Positions 1-64,000 of a stretch of 64,000 nucleotides of DNA are shown piece by piece. The DNA is from Epithemia pelagica. Taxonomy: Eukaryota; Protista; Bacillariophyta. Each line of letters begins with the position of its first letter. Position 1 is the first letter of the stretch. The notes below the pieces were generated by a model that saw nothing but the letters and a program-made list of their open reading frames with translations, had not been told where the DNA came from and did not search any database. The position numbers and the translations under genes are program-made. The DNA lies in contig OX337242.1 of the NCBI GenBank assembly GCA_946965045.2, positions 1,674,001-1,738,000 of the forward strand. Direction: 5' to 3'.

Positions 1-2300
1 AACCGCCTTTCCCACCAAGGAACCGACCACGTCCCCATCTCCACCCTCACCCCCCTGCCCAACAAAAACAAAAACAAGAAAAACAAGCACAAGCCCTCCC
101 CGTCACCCACTGCATTCGACCATTTCAACAAGACCCTTCGCTCTATGTCCAAGCCCACGTCCCCTCCACACCTTCAACGCACCCCCACCCCCACGACCGC
201 CTCCTCCACCGCCAACACGACACCGTCTCCCACCACCACCACGCCGTCTCCCACCACCACGCCAACCGCGACACCCAAGACCCCGTCCGCCCCTACCAAC
301 ACACCCACCACCAAACCCTCCAACCCCAACCCCCCCCCTCCATCACCAACCCCTACAAGACACCCAAACACTCCACGAAACAAGCCACCCCGCCCAGCCT
401 GTACTCCTACCACAACGAGGACAACCCCACCGACACCCCCACCGGCATGATCGTCTGGAACGCCTACGTCCACCACGACCCCGACCCACAACGCGAACAA
501 CGCCTCCCTCCCCTCAGCGGCACCACCATCAAAAACATAATCGAAGCCACGTTAGAGCACCACAAGACCCGAGAAAACATCATCCTCCTCCAAGTCCACG
601 AAGTTACGTACCAAAACACCAAGATCCCCTCCCCACCCCGACGCGGCATCACAAACTCCACGCCACGAGGCCACGTGTCCACATTCCAAGTCAAACTCCG
701 CCCAACAGCCACAGACGACCAATTCGATCCCGAGCTTTTTCACGAACAAGCCCGCAAATTCATTTTACAAAAGTGGAACCACCACCACCACTCCGATTTC
801 ACGCTGGACCCCACCACCGGGATCCGAGACATCCTCCCTCCAGGTACCCAAGAATCCCACCCCACCACCAACGAACGCGCCTCCCAACTCCGCTTGTATG
901 CACCCGCGTGCAACCACACCGACTGTCGTGGTCTCGGCATCCTAGCAGGCCTCCCTCCGAAAACCCTTTTCCACAAACGCGCTTTTCTAGACGTCCTCGC
1001 CGCCATCCGCAAACAACTCCTCCCCTTCCTACCCAACGACCTCCACCTGACCGAGGATTTCAACACCCACATTGGCCTCCGTGACGGTACAATCACGGGC
1101 AGCCAATCTCCCAAGGGCCCACACCTCACCCTACCAACCCTCATCATCTCCGCATCTTCAACCGAGAAATTCGACACCCTCCTCGAAGCCACGGAAACAT
1201 ACACCGCCGCCAACAAACATGACCTCACCTACCACAACACCCCGTTTCACCTACTCCCCTTCCCAGAAAATCCCCTTGAACGCACCGAATACGTCAACAG
1301 CCTCAAGACCATCGAACAAAACTACTCGACATGCACCGTCGTACGCCTCCACAACATAAACCCCCAAGCTACCCCAGACGACTGGGACGCCTTATACCAC
1401 CTCAAGGACTACCGAGGCATCTTCCCACAGTTCACCGCCCACAACCCCTCCCCGGAGAGCCACCACCTTTATCTCCATTGCAACTTGGGAACCATCCATG
1501 TCACCCCCGCCAACATCCCACAAAAACTAGCCGCATTCCCCACCAACCTCCTCCTCACCACCACCGCGACCATCGCCTCCACAACACCACCGACCCCTCC
1601 TCCACACCGACCCTCCTCCATCCAACGCACCAAACGCCTCGCGGCCTTAGCCAACAGGTTTCACCCAATCCACAATTTCGTCGACCTCACCACCCCTCCA
1701 TCTTCCCCGACACCCAACACCGAACCCTTCCATGAACCAGACAACACGGACGAAACACTACAAACTCGCAAACGCCCCGCATCCCCACACGACGCCCCAC
1801 TCCCATCCGTCGACAGCAAACCACCCACCCCGCTCCGCTCCAACCACTTCGCCGCCCTCGCCGAAGAAGATGACGACGACAACCCCACGGATGCTCCCAC
1901 CACTCCTCCCCCCGACTCAAACCTCCTCACACACAACACGAAAAACAACCCCGATGCCAACAACTCCCCAGACGAACACACACGCCCTTCCGACCACCTC
2001 CTACACCTCATCCCCACTGGCCACTTCTCATTTTCACAAGACACAACACACGAATTGGAGCTGTTAGATGACTACATTCGCAGTAACAACCCGACGCTCC
2101 TGACCACCTTCGCCGACCAAGTCACAAATAAACTTACCTCCTTCAACACCACAGATGCCAAAACCATTTGGCAATTCGCCCATGATCTCCTCAATGACCC
2201 AACCACCACCTTCCAGAACGACCCCCCCACCAACGCGATGGACATCGACTCTCACCCCACAAACCAACACCACCCCTCGGGGAACACAGCCCAAAAATGA
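1..2300 (+). CDS. ORF1 of the non-LTR element (partial; probable frameshift in the poly-C run near 330-340)
   Basis: Frame 1 is open from base 1 to 450. The frame of ORF 447..2300 already reads protein-like upstream of its ATG (SITNPYKTPKH...SLYSYHNEDNP), so an indel in the C run probably joins the two. Ends in an ATGA overlap with ORF2. Confidence 0.6.
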   Translation, partial: PPFPPRNRPRPHLHPHPPAQQKQKQEKQAQALPVTHCIRPFQQDPSLYVQAHVPSTPSTHPHPHDRLLHRQHDTVSHHHHAVSHHHANRDTQDPVRPYQHTHHQTLQPQPPPSITNPYKTPKHSTKQATPPSLYSYHNEDNPTDTPTGMIVWNAYVHHDPDPQREQRLPPLSGTTIKNIIEATLEHHKTRENIILLQVHEVTYQNTKIPSPPRRGITNSTPRGHVSTFQVKLRPTATDDQFDPELFHEQARKFILQKWNHHHHSDFTLDPTTGIRDILPPGTQESHPTTNERASQLRLYAPACNHTDCRGLGILAGLPPKTLFHKRAFLDVLAAIRKQLLPFLPNDLHLTEDFNTHIGLRDGTITGSQSPKGPHLTLPTLIISASSTEKFDTLLEATETYTAANKHDLTYHNTPFHLLPFPENPLERTEYVNSLKTIEQNYSTCTVVRLHNINPQATPDDWDALYHLKDYRGIFPQFTAHNPSPESHHLYLHCNLGTIHVTPANIPQKLAAFPTNLLLTTTATIASTTPPTPPPHRPSSIQRTKRLAALANRFHPIHNFVDLTTPPSSPTPNTEPFHEPDNTDETLQTRKRPASPHDAPLPSVDSKPPTPLRSNHFAALAEEDDDDNPTDAPTTPPPDSNLLTHNTKNNPDANNSPDEHTRPSDHLLHLIPTGHFSFSQDTTHELELLDDYIRSNNPTLLTTFADQVTNKLTSFNTTDAKTIWQFAHDLLNDPTTTFQNDPPTNAMDIDSHPTNQHHPSGNTAQK

Positions 2301-4977
2301 CCAGTCGCCCCCAAACATCCAATTCCACCCCCTGCCCCTACCCCTCCTGCTCCTGGCACTCCACCCCCTCAGCCACTCCACGCCAAACAACAGACCAACT
2401 ACGACTCCACCTCCAACAAGCACACCCAGACCAACCAACCACCCACCTTAGTGACCGCTTTTGTCATCAACACCAACTTCACCCGTGTCGACTCTGCAAC
2501 GAGCCCAACGCCATCTACCTCACCCCAAGACACCTCCAAGCCCACGTCAACAAAAGCCACTGTCGCCAGGACACCAACATCAACATTGTTCAACATACAC
2601 TGCGCCACTTGTCCGCCTCCCAAACCCAACAATGGCTCGATCAACTAGCTTTCCTGTACAATCTTGACCTCACACCGCCGCCATTCCGCCGCTCATCCTT
2701 CACCAAGCTAAAACCACAAGCCAAGCGCCTCTCTCTCCAGACCATGAACATGGTCGTAGATTGGACCAACCAAGCCTCCCTCCCCTTCGCCACCACTACC
2801 AGAACAACCCATCACAAGCACAACACAGATAGTGTCCCGTTCTGGAAACTCTTATTTCTCCTCGAAGCACTCCTCCTCGCCCCAATCCAACAAACTCCCC
2901 ATCGAACACACCACAACGCCCTCAAACACCGAGTAGCCCAATTGAAACAAGGAGACCTCATCCTCCTCTACAACACAATCTGGCACCCACCACCTCCCCA
3001 CCTCCACCGCCACAAACGCACAAACAAACACAAACACCAACAACAACCCCACAACACCACACCAACAACACCCACCCCCACATCCATGGCCTTTTTCGCA
3101 CAGCAAGCAGCAGACCTCGGCAACATACGGGCCGCCCACAACCGTCTCACCGCCACCATGCCCATAGCAACACTCACCCCAGAACGAATCAACATCGTCG
3201 CGACCACCCTCTATCCACCCCGCATTGATCCACCCCACAACCTACGCAACCACCAATACACACCAAACCACCACACAACCATCCCCGACAGTGTCTTCGA
3301 ACAAGGACTCCATCGCCTCAGCCAAGGAACCGCCCCGGGCCCCTTCTCCGCCTCCATCGACAGCCTGAGAGCTCTTGGCCTCCAACGCTCCACCACACAT
3401 CCAGCCTCAGACCGACCTTATTTCCACAACTTGAAAAAACTCTTTACCTTTCTCCTCAACAACCAGATTCCATCATCCATCCGGCCATACTTCTCTTCAA
3501 TCCACTTTTTCGCTCTCCACAAGGATATGAACAACCTCAACAAACTCCGGCCCATCGGTATCGGCACTGCACTTCGTCGCGCCGCTGCCACCATCGCCCT
3601 CTCCCTCACCTCCAACGACATCGAACCTCTACTCACACAACAAGGTCAATACGGAATAAACACTAGCGGAGGAGTCGATTTTACCGCCCACCTCACACAA
3701 CAACACATCGACCGATACATCACCAAGGACAACTCCACACCTCCCTCCAGAGCACTCATCCTCCTTGATCTGACAAACATGTTCAACGCATGTTCTCGGT
3801 CGCGATGTCGAGAAATACTCCAACGCAACGACGCCACAAAACCCCTACTCGCCCTCTTCGACCTCCTCTATGCCGCTGATACAAACAACTGGTATCAAGA
3901 CCATGAAGGCAACAACCACACACTCAACCAGCCAGAGGGTTTCAGTCAGGGCTGCCCCTTAAGCCCATTATTCGCATGTCTCGTCCTGTCCGCCCTCACC
4001 GCTACCGTCAACAAAACATTATCAACCCGCGCCCTCGAACGAATCCGCCAACACATCACAGCAGACGATAACCTGGGCGGAGTGAGTCACACCGCCAGTG
4101 TCATGGACGACACGTCCGTTTGTCTCTTGCACGAAGATTTGCTGCCCTTTCTCAACGAATTCGATTCTCTCGGCAAACCTTACGGCATTCACCTCCACAA
4201 AACCAAAACAAAAATCGTGCACAATGGACCCGCACCTCCTCCGACGTGCACCTCGAGCCCACCAACCTTCTCCCCCATCACCCACGCAACATCCGGCCCG
4301 CCGACATCGGCATTGCTTTCCATCCCCCCTTCCCTGACAATCGGTTTCATTACCTTGCCATCGACATCACGATCCCTCCCCCCCATCCTCACTTGCCACC
4401 CACCGAGCCCACAGCAGAGCAACTCCGTCATGGTCAATCGTTCGATACAATCGCAAACGACGCCTCCCAGATTCACCATCACGCCGCTCGCCACAAATTC
4501 ACTCATGACACCACCACCACCGCTCTCATCAACTCAAACGACCTCCTCCTTCTGCCTTTTTCCATCGACCACCTGGGAGGATTGGGTAACTTCGCCCACA
4601 CTCTCTTCTTTGGACAGCCACCTTTCTATTCTCTCTCTTCCTCCAACCCTCCCAACTGGACCACCCCCCAACTCGGACGCTCTGACCGCTGCCTTCCCCA
4701 CCCCGATGGTTTTTTGGCTTTTCAAAATCTTCGCTTTGCTCCTTCCAACCTCATCCACACAGCACAGACCCACACCCCTCCCGGCCCTTCTTCGCGTCCG
4801 ATGACCCTTGCCCACCATGCCAAGCTCACCCTCGGCCATGCTATCACTACCGCGTTGGCCCAACACGTACTCGACGCCCTTTCCACCACCGACACTCATC
4901 TCGCCCAACAACGCAAACTCTGCCGCCTCCAAAAATCTTCTGTGTTCACCGTCTGTCCGGCCCCAACTCTAGTATAG
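2297..4977 (+). pseudogene. ORF2 (zinc fingers-RT-RLE), broken by a deletion/frameshift near 4220
   Basis: RT runs to YGIHLHKTKTKIV (~4218). The RLE motif follows at once in another frame (ORF 4120..4977). No thumb/linker/CCHC region is visible between them. Confidence 0.8.
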
Positions 4978-5379
4978 TCACACCCATAACCTATTCTAGC
5001 GACAAAAACATGGCAATGGCACGTATTGATTTGTGACGATCGCTTACCATCTCTTTTTCCATTGTTGTGTTCCCTACTTCCTACAATGGGATAAGAACCA
5101 TGCACAGCAAGACGATTCGAGGATCACGGATCGGAAGGAATGCAACAATCAAACAAATGCATCATTCAAACTATTGATGTGTTCGATTATCAGACAATCA
5201 ATCGGAAATCGGACAGGGAATACAATAGGACGATTGGACTGCAACCTACAACCTACATCTACATTGGCCATGAACAACAACATGATTCACCATGACAGTC
5301 AACAATGAAGAGGGAGAACAACGAGTCCTCCATCTTTGGTTTATGCTTTGTGCTCTCGTTGATTGTCATATTTGAATTC

Positions 5380-5593
5380 CGCAACTTCCGCGGCCGCACG
5401 CCGGGCACCTTTTTAACCGAAACAAGAGAGGGCATATGCGCAATGCGTACGCGCAACGCGAGATAGCGGCGTTCTTTTAACGGAGATCGTGGAGTTTATT
5501 TCCCTTTGGCTCCGCTAATCCGCTATCCGGATAGCGAGGCCAATCAGAAAGCCCCAATACGTCAGCATCAGCATAGCGGCGGAGATAGCCTAA
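5380..5593. mobile_element. Possible solo terminus of a DNA transposon (PIF/Harbinger-like)
   Basis: Clustered ATAGC/GCTAT motifs (5462, 5521, 5530, 5573, 5584), a perfect 16-bp palindrome CGCTATCCGGATAGCG, and an end ...GATAGCC followed by TAA. No partner terminus found. Confidence 0.25.
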
Positions 5594-5652
5594 GTACAAT
5601 CTTCTGGGAACATGTTTGGTTGTAATTTGTACAATGAAATGATAACAATGCA

Positions 5653-5687
5653 TTTCCACTTTCCACTTTCCACTTTCCACTTTCCAC
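5653..5687. repeat. (TTTCCAC)5 minisatellite
   Basis: Five perfect 7-bp units read directly. Confidence 0.95.
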
Positions 5688-6209
5688 GCCACGAAAGGTG
5701 TGTATGAAAGTTGACCGACGAGTTTCTCCTGAGACGATACCTTCCACCGCCAGAGAAGTACTGCTGCTCAACACTGAATCGAACCCGAAGAAATGGCAAT
5801 TCTCGAAGGATGCTGGTGCTTTGTCCCTCGTCAATTGACTTCTCTTTAGCTGTCCTGGTGCCAATGTCGTCGTTGTCATGGATCCGGATGTGTTGTCTAT
5901 CGAGCTACTCCTACGTACTACTCCTAGCTAGAGGGGAGTAGGTAGGTAGAGTCGGTAGTTTTTACGCGACCCCCGAAGCATTCAATCCGCGACCAATTGA
6001 TGAGACTGCGTCATCACGTCGAATCATCGCATCGGATGTCGTGTTACAATGATCGAGGTGCAGCATCGGACATCGAGGATCGAGAATAGATCCGAAACTG
6101 AGTGGATCGTCGAAATCCATAATCCTTCAAGGAAGAGCGTTATATATGGGCCATTTAAACGAAGAGGGACATACGTGAACAGCTTTGACTCGGTGTGAAG
6201 GAGAGAACA

Positions 6210-7109
6210 ATGCGCTCGTTCACACTCCAGGCAATCGCTTCTCTTTGGTGCCTCTCATGCACGATTTCGAGAGTAGAATCCTTTGGAACAGGTCGTCCGC
6301 CCTTTTTGGCTTCGCGATGCCGAAATGGTCGTAGCCAGCTGGATGTTGGTTCCAATGGTGACAACACTTTGGCAAGCATTAACGATGATTGTGGATGCCC
6401 ATCCCAGGTTGTTGAGTTTGGTGGTGATCCCTCCGCTCGTGCTCAGTCACTGAACCACTATGAAGCGATTCGGAATGTCCCATTTCAACGTCTCTCAGGC
6501 GAAGAAGTGACCATGGACAACCTTATATCATCTGGTTCCCAAGATGGCGTTTCTATTGCCGTCTTTTTGCGCTCCTTGGGATGACCCTTGTGTCAAGAAT
6601 ACCTGTTGCAGTGGAGTCAACGGATGACCGAACTGCAACGCCAAGGTATTCAGCTGACGATCGTCTCGATTGGCCTTCCAGAGAAGGGTCAGGCCTTGGT
6701 ATATCACTTGGGGTTGGAGGACGCATTGGGCAACGATACCCTGTTTGTCGACCCGGAAAATGCGCTGTACAATGCTTTGGATTTGAATCGCGGAGTGCAA
6801 CGCACGTTTTTCACGATTGACACACCCTTTGCCTTTTTGGATCGTTTCACGCGTCGCGATGGAACACGAGAATTGGGTCAAGTGTTGAGTAAATGGTTGA
6901 ATGGCGCCGTCTATATACCACCCAAACAAGAACAGGGGCTGTTGCAAGGCGGTGTCTTTGTCTTTCAACGTTTTCCCAACAAACCCACTCTGACCCTTTT
7001 GGCTCATTACGACCCATCGACGGCGGCACATGCCTCGATTGATCGGGTGATGGACATTGCCAGGACGGCGCAACAAACCACGACCACCACAACCAGTGGG
7101 ATCCCTTAG
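6210..7109 (+). CDS. PRXL2/SelU-like (AhpC-TSA-type) thioredoxin-fold protein; putative selenoprotein with UGA at 6582-6584
   Basis: ORFs 6195..6584 and 6588..7109 are in the same frame. The junction reads VFLRSLG-TGA-PLCQEY (UxxC). Downstream family-like motifs: VSIG, LFVDPENALYNALDL, QGGVFVF. The N-terminus is a signal peptide ending VES-F plus a transit-like stretch. Confidence 0.85.
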
Positions 7110-7721
7110 TGAATAATGACACAATCAACACTGTGACATTGGTTTGGAAACTCAATGGTTGGAATGACGGTGGTTTTCGTATCTCTTTCGATACTATCAA
7201 TACCTGAGACACGACCGTGCCCCAAACCGTGATTGCCAGAGGGATCAGTGTTCAGTTGGATCCGTTTTCCAGTTGTCTTGTTTTCGTGCGAGGGTCCAAA
7301 CTCTTGTAGTGTATTTGGATTGTTCGATGGACCGGCCCATTCCATCGGTTCCCCAGCTTGAATGACGTTGTCAAAATTTCTTCACTTCTGCATCCAGTAA
7401 AGAGTGAGGAAACTTGAGACGACTGAACCAATAGCAGGAATGGATGGAGTGGTGATCGGAGTACATCAAAAGTACCTGCGAGGGATGAAGTGAAGGATAA
7501 CATGAACCAGAGACGATGATACCAATTGGATAATATTTCTCATAGTTTAGCGTAGTTTTGTGTAAGAATACTGGGTATTCTACCTAGAATAGTTTTGTAG
7601 GAATACTGGCGCCACCGCAAAAGATTTCGCCTTGTTATGTTTAGGATCATTCCGTGTCATGTTGCTATCATGCAACTTCACAATCTTGCAACTTGCCTCC
7701 TCGGCTTCATCTCTTCACAGT

Positions 7722-7778
7722 CCAAACCGATGCATCATTGTGGTCAAAGCCAAACCGACGCACCATTGTGAGTCAAAG
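7722..7778. repeat. 28/29-bp imperfect tandem duplication just beyond the 5S terminator
   Basis: CCAAACCGATGCATCATTGTGGTCAAAG followed by CCAAACCGACGCACCATTGTGAGTCAAAG. Confidence 0.85.
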
Positions 7779-7780
7779 CC

Positions 7781-7878
7781 AAAAAGAACAACACCCGGGA
7801 TTCCAACGTGGTCCCCCACTGGTGCTTAACTTCGCTGAGCAGACGGGAAGCGGTGCTGTCATCGTGGTATGGTCATTC
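7781..7878 (-). pseudogene. 5S rRNA gene copy with an internal deletion of roughly 25 nt
   Basis: Minus strand reads GAATGACCATACCACGATGACAGCACCGCTTCCCGTCTGCTCAGCGAAGTTAAGCAC-CAGTGGGGGACCACGTTGGAATCCCGGGTGTTGTTC then TTTTT. Helix I ends pair (GAAUGAC/GUUGUUC). Length is 93 nt versus ~119 expected. Confidence 0.88.
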
Positions 7879-7981
7879 CTGAAACTAGGCGACTTCCTTA
7901 TGTATGTAAACATAGTTTTTATTCTCACAAGATATCCAAGACAACAAAATCTATCTATCGACGACTGGTTTGGATTTGACG

Positions 7982-9142
7982 ATGAAAATGCCTGTAAACA
8001 TGATGCCTCGTTTGTATCTAGGAACCATGACGTTTGGTTGGTCCCAGACATCGTCTCGTGTCGATGAATCGATTGCATTGAAAATGGTCCAACAGTTTGT
8101 CCATCACAACCTACAGGAGGAAGGACAACCACTGCATTACGTTGACACGGCCCGTATCTATGCAGGCGGAAAGACGGAACCAATTGTGGGAAATGTTCTT
8201 TCCAAATGCCTGGACCAACAACACAAGCAAGATTCGTCGAAACCTGTAATGTTTGCAATTGGGACCAAGGCTCATCCATCACAGCCAGGAGGATTATCAA
8301 CAGAAGGCATTGAATCACAATTACAAGCTTCGTTGGAAGCCATGAAAAGTTTGAAAGACGGAGGAAATGAGCAAAATCTTTCTCCTTTGGCAGAGTTTTA
8401 TTTGCATCAACCCGATACCGAACATGACCTTCGTGAAAGTTTGATTTGCATGCATCGGTTGGTCCAACAGGGTCTCATTGAAAAGGTGGGCATGAGCAAT
8501 TACCACGCCAGTGAAATGGAACGAGCCTTTTCAATTTGTCAAGAAGAAAATTTGACACCGCCCACAGTTTATCAGGGATTGTACAATCCCTTGAATCGAA
8601 TGGTTGAAGACGAATTGTTGCCTCTGTTGCACAAACACAATTGTTCCTTTGTGGCCTACAATCCCTTGGCGGCTGGTTTGTTGGCTGGCAAACACACAAG
8701 TTTAGAAATAGTCCAAAAGGGACGATTCAAAAACAATACCAATTACCTACCACGCTTTTATACGAACGCCAATTTCCAAGCTGTCGACCTGATACGAACC
8801 GCCTGTGCTCAATGCCAAGCCGAAGATGGCAAGGCCATGTCCATGGTCGAAGCAACTTATCGTTGGTTGTTGTGTCATTCGGCTTTGACCAAGCACGATG
8901 GAGTGTTGCTGGGTGCTAGCTCGTTGGCGCAACTGGATCAAAACTCGCAAGCCTGTGCGGCAGCACAAAGCGCCGAAGCATTGCCACCCACGGTCTTGGA
9001 CGCCTTTGATCAAGCCTGGGCCATTACCAAAGAAGAGGGTTGTTTTCCGTATTGGAGGAGCTATTCCGCCGATATGCCAAATCGTGAATCCTTGGATCCA
9101 GGTGCCTCTTACAAGGCCTCCAAAACAACCAACACAAAATAA
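7982..9142 (+). CDS. Aldo-keto reductase, AKR7/aflatoxin B1 aldehyde reductase-like
   Basis: LYLGTMTFG, VDTARIYAGG, FYLHQPD, GMSNY, YQGLYNPLNR, AYNPLAAGLLAGK, LLGASS motifs; single exon. Confidence 0.92.
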   Translation: MKMPVNMMPRLYLGTMTFGWSQTSSRVDESIALKMVQQFVHHNLQEEGQPLHYVDTARIYAGGKTEPIVGNVLSKCLDQQHKQDSSKPVMFAIGTKAHPSQPGGLSTEGIESQLQASLEAMKSLKDGGNEQNLSPLAEFYLHQPDTEHDLRESLICMHRLVQQGLIEKVGMSNYHASEMERAFSICQEENLTPPTVYQGLYNPLNRMVEDELLPLLHKHNCSFVAYNPLAAGLLAGKHTSLEIVQKGRFKNNTNYLPRFYTNANFQAVDLIRTACAQCQAEDGKAMSMVEATYRWLLCHSALTKHDGVLLGASSLAQLDQNSQACAAAQSAEALPPTVLDAFDQAWAITKEEGCFPYWRSYSADMPNRESLDPGASYKASKTTNTK

Positions 9143-9391
9143 AATAAGGTCGAAACAAATCAAACGACCCAGCGAGGCGAGTGCTTCTCTTTCGGCTATA
9201 TGAGAGAAGAACGCACATTGCGTTTTATAAGATAGACGGAAGGTAGAGTAGATTACCATAGTGGTTGGAATAGTAAGGGTCTGTGAAGTGCTTTCGGTCA
9301 CGAGAATACTTTGGTATCATGATATGCCGTTATACTATGATTCTGTACATTGAAAGAAGACTTGTTGCAAGGATTCCTAAAATTACAATTC

Positions 9392-11212
9392 CTATTTCTT
9401 GGCATGATCCAGTCGTTGTCGAATCTTTTTGTGGAGTTCCACGAGGTAATCCGAAAGACTCTTTTCTCCACAAACAGCATCGTCCATCAAGAGATTCCAC
9501 ACCAGTGTTTCCAGTCGGCCCGGTTTCTCCTGTAGTACCACATAATGGACAGGTGCATAAATCGGACGCAGTACATTGGATTCCGACCCTTGTTGAGCGG
9601 AACTAAAGGCTCGAATTTGCCATACCATGCGTGCGACCTTGGGTTCGGCTGCCACCAAGGCGGACCATCCTTGTTTGTATTCGTCTCGGGCATCTTTTCC
9701 GACCACGACGTAGATTCGTAATCCGGTATCCAGCAAATACACTTCATCATTGGCCAAACTGGCGCGACTGGCCAGTATGGGAGTAGGCATGGGGACATAG
9801 CCACGAATACTCCCCCGTGGATCCTCCACCGCCAAGTCGCTTGACGTTTTCCATTCCCCACAGAATGTCGCTTCGTCTTGTTGTTGTTGGCTGTCGGATC
9901 CAACAAAGACGGGGTACACCATGGGATGGACCAAGGTCAAGACAATGGCCGGATGACATTGGGCGGCATGTGCTATAAAATAGGCTCGTTCATCGGCTGT
10001 TGGTGTCAACAGGGGTGTGGAAGATTCTCCAAACCATGCTGTCGTACCGGGTCGTAGCATGGGACTTTTGGACAGGCCCATACAAAACATGGGATACAAT
10101 TGCAACTTATCGGGCAATACCAATTGGGATAGGGGTGTTTGCAAAACTGCCTGCGTCCCATGTTGTCGATAACTAGCCAATCGTAGAATACAGTGTTGGA
10201 CCACCGCGTCTCCAGCTTGCACTCGCGTCAATTCTCGTTCCGTGTCCGTCGCATGAGGTTGTGGTTGATGCAATTTGGATACGGTTTGTCGTAAAATCAT
10301 GGTCATGGTGGTCAAAAAGTCAATCGACGAAAAGACATGGTCCACGACGGACGACGTCCGCAAGGCGAGGGTGGACACTCGGACACGACGACTTCCCGTG
10401 GGGGTGGTGTAGAGCAAGGCCGATTGTACATAGCAATACTTGGTATCCTTGGGAATCCCTCCAACGCGATGATCCAATTCAACGGCAATGGCAGTGGAGG
10501 GCGAGACATGGGCCAATTCCAATTCGGGCGATCCTCCCAACAAGGGACTTTCCAAGACGGTTCCAGTTCCTGGATAATAGGCCTTGACTTGCAAACCGGC
10601 GGAACAACGGACTTTAAAGACGGCATCGGCCCCTTGTGGGACGGCTTGAACGTGTCGAGTCAATTCCTGGTACATGTGAGTTTGCCAGTCCCGACACGAG
10701 ACCCAGAGAAATTGGCCACAGGTGGAGCGACAAAATTCACTCAAGGTGGCCACATCCAAAAAGGGTGGTGGATCCACCGCAAAACTGGTATGCATGACAA
10801 TATCCATGGCAATGCCACGTTTGGAGCAAAGCTGTGCCAAGGATTGATAAAAGAGACCCTGTCGTTCTTGGGTTGTGCTCTTGGAGGACCCTTGTTGTTG
10901 TTGATATTGCAAGGGCGTCGAGGCTGGGTAAATGCCTTGGACACGGCCCTTGACATGAACTTGTTCTCGATGCGGGAGACTGCCGACCCCAAAATTGGGT
11001 CGTCGAGCGGTCAAGACAGTCCCTCGTCCTCCGGTATCGTGCAAGGCCTGGGCCAAAAAGGAGGCTGCAGCACCGGCGCAGGACAATTCCAATCCATCCA
11101 ATCCCTGAGCATTGCGTTGTCGTGCCTGTCCTCGGAGTTGCTCCAAATCGCCGGCCAATTCGTCCAAACAGCGTTTCCATCCCTCTAATCCTTCGAGTGG
11201 TTCTGGTTCGTC

Positions 11213-11250
<38 letters not shown>

Positions 11251-11255
11251 GCAAG

Positions 11256-11291
<36 letters not shown>

Positions 11292-13420
11292 TCGGAGAGG
11301 GCAAAGGTCCATTCGTGGAGGGGGAGAGGAGGAAAGGGATCCAATGTGACATCTGGCATGAGGACGTAGCGACCGGGATGATCGGGTCGGGTCATGGATT
11401 TGTGACGCACAAAAATTCCCGCCGAACAAAAGAGACAAATGCCAATGCGCGGAGGACAATGAGACTGTGAGTGTCGTGTGGTCCAGGCTTGATGCAAGGC
11501 GGTTCCCACCTGTTGCAACAATTGAAAATAGGCTGGTGCCTGGCTGGTGGAACAGGCGGTCAAATCCAGGGCATAGAGGTAAATGGGTTGGACGGGTTGC
11601 GAGCGTGTAATGTAGGGTCCACCCACAACGTATTCCACAGTACCCAATTGCCAAGCCGGATGATGGGGTGGACAGTGAAAGGAGGCGGATGCTTGTTTGG
11701 TGCCACAAAAATTACAAATGGCCTGTGTCGCTCCAAAAAAGGGATTGACATAGGCACCACAATTGGAACATCGAGGGGGCAAGGGCCAGGTGTTGTTGTT
11801 GTTGGAGGTTTTGGACGACAAGCTTGTCTGGGAAAGAGCTTGGGATATTCCTTGGTCGCTGTAATTGTTGGTTGCCGCAAAGGGTGAATTGGCATAGGGT
11901 GTGCCCGATCCATCCACGACGGGAATGCCACCTCCTCCAAATTCGGTCCATGGTTCTTCTTCCACCATATCATCCTCCCCCTCATTCTTCTTGTCGTCGT
12001 CGTCGTCGTTTGTGGGAGTGGGTCCACGGTATGCTCCTCCTCTTCCTCCTCGCAAGGGGGCCGACGGAATGTGTCGGGGTCGGGGTGGAACATCGACACT
12101 GGAAACGGCCAGGGGTGTACAGACGAGACCCAGGGGGACATCTCCGGTATAATGCCAGACGCGTCGATCGACGGGAACACAATGCACCGTGGCACGCAAC
12201 AGGTGCGGACTGGCTTGGCCATCGTCATGAACGACACATCGCACATTGGCTTCGGGGGGATATCGTGGGACACCTTGTTGAATGGCGGCATGCGGTGTAT
12301 ACAACAATGACGATGACGATGACGAAGATGTGGCAGTGGCGGTGTCGTGAGGTCGCGTAAAGGGAGCCACACGAGGCAATTGGGCTGGATCAATCGTTGT
12401 ACCACCACTGTTGGTGGTTTGTTGGTGTGACGGTTGGTGATGTGGTTGGGATGCGGGGGGTCGAGCAGACATGGCGGCGGCAGCTGCTGGATACCGTCCA
12501 GGACCATGGGATGGCGGCGGTGGTGGTACGGGGCCACCCATTCGGGTGCTTGTTGGTGGGGGTGGTGGCATTACGCTGTGACTGTTGGGATAGAGGGAGG
12601 ATGGAGTCGTCATGGGAGTTTGTTCTTGTGGTTGTTGTTGTTGATATTGTGGTGGTGGTGGTCCAGGTGGTGGAGGATGGGAGTGTCCCATCCATGGGGC
12701 ACCCAATGGCGGTGTTGGTGCTGCCATTGTGTGCGATGGTGGTGGAGGCATGTTTCCTCGAGGAAAAGGAGGAGGAGGAGCAACTGGAGTCGTAGCAGTG
12801 GTAGGTGGAGCCAGAGTGGATGGGGGCGGTGGCGGTGGTGCCTGCAATGACGATGACGGAAATGGTCTTGGTGGTGGAGCGGGTGGTCCTGGAGTCATTC
12901 CATACGGTGGTGGTGGTGCTGCCTGTTGCGGTGGTGGAACGGCTAATGTTGGTGGTTGTTGCGGAGGTGGAGGTGGTGGTGGAAACGATGCTCCACCTGG
13001 ACGAGGAGGTGGTGGTGGTTGTTGTTGCTGCTGCTGTTGCAAGGGAGGAGCAGTCGTGGTCCCTGAAAAGTGAGGAGGGGGTGGCGGTGGATAGTGTTGT
13101 TGTTGTTGTTGCGTTGAAAACGACGGTGGAGTAGGAGCAGCCATACCCCCCGCATGATATGGTACTTGAGCTGCTGGTGGTGTTTGTGGTGGTGGTGCAT
13201 GATTCATGGGATTGTGCATCTGGTTCGGGTCATAGGCTCCTCCTCCTCCTCCTGCGGGTGCTGGTGGTGGTGTGGGCGGTGGAGGACGAGGAACGGATGG
13301 ATTCTGCTGCTGTTGCTGTTGCTGCTGCATGTTGGAAGGTGCACTTCCAGGAGGCCCCCGAGGAAGCGGCGGTGGAGGATAAAAGTTGTTCCGATTATTG
13401 GTGTGGTTGTACGACGACAT
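9392..13420 (-). CDS. SEC24: COPII coat protein Sec24 (Sec24C/D-like)
   Basis: Long Pro/Gln-rich N-terminus, zinc finger (CSNCGAYVNPF...CNFC), vWA trunk, beta-sandwich (FKVRCSAGL, RRVRVSTL), helical domain (LPDKLQLYP) and gelsolin-like C-terminus. Confidence 0.92.
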
Positions 13421-13727
13421 GGTGCTGCTTTGTGTGCCAGTATATAACAGACTATCTAGGTCAATGGGCAGGATTCATGTCTGACGAGGAGACGACAAAA
13501 GATTCCCATTTTTGTCGTCGTCGTCGTCGTCGGATTTTTCGTGTTGGGGTTTGGGGGGGGGGGACTTTTGGGAGGGGGCAAAACAAACTAGGAGTATAAG
13601 CTACCCCGTCTACCTTGCACTTCTAAGTCCTGTCCGCAAAATTCATCCGATTGCACGGTAGAATGTGTCTGACTCCTTACTTCATCCCTATTAAGGAGTA
13701 TTGCATGCGCATGGCGTTTCACCCTAT

Positions 13728-14156
13728 CTATTCCAAGTTGGATTTTCCTGGATACCGTTGCATAAAAACAAATTTGAACGTTTTGTTGGCTTCGTCTCGT
13801 TCGACCGTGACGGAATACAGGGCACTGACATTGTTTGGCTGGCCCTGGTAGAGAAAGGTTTGCTGTCCCTCAAACAAGACCACGGCACAGGCATGTTGTC
13901 CGGGTGGACCAAATTCGGTCACATGCTTGATTTCAATCACATGTCCGGAATGTTCGGTAATGTCTTTACTCGTGGCCATGTCGCAATAGCCTTGCAGGGT
14001 CAAGGGATTGCCCGACGGACGCACAAAAATCGTGTCGGAACTCGCCGCGTACGTGTCCCACCATGCCTGTACATCCTGGGCGGTAGGACTGTTGGTACAC
14101 GAGGCAAAGCCTTTGTACATGGCAGTGATCCAGGCTGTTAATTCTTGGCGATCCAT
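13728..14156 (-). CDS. Small NTF2/SnoaL-like fold protein
   Basis: 142-aa ORF with FVRPSGNPL and an alpha+beta pattern ending YSVTVER...FKFVFMQR. The family assignment is from memory, not a search. Confidence 0.6.
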   Translation of the reverse strand: MDRQELTAWITAMYKGFASCTNSPTAQDVQAWWDTYAASSDTIFVRPSGNPLTLQGYCDMATSKDITEHSGHVIEIKHVTEFGPPGQHACAVVLFEGQQTFLYQGQPNNVSALYSVTVERDEANKTFKFVFMQRYPGKSNLE

Positions 14157-15116
14157 GGCACTCGATGACGATGACGATGACGATGATGATGATCATGATG
14201 AAGAGAACAAGGCCGTGTGGGACAACCGGGCAAACGGACTGCTGCTGACAGTACAAGAAGAAGAAGAAGAAGCAAACGATGAGCAATACAGTGGACCAAG
14301 AATGAAGGAAGACCTTGTGGTTGCGGTCCTTTGAAGAATGGGCAATCCACGAGCAATCCACATGCGCGAGAGCCGAAATAATAAAATGAAAACTGCGAGC
14401 AAGATACTGGTCCTTTTGTTAAATGTCCCTCGACGGTCTGTCTGTGGTGTTGAAGATACCATGATTCTTCGGGTCATTCTCAAAAGTCTCTGTTGGTCGG
14501 ATGGTCTCGTACCTGGAGGATTTGTAGGCAGCAGCTATGCGGGGGGTCCATGCGACGACATGAAGAGTCGAAAGAATACCCACCAACAACAACCAAAGGC
14601 GAATCGTCGAGAACAACGCCACCACTGGTCCTTGCCTTGCCATCATGGTCATCGTCATCATCTTCTACTCCTACTTTCTGTTGTGTTCTGGGGGCGCGTC
14701 TTTCTTGTAATCGTAGAGTGGCTGGGATGAGAAATCGCGCTGGACTTTTTGTCGAACAGCAGAAATCTATCCACTGACCACACCCGACCCCACCCGACCC
14801 CACCCAACACCTGTCAAATTTTTTGGTAAAGACAGTTGTCAGTACACATCATTTTTGCAATGTCTGTAAAAATGTCGGTTATTATCTTTAAGATACTCTT
14901 TTTTTTTTTTGTAATTGCCCTCGATCTTGTTCCACATCTTGTCGGTCCCGCTTTTTTGTGGTGTCGTTGTCGTTATCGTGATCGTTAGTCATTTCCGCGT
15001 GCTGGTTACCAAAGAGATTGACTCCAGCAAAAGATCTTTGGAAGATCCGGGACCGTTAGCTTTGTATTGAACTGTGTCACATAGCAAGAGACTTTTCCAG
15101 CCATCACTCCATCACC

Positions 15117-15676
15117 ATGTCGTCCTCCACTGCTCCCGATGCCCAGGAACCCCCTACGAAAAAGGCTCGTTCGGCCGACGATTGGTCCAATCATGCCATG
15201 AAGCCTTGATCCAGGCCGATGAAGGTTGTAACTTGACGGAAATTCTCGACAAGGGATTGGAAACCTTGCAAGGCATTGGCCCCATGTCGGAAAAAGTCTT
15301 GGATGCCATGGGCTTGGCCACGGTCCGGGATTTGGCCACATACAAGTATTATCGCTTGGCTCGAGCGATTCATGTCTTGGCCGCGACGGAATCGAAACGA
15401 CCCGCCGGCAGTTTCATGAACATTGATAAGGCGGTCGATAAAGAATACGAAACGAAATCCCTGCAAGACTTGTTGCAAGCCCCGGTATCGGCCTTGGAAG
15501 GCTTGACGAACAAGGCGGATGAAACCTAGGCCGCCTTGCACATTAAAACCATTGGTGATTTGGCCACCTTCAAGTATGCCCAATGGGCCGAAGCCATGGT
15601 CGAATTGGCCCAGTACGAAGAATTGCACACCAAGCAAGAACGACATTTGGAAAAGGAACTCAAAAAGTTGGCGTGA
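15117..15676 (+). pseudogene. Disrupted gene for a small two-repeat helical (HhH-like) protein
   Basis: The ATG at 15117 frame stops at HAMKP*. The product continues in another frame (HEALIQADEG...), hits an in-frame TAG at 15527-15529, then resumes AALHIKTIGDLATFKY...KKLA*. Two internal repeats share the TV/IxDLATxKY motif. Confidence 0.7.
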
Positions 15677-15947
15677 GGGGGAGATTGGAATTTCCGAACT
15701 CGGGAAATGAAAAAGAAATGGGTTGACAACACATACAGATTTATATACACATACCGTTCCATTCCTATCAAAGGAGGCTCCTCCCACGAATATACAGAGA
15801 TACATATACTATGATATAATACACACCATCAGTAGGGGACAAAAGTGATTCATACGATTGGTAGAGGCGGTACCAAATATTCGTAGTGGTTGTAGTGTTC
15901 CAGTTCTATACAAAGAGAGACTGTTCGTAAGGTTAGCGACTCGAGAG

Positions 15948-16187
15948 CCTTGCAACGAAAGAGCAGAGCAAACGGTATTCCTCGTTCTAGTAATCGCTCG
16001 TTTTACCTCGACAGTCCCGCTCATTTCACCTTGCCACAAAAGAGGAGAGCAGACGGTATTCATTCTAGTAATCGCTCGTTTTACCTCGACAGTCCCGCTC
16101 ATTTCACCTTGCAACAAACGAGGAGAGAAGACGGTATTCGCTCTAGTAATCGCTCGTTTTACCTCGACAGTCCCGCTCATTTCACCT
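15948..16187. repeat. Tandem array of three 81/78/78-bp units with an invariant 46-bp core
   Basis: The core TCTAGTAATCGCTCGTTTTACCTCGACAGTCCCGCTCATTTCACCT occurs 3 times. The linkers are related but diverged. Confidence 0.92.
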
Positions 16188-16344
16188 CTAGACTATATAT
16201 TAGTACACCATATATTCATTCCACATCCATGACGGAATGATATCTTGACAAGGAGCCGACCAGAGAGTGTGTGCTTTGGATGTCACACCTTGCGATTTGC
16301 TGGTTCACGACAGGTGCGTGCCGGCCGCGAATTGGCACGTTTCG

Positions 16345-18355
16345 TTACGTCAATTCTCTGGACGAGGCGGACCCCGAAAGAAAGGTGCCATTCCTTTCGT
16401 CTCCGTCACTACTATTACTTTCCTGGTGTTGGTATTCCTTTGAGATGCGAGGGGATTCCGTCAATTCCAAATCGGCCAAGTATCCTTCTCGTCCATCCAT
16501 GCCCAAGGGACCATTCAAAGTACTACTAGGATAGTTGCTGTCATCGTCTTGATCGGTCAAGGACACTTCCATGGCATGCACAAATTCCCGGGCCAAGGGA
16601 TTGGGTCTCCACAAATAGGCGACACAGAGCAAAATCAAAAAGAAGTTTAATTCATTGCCCTGTGTCACATTGTAAATGGTAATGTCCTCACCACCGTTGT
16701 AGTTAAAATCCACAATGATCAAGACCAAAAGGCACAGGGTCAAAAAGACGGCCAATCCCAAAATCTTGAGCAAGGATTGGTATCGTTGCAATTTGCGCGT
16801 TTGATTGGATCGTTTCAAATAACTCATGGTTTTGCACAGTGCTTGAGGAATCCATACCATGAAGATCAAATCGACGGAAATTTTGATAAAGATGCAATTG
16901 ACAAGCAGCTTGTCCAAAAACGGAGAATCGGCCATGGGGTAGGTCACATCGGTCACGGCGGAAGCGGTAAAGTAGACAATCGCCAGGGTGGCACTCATGA
17001 CTCGTGGGATGGGATGGATGGACGCATGGACGACACCCCAGCCCAAACCCAAGCCAACGAGCAAGTACCGACTGAGGGCATGTTTCATGGAACCCAACAA
17101 GGCTCCCAACAGCCATACCAGATTCATGGCCACTTCTTCGACACCTGTACCTTGCAAGGCACCAAGGTCCCCTCCACTCTCGTAAAAGTGTTCTTCCCAC
17201 ACGGTGCTTGTCACAAAGAGACTCAACGCATGGAAAAAGCCCAATCCAATGGTAATGGAGATCCATTCTTCCAATCGAATGCGACTGTCCTTGTATCTTC
17301 GCATGAGGCAAAAATACCATACCCACAAAATGGCGTACAAAATGGTCAGAATCAAGTAAAAGGGGACATTTTCATCCAAATAAAGTTCGATTGTGGACGT
17401 GTAGGATTGCACCACAATATTTCCCTCCACCAAGACCGGCGGACGAGCGTGGTCGTCTTGGCCGTTGTAACAATTGGTCATGAGAATGACGTAGGTGCCT
17501 TCGTCCGACACGGCCGTCATGGTCGGTTTGTTGGCTCGCATCACAATCAAGCTGACAGGGCCAGGGGTTGCATCATTGGCCGAATCATCATTCGCCGTCG
17601 GCAAGGTCACATTGAAGGTGACTCCTCGAAACAAGGAGGGATCGACCAACAATCGTCCCGCCTGTTGGGGGGAGCATACATTTTGTTGAATGGCTTGACT
17701 GGAACAGCAATAAAAGATTCCATTCGTGACGCTGGAACTGTTGTATCGTACTCCAATGCCTTGATGCGTGGTCCAATCGCAATCTTGTGCCCCGTTTTGA
17801 GAAGTAGGTGCTGCAACAACAATGTGATTGTCAGTGGAACGACGTGAAACACAATGCGATGGAACCGGTACAATGGCAATGTCCAAATAGGATCCCACGG
17901 AAGGCGTCGTCGTTGTCGCGGTGTTATTCGCAGTACTGTTATAAGACGAAGACTGTTGTGGTACAATGTCAAAAAAGAGTCCTCCCACATCAAAGACACC
18001 ATTGCCTATATCGAACCAATTGTGCCACAAGCGCAAGACATGGTTCAGAGCACCTTGAGGATTGACACAACAGTATATGGATGATGCATTCCTGTAAGGG
18101 ATATCGATACGCACCTTGAAAGTCCTCCATGGCCTGGGCAATTTGAAAATTGTTGGCGGCTGGATCGAGTCGAAGGTTGACAATGGGGAGAATCTTGACG
18201 AGCTTTCCTTCCACCCGGTGGTGGTGGCAGGAGACAAGGATTCCGACTACTAGGACAATGGCCCATTGCGTCCACCTCGTTGGAACCACCAAGTGTCGTT
18301 GTGGTCCTGGTCGTTGGCGTCCTCCACACGAGGTGCAAACGGACGCGACCGGCAT
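16345..18355 (-). CDS. GOST-family seven-TM protein (TMEM87/GPR107-like), paralogue A; intron 18006..18114
   Basis: Lumenal Cys-rich domain plus 7 hydrophobic helices (WISITIGLG, LGLGWGVVH, QTRKL.RY, LWRPNP). The splice gives AQAMEDFQG|NGVFDVGG, matching paralogue B. The start codon is uncertain. Confidence 0.85.
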
Positions 18356-19133
18356 CCTTGTGGGTCCAAACGACAGTCGCTCCACTTTGGCCAATGCGTA
18401 TCTTGCAATGAAAAAGGAAGGTGTCCACCACAGTCCTCCTTCTTCACTCCGAGAGCGTTGTTGCTGTCCTTCTGTGAAGCCACTACGTTTATCCAAAAGC
18501 AACGTTTGGTTTTTGGTTCAGTTCGCGTACCTTATTGTTATTGTGGTACTGACTCTTTGTTGTTGCAATCGGTCTTGCGACAAGAGAAACACGACATAGC
18601 ACATGTGGTTCAGTCCCTCTTCATTCCCCCCAGGACCCAAACTATGTTCGGGGCATCTCGTTTGTCCCCTTCTTCCTCTCGGCCGAAAAGAGAAAAGATC
18701 TCGAACAAACAAAAGTAATGATCTCCCATCTTGCATTTTTACCATCATGGGATAAAGACTTGCGAGTTGGATTTCAAAGACGATTTGGAGTAGCTCTAGA
18801 GAGAGACGAGGACAAACTCGTTCTTTGGAATGGATAGCATTGCGATGAGCGTTTGGGTCGCAGTAGGGTCTTTACCCCAAAAACAGATCGAAGGCTTTTC
18901 CGGCAAAATGAGCCTATCTAAAATAATAGACATACAATAGCCGTGGTGTCTTGTGTCATTCGCGGACTCTGAAAAAAGATATCCCAACTCCCCCCACCTC
19001 TACACTCTAAAGAACTATATCTCGAAACGTAACAGAGGATTGACGAGCAAGACAAACACGATAGAGGCCAACGTATCATCGACTCGCTTGGAGCTGGAAG
19101 GAGGAAGAGGCGCGTCTATTCTAGAGAAAGAGA

Positions 19134-21174
19134 ATGCCATCCACAATCTACCACACCTCCAGGACGTCGACGGGGCTATTCCATGCCATGCTACTATGGA
19201 TCGGGGTATTGTTCGTTTCACCCTTGTTTGTTCATGGCAAGGATGTGACGATTCTTCCGATTGTGAACCTGAAACTCGATCCATTCTACAACAAGTTTGA
19301 AATTGCTCAGGCCATGGACGACTATGGAGGTTCGTACAAACGATTTCTTGTCATTGGTGCAACGGGTGGGGCGCCACAATCATTTGGAAACTCGGTTTCT
19401 CCTTTTTCTAACATCTGTTTTCTGTGTCGAATGGAATCGTGCTTCTTTTCTCATTGTCCCAACAGGCAATGGGGTGTTTGATGTGGGAGGTCTCTTTTTC
19501 AATATTAATTTACAAAAGTCTTCGTCGTCTACCTCGAGCACCAATGCCTCGTCCATGATATCTTATGTGGACATTGCCATTGTGCCCGTACCCTCACATT
19601 GCGTGTCACGTCGTTCGTTTGACGACAAGATTGTCGTTACAACACCAACAGCTCACAACGATGCACGAGATTGCGATTGGACCAATCATCAGGGTGTTGG
19701 ATTGCGATCGACCAAAAACATTCAGGGCAACGTTGCGGGAGATGTCTTTTATTGTTGTTCGCCAGACGCAATGGAAGAAAACTTGTGTCCACCCGAACAA
19801 GCCGGACGATTGTTGGTGCATCCCCACTTGTTTAAAGGGGCCACCTTCAATGTCACGCTTCCTCCTCCTTTGCCCCCCTTGGCCGATGACAATGCGATTG
19901 CCAGCTTGTCCGTGAACAAACCATCGAGCGCGGCCATTGCGGAGGAGGGCACCTATGTCATTCTCATGGCCAATTGTTACAATGAAGCCGCACCCAGTCA
20001 CACGGTGGTCGTGACGGGCAACATTGTCGTGCAATCGTACACGTCAGTGGTGGAAAACTTTTTGGATGAAAATGTCCCCTTTTACTTGATCATGACCCTT
20101 TGCAATCTCGGATTGTTTCTCTGGTACCTGTCCTTGATGCAAAAATACAAGGAAAGTCGCATTCCATTGGAAACATGGATCTGCGTCACGATTGGTCTGG
20201 GCTTTGCCAATGTCCTGGTTCTCTTTATTCAGAATACCATTTGGGAAGAACAGTTTTATCGGAGTGGAGGGGACCTTGATGCCTTGCAAGGTACCGGTGT
20301 GGAAGAAGTGGCCTTGAATTTTATTTGGATCATAGGAGCCTTGTTGGGTGCCATGAAACATGCCTTGAGTCGATATTTGTTGGTTGTCTTGGCTTTGGGA
20401 TGGGGTGTCGTCCATTCTTCGGTTCATCCCGTCAAACGCGTCGCCAGTGCCACCTTGGCCATTCTCTACTTTACCGTTTCGGCCATGATTGAAGTCGTCC
20501 ATCCATTCATGGCCAATTCGGCCTTTTTGCAAGAGTTGACCATCAAATGTTTTTACGTCAAAGTCGCCACAGAATGTATCTTTTTGATATGGATCCCTGT
20601 AGCGCTTTGTCGAACCATGAAGTATCTGACCCGATCGCATCAAACACGCAAATTGGAACGATACCGCGCCTTGTTGCGCATCTTGGGATTGGCCGTCCTC
20701 TTGACGGTGGGTCTCCTGGTCTTGATCATCTTGGATTACGTGTGGAATGAAGGGGCCAACGTTACCGTCTTTAACATTACGCAGGGCAATGAGTTGAATT
20801 TCTTTTTGATTTTGCTCTGTGTGGCACGCTTGTGGAAACCCAATCCCTTGGCACGCGACTATGTCTATGCCGTACAACTTGGCACGGCCGAAGATGATGA
20901 TGATGAGAATAATGGAAATACGAATGGATACAGTGACTATCCCGAGGATGAAGGTCCCTTGGGTATGGAGGGACGAGAAGGATACTTGACCGATTTGGAA
21001 TTGTCGGTCCGACAAACGGCACGCAGCAAACAAGAAACCGACAACAACAACAATCATACCATTGAGCCACGAACGCCTTTGGAATTCCAAAACCAAGACA
21101 GTGTGGAGGACGACGACGATGATGAGAATGATGGCAAGTATGGTGATTTTGCCATTGGTTCGGCCAACGAGTAA
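19134..21174 (+). CDS. GOST-family seven-TM protein (TMEM87/GPR107-like), paralogue B; intron 19330..19465
   Basis: Signal peptide exon (…VHG-KDVTILPIVNL), GT-AG intron at the same position as in paralogue A, and the same 7TM motifs. Confidence 0.88.
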
Positions 21175-21268
21175 TAGAAAACGGATGCGGTGAATTCGTT
21201 GTACTATAGAACAGGAACACGTTTACGAGTTGGAACGACAAGCGCTTTAGTTTGCTACCCAGATACAA

Positions 21269-24004
21269 TTATCGTACAATGACTCGTAGTAGCTTTTGAA
21301 GCAATTGTAGGTGAAACACCAACGTGGAACAGTCCTCGTATGGAGCATTCTTGTCACCCATGTGCCACCAAGTGTTGGTTGTGCTGGTGTTCGAAACGTC
21401 GATTGGTGGCAGTCCAAACACGGGGATTCGTCGAGGCATCCACCCGTGAGAAGATGGGTATGGGTTGTTGCGGTCAAGGTGGTTGCTTGGTTCGAGCGAT
21501 TGCAGCCACAAGGTCCGGTGCGGGTCCATCAACAGTGACGAATTACCGTTTAGACTGGGGGCGTCATTGTCGTCTTGATATAGATCTTGGAGCAGTGTTG
21601 GTGTATCCACCGCCGAGTCTACCTGCTTCTCAGGAGTTGAAACCGTCCACCACCATTGCCACCAGTCGTGGTTTGGGTGTTGTTCCACAAGACGGGTCCA
21701 GTCGTCAGGGGTGTAGCTCGTTTGTTGCAGTATGGTGTCACAATACTTGGTTCGATGTTCGAGCCATGAATTCCACAAGTTGTCGTTGGAATGGGTCACA
21801 TTCGTGCTTCGCGTAGGAAGCATGGCCAACCATTCTTGGATCCATTCCATCGTGTGGTACAACTGCCAACGTGTCCAAACGGGACGAGGTTGGACCTTGT
21901 GTACCAAGGTTTCGAGTTGGTCTCGTGTGGTGGTGGGTCCCAGCCAGGGCGCCGCCTGTACTCCCAATCGTGCCGTGACAAAGGCTTCCAAGACTAGAGT
22001 GGGAAACCACGTGACACTAGGAATGTGGTTCCAATCCAAATTGGCAAACAAACTGGGTGCTTCGTCCTCATTGGGAGCGGTTTTAAGGGAGTCCTCACGA
22101 TAGGAGTTTTCGTGATGGTGTAGTTGATTAAATTGTCCTTCTTGTCGTTGCTGTTGTTGCACTAATGACCGTGGTTGTGCATCCACGTCTTCAGATCCTG
22201 ACGACAGGAAAGATGACGAGGATGACGACAAGAACCAGGGACACTGGTGCGTCACTGCCATTGGCAGTCCTTCTTCTTCTCCTCCTTCTTTTCGTTCTTG
22301 CAAGAGACTGGCGGGATGAAGCACTTGAAATCCAATGTACAATCCCCAATACTGTGCATTCCATTGTTGTGGAAGTGGATTCAAGGGAACAATCCACTCG
22401 TCCCAGTGGTGGGACTGTGGATTGTCCTTATTGTTGTTGTTGGGGAGTGTGGATTCTGATTCTTGTGAGTTGTTGTTGTGATGATGAGAATGAGGATTCC
22501 ACAGTGGTGGTCGAGGGTTGGTAAGATTGGTGACATTTCCCACCGGACAATGACGCAACAAGTGAATGGTATGAAGAAAGCGATCCAAATGATGGTCCCA
22601 GTACTCCTCCTCCTCCTCGTCGTCATTTTCAGTATTGCATGTGGAGTCATTGTTCTTTTTGGGTGGTGGTGGTGGTGGTGGTGGTTGGATCGTCATGTTG
22701 CGGTCGTTCTTGGTTTGGTAGCTTCTGTTGTCGGTCGGTACTATAAGCTCGGAGGGAGACTCTGTTGGTTTCTTTGAGTTTGAGCTGCGTTGGATCGTTT
22801 CACAATAGTCTTGAAGGTGTTGCACCAAGACTGCGGGTGGTACTTTGCTGGTTTGTCGTTGTCCTTGTTGTTGGTGATGGGCCCACGCCCGGTCAAAGAC
22901 GTGTTGAATGGCTCGTCCCATGGCAATGCCCTTGGGACTGACAATGTAATCGCATCCTGCCAAGGCTGCCAATTCTGGCCAATAGTCGACATTGTCCGCA
23001 TTCAACAAATACAAGCTGCTGCTGCTACTGCTGGTCGTCTTGGTGGCAGTACGGCGGTTGTTGCCATGGTTGACACCATCTTGTGGTTTGGATTGTAGTT
23101 GTTGCTCCCCCTCCAAAGGAGGTGATGATGATGACGATTGTGCATGTCGTGATGAGACTGGGTCATGTCCCACAAGGACATGATTGCGTTGATAAATGGT
23201 AAAACGTTGGTTGGTGTAATCGACTTCGGTATAGACACGGTTGGCACCCAAAATTACACAATCTCCATCGCGACTGACAATGCCATGAATCAAACCTTGT
23301 TGTTCCAGATAGACCAATTGCCATTCGGCTTCAAAGGGTGCCACCATGTAGGACTGCGGACGGGTGTGTTGCAACCACCGAACCAGGTCATTCCACAAGT
23401 CTGCGGTGGGTACCGACAAGGTTTTGCAGTGTCGCCAGAGGGTCGTTCGACGTATTCTTTGGAGGTGGTCTCTCTCGTCCTTGTCGTCGTCGTCGTCGAC
23501 CATGTCCTCTTCAATTCGTGGAGGATCGGTTCCGTACAAGAGTTGCTGGAGTTCCAGACGTGCCTTGTCACGGGCTTGACGACGTTGGACATGAGCGACC
23601 GTTTGTTTCATGGGATGATGGGTGATTCCATCCAAGACCAAAAAGGGTTGAATGCCATGCCGTTCCAATTGCTCCAATTCCCATTGCAACTGACCAATGA
23701 CCAAACCGGATGTCCAAGAGGACACGGTCAAGTGCCTTGTAGTGGTGGTGTTCGTGGTAGAAATGGCAATCGTTAAAGTGGTATTCTTCCAGATGCTGTG
23801 GCACTCTTGATTCCACACCAACCAATCTTGTTTGAGAATCTTGTGGACTGTAATCGACACATCCAATCCCAAGGTAAGGCCTTTGGCATGATCAAAGGGG
23901 ACCTTGCAACGATCCTTTAATCCAGCCAATCCTCGACTCCACAAACCATTGACGGAATAATAGAGAACCATCCATGAGACCCAACCACCACCACGGCCCA
24001 TCAT
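21269..24004 (-). CDS. XPG/Rad2-superfamily (Exo1-like) 5' nuclease with a long low-complexity C-terminus
   Basis: XPG-N (LDVS, VLDG..HHPMK), XPG-I (APFEAEWQL, SRDGDC) and H3TH (LAGCDY...KGIAMGRA); acidic catalytic positions are retained. Confidence 0.8.
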   Translation of the reverse strand: MMGRGGGWVSWMVLYYSVNGLWSRGLAGLKDRCKVPFDHAKGLTLGLDVSITVHKILKQDWLVWNQECHSIWKNTTLTIAISTTNTTTTRHLTVSSWTSGLVIGQLQWELEQLERHGIQPFLVLDGITHHPMKQTVAHVQRRQARDKARLELQQLLYGTDPPRIEEDMVDDDDDKDERDHLQRIRRTTLWRHCKTLSVPTADLWNDLVRWLQHTRPQSYMVAPFEAEWQLVYLEQQGLIHGIVSRDGDCVILGANRVYTEVDYTNQRFTIYQRNHVLVGHDPVSSRHAQSSSSSPPLEGEQQLQSKPQDGVNHGNNRRTATKTTSSSSSSLYLLNADNVDYWPELAALAGCDYIVSPKGIAMGRAIQHVFDRAWAHHQQQGQRQTSKVPPAVLVQHLQDYCETIQRSSNSKKPTESPSELIVPTDNRSYQTKNDRNMTIQPPPPPPPPKKNNDSTCNTENDDEEEEEYWDHHLDRFLHTIHLLRHCPVGNVTNLTNPRPPLWNPHSHHHNNNSQESESTLPNNNNKDNPQSHHWDEWIVPLNPLPQQWNAQYWGLYIGFQVLHPASLLQERKEGGEEEGLPMAVTHQCPWFLSSSSSSFLSSGSEDVDAQPRSLVQQQQRQEGQFNQLHHHENSYREDSLKTAPNEDEAPSLFANLDWNHIPSVTWFPTLVLEAFVTARLGVQAAPWLGPTTTRDQLETLVHKVQPRPVWTRWQLYHTMEWIQEWLAMLPTRSTNVTHSNDNLWNSWLEHRTKYCDTILQQTSYTPDDWTRLVEQHPNHDWWQWWWTVSTPEKQVDSAVDTPTLLQDLYQDDNDAPSLNGNSSLLMDPHRTLWLQSLEPSNHLDRNNPYPSSHGWMPRRIPVFGLPPIDVSNTSTTNTWWHMGDKNAPYEDCSTLVFHLQLLQKLLRVIVR

Positions 24005-24636
24005 GTTGTTGGTCGCCGTCCGTCCTCAGTCACCACAAAATCGCACCAACTTGCTTCGCCTTGTTTTGTCACTCTCCCATCAATTGCGCCGTTGGAGATC
24101 ACCTTCCAAGATTCTCCTCGCCGGTTTCATTCCGTTTCCACCATTGTCGTCTTCTCTTTTGTTCTACAGGAGGGGGAGAGAATCTTTGGCGCATTGTGAT
24201 TGTGGGCATCTACTGTATCTTATATCCGCGAATAAAAAGCGTCCTATTGTTGTAAGCGATCTAAGTGCGATATATCTCTTTCCTGCCATATCGCACCGCC
24301 GGGCGCGTCGGTGGGCGCTAATGTTCACTGATGGCTGATGGGCACGAGTACGACGGGCAACGGGCACCACATTACCGCCTCGTCACTCGTCGTTGACCGA
24401 TGCCCAACCTTCATTTTTTCGGTGCATTATATTTTGCTGCTTGCTGCATCTCAATCGGTATCGCGTCAGTGCTGCATAGATGCAAGCCTCTCTCTGTTTG
24501 GACACTGATACCGATGGTTATTGTTGCATCTTTTTACACTGATACCGCGGGTTATGAAAAGTCACAAAAGTCACAAAGAGTCATGTTCTTCAGTACTCAT
24601 CAGATATGGAAAAGTGTTTTGAGTGCACCACGAGAT

Positions 24637-24704
24637 TGTTGTTTTCCTTACTAGCGAGTAAAGAAAAGGACTCTTGTTGCAAAATTGTGTGTCTACGGTG
24701 TTAG
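24637..24704. repeat. 68-bp exact copy of the outer copia leader (44826..44893)
   Basis: TGTTGTTTTCC...TACGGTGTTAG is identical at both sites and in the same orientation; the flanks are unrelated. Confidence 0.95.
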
Positions 24705-24939
24705 CTAGTAACGGGGACGAAAAAGAAACATTAGTAGCTAGTGCATTCTTACAGTTTACGAAACAGTAGTGATACTGTAAATGATTCGTCTTCTAAGGAC
24801 TCCATACTATATGGTATTTATTTCAGGGAGATTCATCTGACATTTTCATCATTATTTTGATACAGTAAAGCGCAACACAAAGGCGCTTCACTATCAATGC
24901 ATCAAATCGTAACCAATTCCATACCATGTGCGATCATTA

Positions 24940-27093
24940 TTAAGTCATCGTCAACAGCAAAGTCACCATGATAGTACCAAGGGTGGCAACATTGCGAATG
25001 ACGTGAGCATCGGATCCACTTCCAATATCAGGGGGACTTGAAATGCAGTTTTGGCAGTTGAAGAGACCTTTGGGGTCAACCTTTGCCTTGATCTCTTGCA
25101 AGCGCTTGAGCCTCTGGGTGCCATATATAGCTTCTTGTGGAGAAAAACATTTCTCGGCCCTCTCTTCCCATGTCCAATTGGCAGGACAAGGTTTGGTCCA
25201 ATCCGACTTGATTGGCCCCGCGGCATCCGCGCTCAGATGGTTTGAGCCAAAAAGGCCAGGAAAGTCGCCACCAACAAAATCCGTTCCACCAAATATCAGC
25301 TCAAAATATTTGGGATCCGTATCTTCCGCAAATATCATAAAAGCTGCATCACGATGAGGCTGAGAAAGAGAATTTGCCTGGTCACTAGTACCATCAGCGT
25401 GTGCAAAGTACAGTGCATCCACAAAAGTAGAGTAATCCAGTGCAGCCAGATCTTCAATAATATCCAGAGCCTTCTGCTTTGGAATTAGCACAGGCAAAAG
25501 TCCTCCAGTATACTGGTTCCAGGTAGGTGGTGGACTATCCATCCCCAAGCCTGCCAAACGATGACCTTCAGGATAAAGGATAACCGTAAGATAATCGGCT
25601 TGAATAGTGGCCGTAGTCATGTTTGCAGCGGCCCAGTCGACCAGTGCTTCTGGCAGTCCCATTTCATTTATCATGACTGAGCGTTGTTCATTGACCCGAG
25701 TCGTCCATGCTGACATCACAGCTTCTACAGCATCTCCAAAGCAAAAGAAAACACTACCCGCAGGTTTTCCACATTTGAGACCTTGTTCCGCGGTGACACC
25801 TGTCACTGAATCAGGATCCAACATGATGTCCAAGAAGAAACGATGCCAGACTGTTGTAAGCTTTGAGAATGTTGGCAAGCACGTGGGTTCCGTACTATTG
25901 CAAAAATTAATAAAATCCTCAGTAGAAATTTCAATCTCCGCAACGGTCCCGGGATAGGTTTGCAACTGGAGATGGGTCGAGACAACGATGCCCCATGTTC
26001 CGCCTCCTCCACCACGGACTGCAAACCACAAGTCATCAAAATTGATATCGTTGGCGCAAGCCTCCCAGACATATTCCGATTCATCATCAGTGAAAGGGTT
26101 GCTGTTACACACACCGCTAACTTTGGTTGTCTTGGGGTACCTGTATCCATCTGCGTCTTCCCATTCGGTGGGACCAAACTTGACATGAGAACCATCCGCC
26201 AAAACCATTTCAAGTTGGAGGACTTGATCGGCACCAAAACCGAATGTACGACCCATTTGGGTTCCACCCAAACCTCCTTGCCAAGTCCATCCCATTGGAG
26301 TGACAGTCGCGGCCGCACCTCCAACAGGATGATACTTATAAACGCCAGCGTTATCATTGAAGGTCTTCACAGCTGTGTAAAACTCACCAAAGTTCTCCCC
26401 GCCTCCAACACGAATAGTGGCGGGGCAATTTCGAGCTAAGGCCAGCTTACACGCCTGATTGTCCAGATCAGCGCTAATGTCCCCATCTTCCGGGGTACAT
26501 TCTTCCAAGCTGGTTGCAGAAAACTTGGGCAAGGAGGGAGTATGAATCAAGATAGTGTCTTTCTTGGTAGATGCGCCTGCGTAATTATGACCACTGTTCT
26601 TAACAGAAAGTTCCACGCCGTTCTCGGCCGCAAAATTCACCGCTTCCACAATGTCAGAAACGGTCACTGGCTGCACTACCTTGAAAGGGACATTGAAACG
26701 ATAGTTGTTTGGATCCAGGAGTACGTCTATTGCTTCTTGTGGCGCTGGTTGACCGGGAATTCCATTGAACTCAAGAAATTCGCCATAGGTAGTTGCATTA
26801 GAGGGACTACACATTTTGTATCCACAGACTGCAAAGTGCATGCATAGTCCTGATGGTTTGGCAACGAGATCATGTTGCGAAAGTTCCCCAATGGGAGTGT
26901 TGAGAAAGGTTTCGGTACACTCTTCAATGTATTTTGCAGTGGATGCATCCACAAGGGCACTGGAAGAACTGAGCTTTGAAGCAAGACCATCCCAGTCCAG
27001 ATCCGACAGGCTGGCTTGAGCCTGGAAAATGGACGCTGACATAACAATCAGAAGGAAGGTCTTTGAAGACGAAAAAGAAATCGGGTTCAACAT
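24940..27093 (-). CDS. Secreted berberine-bridge-enzyme-like FAD-linked oxidoreductase, probably GPI- or tail-anchored
   Basis: Signal peptide, FAD-binding motifs (SVKNSGHNYAG, GGGEN, AVRGGGGGTWGIV), BBE C-terminus (IKAKVDPKGLFNC) and a hydrophobic C-terminal tail. Confidence 0.88.
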   Translation of the reverse strand: MLNPISFSSSKTFLLIVMSASIFQAQASLSDLDWDGLASKLSSSSALVDASTAKYIEECTETFLNTPIGELSQHDLVAKPSGLCMHFAVCGYKMCSPSNATTYGEFLEFNGIPGQPAPQEAIDVLLDPNNYRFNVPFKVVQPVTVSDIVEAVNFAAENGVELSVKNSGHNYAGASTKKDTILIHTPSLPKFSATSLEECTPEDGDISADLDNQACKLALARNCPATIRVGGGENFGEFYTAVKTFNDNAGVYKYHPVGGAAATVTPMGWTWQGGLGGTQMGRTFGFGADQVLQLEMVLADGSHVKFGPTEWEDADGYRYPKTTKVSGVCNSNPFTDDESEYVWEACANDINFDDLWFAVRGGGGGTWGIVVSTHLQLQTYPGTVAEIEISTEDFINFCNSTEPTCLPTFSKLTTVWHRFFLDIMLDPDSVTGVTAEQGLKCGKPAGSVFFCFGDAVEAVMSAWTTRVNEQRSVMINEMGLPEALVDWAAANMTTATIQADYLTVILYPEGHRLAGLGMDSPPPTWNQYTGGLLPVLIPKQKALDIIEDLAALDYSTFVDALYFAHADGTSDQANSLSQPHRDAAFMIFAEDTDPKYFELIFGGTDFVGGDFPGLFGSNHLSADAAGPIKSDWTKPCPANWTWEERAEKCFSPQEAIYGTQRLKRLQEIKAKVDPKGLFNCQNCISSPPDIGSGSDAHVIRNVATLGTIMVTLLLTMT

Positions 27094-27680
27094 GGTCCGG
27101 TGAAGAATGCTAGTATGTTTCTGAGAATTTTAGAAGACTTTCAAAGGTTAGCTTGGGTATTTTCAACTTTCAAGATAACAAAGAAGCCTCCCACAAATTG
27201 TTTGTAACAAGAGCAAATGAAAGCTCGATATTGTGCAATAATTCTGCGTACCTTTCGAGACTCCCAATCCAGCAAGCAATCGGCCAGAAAGAAGAAGCGA
27301 AGATTTGCTTGTTTCAACGCTTTGTTTGAAAGATTTTTGAGATCATCAATGATTGCGATGTGTCTTTGAAGATTGCACAAAATGACCGAGTGCGATCGCA
27401 GTTTGTGTCGTTCGGGCGAGAGAGCATTACCAGTTTCATGGCCGGCAACCAAGGCAATCCCATTCAACTTACCAGTGATTCGGCTACCGATTGGATCTTT
27501 TCCGCGACACAATTTCCGCAATCTCTCGGCCGTCGACCGGACCGAACCGTGGTACCCATGCGATCATTTTTCATTTTGGCTTCGGGAGAACAATGCAACC
27601 ACGCATCTCCATCCGTTTCGAGATAGTTCAATCCCTCTGGTCCTGTGGGTTTCAGCCCTCGCACATCAACATTAACGGAT

Positions 27681-27832
27681 TTACTTCTTTTCATCATCGT
27701 CGTCATCATCGTCAGGAATGAGTTTGTCCGGATCTTCATCCAAAAGTTCGGCCAATTCTTCTTCCCGGGTACGGCCCGGAAACTGGAATGCACCAAGGTT
27801 TCATCCAAATCCAAGACCAAACACTTTTTGGT
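27681..27832 (-). pseudogene. Chimeric relic: ~23 codons of an FCP1/SCP (CTD small phosphatase) domain joined out of frame to an acidic C-terminal tail
   Basis: KKCLVLDLDETLVHSSFRAVPG (DxDxT motif) breaks at ~27763. Another frame then reads EELAELLDEDPDKLIPDDDDDDEKK*. Confidence 0.7.
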
Positions 27833-27996
27833 CTAGAATATCCGAAGTCAACTCGAGCGCTTTTTGCTTCTTCTTTTTTTCTCCTTCTTTTTTCCCCTCT
27901 TCTTCTGCCAGATCCCCCTATATTTTCATTCCGACAATTGAGCCGATCCGGATACTCACGGAGCTCGCCATCGAAGATTTTGCCACAGTCTTGCCA

Positions 27997-28110
27997 TATT
28001 GTTATTGTTAATCATTGTTATTGTTATTGTTATTGTTATTGTTGTTATTGTTTTTATTGTTTTTATTGTTGTTATTGTTGTTATTGTTGTTATTGTTATT
28101 GTTATTGTTG
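27997..28110. repeat. Compound (TGT/TAT)n microsatellite
   Basis: Interspersed TTATTG/TTGTTG units read directly. Confidence 0.9.
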
Positions 28111-28502
28111 CTGTGTGCTTTTTGGGGCGTTGGGGTTGGGGGTTGGTGTGATACGAGCGACCAGGTGCGAGTGGAGGGGGTCTAGACTACATCAGGCCGG
28201 CGCGTTAGCGAACGGAAAGTAGAATACTTCCCGAAACCTAGGATGATAGATGAAAACTAAACTAGCCTTCACACTCTTTGCTGTTTCGGTTTTCTGATAC
28301 ACACCTACTAAGCCGTGTCTTTACCATCTGGTTCCGATTCCACCAAGGTTGCATCCGGAAGCTTTTTGAAATTTCGCCGCCAAGACGACGAGAATCGAAA
28401 AGCCGAAAGATCGAAAGATCTGGTGATCCTCCTCTTCCCTTCCCCCGCGGTAGCCTACAAGTCCAAGCCCAACAGCGAGTCCTTGTCCCTATTGCCCAAT
28501 AG

Positions 28503-30734
28503 TTGAAGATGAAGCTCTCCACCTTGTCCATCGCACCTCCTGTTGAAGACGTAGCCGAAGTGGGTACGACCGGATCCGGCCAAGAGACGAATAACAACGA
28601 CCTTAATCGCAGGGAGGAAAAACTGCGATTGCTGGTACAAAGCTTGGCCGAAGAAGTCTCGGAAAGGTTCGTGCCTGCCCCAACTGCAGACGAACGCACT
28701 GTTGATGCTATTAACGGCATCGGTGATTTCAAGACCCGTTGCCGATGGGCCGAGTTCTGGAGAAACGATCACAAGGATCGAGTGGAAACGGAGCAAGCCG
28801 TCTGGGCGAGCTACTACCACAACAATCCAACACTTCTCTCAGACGCCCAATGGGACCGCTCCCTCATGGACCCAGAGTGGCAGTGGCCCGACCCCTTCTC
28901 GAAGAAGAACTACGAAGAAGAACTTGAAGAAGAAGAAAAGAACTTATTCACATCTGGTTTTATGAGCGGCGTGAAACCTGAACACAAAAAGAAGAGCGCC
29001 CCCATCGGTTCAAACGAACTTGAATGCTTCCTAAAGCAAGTTGAAGAGGCTATCATAGCTGAATCCTTAGCCAACAAGAAGAATCGAAACGAGAACAAAC
29101 TCTCACTCGAGTTCAAGGACTTGCTAACCCAACTGAAAGAGCACGACATGGTCGTAATTCCAACGGACAAAACCAACTCCTTTACAATTATGTCTACACG
29201 TCAATACGCAAAAGAGATCAAGATCCACCTCTCCAAAAGCGCCGTCAAAATCCCAAAATCCAAACTCAGCGAAATCGTTGAAAACTGCTACGCATTCCTG
29301 ACCGAACTCGACCCCTACCTCTCCACCAACGAACGGAACTTCCTTAAGGAGAAAATCGAGTCGAAAGCAGTTCCCAATCCGAAAATCCTCGTTAAGAACC
29401 ACAAAAAACAAAACGCCGATGGTACATTCCCAACCCGCCTAGTTGTCCCAGCAACGAATTTCACGGCCGGCTTCCCCAAAATTGGTTACCTTGGAATCAA
29501 ACACCTCCTCGACAAACACGAAGTCGAGTATGGTTCCAAAAACATAATCCAATCATCCGATCTGAAACAGAAACTGGAATCCCTCTCCTTCAACATGTCC
29601 AACTCCACAATTGTGTCGGTAGACGCCGAAGCTATGTACCCGTCCATAAAATTCCAACTAATTTATGACGCGGTTCAATACTACGCTGAGGCTCTACCAC
29701 CCGAGACACACAGGACAATCAACCTTTGTTTGGATCTAATCTTCTTTGGCATGACCAACACGATTATTGCATTCAAAGATGAATACTTCCTATACGACGG
29801 TGATCTAAAACCGGAGGAAAGGGGGCTCACGATTGGAGGGTACGAGTCAGCCTGGCTAGCCGACCTCGTTATTTCGTTCCTACTCGAAGCAACCTACGAC
29901 GCCATGTTCGACCCGATGCACTACTTCGGGATCTACCAAGATGACGGTCTAGCCGTATTCAAAGGGAAACAATCGACTGAAGGAGTTCAAAAGTGGATCG
30001 AAGCTTTTCAACAAGACATCAACAACATCGCTGGCAATGATTTCTTGAAATTCACCGCCACCATTTGGGATCCATTGAACGAACACAACCTGGACTCCAT
30101 CACCAACAAATCAGTGTCAATTGAGAAAACACCAGCCTTTCCCTTCTTGGACATGGAAATGTTTTGGCACAACAACGGAAAATTTGCCTACAAAGTCCAT
30201 CTGAAACCGAACCAACAACTCAAATACCTCAACAGAGGTAGCGCTCACACCCCGGGATGCTTCAAAGCAATCCCAAACGGGGTGATGAAACGCCTGACGA
30301 AACTAACCTCGGTGGACGAAAGCAACCACGACTCCAGACTGGACGAACTCTACCCCGTCCATTTTGCAGCCCTGGAACACTCCAAGCTTGTCAAACCAAA
30401 CTCAACCCCCACCCTAGGCGAACTAGCCAAGAAAATGGAATCGGAAAAACTGGACACGGCCTCACAAGCTCTCAAAAAACGACGCGAGAGAGACCGCAAA
30501 CGAGCGATTTATTTTAAGATTGGGTATTCTGATTTTTGGAAGAAACCAATCCACAAGACGCTCAAGGAAATTAAAAGCCGGTTCCCGTCGTTGTCCTGGT
30601 TGAGGATCTCGATGTCCTATCACCGCTTCACCAACATCCGGGAGCACTTCCAGGGGGATCTCAACTCCAAGTTGAATGACGGCCTACGATCCTTGGACTT
30701 TGAGGATCTTGACTGTAACTGTCGGAACCGTGAA
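28503..30734 (+). mobile_element. Penelope-like element RT ORF, truncated before the GIY-YIG domain
   Basis: IPTDKTN, PKILVKNHK, SVDAEAMYP, GLTIGGYESAWLAD, YQDDG, FPFLDM, LKYLNRGSAH motifs. The ORF stops being PLE-like after DLDCNCR and runs into LTR sequence up to a stop at 30815. Confidence 0.88.
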
Positions 30735-30986
30735 GATATCGCTGCCTCTAAGTATCCTCTGATTCACTTAGGGCCATGGACCGTTATTACAATGGTCATG
30801 GGATCCCGTCCATAAGAAAGACAATCGTTACATAGGCATCGTCGCCTGGATCCATCGTTCGTCGTTTTGCATTTTGTGAAAGGCGGTTCGATGATGCGTT
30901 GGGCCTAATGGAGTCATGAGGTTTGCGTCTGCGGTCCCCCAAGGTCCCCATCGGTTACATATGCCCGCATGTACAATATTCGAACA
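30735..30986 (-). repeat. Outer copia 3' LTR, missing at least 30 bp at its outer end
   Basis: Matches 45007..45258 with two mismatches seen (30740/45012, 30864/45136). Confidence 0.92.
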
Positions 30987-31012
30987 CTCCCTCACGCAGC
31001 GTGAAAGTCTGA

Positions 31013-32134
31013 CTACCAGCTCATAATACGCGTGCGATTCCGCTTGAAGGTCTCTTTATCCAGTGCTTTGGTTAAAATATCCGCGGTCTGCAACTCCGTA
31101 TCGCAAGGGAGGATCGTAATCTCTTTCTTCTCTACGTAGGACTTGAAATGAAATAGCTTGGTACAGAGGTATCGGGTGCGTGGTCGATACTTATAGACCG
31201 TAACCAATTCGTAAGCTCCGTTATTGTCTTCAAAAGCTCGACAATGTACTCTGGGTTGTGTCGACAGCACAGGGAAGCCGAGCGATTTCATCTCCTTCGT
31301 AATGTTCATAAGTGGGATGACTGTACGCAATGAAGTAGAGAGACTGATAATTTCCGCTTCCGTTGTGGACAGTGCAATCTCGGACTGTAACTTTGATGCC
31401 CACACTATGGGACAGCCTCCATAAAAGATGACATATCCGGAACGGGATCGGGCCATGTCTGATCGTGGTGTATCTGTCTTGTTGAAGTTGCCACAAAAAT
31501 CGGCATCGGCATAAACGTCAAAATTTTCTTTGTCCGGTGGTTTGAGCACTAGTCCTCGTGATCGTGTACCAGCGAGGTAGCGCCCAATCTGCTTTAATGC
31601 TCGTCCGTGTACCTGCTTTGGATTCGCGGAAAAGCGTGCACATTGATGTACTGCGTAGGATATATCAGGTCGTGTACTTTTCTCGAGGAAATTCAGTTTC
31701 CCGATGACCGAGCGATAGTTGAAGTGTCCATCAAAGGGGTCCCCATCATCATCGGCGCGCATCTTCACTGTGGTTGCTGCCGGCACGTCGCGAGTATTCG
31801 TGTCCGCTGGTAACCGCAGGTCATCAAGGATAGCGTCGATCAGGCAAGTCTGGGAGAGGTGAAGATGTCCGGTCTCTTGTTTTGTAATGTTGACCCCAAG
31901 AAAATCTTCTACCCTGTCTTCATACGTAATCTTAAGCCCAATGTCCTGCATCTGAGTGATGATGTCGTCGAGTTCTTGTGGATCAGGCCCTGTCAAGATG
32001 GAGTCGTCTGTGTACAAGATATAGAGGCTGCGTCCTTTGTAGAAGACACATTCATCATGATCACTCTGTTTGAATCCCACTTGCTCCAATTGCTGTACCA
32101 GGTGTTTATTCCAGAGATCAGGCCCTGTCAAGAT
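31013..32134 (-). CDS. pol: Outer copia pol, 3' part (RT C-terminus and RNase H)
   Basis: YTDDSIL, YRSVIGKLNFL, TRPDISYAV, YADADF, IALSTTEAE, EDNNGA, TADILTK. Confidence 0.92.
   Translation of the reverse strand: MLTGPDLWNKHLVQQLEQVGFKQSDHDECVFYKGRSLYILYTDDSILTGPDPQELDDIITQMQDIGLKITYEDRVEDFLGVNITKQETGHLHLSQTCLIDAILDDLRLPADTNTRDVPAATTVKMRADDDGDPFDGHFNYRSVIGKLNFLEKSTRPDISYAVHQCARFSANPKQVHGRALKQIGRYLAGTRSRGLVLKPPDKENFDVYADADFCGNFNKTDTPRSDMARSRSGYVIFYGGCPIVWASKLQSEIALSTTEAEIISLSTSLRTVIPLMNITKEMKSLGFPVLSTQPRVHCRAFEDNNGAYELVTVYKYRPRTRYLCTKLFHFKSYVEKKEITILPCDTELQTADILTKALDKETFKRNRTRIMSW
31981..32115 (-). repeat. 135-bp in-frame duplicate of the RT segment containing YTDD (uninterrupted copy)
   Basis: Matches the split copy formed by 32116..32134 plus 40523..40638. 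Confidence 0.9.
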
Positions 32135-32917
32135 TGTTACAATTCTTTCTGAATCGTAGGGACATTGATGCTCGGTAGAGCAGACAATCAGGTAGGTCAC
32201 CAACCGATACAAGCTTCTCAGGGTCAGAGAAGCAAGCAAGTCGAAGTCTATCAGAAGGATAGTCGGGACACAAAAGAAGATGTGATAAATGGTGATATTG
32301 TTAGATTGTGTGTTGATTACTACGATAGGTCTACGTGAAATGTTCGGTCCTGCCAAGGGTCATGTGTCATAGGTTCTTGGCGGCAACAGGTTTGGAATAG
32401 TTGGAGTCGATTCATGTGATGTATATGACATGTATATGTGGACGGATAACATATACAGGGTCAACAGCTCTTGCTTTGGGTTGGCATAGTTGTTTTCATG
32501 GCGCGCAGCTTGTTGACAATTTGGAGATTGTGGGAATGGAAATATGGTCTCGCGTGATCGTGTGTCGTGCTTGGGATACTTAGACCGTTGGGTCGGATAG
32601 ATGCCGACAGCGCTCGGATGTCGCTTGGGCGCGCTCGATGATTTCGGGCGCGTACGCTTAGGGCGTTAGTATAATATCCGAGCAACGGCCAAATTTATGT
32701 CCGTTGTAATACCACACGACCCAGTTTAGTCTTGAGAGTGAGTTCGTCAATCTATTCTCACTTTTCATGATTTGCGAAGAAATATAGGTCGATATAGCGC
32801 GAAGCTAGGGAACATAGCTCAAAGCTAGATGGCATGATGTGATAGCACGAGGCTATGTGACATGGGGAATCGATGAGATGTAGAATCTAACCACCATAGA
32901 CGGTGAGAATTCTAACA
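32135..32917 (-). repeat. Inner copia 3' LTR (783 bp)
   Basis: No difference from 39735..40517 seen by eye. The ORF-track translations are identical at a 7600-bp offset. Confidence 0.95.
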
Positions 32918-35900
32918 CTCCCCACAACTTGTCGTTTCAGCCTTGTCATCATTGGATTTGTTGAGGTCTTGAACTTCTCCTTTCCAAAACAACAATGGCT
33001 TGAGCATGGGCCAAATAGATACGAAATCCCAATGTTTGCTAAGGATATCGGCAGGGTTGGTCTTTCCATCTTTCCAGTAGAATGCAACATACTTTGCTGC
33101 GATGGCTTCACGAACTCGGTGGTATGACAGAAGATGGTGTCTCTTGGATAGTATGGAATGAGGAACGGTTGCATTGAGCACAACAGATCTGTTATCTCCG
33201 TACATGTAACTTCGCTCTCGGATAGGTACTCCAAGGTAGCGGAGAGAATGTCGTAATTCTGTAATCTGATCTATTGCTGTCCTTGCAGCCACAAACTCGG
33301 ATCCATAGGTAGCAGTTTCCACCGTGCTCTGTCTCTTGCTGTACCAGTCAATAGGTGTTCCGTTCAACAAATGTAGAACAGCAGTGACGGATTTACCAGT
33401 GACTATGTCATGCATGAGATTGGCATCAACATAATGAGTTGTGGTAACATAGCGGCCAAGAGGTGTTGGGCAGTCTTCAGGAATACGTTCACTTGCATTC
33501 GAATAGACAGTGCGAGTCCAATCAAATTCTTGGGTAGGAAGACTTGAATAATCAGGCTCTCCAATCCTAAATCTGATTGCGCCTTCTGGGAGATGTGCAA
33601 GGTATCCATAGATACGCTTGGCTCTATCAAGATGTCCTTTCCTCGGAGCAGCACGAAAGCGTGATAGCGTCATTGTAGCGGTGAAGACGTCGAAACGACC
33701 AATAGTGATCACCCATTGGAGTTGTCCAATCAGAGTTTGGAAATGGCTAGTACCTTCTTCATCAAGGAGCTCAGAATCATCCAATTCAGGATGGTCTCCA
33801 CCAATAAGAGGTGTTTTGGCTTTCTTGGGTTTCTCCTTGAAGATTCGTTCGAAAGTGTCCATCATCTTACCAATGTAGCGTCTTGGATCTGCTACTAATG
33901 TTCCATCAGAATCCTTGGTGTAACAACATCCCAAGTGGAAATCAATAGGTCCATCTCCTTTGAGTTTGAAGTTGTATTTCTCCTTCAGGATCTTGCAGAT
34001 ATTCCCAGGGTCAGTAGAAATAATGGCTAAGTCATCAACGTATACGGCAATGTATTCGTAACAGTCTTCTCCAGGTGCTTTCCTCATCCAGATATCCGGA
34101 TCTGCTTTGCTTGGTGAAAATCCCATGTCTGTCAAAACATCGAATAAGACATCATGCCAGCGTGCGCCTGATGACTTCAATCCATAAAGTGCCTTGTATA
34201 TAATCAGGATGTGACCTTCTAATTCCTTGAATTCAGGTCCTGCGACAATGAAAATTTTCTCCCCTGTCAAGGCTTCCAGATATGCGTTTCCAATATCTGC
34301 TCCCCATATTTCCAAGTCATTCAAAGTACCCAGGAATAAGGCAATGCGGAGGTTGCGAATGGAAACAACACCTGAATAGATTGTCTCAACAGGTTCTTTT
34401 GTGAGATGTCCATCTGCGACAAGTCTTGCTTTATGTCGTCCATCATGTTTTACGTCAAAGACAAGATGTACACGTATCTTATGATATCCTTCAGGTGCAT
34501 TGGATACTTTCCCTTTAATGAAGATGGCTTTCCCAAAATCCTTGAATGTCTTGTAGGACTGGATCTGTGACAATTCTAGTTCCGTTGCATCCTGCCACTT
34601 TGTGTTGCCATGTTGTTTATCAAGAGCGACAGCTTCCTCATAATTGCGTGGTACTTGGAATCCAAACTTATACTTGACGGAATGGTGAACTTGTTTAATC
34701 CTTGACTGTTTGGCTGCTCGAATGAGACGTTTGCTTGTTTTGACATAACGTTTCAAATGCTTCCATCCAGGTTCGTTGAGTAAATCATGTTTCTTTCCAT
34801 AAATTGCTACAGTGATCGGATCATCATTGGCGATGAGTGATAAAGGTTCATAGGTAGTCTCCCCAGTTTCCCAATCAACAAGCAAATTATATTTGCTCCC
34901 CTTGTAATCTGGATCAGTTGTGTTCAGTGGGCCTTGATGGGCGATGACGTCCCTGAACCTGAAAAGATTATCTCCAGAGGTTTGAGCTTGGTTATCTCGT
35001 TCGATATACTCCATGAGTTGATTATAGGATATCATCTCATCAACATCAGAATTTGTCTTTCGGTAGATGTACTTGACACGTTCTTCCTGTTTCGTTGCTT
35101 CTTCATTAAGATCAATGACTCGTTTGATGACACGTGCACGGTGTCGCTCCCCATTTTCTTCTGTGTCGCTTAGGAATGTGCGTCCTATCATGTCGTCAAA
35201 ATCGATCGTGGGCATTGGTTTGGATGGATCTTCACTATCACTGCGAATGAAGACAGTGTCAGCTTGCTTATCATTGTCATCCTTCTCAGACATATCCTCC
35301 CCTGAAGGTCGATCCACACGTAGGTTAGGTGTAGTGGATTCAACACGGCGAACGGCAGAACGGTAGATTATCTGGTTATCCTGGGTGAGAATCTTCCAAG
35401 TAAAAGAATCACCAACGTTGTGAGCAAAACCAACCCAGTGGCCAAGTTTCTCATCAGAAGAGGATGGATATGAACCAGAATTGGGTTCAGCGGGGTCGAC
35501 ACGGTAGTAAACCTCATCCCAGAAAGGAAAGAACAAGAGATGAGTAATGTCGGGTGGGCGTCCAGAGAGAGCCTCAAGAGGAGTGCGACCGGAATGGGTG
35601 GGTGATGACGTATGGTTCAATAAGTCACAGACATACTCAAGGCAAAGAAGCCAGGTGTTGGCAGGGCAACCAGTGGCATTCATGAGAGCGTTGGTCATAC
35701 GTTTAACGGTCTGGTAACGGTTTTCAGCCTTATTCTGGTGTTGATGATAAGGTTCGGATCGATACTCCCCAATAAGCAAAGTGCGAAGAATGTCTTTGAC
35801 CTTTTGAGAGATGAGAGATGAACCACCATCACTGATAAGAGTCTCCATGGCACCACGAAACCGGATGTTGTCCTGAAGAGTATTGACAAACTGTTTGGTT

Positions 35901-37760
35901 GACTTGATCCCATAGATATCAGTAACCAGAGTATGTCGACCAACAAAGATTTGTGCGACTTTACCTCCATGGTCAACAGCAGGGGTGTCGGAGAAAACCG
36001 AGTCCGTAGCAACGGGTTCATGACGTCGAGGTATATTAAGGACCGGATTGCGAGCCTTGAAATGTTTCTTGAGGGTGTCGTGGTCAAAAGTAATGCTACC
36101 ATTACGTGTAGTGTGCTTGAACGTAGCAGCAATAACATCTTCAGATTGCCAACCAAAGAATGGACGGAACTTCTTCCAGTCATACGCTTCCTGGTAACGA
36201 CGGTGGACAGAGGCATGAAGTGTAGGATCATTACCTTCTGCGTCAGCGTAGATAGAAAAGAAAGGTGCGTCGTCAGGGCCATGATCGTATGGGAGATCCA
36301 AAAGGAGATTGAGGTTACAAACAACACGATCAGTGTACTCCCCATAGTTGTCATATGGATGGTTCGACATACTACCATCAGTCTTGACGTGTTTCCAATC
36401 AGGATCATTGTCAGAGGGTGTGGGAGAATGCGAATGGTCCAGAACACCAGGATCCCATGTGTCGGGTGACGTGAAGATGATCTGAGGTAAGGTATCCATG
36501 TCATCGTCGCTGGGGATACCCAAGGAGTGGATGTAGGCTAACCCATCCTTGATGTGAAGAGGTATAGCACGACCATCAAGTGTAGTGATGCGTGGTTTAC
36601 CATCAACTTTAACAGATCGTTCATCAACAGCAAGTCCGAAATGCTCGAATTGACCAGGAGCATGGATAGATAAGCCCTTTCCATAATAAGCATATTCATT
36701 GAAGATGCCGACAATAGGTCCATCATTGGTCTCAAACTTTGCGGCACATGTGACGACAGGAAGTCCAGTAAGTTCATGGTTATCAATACCCACAATAGTG
36801 ATATGGCGACCAGTCTTAGAAAGGATGCGCATGTCAGAACCAGCAAGTCCTCCATTAGCACCACGGTCAATCAATTGATTTCCTGGTAAAGTAGATTTCC
36901 TGGAAAACAGATAGCGTGGAACATGTCCTGCTTGTTTATGCATGTTGGCTTTGAAAGTAACCTTCTTGCTCGTCTTGGACTTGGCGTTAGAAAGAACACT
37001 AGTCAGGTCAGTTGCCGGGTGATTGATATCAGTCGTCATGGCTTGGTTGATAAATTGTGTAACCGGATCTGAATCATCTGGATGCTCAGAGACTACGCCA
37101 GGTGAGTCGTCATCAGATGCAACTTGGTTGGGGTCAGGATCAGGTTCCGGATCAATGTCGAGGGCATGTGTTTGCACTTTCCTCGGTGTTGTTGATGAAG
37201 GTGCTTGAATCATCTTGTTATACTCAATGATCAACTTGCGATCTTCTTCAGAAAGTTTGAACCATAGGTCACGCGGTAGACTAACCTTGGACGAAGAGGA
37301 TGGAGATTCAGATGTCGCTGTGGTGTTGTGGACATGATACTCCATATCATCTTGTGAGGTTATGTCAGCATCTGCATCTTGGCCATATAGTGATTCATGT
37401 TGTTTGACATGTCGATGGCGACTATGAACAGATGACTGGGTTGCTTGATCATGGTCATAAGCTGCGTCTAGAAGGAGACGGAAGTATGATTGATAGCAAA
37501 GGGATTTTGCACCGGATTTGGTGTTCACCACATTATCCAAGATCTTGACTCGGCGGAGATCAGGTACCTTTTCTACAGCTTGCATGAGGAAAGTCATCCT
37601 GGTATGATCAGGGATGCGATCAGACAATGTCACTAGATTGTCTAGCAAACGTAGCTGCTCTTGAAAGTGTAGAAGAAATTGACGTGTTGTTCCGCGCCAT
37701 GCGTCGTCAAGACGTAGATTGGAAATGTAGTTGGTTAAACGGAGGACCTTCGTTTTGCTA
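32912..37760 (-). CDS. pol: Inner copia gag C-terminus/pol (protease, integrase, RT, RNase H)
   Basis: LIDRGANGG (PR); VATDSVFSD/ISDGG/QNKAEN (IN); HKARLVADG, DIGNAYL, LYGLKSSG, YVDD (RT); VDANL, GSEF, NPADIL (RH). The frame is open upstream to ~37760. Confidence 0.95.
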
Positions 37761-38598
37761 GGTCGGATTCGGTATGCAAAGAGTGTAACTTCTGCAATAC
37801 GGCACGCGCATCTTCATCATGTTCATGTTCACGTACATAGGCTCGACCTTGGTCAGTCTGAATGATACGGACAAGAACGGAGTAAAGAAATACTTGTTGC
37901 TCTTGAAAAAGTTCTTCGGCATACTCATCATCATGGGGTGGTGTGTATTTGAAATTCAGAACGTTGGATAGGCCTTGAGCCTTAGCTGTAGTCTTGAATA
38001 CACGCCAGAATGAATCGTAGTATCGTTCATCCTTGAATACCTCATATGCAGTTGCGTCGCGCTTAGTTCCCTTTTTGAATGCTGTAAGGTCTTGTTGAGA
38101 TTGAGATGCGGCAGTAACTGTGCTGACAGATTTCACAGATGACGGTGACTTCATTGGCGAGACTGGGACTTGGCTAGGTGGTCCCTTAGAGAAATCTGTG
38201 TTGATCCTCCAAGTGTTGAACTCTTTCCTCGTTAGGTTCATCCAGTCGCTATTGGATAGCTCGTCTTGAATTTCATTGGTCTTGTATATGGCCCAATAAG
38301 CCAAGAGCTTGATCTGCTGTCTTGTGGGGCCTTGTAGGTCATGTGTCTGTTTATTGACCTTGTATTGTGTCAGTTCCTTCATGGATTCCTCGGTATTAGT
38401 TTGCATATACGAGATAACATGGGTAATGTTCTCAAAACCATGGTATTTCATCCACTTCATTAAGTAGTCGGCCCTTTCTTTGGTAAAGAATTGGCAGACA
38501 GTAAATATGATGTGGTCGAATAGGTCTGTGTCCGAGATATTGTCTTGGTTATCTTCTCCCTTAGGAGTCGTAGGTGTCTTGGGTGATTGAGGATCCAT
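37735..38598 (-). CDS. gag: Inner copia gag N-terminal part
   Basis: FKKGTKRDATAYEVFKDERYYDSF...QGRAYVREH, a diatom copia gag pattern. Overlaps the pol frame by a -1 shift. Confidence 0.88.
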   Translation of the reverse strand: MDPQSPKTPTTPKGEDNQDNISDTDLFDHIIFTVCQFFTKERADYLMKWMKYHGFENITHVISYMQTNTEESMKELTQYKVNKQTHDLQGPTRQQIKLLAYWAIYKTNEIQDELSNSDWMNLTRKEFNTWRINTDFSKGPPSQVPVSPMKSPSSVKSVSTVTAASQSQQDLTAFKKGTKRDATAYEVFKDERYYDSFWRVFKTTAKAQGLSNVLNFKYTPPHDDEYAEELFQEQQVFLYSVLVRIIQTDQGRAYVREHEHDEDARAVLQKLHSLHTESDLAKRRSSV

Positions 38599-38918
38599 GG
38601 TGTTATTTGGTTGGTTCGATGTTTATTTAATGTGCGGTGTGATGTGGTTTATTTAATGTGTGATGTGATGTGAACCCGGATGTACCACGTGTGCCACGTA
38701 TGTACCACGTATATGATACCCGGATGTGTGTTGTGATGTGCGACTCCTGGAAATTTCCGTTGATTCCGACAAATTTTCGCCGAGTTTCAACAAATTTTCG
38801 CCGAATTTTCGCGATTTGACGGGAATGTGTGGCGTGTTGTGCGACCAAGGGTACCCGGATGTGCGTTGAGTTTAAGTCTTGGAAAGGTTTTGAGAGGACG
38901 GGAGTTAACTATGAGTAA

Positions 38919-39698
38919 TTAAGCTTCGGTCTCCGAATCCCCACTCTCTTCCGAATAATCAGAGTCGTTTCCAGGCTCAGATGGGGCAGCACAAGCAACA
39001 GAAGAAGGGGTATCACCTTCAGTCAGGTGGTTCTCGACCTCGGTACGCAAAGGGTAGATAGTTGCACGATGGTCCTCGATGGTATGGACCTCGTGGATGT
39101 AGGCAACGTAGTTATCTAGGCGTACAACGTTAGGAGGCAGAGGGCAAGTCGTCGCGTTCACGACGTGGATGGTATTGTAGTATCCAGTTGGGCGCTCGAA
39201 GGTTAGGAAGCGGAGGTGGACAGTACGGATGGGGTTGCCCGAGAGGGCGGCCAAGATGAGGCGACGCCTCGGAGAACGGTGAAGTTGGTCGTTCAGACGG
39301 TCAATGTCTTCTTGGTCGACGATGTGGGTCACCGATTGGAACTGGCGTTCGATCTGGGTCTCCCCACGGATGATCTCGGGATCGAAGGTCGAACAAGTTG
39401 GTTGACGGAAGTACTTGATATGATCAGCAATCAACCGGGTGGTACGACGGGATCGAGAAGGGACGAGCCGACGAGGCGGACTTGGGGGCCGAAGCAACGG
39501 CGCAGGGATCGGAGCGTGAGGCTGGGTTGGAGTCTCGAATGGGTTGCTGTTGGAACTGTCGACGGAGATGTTGACCGATGTGTTGGCTGCCTTCGGCGTC
39601 GGCGCCAGTTCCTGCTGCACCAGGGTATCGGGCTGCCCGGGATGCAGTTTGGCTCGATAGATCTGTCGTACAGGAGTGATAAGCTCGTTAGAATCCAT
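38919..39698 (-). CDS. Additional 259-aa sense ORF between the PBS and gag of the inner copia; function unknown
   Basis: ATG lies 36 nt downstream of the 5' LTR. Uninterrupted ORF with Pro/Arg-rich N-half and acidic Ser-rich end; no family recognised. Confidence 0.6.
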   Translation of the reverse strand: MDSNELITPVRQIYRAKLHPGQPDTLVQQELAPTPKAANTSVNISVDSSNSNPFETPTQPHAPIPAPLLRPPSPPRRLVPSRSRRTTRLIADHIKYFRQPTCSTFDPEIIRGETQIERQFQSVTHIVDQEDIDRLNDQLHRSPRRRLILAALSGNPIRTVHLRFLTFERPTGYYNTIHVVNATTCPLPPNVVRLDNYVAYIHEVHTIEDHRATIYPLRTEVENHLTEGDTPSSVACAAPSEPGNDSDYSEESGDSETEA

Positions 39699-39720
39699 GA
39701 AACCACAAGGAAATAAGCTT

Positions 39721-39734
39721 TGAGACTGTTAATC
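39721..39734 (-). other. Primer-binding site of the inner copia, complementary to a tRNA-Asn(GUU) anticodon arm
   Basis: Directly abuts the LTR. The plus strand reads TGAGA-CTGTTAA-TC, i.e. a stem strand plus a canonical YU-GUU-AA loop. Confidence 0.65.
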
Positions 39735-40517
39735 TGTTACAATTCTTTCTGAATCGTAGGGACATTGATGCTCGGTAGAGCAGACAATCAGGTAGGTCAC
39801 CAACCGATACAAGCTTCTCAGGGTCAGAGAAGCAAGCAAGTCGAAGTCTATCAGAAGGATAGTCGGGACACAAAAGAAGATGTGATAAATGGTGATATTG
39901 TTAGATTGTGTGTTGATTACTACGATAGGTCTACGTGAAATGTTCGGTCCTGCCAAGGGTCATGTGTCATAGGTTCTTGGCGGCAACAGGTTTGGAATAG
40001 TTGGAGTCGATTCATGTGATGTATATGACATGTATATGTGGACGGATAACATATACAGGGTCAACAGCTCTTGCTTTGGGTTGGCATAGTTGTTTTCATG
40101 GCGCGCAGCTTGTTGACAATTTGGAGATTGTGGGAATGGAAATATGGTCTCGCGTGATCGTGTGTCGTGCTTGGGATACTTAGACCGTTGGGTCGGATAG
40201 ATGCCGACAGCGCTCGGATGTCGCTTGGGCGCGCTCGATGATTTCGGGCGCGTACGCTTAGGGCGTTAGTATAATATCCGAGCAACGGCCAAATTTATGT
40301 CCGTTGTAATACCACACGACCCAGTTTAGTCTTGAGAGTGAGTTCGTCAATCTATTCTCACTTTTCATGATTTGCGAAGAAATATAGGTCGATATAGCGC
40401 GAAGCTAGGGAACATAGCTCAAAGCTAGATGGCATGATGTGATAGCACGAGGCTATGTGACATGGGGAATCGATGAGATGTAGAATCTAACCACCATAGA
40501 CGGTGAGAATTCTAACA
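39735..40517 (-). repeat. Inner copia 5' LTR (783 bp)
   Basis: TG/CA termini; matches the 3' LTR. Confidence 0.95.
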
Positions 40518-43500
40518 AAGATGGAGTCGTCTGTGTACAAGATATAGAGGCTGCGTCCTTTGTAGAAGACACATTCATCATGATCACTCTGTTTGAATCC
40601 CACTTGCTCCAATTGCTGTACCAGGTGTTTATTCCAGACACGCGCAGCCTGTTTCTGGCCGTAGTAATTCCGCTTAATCTTGAGAACAAAATCTTTGGCT
40701 CGTTGTTCTCCGGTCGTGTCGAATGTAAACCCTCTAGGTGCCTCCACGTACATATTAGTTTCTGCCACGGCTTGAGTATAGGCGAGGACATAGTCTATCT
40801 GCTTCATCGCCCATCCTTGCGAAATAGCCGTTGTTAAGACATAGCGGACCACAGGCCATTGGACCACGGGAGCATAAGTCTCCCAATAGTTCACTCCTTT
40901 GGTCTGTCTTGATCCATCAAATGCCAAGCGTGACTTCCATTTATAGATTTCACCCGTCTGCAGTTTCCGCTTCCGGACACAACTCCATACTGCTCTAGTC
41001 ACATAGCTACCCGGTGGTATATCTTGTCGTCGGACCACTTCCCAGAGACCGTTTGCGGTGTGATCCTGGACCTCCTTTTGGGCAGCCTTGATAAATTCCA
41101 ATCGATCTGGTTGTCGCATGGCTTCGTGCCAATACATGACATCTGGATTTGCTTGGGCCTGTGCGGTCATGGAGATCAACCCAGGTAACGTCACTGCCAG
41201 CTCACCTAGAGGATCTAGGTCGTCGCCCAAAGAATCCATATAGTCTTGATATCGCATAGTTGGTTTGGGTTGTCGTTGTGACCTGCGGATTCCAAAGGCT
41301 CCCTCATTTGTCGGCTGGATTAGCTCTTCATTGTCGACTGGTAACGGAACTATAGGTGGCTCCTCTAGGGTAGAATTGTGATCTACCTCCCTCATTTGTG
41401 AGGGTAGTGAGGGTAGTTGAGAGTCACGTGCGTCGGTAGTGTGGTGATCTGGTTGGGACTGATCCATGGTTTTACCCTTTCGGAACCCGGCCTTCTGCTG
41501 CCAATAGGAGACAGGTTGTGCTTCCCCAAAACTACGTCGCATAGTCTCAAAACGGTCATCGTACTGAACGTGAAATTGTGGGGAAGATAAACCGGAGGAC
41601 AATGAGAGAATAAGCCCCACGGTTCTTGAGTGTTGGGCAGAGTATCCCAAGAAGATACCAACCCGAGAGCGTTCCGACCATTTGGGAATCCCTTTTCCTG
41701 ATTGTAGGGCATTTTCTAGGACATAACTTGGACATCCAAATGTGTGCGCATGTCGCAGGTTGAATCGTGCTGGGGAACCAGAGAAGAGTTCCAAAGGCGT
41801 CGTATTCTTATGTTTCGCCATAGGTGCAGAGTTGAAGATATCCGATGCATAGCGTACTGCATAGGGCCAGAGGTTCGGAGTAATAGCAGAGGGCCATCGA
41901 CGATGTGCATGGAGTAGCATCGTCCGTGCTGAATCTTGTAGGTCCCTTATGCGCCTCTCGGCCATACCGCTCTGAAAATGCGCGTTGACTCCGCTGAACG
42001 TCAAGCGCTGTCCTTTGTCTCTTACTGCTTTGCGGAATTGGTTGTCAGCAAAAATGCCGTTGTCTGCATGATAGTGCATGATTGCGACCCCGTGCGTATC
42101 CGCCCATGCTTCAAATCGCTCCTTTGCTTCGATGGTATCCGCAGCCGACGTTGATCGTTGTAGGTGGACGTACCCTATACCAGAGTAGTGGTCCACGAAA
42201 ACAGTCGCTACCCGATATCTATCGCGTGTTGGAATACCTCGTAAGTGGGCAATATATCCTGGTGTTGTCGATATGAGTTGGTCGACCGATACACATTGAC
42301 CTGGACGAGTCATAACGTCCAGTGTACCCCTTGTACCTTTCACTCGCCATGGTTTCTTCGTCGCTTTCCCGTACATACAGGCTGTACATGCTGGAACAGC
42401 GCATGAACCGAGTCGCTTGGGCAATTCACCTCGTCGTGCCATTTCTTGAATCTTAGCAAATGACAGATGGCCGAGACGATGATGAACGCGTAGGAGTTCG
42501 ACCGTCGGGTTTTCGATTCCCACTTCTTCTTCATTTGGGATCACATGTACCACTTTTTCATCTTCGAAGAGAAAATCCGTGGTGATGGGCTGATCCCGTT
42601 GCGGAAAATACTGTTCATTGTGCTCGTCATCCATGTCAAGTTCTACATCGTTGGATTCTTGTTCTATCTGGGCGCTTGGTGAGTTCTCGTTGATGCTTTC
42701 GTCATCCTCGATCAGATTTGCATGGCTAACGATCGGTGGATTCTCATCTTCTTCCTCCGGTGTTGCATGTACTTTGCAGCAGAAAGCATGGAACTTGAGC
42801 ATACCAGTTGCAGTGTACAGCTGTCCCACATTCGTTCCTCTTCGATTGAGCGGGATGCTTCTCGTGTATTCGCGTTGGTTCCATTCGAGAATTATGTTGT
42901 CAGCTGTGGTGATGCAGCGAGTGCCGTCTGGATTTGGCTTGTGGTCTTTGGCTACTTGTGCCCAGTGTTGGGGGGAGAAAAGTCTGTTGGAGGTCGATGG
43001 TATGTAGAATGATCGAGGCAGGACGAGTGTATGGATGGCACCGTTGTCGTCTTCGAAGTGCCACTTGATCGTCGTGGAGTAGATTTCCGTTTTGAACAAT
43101 CCTGCAATGCCCTTGATCTTTCTTCTTACGGGCTGGATTGCTGTTATGCAGTCGGTGATATCGTTTGTGATGGACGATGTTGCACAGTTGTCAACAAACA
43201 CGGGCTGGCTATCGGAGTCGAACTTGACTTGATGTGCTGCGGCTGGTTTACCTGTTATCGGAGCTGCGAGTATTGTTGCCATGCATAACATTCGCATTGT
43301 TTGTCTATTCCATCTTGGTTTCCTTGTTTGTCGTCGTATACTGTTGCTATTGCATGTTGGTGTTAGAAACCATAGCTTAGGCCACAGACTCGTCTTGTCA
43401 TCTTGGGAAGGGTTAGCCGACCTAGCATCATCATCACTATATACTAGGACAGACATGTAGAGGATTGTTGTCACTAGTAATATATAGATGAGCTGCTCGA

Positions 43501-43543
43501 CCGTCTTGTAGAACAGCCCGAGGAATGACCTCGGGTCTCGTTG
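40518..43543 (-). CDS. pol: Outer copia pol, 5' part (linker, protease, integrase, RT up to YTDD)
   Basis: VFVDNCAT (PR), HHRLGH...CTAC (HHCC), VSVDQ/HADNG/MAERRIR (IN core), YKWKSRL, YAPVV, YGQKQAARVW, YTDD. The frame is open right up to the gag stop. Confidence 0.93.
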
Positions 43544-43546
43544 TCA
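43517..43546 (-). promoter_or_regulatory. Putative stop-codon readthrough signal: UGA, 8-nt spacer, 7-bp hairpin
   Basis: Minus strand: GAG-TGA-CAACGAGA-CCCGAGG-TCATT-CCTCGGG. gag and pol are in the same frame. Confidence 0.7.
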
Positions 43547-44783
43547 CTCCTCGTCAGAAGATTCTTCTTGGGCCGGTAGATCAGCTAGAGCACTCGCGAG
43601 GCGAAGGGCAGGAGTCGTACCATCATTGTTCTTCTCGGCATGAGCTACATCATAGGCCTTCTTTTTCTCTCCGGTTAGGCCCCGTCCGTTGCACGTGTCG
43701 GAAGTGTGTTTCTTGTTGAGTGACCATTTTTCATGCCACTTACACCAATAATACATTTTTCCGTTGACCTCTTTTACTTCTGGGCCTCCCTCATGTGGCC
43801 CAATGGTGAGCCACGATTCTTTTGCTGATTCTTTGGTCTTTTGCTCGCCCTGTTTGGATCCCTTGGTCGTGGACAGCGGGGCTGTTTTTCCTTTCTCCAT
43901 CTTCTTGACTTTGGCCTCAAGGGCAATAATCTTCTGGTCACGTTCGGACAGAGCCTGCCATTTCTTCGCTTCTACCAGGCCTTGGTACTTGAGACGGGCC
44001 CAATCCATGAGTTGCGTCGCCGAGAGATTCGGAGAATCTCCTTCTTTGTATGCGTTCTTTCGACGACGGATCATCTCCAAGAAGTTCTCATCACTCACAG
44101 TCTCATAGGCTTTGAAAAGGTTCGGGAGTAAGTCCAGCGTTCGTTCACCGCGGGCATGCAAACCTTGAAGAGTAGCCTTCACATATGAGTTGAACTTGAT
44201 GATGTCACCGTTGAAGTCTGCAATATGAATATGCAGATCGGACAAGCGCTGGCGAAGTACCATCACGGTCGCCTCGGTATCCACATACGCGAGGGAAATG
44301 ATCACTTTGAGAAGGAGTGGACTACTGCCAACGTCGTCGATATTAAAGTCTTCGAGTCGTAGATTTACTTGCGCCTTCGCATCTTCGTTGAGCGACGCCA
44401 TCAAACACATGTAGGACATAAAGGAATTCTGAGAAATCCTGTTCTGCCCGATGAAACTATCGACGTAGGTGCGAACCTGGGCAAGCGAGACACGACCGTA
44501 GGCTTGAGTCAACAGATGTGTAGGTGCTGGTGGCGGTGCTAGTCCAGCCACCGGAGGAACCACAATGTGTTCGGGAATGGAAAAGGTGCTGGTCCAAGAC
44601 TGTTCGACGATCCGATCTTGGAATGAGTCGAGAAAAGTCTTCAGCCCTTCCGCGTGGAGATCGTAGAGATCACCACCGTCAAAGAGTCCAGTCGTTGCCT
44701 GCTTGTAGAGCTTTGCTCCAGAGGTTTGCTAAGTTCACGACGTTGTTCGCGTTTGCGTTAGCGGGAGAGATTGCGAAAGCCAT
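43544..44783 (-). CDS. gag: Outer copia gag (one frameshift near 44725-44732)
   Basis: MAFAISPA... shifts into SGAKLYKQAT...EGLKTFL and continues into ORF 43544..44563, with a YWCKWHEKW...HTSDTC knuckle. Confidence 0.85.
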
Positions 44784-44976
44784 GGCAGACGATGGACGTG
44801 TGCTGTCTAAAGCGCAGAGGAAGCGTGTTGTTTTCCTTACTAGCGAGTAAAGAAAAGGACTCTTGTTGCAAAATTGTGTGTCTACGGTGTTAGGTTCTAC
44901 GTCTCCGTCCCCAACTGTCGTCGATGCGTTGAATCGTTGATGGAGACGTTGTGTCACCAATTTGGGCGACAAGATT

Positions 44977-45258
44977 TGTTATGGACGGGCCTGCCGCCGT
45001 TCGTGGGATATTGCTGCCTCTAAGTATCCTCTGATTCACTTAGGGCCATGGACCGTTATTACAATGGTCATGGGATCCCGTCCATAAGAAAGACAATCGT
45101 TACATAGGCATCGTCGCCTGGATCCATCGTTCGTCATTTTGCATTTTGTGAAAGGCGGTTCGATGATGCGTTGGGCCTAATGGAGTCATGAGGTTTGCGT
45201 CTGCGGTCCCCCAAGGTCCCCATCGGTTACATATGCCCGCATGTACAATATTCGAACA
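44977..45258 (-). repeat. Outer copia 5' LTR (inner boundary 44977, alternatively 44963)
   Basis: TGTT...AACA terminal repeats favour 44977. The inner end cannot be confirmed because the other LTR is truncated there. Confidence 0.85.
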
Positions 45259-45342
45259 CGAGATGGGTCACGACTCACACGACGAGAGAAGAAGCAACTT
45301 TGCTCCATCACAGCTCTCTGGAACACCACCGATATCTGCAAC

Positions 45343-46080
45343 CAAGGTTCATTTTTCGGGTCAGCCCCAATCCCGATGGGTAAAATGGCTTCAACGCATC
45401 TCGTCACGCCGGCATAATCACTATAAATCACTATTGTAAATTTTGTAGGATACGGTTGTATGTACGTTATTCTAGTCTTGAATAAGCTTATGTATTCGAA
45501 CATCCACAAGACTATTTAAGAATGAGAAAAATCTAGCGAGCGAGCCTGCGTCGTGGTTTTTGTATCCATCGGATACAAAATATGTATAAAATGTATCCAA
45601 TGGATACATGGGTACAACTGGGGACAAAGGGGGTACAGTTCGTTCAAAAGGGTACATAGTTCATCCTTCGCCGAATGTACCCCTGTATCCGTTTGGTACA
45701 AAAGGATACGTATTTTATCATATTTGGTAAATATGGACCTAACGGATGACTGACAGGTTCATATTTTGGGTTGCATCTCGTCACGCCGGCAAAATCACTG
45801 AAACTCACTGTAAATATTGTAGGACTATTTAAAATCTAGCGAGCGAGCCTGCGTCGTGGTTTTTGTATCCATCGGATACAAAATATGTATAAAATGTATC
45901 CAATGGATACATGGGGACAACTGGGGACAAAGGGGGTACAGTTCGTTCAAAAGGGTACGAGTAAGATCGGCTTACCCAGCCCTTACATAGTTCATCCTTC
46001 GCCGAATGTACCCCAGATTTGGTCCTGTATCCGTTTTGTACAAAAGGATACATCTTTTATCAAATTTGTTAAATAAGGGC
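45343..46080. repeat. Two imperfect tandem copies of an AT-rich, palindrome-rich unit (possible non-autonomous DNA element)
   Basis: 45530..45657 is nearly identical to 45831..45958. GCATCTCGTCACGCCGGC and CATAGTTCATCCTTCGCCGAATGTACCCC blocks are also shared. Contains palindromes TGTATCC-N3-GGATACA. Confidence 0.8.
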
Positions 46081-46701
46081 CTAGTAGCCGGTGACTCACA
46101 CGTGTCCTTGTTGATTACTTAGCCGTCATGTATTAAATGCGATTTCTATTTAGTCTTGCAGGTCGCGAACATGTTTTCTACCGGACTGCTGTCGCGCGAC
46201 CAGTTCTTTCGTCACCTAGCACCTAGCCCACAGACGATTTTTGTTCCTACTCCTAAGATACAAATATCGGTGGTGTTCCTTTCATTCGCAGATTTCATTC
46301 AGCATTCCCAGATTTCAGATGCCGGTTGGTATCAATCTTCACTTCGGACGACTGCCGCTGTCGGAGCTCCGCAATTCGGTGCATATCATGAATCCTACAA
46401 CTCTCGTCGATCGGCAAGTCGATGATGGGTTTATGCTGGTCATGTCCTATCATTCGGTACTGGAAACAGCATGGCGCCTCCTACTGGTTCCGAACATGGT
46501 CAACAATGTTGGTTTCTCCCGTGGCATACTGCCGTCTGTCAAGAACTTGGAGGATCAACTCTCTCCAAACACACAAACTTGGATGGTCTCATAAAATCTG
46601 ATTCGACAAGTTTGCCGAGCATCGAGCAAGCTACATCAGATTTTGAGTGAGATAATACCGGCCGAATATAGAATCAGAAAACCACGTTTGTTTCAAGCAC
46701 C

Positions 46702-49700
46702 ATGAAGTTGTCAACTGCCGTCGTCTTTCTTGCTGCGACCATCCACAAGAAGGCCGCCGTGGAAGGTACTACGCACATGGTGTTTCCTGCTCCCGAATCG
46801 GATCCAAGCTACCAGGTAAGTACAGTCCGCAAACGTTGTGTCACCACACTTTGAGCTTTGAACAGGTGAAACTAATCATCAAGTGCACAGAAATGTGGTC
46901 TCGACTATCCAGCAGACCATCATATCGCCTGCCAAAATCCCGACTATCCGAATTGCGAAGGTTCGAAACACGGAGTTTCGTGGGGAAGGTGCTTTGCACG
47001 GCCTCCTCTCGAGACACTTGCGGTCGATCCTCGGTACCACCGATGCGGACAGGACTTTGGGAACGCCAACTTTGGGAATGAATGTCAGGATCCTGACTAC
47101 CCTGACTGCGTTCGGGGCTTTTGCTATGCAAGGTCCACGAATCCCATGCCTCTAGATCCTGAAGCTCCCCGACCGGACCCCAGTGGACAGACCTGTCATA
47201 CGGACCACACCGGTCAGGACAACGTTCATCACTGTCAAGACCCCAACTATCCTGTTTGCGAAGGTCACATCTTTGGGAAGCAGTGGGGCAAGTGCTTGTC
47301 CAAGTCCACGGATGGAATTAAACTCTTGGATGACCCCCCAGTGAAAGCAGGTGTCGTGTACGAGCAAGAAATGATCCTTTCCCATAATGACAGCGATCCA
47401 AAACTTACGGTCCATGAAGGTGATGAAATCGCTGGCGTGCAGACTTGGAGTGATGCCTTTCACTTTTGTTTGGCAAAGGGCCGAAGGCTCCCATACCGCT
47501 ACGAGTGATGCAATGGAAAATGGGATCGGTATGTTGGCAGTGATGTTTGGGGAGGGCTTGTGCCAGGACCCGAGCACAAGTGGACTGCCGTTGCGGACAA
47601 CTTCAATCTAGGCACGCTGCTTCAGCTTGCAGACGCTGTTTCTGCGAGCGGCGTTAGCGAAGTCTGCAAGACGTATCTTCCCGGCCCGGCTGCCTACCCA
47701 GAGAAAAAGGTCTTTGATCCGTTCTGTAAGAAACCGGATAGTTGCGAGGGCAAGGAATGCTCGTTGGAATGTCCAGCCACTGCGAAGGTGGGCTTCTACC
47801 CTGATCCCAATGACTGCCAAGCCGTTTGCTACTGTTCTGGATCTGAGAGTGGTTCGTTTTGGGAAAAGGTAACAGAAGATGAGACAGAAGTTTGGGATCC
47901 ATGGTGCGAAGGTTCCAGGCCTCTTGACGGAGACAATGTGCCTTTGGGGTAGGTGTGAGAGTATACAGTGTCGTGGTCGTTTTGTGAACCTTCTTCTAAC
48001 TCATTTTTTATTTGTACACCACCAGAGGTATGAACGGAGGTTGCAAGAACAAAGAGTTCTATGTGAATGATAAGAGCTACTGCAATGGCAATACCAACGA
48101 TCAGAGGAAGCTTTCGCCGTTGCGTGATGAAAATCTCATTGACCCAGGCTATCAGCCATCCATTGATACCGTCATGTGTGTGAAATCCGCAAAATTTGAT
48201 CCATCTCAACTGAACCCCACCTGTGCGGCTGCTTGGGGTGATCCACGTAAGTTCACGTGTGCTGGCTTGAAGTGTAGCAGTCAAAGCACGACAGGAGAAG
48301 GATATTTTCATGTCGGCGAATTGGTCATCTTACCTGCTCGTTTTGTTTCAGATATTGTCACCTACGATGGGCTTCGTTACAGCTGCCAAGGACAGGGCGA
48401 TCATATCCTTGCAAAATCTCTTGACTCGGGCTTTGAATTCAAGGAAAGTTCAAGAAGCCTCGCGACAATTCAATCAAAGGCGTGACGCTTATGACTGGAT
48501 TCCATTTGAGAACTGGAAATCCCAATGAACCCGATGTTGAGTTTGATATCAGTACCTTACACCGTAAATGGTGGATTGGCGGACAGTCGGTAAGTCACCT
48601 CCTAAACGAAGCCTGCTTGACAGTAAACAAAATCCAGGCAGTGTTCCTAACTTTTTTGTTCCATTCTTTTCCATCAAAGAACGACGGGATTGATCGGAAC
48701 TATGGTCAACTTGGCACCCAGACTACTGGTACACCACATCTCCAGTACTTTGCCTCTCGCGGTGTTCGCATGTTCTACTATCCAGAGTCCCGGATTCAGC
48801 TGAAGGTAACCTACAACTTCCATAGCCGCGATAGACTTGGATACTACATCAACATTGAATTGTGTCTCCCAGATGAACTCAAGGAACAGCGTATCATTGG
48901 GTTGTTTGGTTCTCCGGACGCCATTATCGAGAATGATTGGATGGACATGACCGCAGCTGCACTTCCCATCACCGATACAAAGTGGGAGGAAGCATTCAAC
49001 TACTGTAAGGAAAATTGGTGTATCGAAGATGAAAGCCAAAACAGATTCCACAACAAGTTCACCTGCGACGATGAGTATGACCCTACTCTTGAGAACTTAG
49101 TCAACAATTTGGACCAATCCTCTCCATTGTATGGCATTTGTGGAAGTGATCCAGAATGTATCATGGACGGACTGGCAGGTGGTCTGGAAGTTGCAGCGCA
49201 GACCAAGCGACAGCAGAGTGCGATGAACATACCTGAAACGCCGGTGGAGCCACCGGCGGAACCAGAAGAGGAGAAGATGGAGGAGGAGGAACAGAAAAGG
49301 AGTCGGGAGGAGGAAGAACAGAAACTAGAGCCTACGAGCAACAAAGGAAGTGGCAGTGGTGATCCCCATTTCAAGACGGTAAGCTGATATATGTGTCCTC
49401 ATTGCATCTCTGCTGGCTCTGGCACAGCCCTGACAAACTTCTTTTTCTTGTACTGTAACGAGTCCAGTGGACGGGTGACAAATTCGACTATCACGGGGAG
49501 TGTGATCTTGTATTAGTCGATAACCCTCTTTCAACAATGGACAAGGAATGAAGCTTCACATCCGCACAACGCGTGTTCGATATTTTTCGTTTATCGAGAA
49601 GATTGCTCTTCAGATTGGCACTGATGTCTTGGAGTTTGCCAACGATGCGGAGAAGTTTTTCATCAATGGGGAAATGGCTGAATCCAACAAGAAACACCAC

Positions 49701-50231
49701 AAAACCATGCTTGGTGGTTTTGTGGTGCGCCGTGATCCTAATGCTCTTTCGGTTCGCCTCCGGGACGGAAGTGGCCCGCATAAACGTATGGGCGCTGCCA
49801 AGATCGACTTTCATACTCGCAAAAATGGTTTCCCTGCTGTAGTCGTAGATGGAGGAAGCAGTGACATATTCCAGGGCAGCTTGGGTCTTTTGGGTGAATG
49901 GAGTACAGGCAAGAGAGTTGGCCGAGACGGCAAGACAGAGTTTATTGTCGACGGCCCCGCCGACGAAGACGGTGCCACTGCATTTGCCTTGGAATGGCAG
50001 GTTCGTGAGAACGAGCCCATGTTGTTCCACGATTCTCGCTTTCCTCAGTTCCCATACACTTGCACTCCCCCTGCGAAGCGATCAGGACGATTGGGAGACT
50101 CTGCGCTCCGCAAGGAAGCCGAGGAAGCCTGCTCTCACTGGAAGGAGGATAAGGATGATTGTATCTTTGATGTGATTGCAACCCGAGATGTGTTGGTTGC
50201 GGGAGAAGGGCATATTGTGCATGTGGAATGA
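46702..50231 (+). pseudogene. Multi-exon secreted Cys-rich protein with two vWD-like domains; one in-frame TGA and two apparent frameshifts
   Basis: Signal peptide; GT-AG introns at 46816..46890, 47949..48025, 48247..48351, 48590..48679 and from ~49378. Three CQxPxYPxC repeats; WGDPH-IVTYDG and SGDPHFKT-WTGDKFDYHGECDL. Lesions at 47506-47508, ~48438 and ~49530. Confidence 0.75.
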
Positions 50232-50559
50232 GGGAATGAGGCAATGTGAGAGATGAACGGATGAGATCACCTTCGAATTGACCTTCTTTCTGCATTAGAG
50301 ACCCCAAGTACATGTTGACTCTTGAATTTGTTTGAATTTAGCTGAGTTTCTTTTTGTAGCTTAGCATTCAACGACATTTTCACTCACAATGCGAAACGAG
50401 TTGTCTCGACAGTTCGGTTGGGCCAATGACTGAGCCTCCCTGAATACCCCTGTTCATGAGACTTACAATAAATCAAATAGAGAATTGTGTGTCTACAAAC
50501 CCGTTTGAAGCCATATCCATAAATTACCTGTCTCGACCGCGTCGTGATAACGGGGTATA

Positions 50560-53500
50560 TCACTTCATATTCTTATATTCATGGTCCGTAGTCAGTAGCT
50601 GCATGAGTTCTTCTTCCGAGGCAAATCCTCCATCCACTCCACCTGCTCGAATGGTCGGTTTGGTCGACTGGCTGTCTTCCACAATGGTATGGTCTGTCGC
50701 GGCACACGATGTCCGCCAGGCATCAATTTTGACTTCGACAGTGTCTTCAACCACATAGCGATGGACCGTTGTTTGATGAGTTTGTCCAATTCGTGACACG
50801 CGATTAATGGCTTGCAGATCCAATGCGTGATTCAACAATGGTTCCAACAAAAAGACATGACGGGCTTCCAAAATGGTCAAGCCTTCCGCACCATGTTTGA
50901 CGTTGAGCATGAGAACGGTACAGTCGTCATTGGAACGAAACACAGTACAAGCTTCTCCAATTTTGGCCTTGGAGGAGGCTCGTACCAGTGATATCGAGTT
51001 CATGGCAAGGGCTTGCGCAACAATGTCCAACATGTCTTCCCATTGCGAAAACAAAATGGCCTTTTCCCCAACATCCCGTACATCCAACAAATCTGCCACG
51101 ACTCGCGTCACTTTGGTCCCCCAACTTCCCTTGACATCTTGCCGTTGCACACGGCTGCCATCGTTACGGGGTTTGTCCGACGCAATGAGTACTTGGTCCA
51201 CCGACGTTGGAATGCGACACCGGATGGGACACGAAATCATGGAAGTACGAGAATTCAATCGCTCGAGACATGCCGCATGAAAGGAATGACCACACCGCAA
51301 GACGGCTCGGTCGGCCGATCCAAACGAACACAAACACACGGCACACGTGTCGACTGATTCTTCGGATTTCTGGTTGGTTTGTGGGCAAGACTCGTTCTGA
51401 CCTTGTTGTTGTTGTTGTTGTTGTTCTTGCTCTTGTTGTTGATTGCGAAGGTATCGCAGGGTTTCTTTGGACCGTCGTAAATCACCATGAGCCATGGCTT
51501 GCTTGGCGGCATGGTCATGATACTGGGACAGTACATCGCAAGGTAAGACTACCGCATTTTGTTGTTCTCGTGTCAATTGAGTCCAATCTTCGCCCTCCTC
51601 ACACAAACGAATGGATTCCTTGCATTGATTCAATTCATCCAAATCATTCAAGAGATCCAAATGCGTCCGCCATTGTCTCCAACCCAAGACCTTTTCCTTT
51701 TTCTGTGCCTCGAGGACTTCGAAAAAGGCCTTGGCACGATCCAGCCAATTCGGAACCTCACCCGTTTCTTCTCCAACCCGTTTCACAATCGCAGCACCAA
51801 TGGGACCACGCAGCACAGTGTGCAATGTATTCACTAGCAACAAGGTCACACGGTCGGGCTCCAACTCATTGAGTTGATCTCCAATACTACAATGTCGACA
51901 TTTTGGGCCTTGTTGATTCCAGTCGGCTTTGCAGACCCGACAATGACTATTTTCATAGAGTTCTTGGTGACTGGGGGACGAGGACAAGCGTGCAATCTTG
52001 TCCATACATTTGCCATGTCTTCCCGGGGGACAATGGTATCGGTCCTTGCGGATTTGAAACGTCCCGTCCTCCATGGTATTCACCCAGGATGTGGCCTTGC
52101 CAATACCCGAGTTCCGAATCGCTTGAAGTCGCGATTGGAGGGCCATTTGCAAACCGTGAATGTCACGAAAGGTGGGAAATTTGACAATACCACTCTCGGC
52201 ACTGGCTTTGGTGGTTTGAATATGATCCAATTCTTCTTGCACTCGGACACAGACACCATGAACCTGGGACTCCTCCCCATATAAATGACAGGCGACCAGA
52301 AATTCGTCCCACCATCCAGCATCCCAGCAGTCGCTTCGACTCTTGTTTGACAACGAAGGAACGAGCTCATGAATCGATCCTTCGGCCTTTTTCCTTGCAT
52401 CCGAAGCTTGAACAAGACGGTGATTACAGGCTCTATGCAATGACTTTGCTGCCTGCATGTACAGGGATTCAATGTGCTCTGCCCTTGTTTTCATTTCTGT
52501 CATTTTCTTTCTCATGGATGGAATATCAAACAACCCAACTTCGTCCGTCTTCTTCTCTTTGTCGGATTTGACGTCAACTTTCTGGTTCCCTGTTTTCTTG
52601 TCGTCATTGTCTGCAGTTTGACGCGATTGAATCAAAGATGAAAAAGAGATCGAGGCATTGTGAAGGGCATGCAGTGTCTGCAAGGAATCACTCGCAATGT
52701 CTGCTTCTTCCAAAATCAACTCGAGTCCTACATAGTATCCCATGGGAAAAGTTCTTTGTTCCAGTCGTTTGTGGCAACTCTCAATCACAATTCGCCAATT
52801 CTTGGACTTGTGTGTGTGAAACCCCTCCAGGGGCAACACCCAGCCCTCCGTGGCACTCCCGTTTGTGTTGCTGCTCGTAGCGTCGAGAGGGCACTCCAGT
52901 TTGGTCACGGGAACAAATTCGCCACCCAAAGAGGGGCTGGCCACTTCCAAGGCACACAGTTTGGGCATCAAGATGGCCCAGTCAAAATCCTTGGATACTT
53001 CGTTTTGCAGAAAGGAGGGTACCTGTCGTACAGGGCGCAATTTGAAGCGGATGATACGTCGTGCGGGACCCTCAAAATCGACACGCGCCCAAAACGAATG
53101 TTGCTCTGGTCGACGACTGTTGGCGCTCTGTGCCATTTTCCAATCCAGACGAATGACTTTGCTGGAGTGCACTTGACTGTGTGGGGTACGGAATCCCTTG
53201 CTTCCGCTGAGGAAGGAATTGGCCAATACGGGTATTGGTTGTGAATTGGATTCCGCCAAGTCCAAGGATTCCAGGTAGAGTTTACAACTCTTTTCTAACA
53301 ATACATCGTCACTTGTTTTAGGAAACCCTTCTCCTCGTTCTCTCGCTTCAACCTGGAGGCGTGAAAGGGCCGCCATACCATTGGTATGCATGCTAACCAA
53401 TCGCTGCGATTCTTCGCATTTCAATCGAGCGTCGTCAATCAAACGCACCAAGATTTCTTCCATTGTCAAAACATTGGAGACACCGGAATCAGGTGCTGAC

Positions 53501-56500
53501 TCCATTGTCGCGGATGGGGATGCATCTGCACCACTCCCGGCGCCACCGCGTTTTGTCGCCTTGGACCTTCTTTTTTTCTTATTGTGGGAAGGACCGTGGC
53601 TGGTTATGCCACCAGCTCCGACTTGTGGATGGCAGCAGGCAGCGCGAAGTCGATGCAAATGTTCCGCCAGCATGGTCAAGTGTTGTGCCTTGTCTTGTTT
53701 GCCCTTGCGACGACGTTCACAAAAGTCCCCGGCGGTTGCCAGGGTTGCTTCCAATTGGCGTTCATAAAAATGACGTTCAATGGAGGAGAATTTCAGCAAC
53801 TGTTTCACCTCTGTCTGTTCGGGAACACCCATTTGTTCTCGAACCAATGGATGGGCTTTTGTCGATCTCCAGAATATATTGGCCAAGAGTGTTTGGATAC
53901 GATGGCACATGGAAACAGGATGCGATGTTGACTCCAGGGACTTGGCAAAAAATGACTTTTGGGAAAAGGGTGGGACACGTAGAAAAACCAGAAGGCCATA
54001 TAAATCCTGTAACTGTCCTCGCCCAATGGGCGTCCCAGTCACACACCAGCGATGGTGAGCGTGCAATTTCAGAGCCATTCGAGCTGATGTGGCTGTAGGA
54101 CGTTCCACGCGCTGAGCTTCGTCCAAACACACTCGCCAAAAGTCAATTGATGATAGGGGAGATGGGACAACACGGTAACGCTTTCGTTTTCGCAACCACC
54201 CGTTGTTCCCATTTTCATCTTGGGCAACAAACTTGTTTTCATCTGCGGCATGTCCAAAGTCTGACAAGAGTGCATCGAACGTGACCAAGACGACATCATG
54301 ATCGGCCAAGAAGTAGGGGTGGAGCAATTTCATTTCGTTGCGAGTTTCCTTGAAGCCACGTTTGGGTCGTGATTTCGTTATTCTGTCTACTCCATGATAA
54401 ATCGCCACATTCAACGGCCGTTGGGTGCTGGGATGTTGCGTGTGTCGCTCAATTTCTCGTTCCCATTGAGTCAGAATTGCCGGCGGTGTCACGATCAGCG
54501 TCGCTCGACTGGGTATCAGCTGCGTGGTTGTTTCGTTTCCACCTTTTGGTGAGGTTTTGGCCGTGGCTGCTATGGTTGCACAACAACAAGGACAAAATCG
54601 TTCGTGAAGTGGATGTGGTGTTTCATAACAGATCCAAGATTGATCCGAGAACATTTTTCGGTACATAATGGGTGTGGTCTTGGCTTTTAATTCCGACAAG
54701 GTATCAAACCCAGCACAATCCATGTGCAGTGGTTCCTGGCATTGACAACACAGTACAATAGGTCGCTGTTCCGTTGATTCTTGTACATGTATCACTTCAC
54801 CACACAAGCAGGATCCCAGCAGTGTTTCTCCTTCGTCTAACCAACGATGTGGAACGTCTGGGTCAGCCGCACTGTCTTCCTCGTGCGTCATGGACTTGTC
54901 CGGTGTTACTGGAACCGCCGCCACCTTGGAGCGACGACTTGTCAGGGGCAATCGACGACGCGGAGATGTCACAAGGTCCCTGGATGTTGATGATACAGCA
55001 TTATCTTGCTCGTTCTGAACAGTCACGTTTTCATGTGTTTCCTGGACTGTGGACTCTTCATCAGAAGATTTGTCGCCTGTATCCATCTTGTCTTGGCTTT
55101 GTTGAGCTATCGTGGCCAAAGACAACTTGTCATTGGAAGCCGTAACATCCACCACGTCTCCGACTGGTAATGGTCTCGAATGTGCCAAGATACAAGCCAG
55201 CACTTCGACAGTTTTCCCCAAACCCATGCTTTCCGCCAAAATACCACCTTTTATGACCACCTCGCTATGACTATGACCGGTTCCATCGGCGTACTCTTTT
55301 TCGTTCTCCACCTCAAGACCCAAGCTCATGCTTCGAGCATCTCTGATTGAGCTGGCCAACCAGCCAATCACAGGACAATAAAGTAACAAGGACGCCCCAT
55401 CCGTGTCTTTTTGGTTGTCCCGATGTTGTTCTTCCCACGTGGTTAATGGAATTCCTCCTCTCGGAAAAGAAGGAGGACTGCATGTCGTCGTCGTCGTCGC
55501 CTCGGCAGGATTCCATGACGGTCCTCCACCGCCCTGTGCGAGGACAACCCAAGCCAATTTCCACTCTTCACAAGGCACGGGATGTTGCTCGCGTTGCAAC
55601 ATCCATTGTACCGCCATGGCTTGATAGGGTCGTAAGGTCGGAAGGAGACCTGGAATTCTGTTTGGTGGAACCGAGGCATCGGGTCGTTGCTGTTCTTCTG
55701 GATTCTGCTGCTCCAAGACTCGTTTCAACTGAACATTGTCGGTCCATTTATAAATGGTATGCGCCGTCACTGTCGTACTGCCATGGGGGATGGACGACGC
55801 CATGTCAAGTGTCCGTGTGGTGTTGGTCATGGTCATGATATGGTCCAAGGCTTGATGAATCCATCGGGCATGTTGGTATTTGCGTGCCACAAAGGTTCGT
55901 GTGACTCGATTCACTGGCAAGGTTTGGGGTTGACAGGGGTCCAATGCCTGGGGTAGCAAATAAACGTGCATGTTCCAGAGTCTCCTGGATTGGATGTTGG
56001 TGGGTGGTGATGACGGAGGAGCAGCAGTAGTGGTTGTGGACTTGTGTTGTTGTTGTTGTTGGTCGTCCAGTGGGTGGTTGCTCGTCTGCAGTCGCACGGC
56101 CATGTATCCTAGTTCGACACAGGCGGCCAATGGTCGCCACCGTGTTGTCGATTCCACTTTTGTCGTCGTCTTCGAAGCGTCACCTGTATCCAAGCAGTTT
56201 CCCAAACAGACCAGGCTTTTTCCTGCCACCAAGACAAGATCCGTGTCGTCCTCGGCGTTGTGGTGGTGTCGGTCCTTGGACTCGGGTATCACAATTTGAA
56301 TCCAAGAGCTTGGTTGTGTATCCTGTTCCCGTTGCTGATCGTGCAGGAGGGGAATACATCCGAGATAAAAGGAGGACGGACCATTGAGTTGAGATTGCAC
56401 GTGGTGTCGCTGGTCGTGTTGCTTCCAATTGTGTCGTCCCACAAAGGTCAAGACGGGATCCTGGGAACCACCAGCAGGGTTTGCCTCCGGGTGTGTGCAA

Positions 56501-57825
56501 GTGGTGCGTTGGCTTGGCTGCGTTTTTCCTTGGGGGACCGGCCTTGACGGGGGACTGGACGAGGATGCCCGAACCAATTCCACGGGTTGTTGACACTGCT
56601 CGTGAAACATGGCTTGGACCGTTTGGAACGAGGGGTTTGATGAACGTGGTCGCTTGGTACCAAGAAGGAGGCGTCCCGACGTGTCGGGGAATGGCGTCTT
56701 TATGTGGGACTGTTTGGATTTCTTTGGTTTGCATTTGGTTGTGGCCTGTTTTGGTGTTGCCGAGTCGGTTTCGTCGTCGTTGTCGTCACTGTCGTTCCAG
56801 ACTTCCTCGTTGTCGTCGCCATGGTTATTCTTGGTGCGGCGACGCTTGGCTCGTGGTTTGGATGCCCTACTCCGTGCTTCAATCCTTGCGCTTGTGTGCG
56901 GCTTGTCCTTGTCGTCGTCCTTGTCGTCATCATCACTATCCTGTAAAATGTACCGTCCCGCCAATCGTCGACTCCGTCGTGGTCGAGTGCCGGGTCGACT
57001 CCTTGGACGGGGTTGGTGGGTCTTGGATTCCTTCTCCTCCTTAAGCGAATGGTCGTTATCGTCGTCGTCGTTGTTCGTCTCCTGTGGTTCCACGGCAAAT
57101 CGAATCCTACGACGTGTGGGTGGTGGTTGTCGTTCTTGTTTCAACAAAGATGAGGTCTTTGGTACCTCCTTGGTGGCGTCATCGTCGTCGTCCTCCAAAA
57201 TGGCTCGGATTCCTCGACATTGACGTTTGCCAGCTGGTGATTGTGTGGTCTGTTTCGCCTCCTTTTCCTTCGGGTCGCTGTGGTGGTCGGCAGCAGCAGT
57301 CTGTGGGAGTTGGGCAAATTGCGATACCAGCACTGGTTGCTGGTCGTTGTTGTTGTTGTTGTTGTTTCGTTGTTGGTGGTGCTGTACTTGTTCCAAGAGC
57401 CATCCCAGTCGACCCAAGACATGGGGTGTTGCCGTAGCATTCGAATGGCCGGTGGCATCCTGGTCCCATGCTTGTCGTCGTTGGCGACGTCGTGCCAAGA
57501 ATCGACCTTGTCGTTGGATCCGACGTTCTTGTCGGTCATCCAATAAGTCTTGAGGATGTTGTTGTTGTGGTGGTGGTGGTGGTTCTCCATGGTCCACCCC
57601 ATGGTCGTTGGAGGAACCACTCCCCGTTCCACCCACGATACGAATCGGATGACGTTGTTTCGATCGACCCATGGCAGTATGACACACGTTTGGCGCCAAG
57701 AAAACGTTCGTGTTGCCCCTTGGTGGTGAGCCTCGTCTACTGCTGCTACTGGAGCGTCTTCTGGCGTGAGACCAACCACACACGGACACAGAGATAGAGA
57801 GATAGAGAGAGATGCAACACCACAA
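50560..57825 (-). CDS. SHPRH: SHPRH-like SNF2 helicase / RING E3 ubiquitin ligase
   Basis: GGILAESMGLGKT, inserted PHD-like finger, TLIVTPPAILTQW, LDEAQ, WCVTGTPI, RING (CAVC...CGHSFHAAC...CPIRC), KAILFSQW. The true start may be an internal Met. Confidence 0.9.
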   Translation of the reverse strand: MWCCISLYLSISVSVCGWSHARRRSSSSSRRGSPPRGNTNVFLAPNVCHTAMGRSKQRHPIRIVGGTGSGSSNDHGVDHGEPPPPPQQQHPQDLLDDRQERRIQRQGRFLARRRQRRQAWDQDATGHSNATATPHVLGRLGWLLEQVQHHQQRNNNNNNNDQQPVLVSQFAQLPQTAAADHHSDPKEKEAKQTTQSPAGKRQCRGIRAILEDDDDDATKEVPKTSSLLKQERQPPPTRRRIRFAVEPQETNNDDDDNDHSLKEEKESKTHQPRPRSRPGTRPRRSRRLAGRYILQDSDDDDKDDDKDKPHTSARIEARSRASKPRAKRRRTKNNHGDDNEEVWNDSDDNDDETDSATPKQATTKCKPKKSKQSHIKTPFPDTSGRLLLGTKRPRSSNPSFQTVQAMFHEQCQQPVELVRASSSSPPSRPVPQGKTQPSQRTTCTHPEANPAGGSQDPVLTFVGRHNWKQHDQRHHVQSQLNGPSSFYLGCIPLLHDQQREQDTQPSSWIQIVIPESKDRHHHNAEDDTDLVLVAGKSLVCLGNCLDTGDASKTTTKVESTTRWRPLAACVELGYMAVRLQTSNHPLDDQQQQQHKSTTTTAAPPSSPPTNIQSRRLWNMHVYLLPQALDPCQPQTLPVNRVTRTFVARKYQHARWIHQALDHIMTMTNTTRTLDMASSIPHGSTTVTAHTIYKWTDNVQLKRVLEQQNPEEQQRPDASVPPNRIPGLLPTLRPYQAMAVQWMLQREQHPVPCEEWKLAWVVLAQGGGGPSWNPAEATTTTTCSPPSFPRGGIPLTTWEEQHRDNQKDTDGASLLLYCPVIGWLASSIRDARSMSLGLEVENEKEYADGTGHSHSEVVIKGGILAESMGLGKTVEVLACILAHSRPLPVGDVVDVTASNDKLSLATIAQQSQDKMDTGDKSSDEESTVQETHENVTVQNEQDNAVSSTSRDLVTSPRRRLPLTSRRSKVAAVPVTPDKSMTHEEDSAADPDVPHRWLDEGETLLGSCLCGEVIHVQESTEQRPIVLCCQCQEPLHMDCAGFDTLSELKAKTTPIMYRKMFSDQSWICYETPHPLHERFCPCCCATIAATAKTSPKGGNETTTQLIPSRATLIVTPPAILTQWEREIERHTQHPSTQRPLNVAIYHGVDRITKSRPKRGFKETRNEMKLLHPYFLADHDVVLVTFDALLSDFGHAADENKFVAQDENGNNGWLRKRKRYRVVPSPLSSIDFWRVCLDEAQRVERPTATSARMALKLHAHHRWCVTGTPIGRGQLQDLYGLLVFLRVPPFSQKSFFAKSLESTSHPVSMCHRIQTLLANIFWRSTKAHPLVREQMGVPEQTEVKQLLKFSSIERHFYERQLEATLATAGDFCERRRKGKQDKAQHLTMLAEHLHRLRAACCHPQVGAGGITSHGPSHNKKKRRSKATKRGGAGSGADASPSATMESAPDSGVSNVLTMEEILVRLIDDARLKCEESQRLVSMHTNGMAALSRLQVEARERGEGFPKTSDDVLLEKSCKLYLESLDLAESNSQPIPVLANSFLSGSKGFRTPHSQVHSSKVIRLDWKMAQSANSRRPEQHSFWARVDFEGPARRIIRFKLRPVRQVPSFLQNEVSKDFDWAILMPKLCALEVASPSLGGEFVPVTKLECPLDATSSNTNGSATEGWVLPLEGFHTHKSKNWRIVIESCHKRLEQRTFPMGYYVGLELILEEADIASDSLQTLHALHNASISFSSLIQSRQTADNDDKKTGNQKVDVKSDKEKKTDEVGLFDIPSMRKKMTEMKTRAEHIESLYMQAAKSLHRACNHRLVQASDARKKAEGSIHELVPSLSNKSRSDCWDAGWWDEFLVACHLYGEESQVHGVCVRVQEELDHIQTTKASAESGIVKFPTFRDIHGLQMALQSRLQAIRNSGIGKATSWVNTMEDGTFQIRKDRYHCPPGRHGKCMDKIARLSSSPSHQELYENSHCRVCKADWNQQGPKCRHCSIGDQLNELEPDRVTLLLVNTLHTVLRGPIGAAIVKRVGEETGEVPNWLDRAKAFFEVLEAQKKEKVLGWRQWRTHLDLLNDLDELNQCKESIRLCEEGEDWTQLTREQQNAVVLPCDVLSQYHDHAAKQAMAHGDLRRSKETLRYLRNQQQEQEQQQQQQQGQNESCPQTNQKSEESVDTCAVCLCSFGSADRAVLRCGHSFHAACLERLNSRTSMISCPIRCRIPTSVDQVLIASDKPRNDGSRVQRQDVKGSWGTKVTRVVADLLDVRDVGEKAILFSQWEDMLDIVAQALAMNSISLVRASSKAKIGEACTVFRSNDDCTVLMLNVKHGAEGLTILEARHVFLLEPLLNHALDLQAINRVSRIGQTHQTTVHRYVVEDTVEVKIDAWRTSCAATDHTIVEDSQSTKPTIRAGGVDGGFASEEELMQLLTTDHEYKNMK

Positions 57826-58357
57826 ATAGTGGGTTGTTGCCTTTCTCCAGAACGAAAAAGTGTTTGGACGAAGTGTGTGTTGGCGAAGTTTTGTTCGCTT
57901 CTTTCAGAGCGACCTTTATGCGATCTTATGCAGTCACCTTACAGTCGCTGAAAATGAATGGTACTAGTAGAGAGACGGTCAATAGGTAGCGTCTCGATAT
58001 ATATATAGTTGGAGGAAAAGCCGGAGTTTGGAATGGACGGGTGAGGAAACACACAAAACAGTTCTACAATACACCACAAGTATTATTAGAATAGAAAAGG
58101 ATAATAGAATACGGAGGACACTAACACCGACACGGAGAGATTTGTCTTCTTCTCTCGCTTTGCCGGCAAGGAACAAAAAGGGAGAGAGAAAGTAATAGGA
58201 ATGATTCCATCCAGAAGGATACGACCGTGTCTCCGTCCAATGACAATTAAGTTGAGGGGGGAATATATGATTGATTCGCTTGGGACTCGGCAATTCCATT
58301 CACTGGAACCACCAAGAGAGAAGGAACCGACGCATATGGTTGTCCTGGTTTTTGTGT

Positions 58358-59584
58358 TTACCAAAAGGTTAATAGATTTTTGCGTTGGGGTTTTTCCACT
58401 GGTACCAGTTGCTGATTGCTTTCATTGGAATGACGACCACCCCCCTTGGAGGAGGATCCATTGGTCAAGGCCAAGGTGGTCTGGTTGGATTTTTTGGACT
58501 TGTGGTGGCTCGCCGGACTAGTGGTGAGTTGCAATCGTTGGGCTTCGGATTGTTGTGTACCATTGGTCAATCGTTTCGTTTTCGAATTGCCATTTTGTTT
58601 TTGGGCCCAATTCGGACGCTTGTCGGCACGATCCGAAACGCAGACAGTTTCCATGGATCCATCGGGTCGTTCCATTCTGGTTTCGGTAATGGTTTCCACG
58701 GTCCCATCGGCATGGCGAATCTGACGTTCCGTCGTGGACATGGTCAGGGGACGATTGTCTCCCTCCCGACCCCGACTCGGAACCAAGGCCTTGCTGGAAG
58801 AAGCAGAGGAATGTTGTGGTTTGGACGAGGACTTGTTGTTGCTGTGGCGTTTGGTCAGGGCGTGACTGGAACTCTTGCTGTGGTTCTTGTGGTGATCACG
58901 CTGGACGACCAGGTCCGTACTGGGACGCACCGATTCGCGAGAGGACGGGGACGAAGAGGAATAGGGTTGACTGGATCGTTGCGTCGGTGACGAAGGCGAG
59001 GACGACGAGGATGAGGAGTAGGGTGTGGATCGCGAGTGATTGTGGTTGTTGCTGTGGTTATTGCTGCTGCTTTTGATATTGTGATTGCTGCTGCTTTTGT
59101 GATTGCTACTGGAACCAGTGTGGCGACGATCACCCGATTCCAATCGTTTTTGTTTGGATTTGGAAGAAGACGACGACGACGATTGAGGATGGTTCGTGTT
59201 GCCGGCAGTAGCACCGGTAAAGTCATAGTGCGATCCGGGGTAGGGAAATCCCATGCGTTCTTCAAAGTCTCGTTTAAAGACTTCATAGGGGGAATGAAAA
59301 CACACATGGACGTTGCGACGATCATACCCCTGTGCCGTCCCCGTTCGTTGGTGTTGCAATCGTTGCAAGGAATTGTATTCGCGACGTTGCTCGGGATCCC
59401 TCAAGAGTTCGTAGGCATTGGAAAGTTTGGCAAACGTGGACACGGCCGCTTCTCGTTCGGCCGGTGTGGTTTTGCGATCCGGATGTTCCTTTAGGGCCAA
59501 TTTGCGATAGGTCGTCTTAATGTCCGCTTCCGAGGCCGAAGTTGACACGCCCAAGATGCGGTACGGATCGTCTCCCTGTTCCAT
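58358..59584 (-). CDS. DnaJ-domain protein with a Ser/His-rich low-complexity tail
   Basis: DPYRILGV...YRKLALKEHPDR...AYELLRDPEQRREY. Confidence 0.9.
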   Translation of the reverse strand: MEQGDDPYRILGVSTSASEADIKTTYRKLALKEHPDRKTTPAEREAAVSTFAKLSNAYELLRDPEQRREYNSLQRLQHQRTGTAQGYDRRNVHVCFHSPYEVFKRDFEERMGFPYPGSHYDFTGATAGNTNHPQSSSSSSSKSKQKRLESGDRRHTGSSSNHKSSSNHNIKSSSNNHSNNHNHSRSTPYSSSSSSSPSSPTQRSSQPYSSSSPSSRESVRPSTDLVVQRDHHKNHSKSSSHALTKRHSNNKSSSKPQHSSASSSKALVPSRGREGDNRPLTMSTTERQIRHADGTVETITETRMERPDGSMETVCVSDRADKRPNWAQKQNGNSKTKRLTNGTQQSEAQRLQLTTSPASHHKSKKSNQTTLALTNGSSSKGGGRHSNESNQQLVPVEKPQRKNLLTFW

Positions 59585-60060
59585 TCTTTCAAGTCTGCGC
59601 TGTTAGAGTGAAGAGGATGGTGGTTAGGGGAACAGTGTCGTTGTGGAACCAAACGAGTGCTGCAACAAAAGGCTTTTCCTTGACGACGACGACAACAACA
59701 ACAAGAAGAACAACAACAGACCAAAAACTGGTTGGCTCTTGTGTTGGGGCTGCCTGTGTTGATCGTAGTCTCGTTGATTTGTGACAATGGTACGAAGCCA
59801 ACACATCATACAAAGTATCACATTCCTCGCGCCGGCATGTGGTTGGGGGGACTCATTTAAGTTTGGTTGGGCCTAAATCGTGTTTTCCCAACCCGTTCTT
59901 ATGGACTGCTCTCTTTTAGTCGCGTATTTAGTTCGTGACTTTCCCATGTAACATATGAGTGACGATCCATCCGAGATTGAAGTCTCATCAAAGGCATCTC
60001 ATATCTCATCGTTGGGTGCAGTTCAGGACAACAGATAAAACTCCATCACACTCGACCATC

Positions 60061-61752
60061 ATGGCAGCACGATCGGGCACGAGTCCAAATGGCAGCTCCC
60101 AACCGGAGAAACCGTCGGCGGCGGCGGCAAAGAGTTCTCGTCACTCGGTACGAGAACCATTGAATGTGGACCAGTTGGCGCTCTGGTTGATGGAGGTGCA
60201 AGAGGCATGGGCCCCCTTCTTTTTTGCACACCGTACTCCGTTCCTGGATTCCCTCCTGCTATGGAACAATCACCAAGTCTTGTCCTCCCATTTGGTGTTG
60301 CATCAGTTTGGATATGGACAATCCAATCCAACCTATTTGGTCAAACTCATGAGGCATGAGAGGATACCACCACCGCACACTACCACCACCAACAACAACA
60401 ACAACCAAGAGGCCGATCATGACGATGATGATATCGTGTGTCAATTTGTCTTGCGCAAAAAGCCTGCCAAGGTGGCCCATGTCACGGCGCATGCCTTGCA
60501 TCGTGAATTTCGTGTCTTGCAAGCCTTGCAACGATACAATCAATCGCTTCCTGCAGTAAACAAACACGACGAGGAAATTCCCATTCCCACCGTCTTGGCC
60601 TATTGTTCCAACACGACGGTCGTGGGAGCCGAATTTTATATCATGGAATATGTCACGGGACGCATTTTCCACAATCCCTCTTTGCCCTTGGTGTTGTCGC
60701 CCGCCGATCGACACGCCGCCTATCGAGACATGGTCCGGGTCTTGGTGGCCCTTCACAAGGTACCCTATGCCCACATTGGATTGCACGATTTTGGAGGACG
60801 ACCCTCCCACCACCACAACGACAAACACAACCACAACCACCACACGCTGCCACGACAAGCAGGACCACCACCCATGAAAACAAGACCCGCACCACCACCC
60901 ATGAAAACAACACACAAGAGTTTTGTGGAACGACAATTGGAACGCTTGACGGCCGTGAGTGAACAACAGGGCACGGTGGCACCCTGTCCGGAAATTCAAG
61001 TCTTGGCCCGTCAATTGCGTCATTACACACACTATTGTCCCTTTGAATCCACAGTCCACAACGACAACAACGACAAGAACAAGAACAACGAGACGAGTGC
61101 GGCCACGACAATGGCCTTGATTCATGGCGATTTCAAGGTGGACAATCTCATGTTTCATCCGACGGAACCGCGGGTGGTGGCCATTTTGGATTGGGAATTG
61201 TCTACTATTGGCAATGCCTTGTGTGATGTGGCCAATTTGTCCATGATGTACTTTATTCCATCGTCCAACAACAAAGCCACGGGATTGCAAGGCATGGCGG
61301 GGTGGACGGATGCCGAGTATCGCTCGGCCGGCCTTTGGACGCGCTACGAATTGGTCGCCTTGTATACGTGGTTGTGGAATGCCGCATCGTCTCCCACCAC
61401 CAACAACGACGACGGCATGTCCTTGTCAGTCCCATGGAGTTGCACAAGCTCGGCCACGCACGGCGTATCCGGACCATTGTCGTCGTCCGCATCCGCATCC
61501 GTGTGGTTGGACTTTGGCCTGGTATGGGATTGGAGTGGCTATTATTTGGCCTTTTTGTTTTTCAAAAATTGCGTCATTGTGCAAGGCGTGGCACAACGAC
61601 ACAAGGCCGGTGTGGCGAGTAGTCCCTTTGCCCAACAAGTTGCCGGCTTGTTGCAAACCATTGTGACCTTGACGGAAACCATTTTACACGAGTATCCACC
61701 ACCACCGCCACCACCGACAAGCACAAGACAAGAGCCTCACAGTCGATTGTGA
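60061..61752 (+). CDS. Standalone ACAD10/11-type aminoglycoside-phosphotransferase-family kinase with C-terminal SRL
   Basis: [55 protein letters not shown]; ends ...EPHSRL*. Confidence 0.88.
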
Positions 61753-62324
61753 CACTGTCAAAAACATTTCTCGACGAGCATGTGTAATTGCGTTTCCGTG
61801 ATGGTGAATCGACGGAATGACCGACATACTCTCGGAGATAGGTATCTCCCAGATTGATTGGTTTGGTGTTGTTGTGCAAGGACTGAGAAAATTCATTCGA
61901 GCCATTCCCTCTGGAGACCCAATAGATTCTAGTTATCGTCTGCAACCTGCATACAAAGAAGAAGGAACGCATCACTAATCACTAGGTATACTTCTGTGAG
62001 TCGACTACTCCTACCGAAGCTTCTTCCGTGGCATAGTCTCAATACCTCTAGGTAGGTACAATAGTCCTTTCTTCCCCACTTTTCGTCATACAATAAATGC
62101 GCGACCAGTACCCATTCTCTGGAAAAGATCACTGCAGACCAAAAATAAAGGGAGAGGTGTTGGTTGCCTCTCTGTTCATGTGTTGGTGCAACTTATCTTT
62201 TTGGTTTTATCGGGTTTCGTATTGTCTCGCTCTGCTCGTGGTACGCACTAGCATCGTTGGTTGGGCTTTGGTTCCGAGGAGTTGTTGTGGCTTTGCATTC
62301 TTCCACAACCAACAACACAAGGGC

Positions 62325-64000
62325 ATGTCCACAACGAGCCATCCTTCTTTGCCAGTGTCTCCCATTCTTCCACCCAACAACTCGAACGAAGTGACACCGT
62401 CTGATTCCTCATCTCCCCCACCAACATTGATGGATACGACTGGAGCTGTCAATTGTACGGTTCCCAACACGACGCCCGCGACGACAGCATTCGAGGACCA
62501 GATCACCAAGAACAACAACAACAACATGGTTGCGACCAAAGCAACGAGAATACAAGTCCGTAGGGCGGCAGGATCGCAATCGTTGGAGAAATTAAAGGCC
62601 GTTCTAGCTACTGGATGGACACGAGAGGATTTAGATAACATGGCTCTCGAACCCAAGGCAAAAGAACAAACGAACGAGGAAGCCACACATTCTACTGCTT
62701 CCACGGGGCCACCACCCTTTGCCACGACGATCAATGGCAAGACAGCCTTGCATATGGCCGCCTCGACAGGCCATTTGGACAATTTAAAATATTTGGTACA
62801 AGACATGGGATGCAATGTCAATGTCATTGCCACTGGCATACATTCCTATGGCAAGACGGCCCTGTTTTTTGCCTGTACCAAAACTCGACCCCTTCATATG
62901 CAGTTCTTGTTGGACCATGGCGCACAGGTCAAGATTGTCAACAACAAGGGGCAGTCTGTACGATCCTTGGCGTACTCGCATTTTGTGTTGAGCGACGATC
63001 AACCATCATCATCATCACTACAAACTGTCCACGATAGTATTGCTACGAGTCCTGACATGACCAAAACAAACATCTTGAACAAGACCATTTGGCAACGCAT
63101 TCAAGAATTAGAAGAGTCAGATCCGACTCCTTGGATCAACTACCGGACAACCCATTCCGATGGCTTGATCTATGGCGATTTGGATCCACGATTTGTGGAT
63201 CCCTCCGTGGTTGGGGTGTCGACATTGGAGAAGACACCCCACTGGCCCTATTCGCTTCATCCCACAACGCGTGAAACTCGTCGTGGGAATTTTGCTCGCA
63301 ACAATCCCAATTATGTGTCAAACGTCGACGCTGACGGTGATAGTACTACGAATAAATCTACCAAGAGCAAGAAACCGAAACCTCCTCCGCGAAGATTGAC
63401 CGAACAAGAACAAACCCAATTGGACGAATGGTGGCAGTCCCTTGCCACAGCTCTTTGCCATCGCAGACAAAACGCATCCGCAACAACCACAACCTTTGCA
63501 CAACTCAACCATCTAGATGCATCCGCTACCACAGAGACTAGCCCCTCTTCTTCTCCGGAAAGTGCGGAGAAACTCTTGCTTGACATTTTGACACTCTGCG
63601 ACCAACAAAACTATTCTTGGTTACCAGAGGTAGTGTCCAAACTGTGCACTCTTTGGACTCGATCCTATGATGACGACAAAAAGCATTCCTGGATACCAGA
63701 GGTATTGTCAAAACTGTGGACTCGACCATGTGAGGACGACGACAACAACAAAGACAATCGTCGATCCACAATCACTACCCAAACCGAAGAATTGATTGCG
63801 TGGCTCAAGACAATTCCGCCACAATCGTGTCGACAGCATGTTTTGCTATATAAATTAACCGAAACAATTTGGAGAATTGCAACCGACCCAGCCGTCGACG
63901 ATGACGACGACGACAACAACAACAACAACACGTCTAACTTATTGGCACCTTTACCAATGCTGAACAAAAAAGACTTTGTGGCGCCTCCATCTACCTCTGC
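62325..64000 (+). CDS. Ankyrin-repeat protein (partial, runs off the window)
   Basis: Frame read by hand is open from ATG 62325 to the end: NGKTALHMAASTGHLDNLKYLV, YGKTALFFAC, LLDHGAQVKIVNNKGQS. Confidence 0.85.
   Translation, partial: MSTTSHPSLPVSPILPPNNSNEVTPSDSSSPPPTLMDTTGAVNCTVPNTTPATTAFEDQITKNNNNNMVATKATRIQVRRAAGSQSLEKLKAVLATGWTREDLDNMALEPKAKEQTNEEATHSTASTGPPPFATTINGKTALHMAASTGHLDNLKYLVQDMGCNVNVIATGIHSYGKTALFFACTKTRPLHMQFLLDHGAQVKIVNNKGQSVRSLAYSHFVLSDDQPSSSSLQTVHDSIATSPDMTKTNILNKTIWQRIQELEESDPTPWINYRTTHSDGLIYGDLDPRFVDPSVVGVSTLEKTPHWPYSLHPTTRETRRGNFARNNPNYVSNVDADGDSTTNKSTKSKKPKPPPRRLTEQEQTQLDEWWQSLATALCHRRQNASATTTTFAQLNHLDASATTETSPSSSPESAEKLLLDILTLCDQQNYSWLPEVVSKLCTLWTRSYDDDKKHSWIPEVLSKLWTRPCEDDDNNKDNRRSTITTQTEELIAWLKTIPPQSCRQHVLLYKLTETIWRIATDPAVDDDDDDNNNNNTSNLLAPLPMLNKKDFVAPPSTS

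Follow-up and report, generated by a model that had tools for sequence, protein, structure and literature searches.

The question raised by this locus is whether a TGA codon that interrupts an open reading frame in the diatom Epithemia pelagica is a stop or a selenocysteine (Sec) codon and, if the latter, in which compartment of the cell the resulting selenoprotein would reside. The window that we analyzed is a 64,000-nucleotide stretch of contig OX337242.1 (positions 1,674,001 to 1,738,000 of the forward strand; NCBI GenBank assembly GCA_946965045.2), and all features described below lie on its plus strand. We consider it highly probable that the locus is a nuclear gene encoding a diatom selenoprotein of 299 residues with a thioredoxin fold, a member of the PRXL2/SelU superfamily, and that Sec insertion is directed by a SECIS element and the product addressed to the plastid stroma.

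The predicted selenoprotein coding sequence (6210–7109) is intron-less and collinear with its orthologues. It reads from the ATG at 6210 through 124 sense codons to 6581, crosses the TGA at 6582–6584, and continues in the same frame through another 174 sense codons (6585–7106) to a TAG at 7107–7109. The TGA is the sole interruption of this frame and falls within a G-U-P-L-C motif, the surrounding residues being F-L-R-S-L-G-TGA-P-L-C-Q-E. A first-pass annotation of this DNA had described two open reading frames in one frame split by a single TGA at G-U-P-L-C, and both the frame and the coordinates that it gave were correct. Read as Sec, the codon would specify Sec125, the first position of a U-x-x-C motif whose second, resolving position is Cys128 (6591–6593). 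A cysteine at this second position is found in every U-x-x-C motif recovered from related loci, while the first position corresponds to a TGA in related loci, to Cys in the green-lineage homologue P0135 and to Cys44 in human PRXL2B.

A scan of metagenome contigs yielded 61 related loci from other algae, and wherever the site is covered the homologous codon is TGA, between conserved flanks that read V-V-F-L-R-S-L-G upstream and P-L-C-Q-E downstream or near variants of these. Even distant metagenomic members sharing 34–40% identity keep the TGA, in the motif G-U-F-F-C-W-E-L. On sequence grounds, a conserved TGA with conserved flanks in some 60 loci is far beyond chance. The C-terminal piece, used as the query in a word-based protein search, returned 149 homologues, nearly all of which are 130–170 aa long and start just past the TGA position, which is the signature of gene callers halting at a conserved stop. 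The expectation that standard gene callers would split this gene is thus borne out by the database itself. A few longer homologue entries show W at the site, and in each of these the underlying DNA is TGA. Two contigs behind proteins labelled MMETSP (culture transcriptomes) retain the in-frame TGA together with a complete N-terminus; one of the two products is a near-match of a Cylindrotheca closterium protein and the other is named Corethron hystrix by UniRef. The codon is therefore not spliced out in those culture transcripts.

A cysteine form of the protein was found in the green lineage, where P0135 has G-C-P-F-C with its first Cys aligned to the TGA column. This type of sequence surfaced only when a distant green-lineage member was used as the query. 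We saw no Cys form at the site among the stramenopile-type loci, and a word-based protein search from the diatom orthologue P0072 likewise returned none. In the published alignment of supplement 2 of PMC2375036, Cys fills the Sec column in Arabidopsis and rice, and Ostreococcus has U there.

The part of the protein that follows the TGA can be placed in the PRXL2/SelU family, a placement supported by an AhpC-TSA_2 (PF13911) domain spanning residues 12–129 of this part (6618–6971; E = 7.3e-10; 39.7 bits against a cut-off of 27). A PF13911 search of the genome returns the same place. PF00578 gave a weak match only (15.6 bits against a cut-off of 26), and a haloacid dehalogenase, the sole PDB sequence match of the C-terminal piece, was rejected as spurious. 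The fold was modelled for the Cys homologue P0135 rather than for the window protein, using a 22-sequence homologue alignment from which the window sequence was absent. The resulting AlphaFold (AF2) model has a pLDDT of 86 and a pTM of 0.81 and contains a strand at residues 25–33, Cys36 and Cys39, and a helix at 37–56, with the CxxC at the start of the helix. In this model the pair of cysteines straddles the junction between the end of the strand and the opening turn of the next helix, which is the classical thioredoxin-fold position. Among solved folds, the model comes closest to that of human prostamide/prostaglandin F synthase (PRXL2B; 9usa), with a TM of 0.75 on the target, and PrxQ/BCP peroxiredoxins are the next-best structural matches. 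PRXL2B was also the best PDB chain for the profile of the 22-sequence alignment, with the TGA column falling on Cys44. The earlier assignment to SelU/PRXL2 is upheld by these results, since PF13911 scores above its cut-off and PRXL2B is the best match by both fold and PDB sequence.

The genome of E. pelagica (searched as 60.5 Mb in 23 contigs) contains two tRNA-Sec genes with anticodon TCA (77 and 74.6 bits) and a SepSecS gene. Other genes with an in-frame TGA in this genome are a classical SelU, a GPx and a SelM-like gene, the classical SelU being a separate gene on contig 4 that reads R-R-P-G-[TGA]-V-L-C-R-E. The conserved TGA, the Cys homologue, the SECIS-like elements 3' of the gene (see below) and the presence of tRNA-Sec and SepSecS together strongly support Sec insertion, and we regard it as very likely that the TGA at 6582–6584 is read as selenocysteine. 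The first-pass annotation had already proposed this, and the orthologous TGA codons, including those in culture transcripts, add to its case.

At its N-terminus the protein has a short basic start, a hydrophobic stretch, and then R-V-E-S followed by F-G (residues 21–26). By a hydrophobicity window combined with a pattern match, we predict a signal peptide at residues 1–24 (6210–6281), ending in V-E-S before Phe25, and a transit-peptide-like stretch from Phe25 onward (6282–6389) whose first 25 residues contain 4 K+R, 1 D+E and 4 S+T. The same layout, in which a small residue comes after the hydrophobic N-terminus and is itself succeeded by an aromatic residue or Leu, is seen in 42 of the 45 non-redundant orthologues. 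Phe occupies this last position in 34 of the 42 by a crude first-match rule and in several more on inspection. The predicted cleavage sites read V-S-A-F in L002, V-D-A-F in L009, V-A-A-F in L015 and A-S-A-F in L030, compared to V-E-S-F in the window, and in the 25 residues past the site Ser, Thr, Arg and Lys are abundant and acidic residues scarce. Diatom plastid proteins carry bipartite presequences of the ASAFAP type, with a Phe at +1 as the mark of import into the stroma (PMC4329603). We therefore think that the protein is probably addressed to the plastid. The signal peptide ending VES|FG had been noted previously, and its residues are as then given, with a layout that is conserved in orthologues; the further claim of import into the complex plastid gains from the fact that nearly all diatom-type orthologues likewise have Phe directly after a signal peptide, and what it describes is a predicted location. 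Our literature search found no paper combining "plastid-targeted" with selenoprotein and diatom. A C-G-C motif (Cys61-Gly62-Cys63, within D-C-G-C; 6390–6398) lies close to where the mature protein is predicted to begin and is conserved in 37 of the 45 non-redundant orthologues and is also present in the Thalassiosira pseudonana member as printed in the alignment of PMC2375036.

Downstream of the coding sequence, the best SECIS candidate is a type II element at 7345–7444, put forward on the basis of its unconstrained fold, a strict structural filter and sequence blocks common to the SECIS of orthologues. Its helix I pairs 7348–7352 with 7437–7441 and 7356–7358 with 7433–7435. The core consists of AUGA (7362–7365) and C7366 and is closed by U7424 and GA (7425–7426). 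The lower part of helix II pairs 7367–7372 with 7418–7423 and is followed by AAAA (7373–7376) and an upper stem at about 7375–7387/7402–7415. When the 101 nt of 7345–7445 are folded without constraint, helix I, the core internal loop and a 6-bp lower helix II form, and beyond these an AAAA/CUUGA loop, an upper stem of 10–13 bp and a small apical hairpin, with a folding energy of -30.7 kcal/mol (z = -3.0). The CAAAAUUUC and GAAACUUGA blocks of this element recur in SECIS elements from pennate orthologues, among them L005, L015 and L012. Its spacings of 7–9 nt from core to AA and 48 nt from AA to GA both fall outside the default SECISearch ranges of 10–13 and 15–39 nt given in PMC2375036, and the orthologue elements are longer still.

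The strict filter is home-made: AUGA must be followed by one unpaired base and a run of no fewer than 5 contiguous pairs that closes on N-GA, and helix I must have 4 pairs or more. It matched 22 of 38 non-redundant orthologue 3' UTRs, compared to a mean of 1.6 and a maximum of 4 for shuffled UTRs and 1 of 38 for matched coding controls. Between 7110 and 7780 its single match runs from the AUGA at 7362–7365 to the GA at 7425–7426. When helix II was further required to have 6 or more pairs and an AA to lie 6–13 nt past the core, the filter returned 5 matches on both strands of the 64-kb window, and the expectation at this stringency is about 0.03 matches per 671 nt. In nearly all orthologue 3' UTRs, G-A-A-U-G-A-C precedes a stem with its closure exactly at U-G-A. 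Among the orthologues that match the filter the lower-stem pairs vary between G-C, A-U and G-U, which is weak evidence of covariation only, as the orthologue set was itself selected for pairing. A MAFFT alignment of the SECIS placed the 5' core well and misplaced the 3' side of the compact window element. Rfam SECIS_1 (RF00031) gave no match at E values up to 10 in 6000–8200, nor in 20 orthologue transcripts, and this model seems unable to recognize these diatom SECIS elements. Overall, we lean toward 7345–7444 being a working SECIS element. The first-pass annotation, which ended its feature at 7330, had reported that no canonical SECIS was present. This is right only in part, as a stronger candidate than the one it named lies past the end of what it described.

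The candidate that it did name, AUGAC (7164–7168) ... UGAG (7205–7208), belongs to a second, weaker SECIS-like element at 7155–7218, and we must ask whether this element works alone, with 7345–7444 dispensable, or as one of a tandem pair with it. We think either arrangement possible, with the balance of evidence against both. The element has a 7-bp helix I (7155–7161/7212–7218), an AUGA at 7164–7167 and a GA at 7206–7207, and its SECIS form at -16.8 kcal/mol is the minimum-energy fold of 7150–7225. Its core and flanks (GGAAUGACGGUG ... ACCUGA) are almost those of the SECIS of the genome's classical SelU, which also lacks an apical AA. A near-identical contig, L064, preserves the pairing, since a helix I pair that is U-G in the window is U-A there, owing to a change at 7217; however, at ~99% identity this contig is too close to tell the two SECIS candidates apart. 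For a tandem arrangement, there is the precedent of orthologue L009, which has two SECIS-like copies in tandem. Against 7155–7218, its helix II has only 4 contiguous pairs (7169–7172/7201–7204) before a 6x6 loop and a 5-bp upper stem (GUAUC/GAUAC, 7179–7183/7190–7194) with no unpaired AA, its stability does not exceed that of shuffled sequence (z = +0.8 and -0.4), it is not among the matches of the strict filter, which accepted 22 of 38 orthologue UTRs, and it lacks the CAAA...UUUC / GAAAC..UUGA blocks common to orthologue SECIS. The core, the stem and the missing AA had thus been described correctly in the first place, but for the weaker of the two candidates, and we continue to prefer 7345–7444.

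Questions of the same kind arise for the location of the protein and for the codon itself. The selenoprotein could be as described here and yet reside in the ER/secretory path or the periplastidial compartment instead of the plastid stroma; the presequence evidence is a pattern match, and the h-region of the window protein, which contains several Ser, Thr and Gln, is only moderately hydrophobic. We judge this unlikely, given that a Phe directly after the cleavage site, a stromal hallmark in diatoms (PMC4329603), is found in nearly all diatom-type orthologues, that the T. pseudonana protein reads S-A-F-A-P and that the homologues in Arabidopsis and rice are extended at the N-terminus by long Ser-rich stretches (the latter two from the alignment printed in PMC2375036). 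Far less probable still is that the TGA is a true stop and that no full-length protein is made, whether through pseudogene formation, an assembly error or the presence of two genes. Gene callers do treat the codon in this way, but the same TGA with conserved flanks occurs in ~60 independent loci across distant algae, coding conservation extends upstream of the TGA, and Sec machinery is present in the genome; going by the P0135 model, a thioredoxin fold would also need the strand and the redox motif that are located upstream of and at the TGA. Equally improbable is that the TGA is spliced out in this species, as it is in the C. closterium gene model P0077, which leaves out the TGA-bearing segment. 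A transcript that closely matches P0077 elsewhere retains the omitted segment together with the TGA, so P0077 looks like an annotation workaround. Further, loss of the segment would delete the redox motif, and the window gene is collinear with intron-less transcripts. The reading that we retain is that of a Sec-containing protein addressed to the plastid stroma.

We infer a scheme that covers selenium insertion in this species, the SECIS used, the chemistry of catalysis, the substrate and the location in the plastid. In it, the UGA at 6582–6584 would be decoded as selenocysteine on cytosolic ribosomes under the direction of a SECIS in the 3' UTR, most likely that at 7345–7444, which 7155–7218 may assist or replace. 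The signal peptide, the Phe and the transit-peptide-like stretch would then take the protein through the ER-derived outer membranes and into the stroma of the four-membrane plastid. Sec125 would stand in place of the attacking cysteine of a CxxC motif, just before the first helix, where it could attack a peroxide or disulfide substrate; a selenenyl-sulfide between Sec125 and Cys128 would follow and would be resolved by a thiol reductant. The substrate might be a peroxide or a disulfide or else, as for PRXL2B, an endoperoxide derived from lipid. The D-C-G-C near the mature N-terminus might, speculatively, serve as a dithiol for recycling or as a metal ligand. More broadly, it appears marginally better than an even bet that these genes represent a family of stromal selenoproteins in a secondary (four-membrane) plastid, with Sec added in the cytosol before import, conserved across diatoms with a C-G-C that could recycle the Sec-Cys pair, and with long, sometimes duplicated SECIS elements that evade standard models.

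One practical consequence concerns annotation. The NCBI-sourced models of Fistulifera, Nitzschia, Mayamaea and Seminavis start after the TGA, and the Cylindrotheca model bypasses the TGA with an invented intron. The redox center and the targeting signal are consequently absent from public proteomes, so that inventories of the diatom plastid proteome and of the diatom selenoproteome undercount this protein, and plastid-proteome predictions made from models without the N-terminus cannot see the presequence. If our reading is true, a plastid-addressed Sec redoxin would link the supply of selenium to redox protection of the plastid in organisms that are major marine primary producers. What is known of selenoprotein families is left unchanged. 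The gene is an orthologue of one described in 2007. What is modestly new is the conserved plastid-type presequence, the CGC motif and the long or double SECIS missed by standard models.

The closest known system is the "thioredoxin-fold selenoprotein" of T. pseudonana, Ostreococcus tauri and O. lucimarinus reported by Lobanov et al. 2007, which appears in Table 2 and, as "Trx-fold protein", in supplement 2 of PMC2375036, and which is listed there among 16 selenoproteins of T. pseudonana. Comparing the two motif by motif, by eye, on the printed alignment, we judged the T. pseudonana member to be an orthologue of the window gene, as its row shows a signal peptide with S-A-F-A-P at its end, then D-C-G-C, R-S-F-G-U-P-L-C-Q-E, V-S-I-G, Y-I-P-P-K and A-H-Y-D in the same order. 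By these sequence comparisons the window gene is a new member of the thioredoxin-fold selenoprotein family published in 2007 and not a new kind of selenoprotein. The novelty attached to it earlier as a "hidden" selenoprotein does not survive this comparison, given that the family had been published as a T. pseudonana selenoprotein with G-U-P-L-C-Q-E already printed in supplement 2. The present case differs in coming from another diatom, and plastid targeting, the CGC motif and the long pennate SECIS are not mentioned in the portions of PMC2375036 that we consulted.

Among more distant relatives, the window family can be compared to AhpC_b of Thalassiosira oceanica, likewise a diatom UxxC selenoprotein with an AhpC/TSA-type domain (PMC7539508). 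AhpC_b is reported from a single species and with only prokaryotic Cys homologues, whereas the window family is widespread in eukaryotic algae and has eukaryotic Cys forms; the two may nevertheless be identical. Jiang et al. 2020 (PMC7539508) also describe SELENOU as among the selenoproteins most widely distributed in algae. SelU and PRXL2A-C, including human PRXL2B (PDB 9us9, 9usa), share with the window protein the PF13911 domain and a U/CxxC at the start of helix 1, and although PRXL2B is the best structural and PDB sequence match of this protein family, identity is below 20%. Classical SelU reads R-R-P-G-U-x-L-C-R-E and ends in a G-E-G-L-I-x-G-G tail, whereas the window protein has another tail, a plastid-type presequence and the CGC motif. 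A Chlamydomonas protein in the 2007 SelU alignment, as printed in PMC2375036, has the PPK...QGG...HYD tail of the window family and not that of animal SelU. Finally, the PrxQ/BCP peroxiredoxins, which gave the next-best structures, have the thioredoxin-fold core in common with the window family. However, peroxiredoxins carry T-x-x-C with the reactive Cys in second position, whereas the window protein would place its reactive Sec first, in U-x-x-C.

The NCBI model P0077, a homolog of the window protein from Cylindrotheca closterium, has a 27-residue segment containing the TGA taken out as though it were an intron, and this segment is retained in transcript L077, whose product otherwise closely matches P0077. 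In many orthologues (proteins P0009, P0034, P0067, P0110 and P0118, and locus L002), S-K-W-x-K-G is separated from Y-I-P-P-K by an intron, which prokaryote-style callers translate through. Unlike these orthologues, the window gene (6210-7109, + strand) has no intron at this site. The D-C-G-C motif of the window protein (6390-6398) is conserved in 37 of the 45 orthologues among loci L002-L057, approximately 35-45 residues past the predicted signal-peptide cleavage site. In the 3′ region of one orthologue (L009:2079-2291) we observed two similar SECIS-like copies spaced ~150 nt apart.

Just upstream of the selenoprotein gene, two long ORFs stand one after the other on the + strand (447-4804). 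This strand is strongly C-rich, with a GC skew of -0.55 over positions 1-4000. Because the second ORF contains a reverse transcriptase domain (RVT_1), the pair looks like a retroelement. Downstream and on the same strand as the selenoprotein gene lies an aldo/keto reductase gene (7970-9142, +; PF00248, E = 2e-43). Between these two genes sits a 5S rRNA match (7783-7880, - strand; 48.3 bits, cut-off 38) in which ~20 nt of the central part of the model are absent, and which may be a variant or decayed copy.

Elsewhere in the Epithemia pelagica genome, we identified two tRNA-Sec(TCA) genes (L068 and L069, on contigs C5 and C16) and SepSecS (L071 and L072, C5). GPx genes and a SelM/Sep15-like gene, all with an in-frame TGA, were also found (L080-L084 and L088, on C13, C16 and C2), two of the GPx genes standing in tandem on C16. 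The genome further harbors a classical SelU paralogue (L073, C4:2139081-2142353, - strand) with the motif R-R-P-G-[TGA]-V-L-C-R-E. A downstream G-G-A-A-U-G-A-C-G core context is common to this gene, the SelM-like gene and one of the C16 GPx loci. The SECIS of the SelU paralogue is compact, with a helix II of 10 bp and an apical loop of 6 nt that lacks the AA, and its core flanks agree with those of the upstream SECIS-like element in the window (7155-7218).
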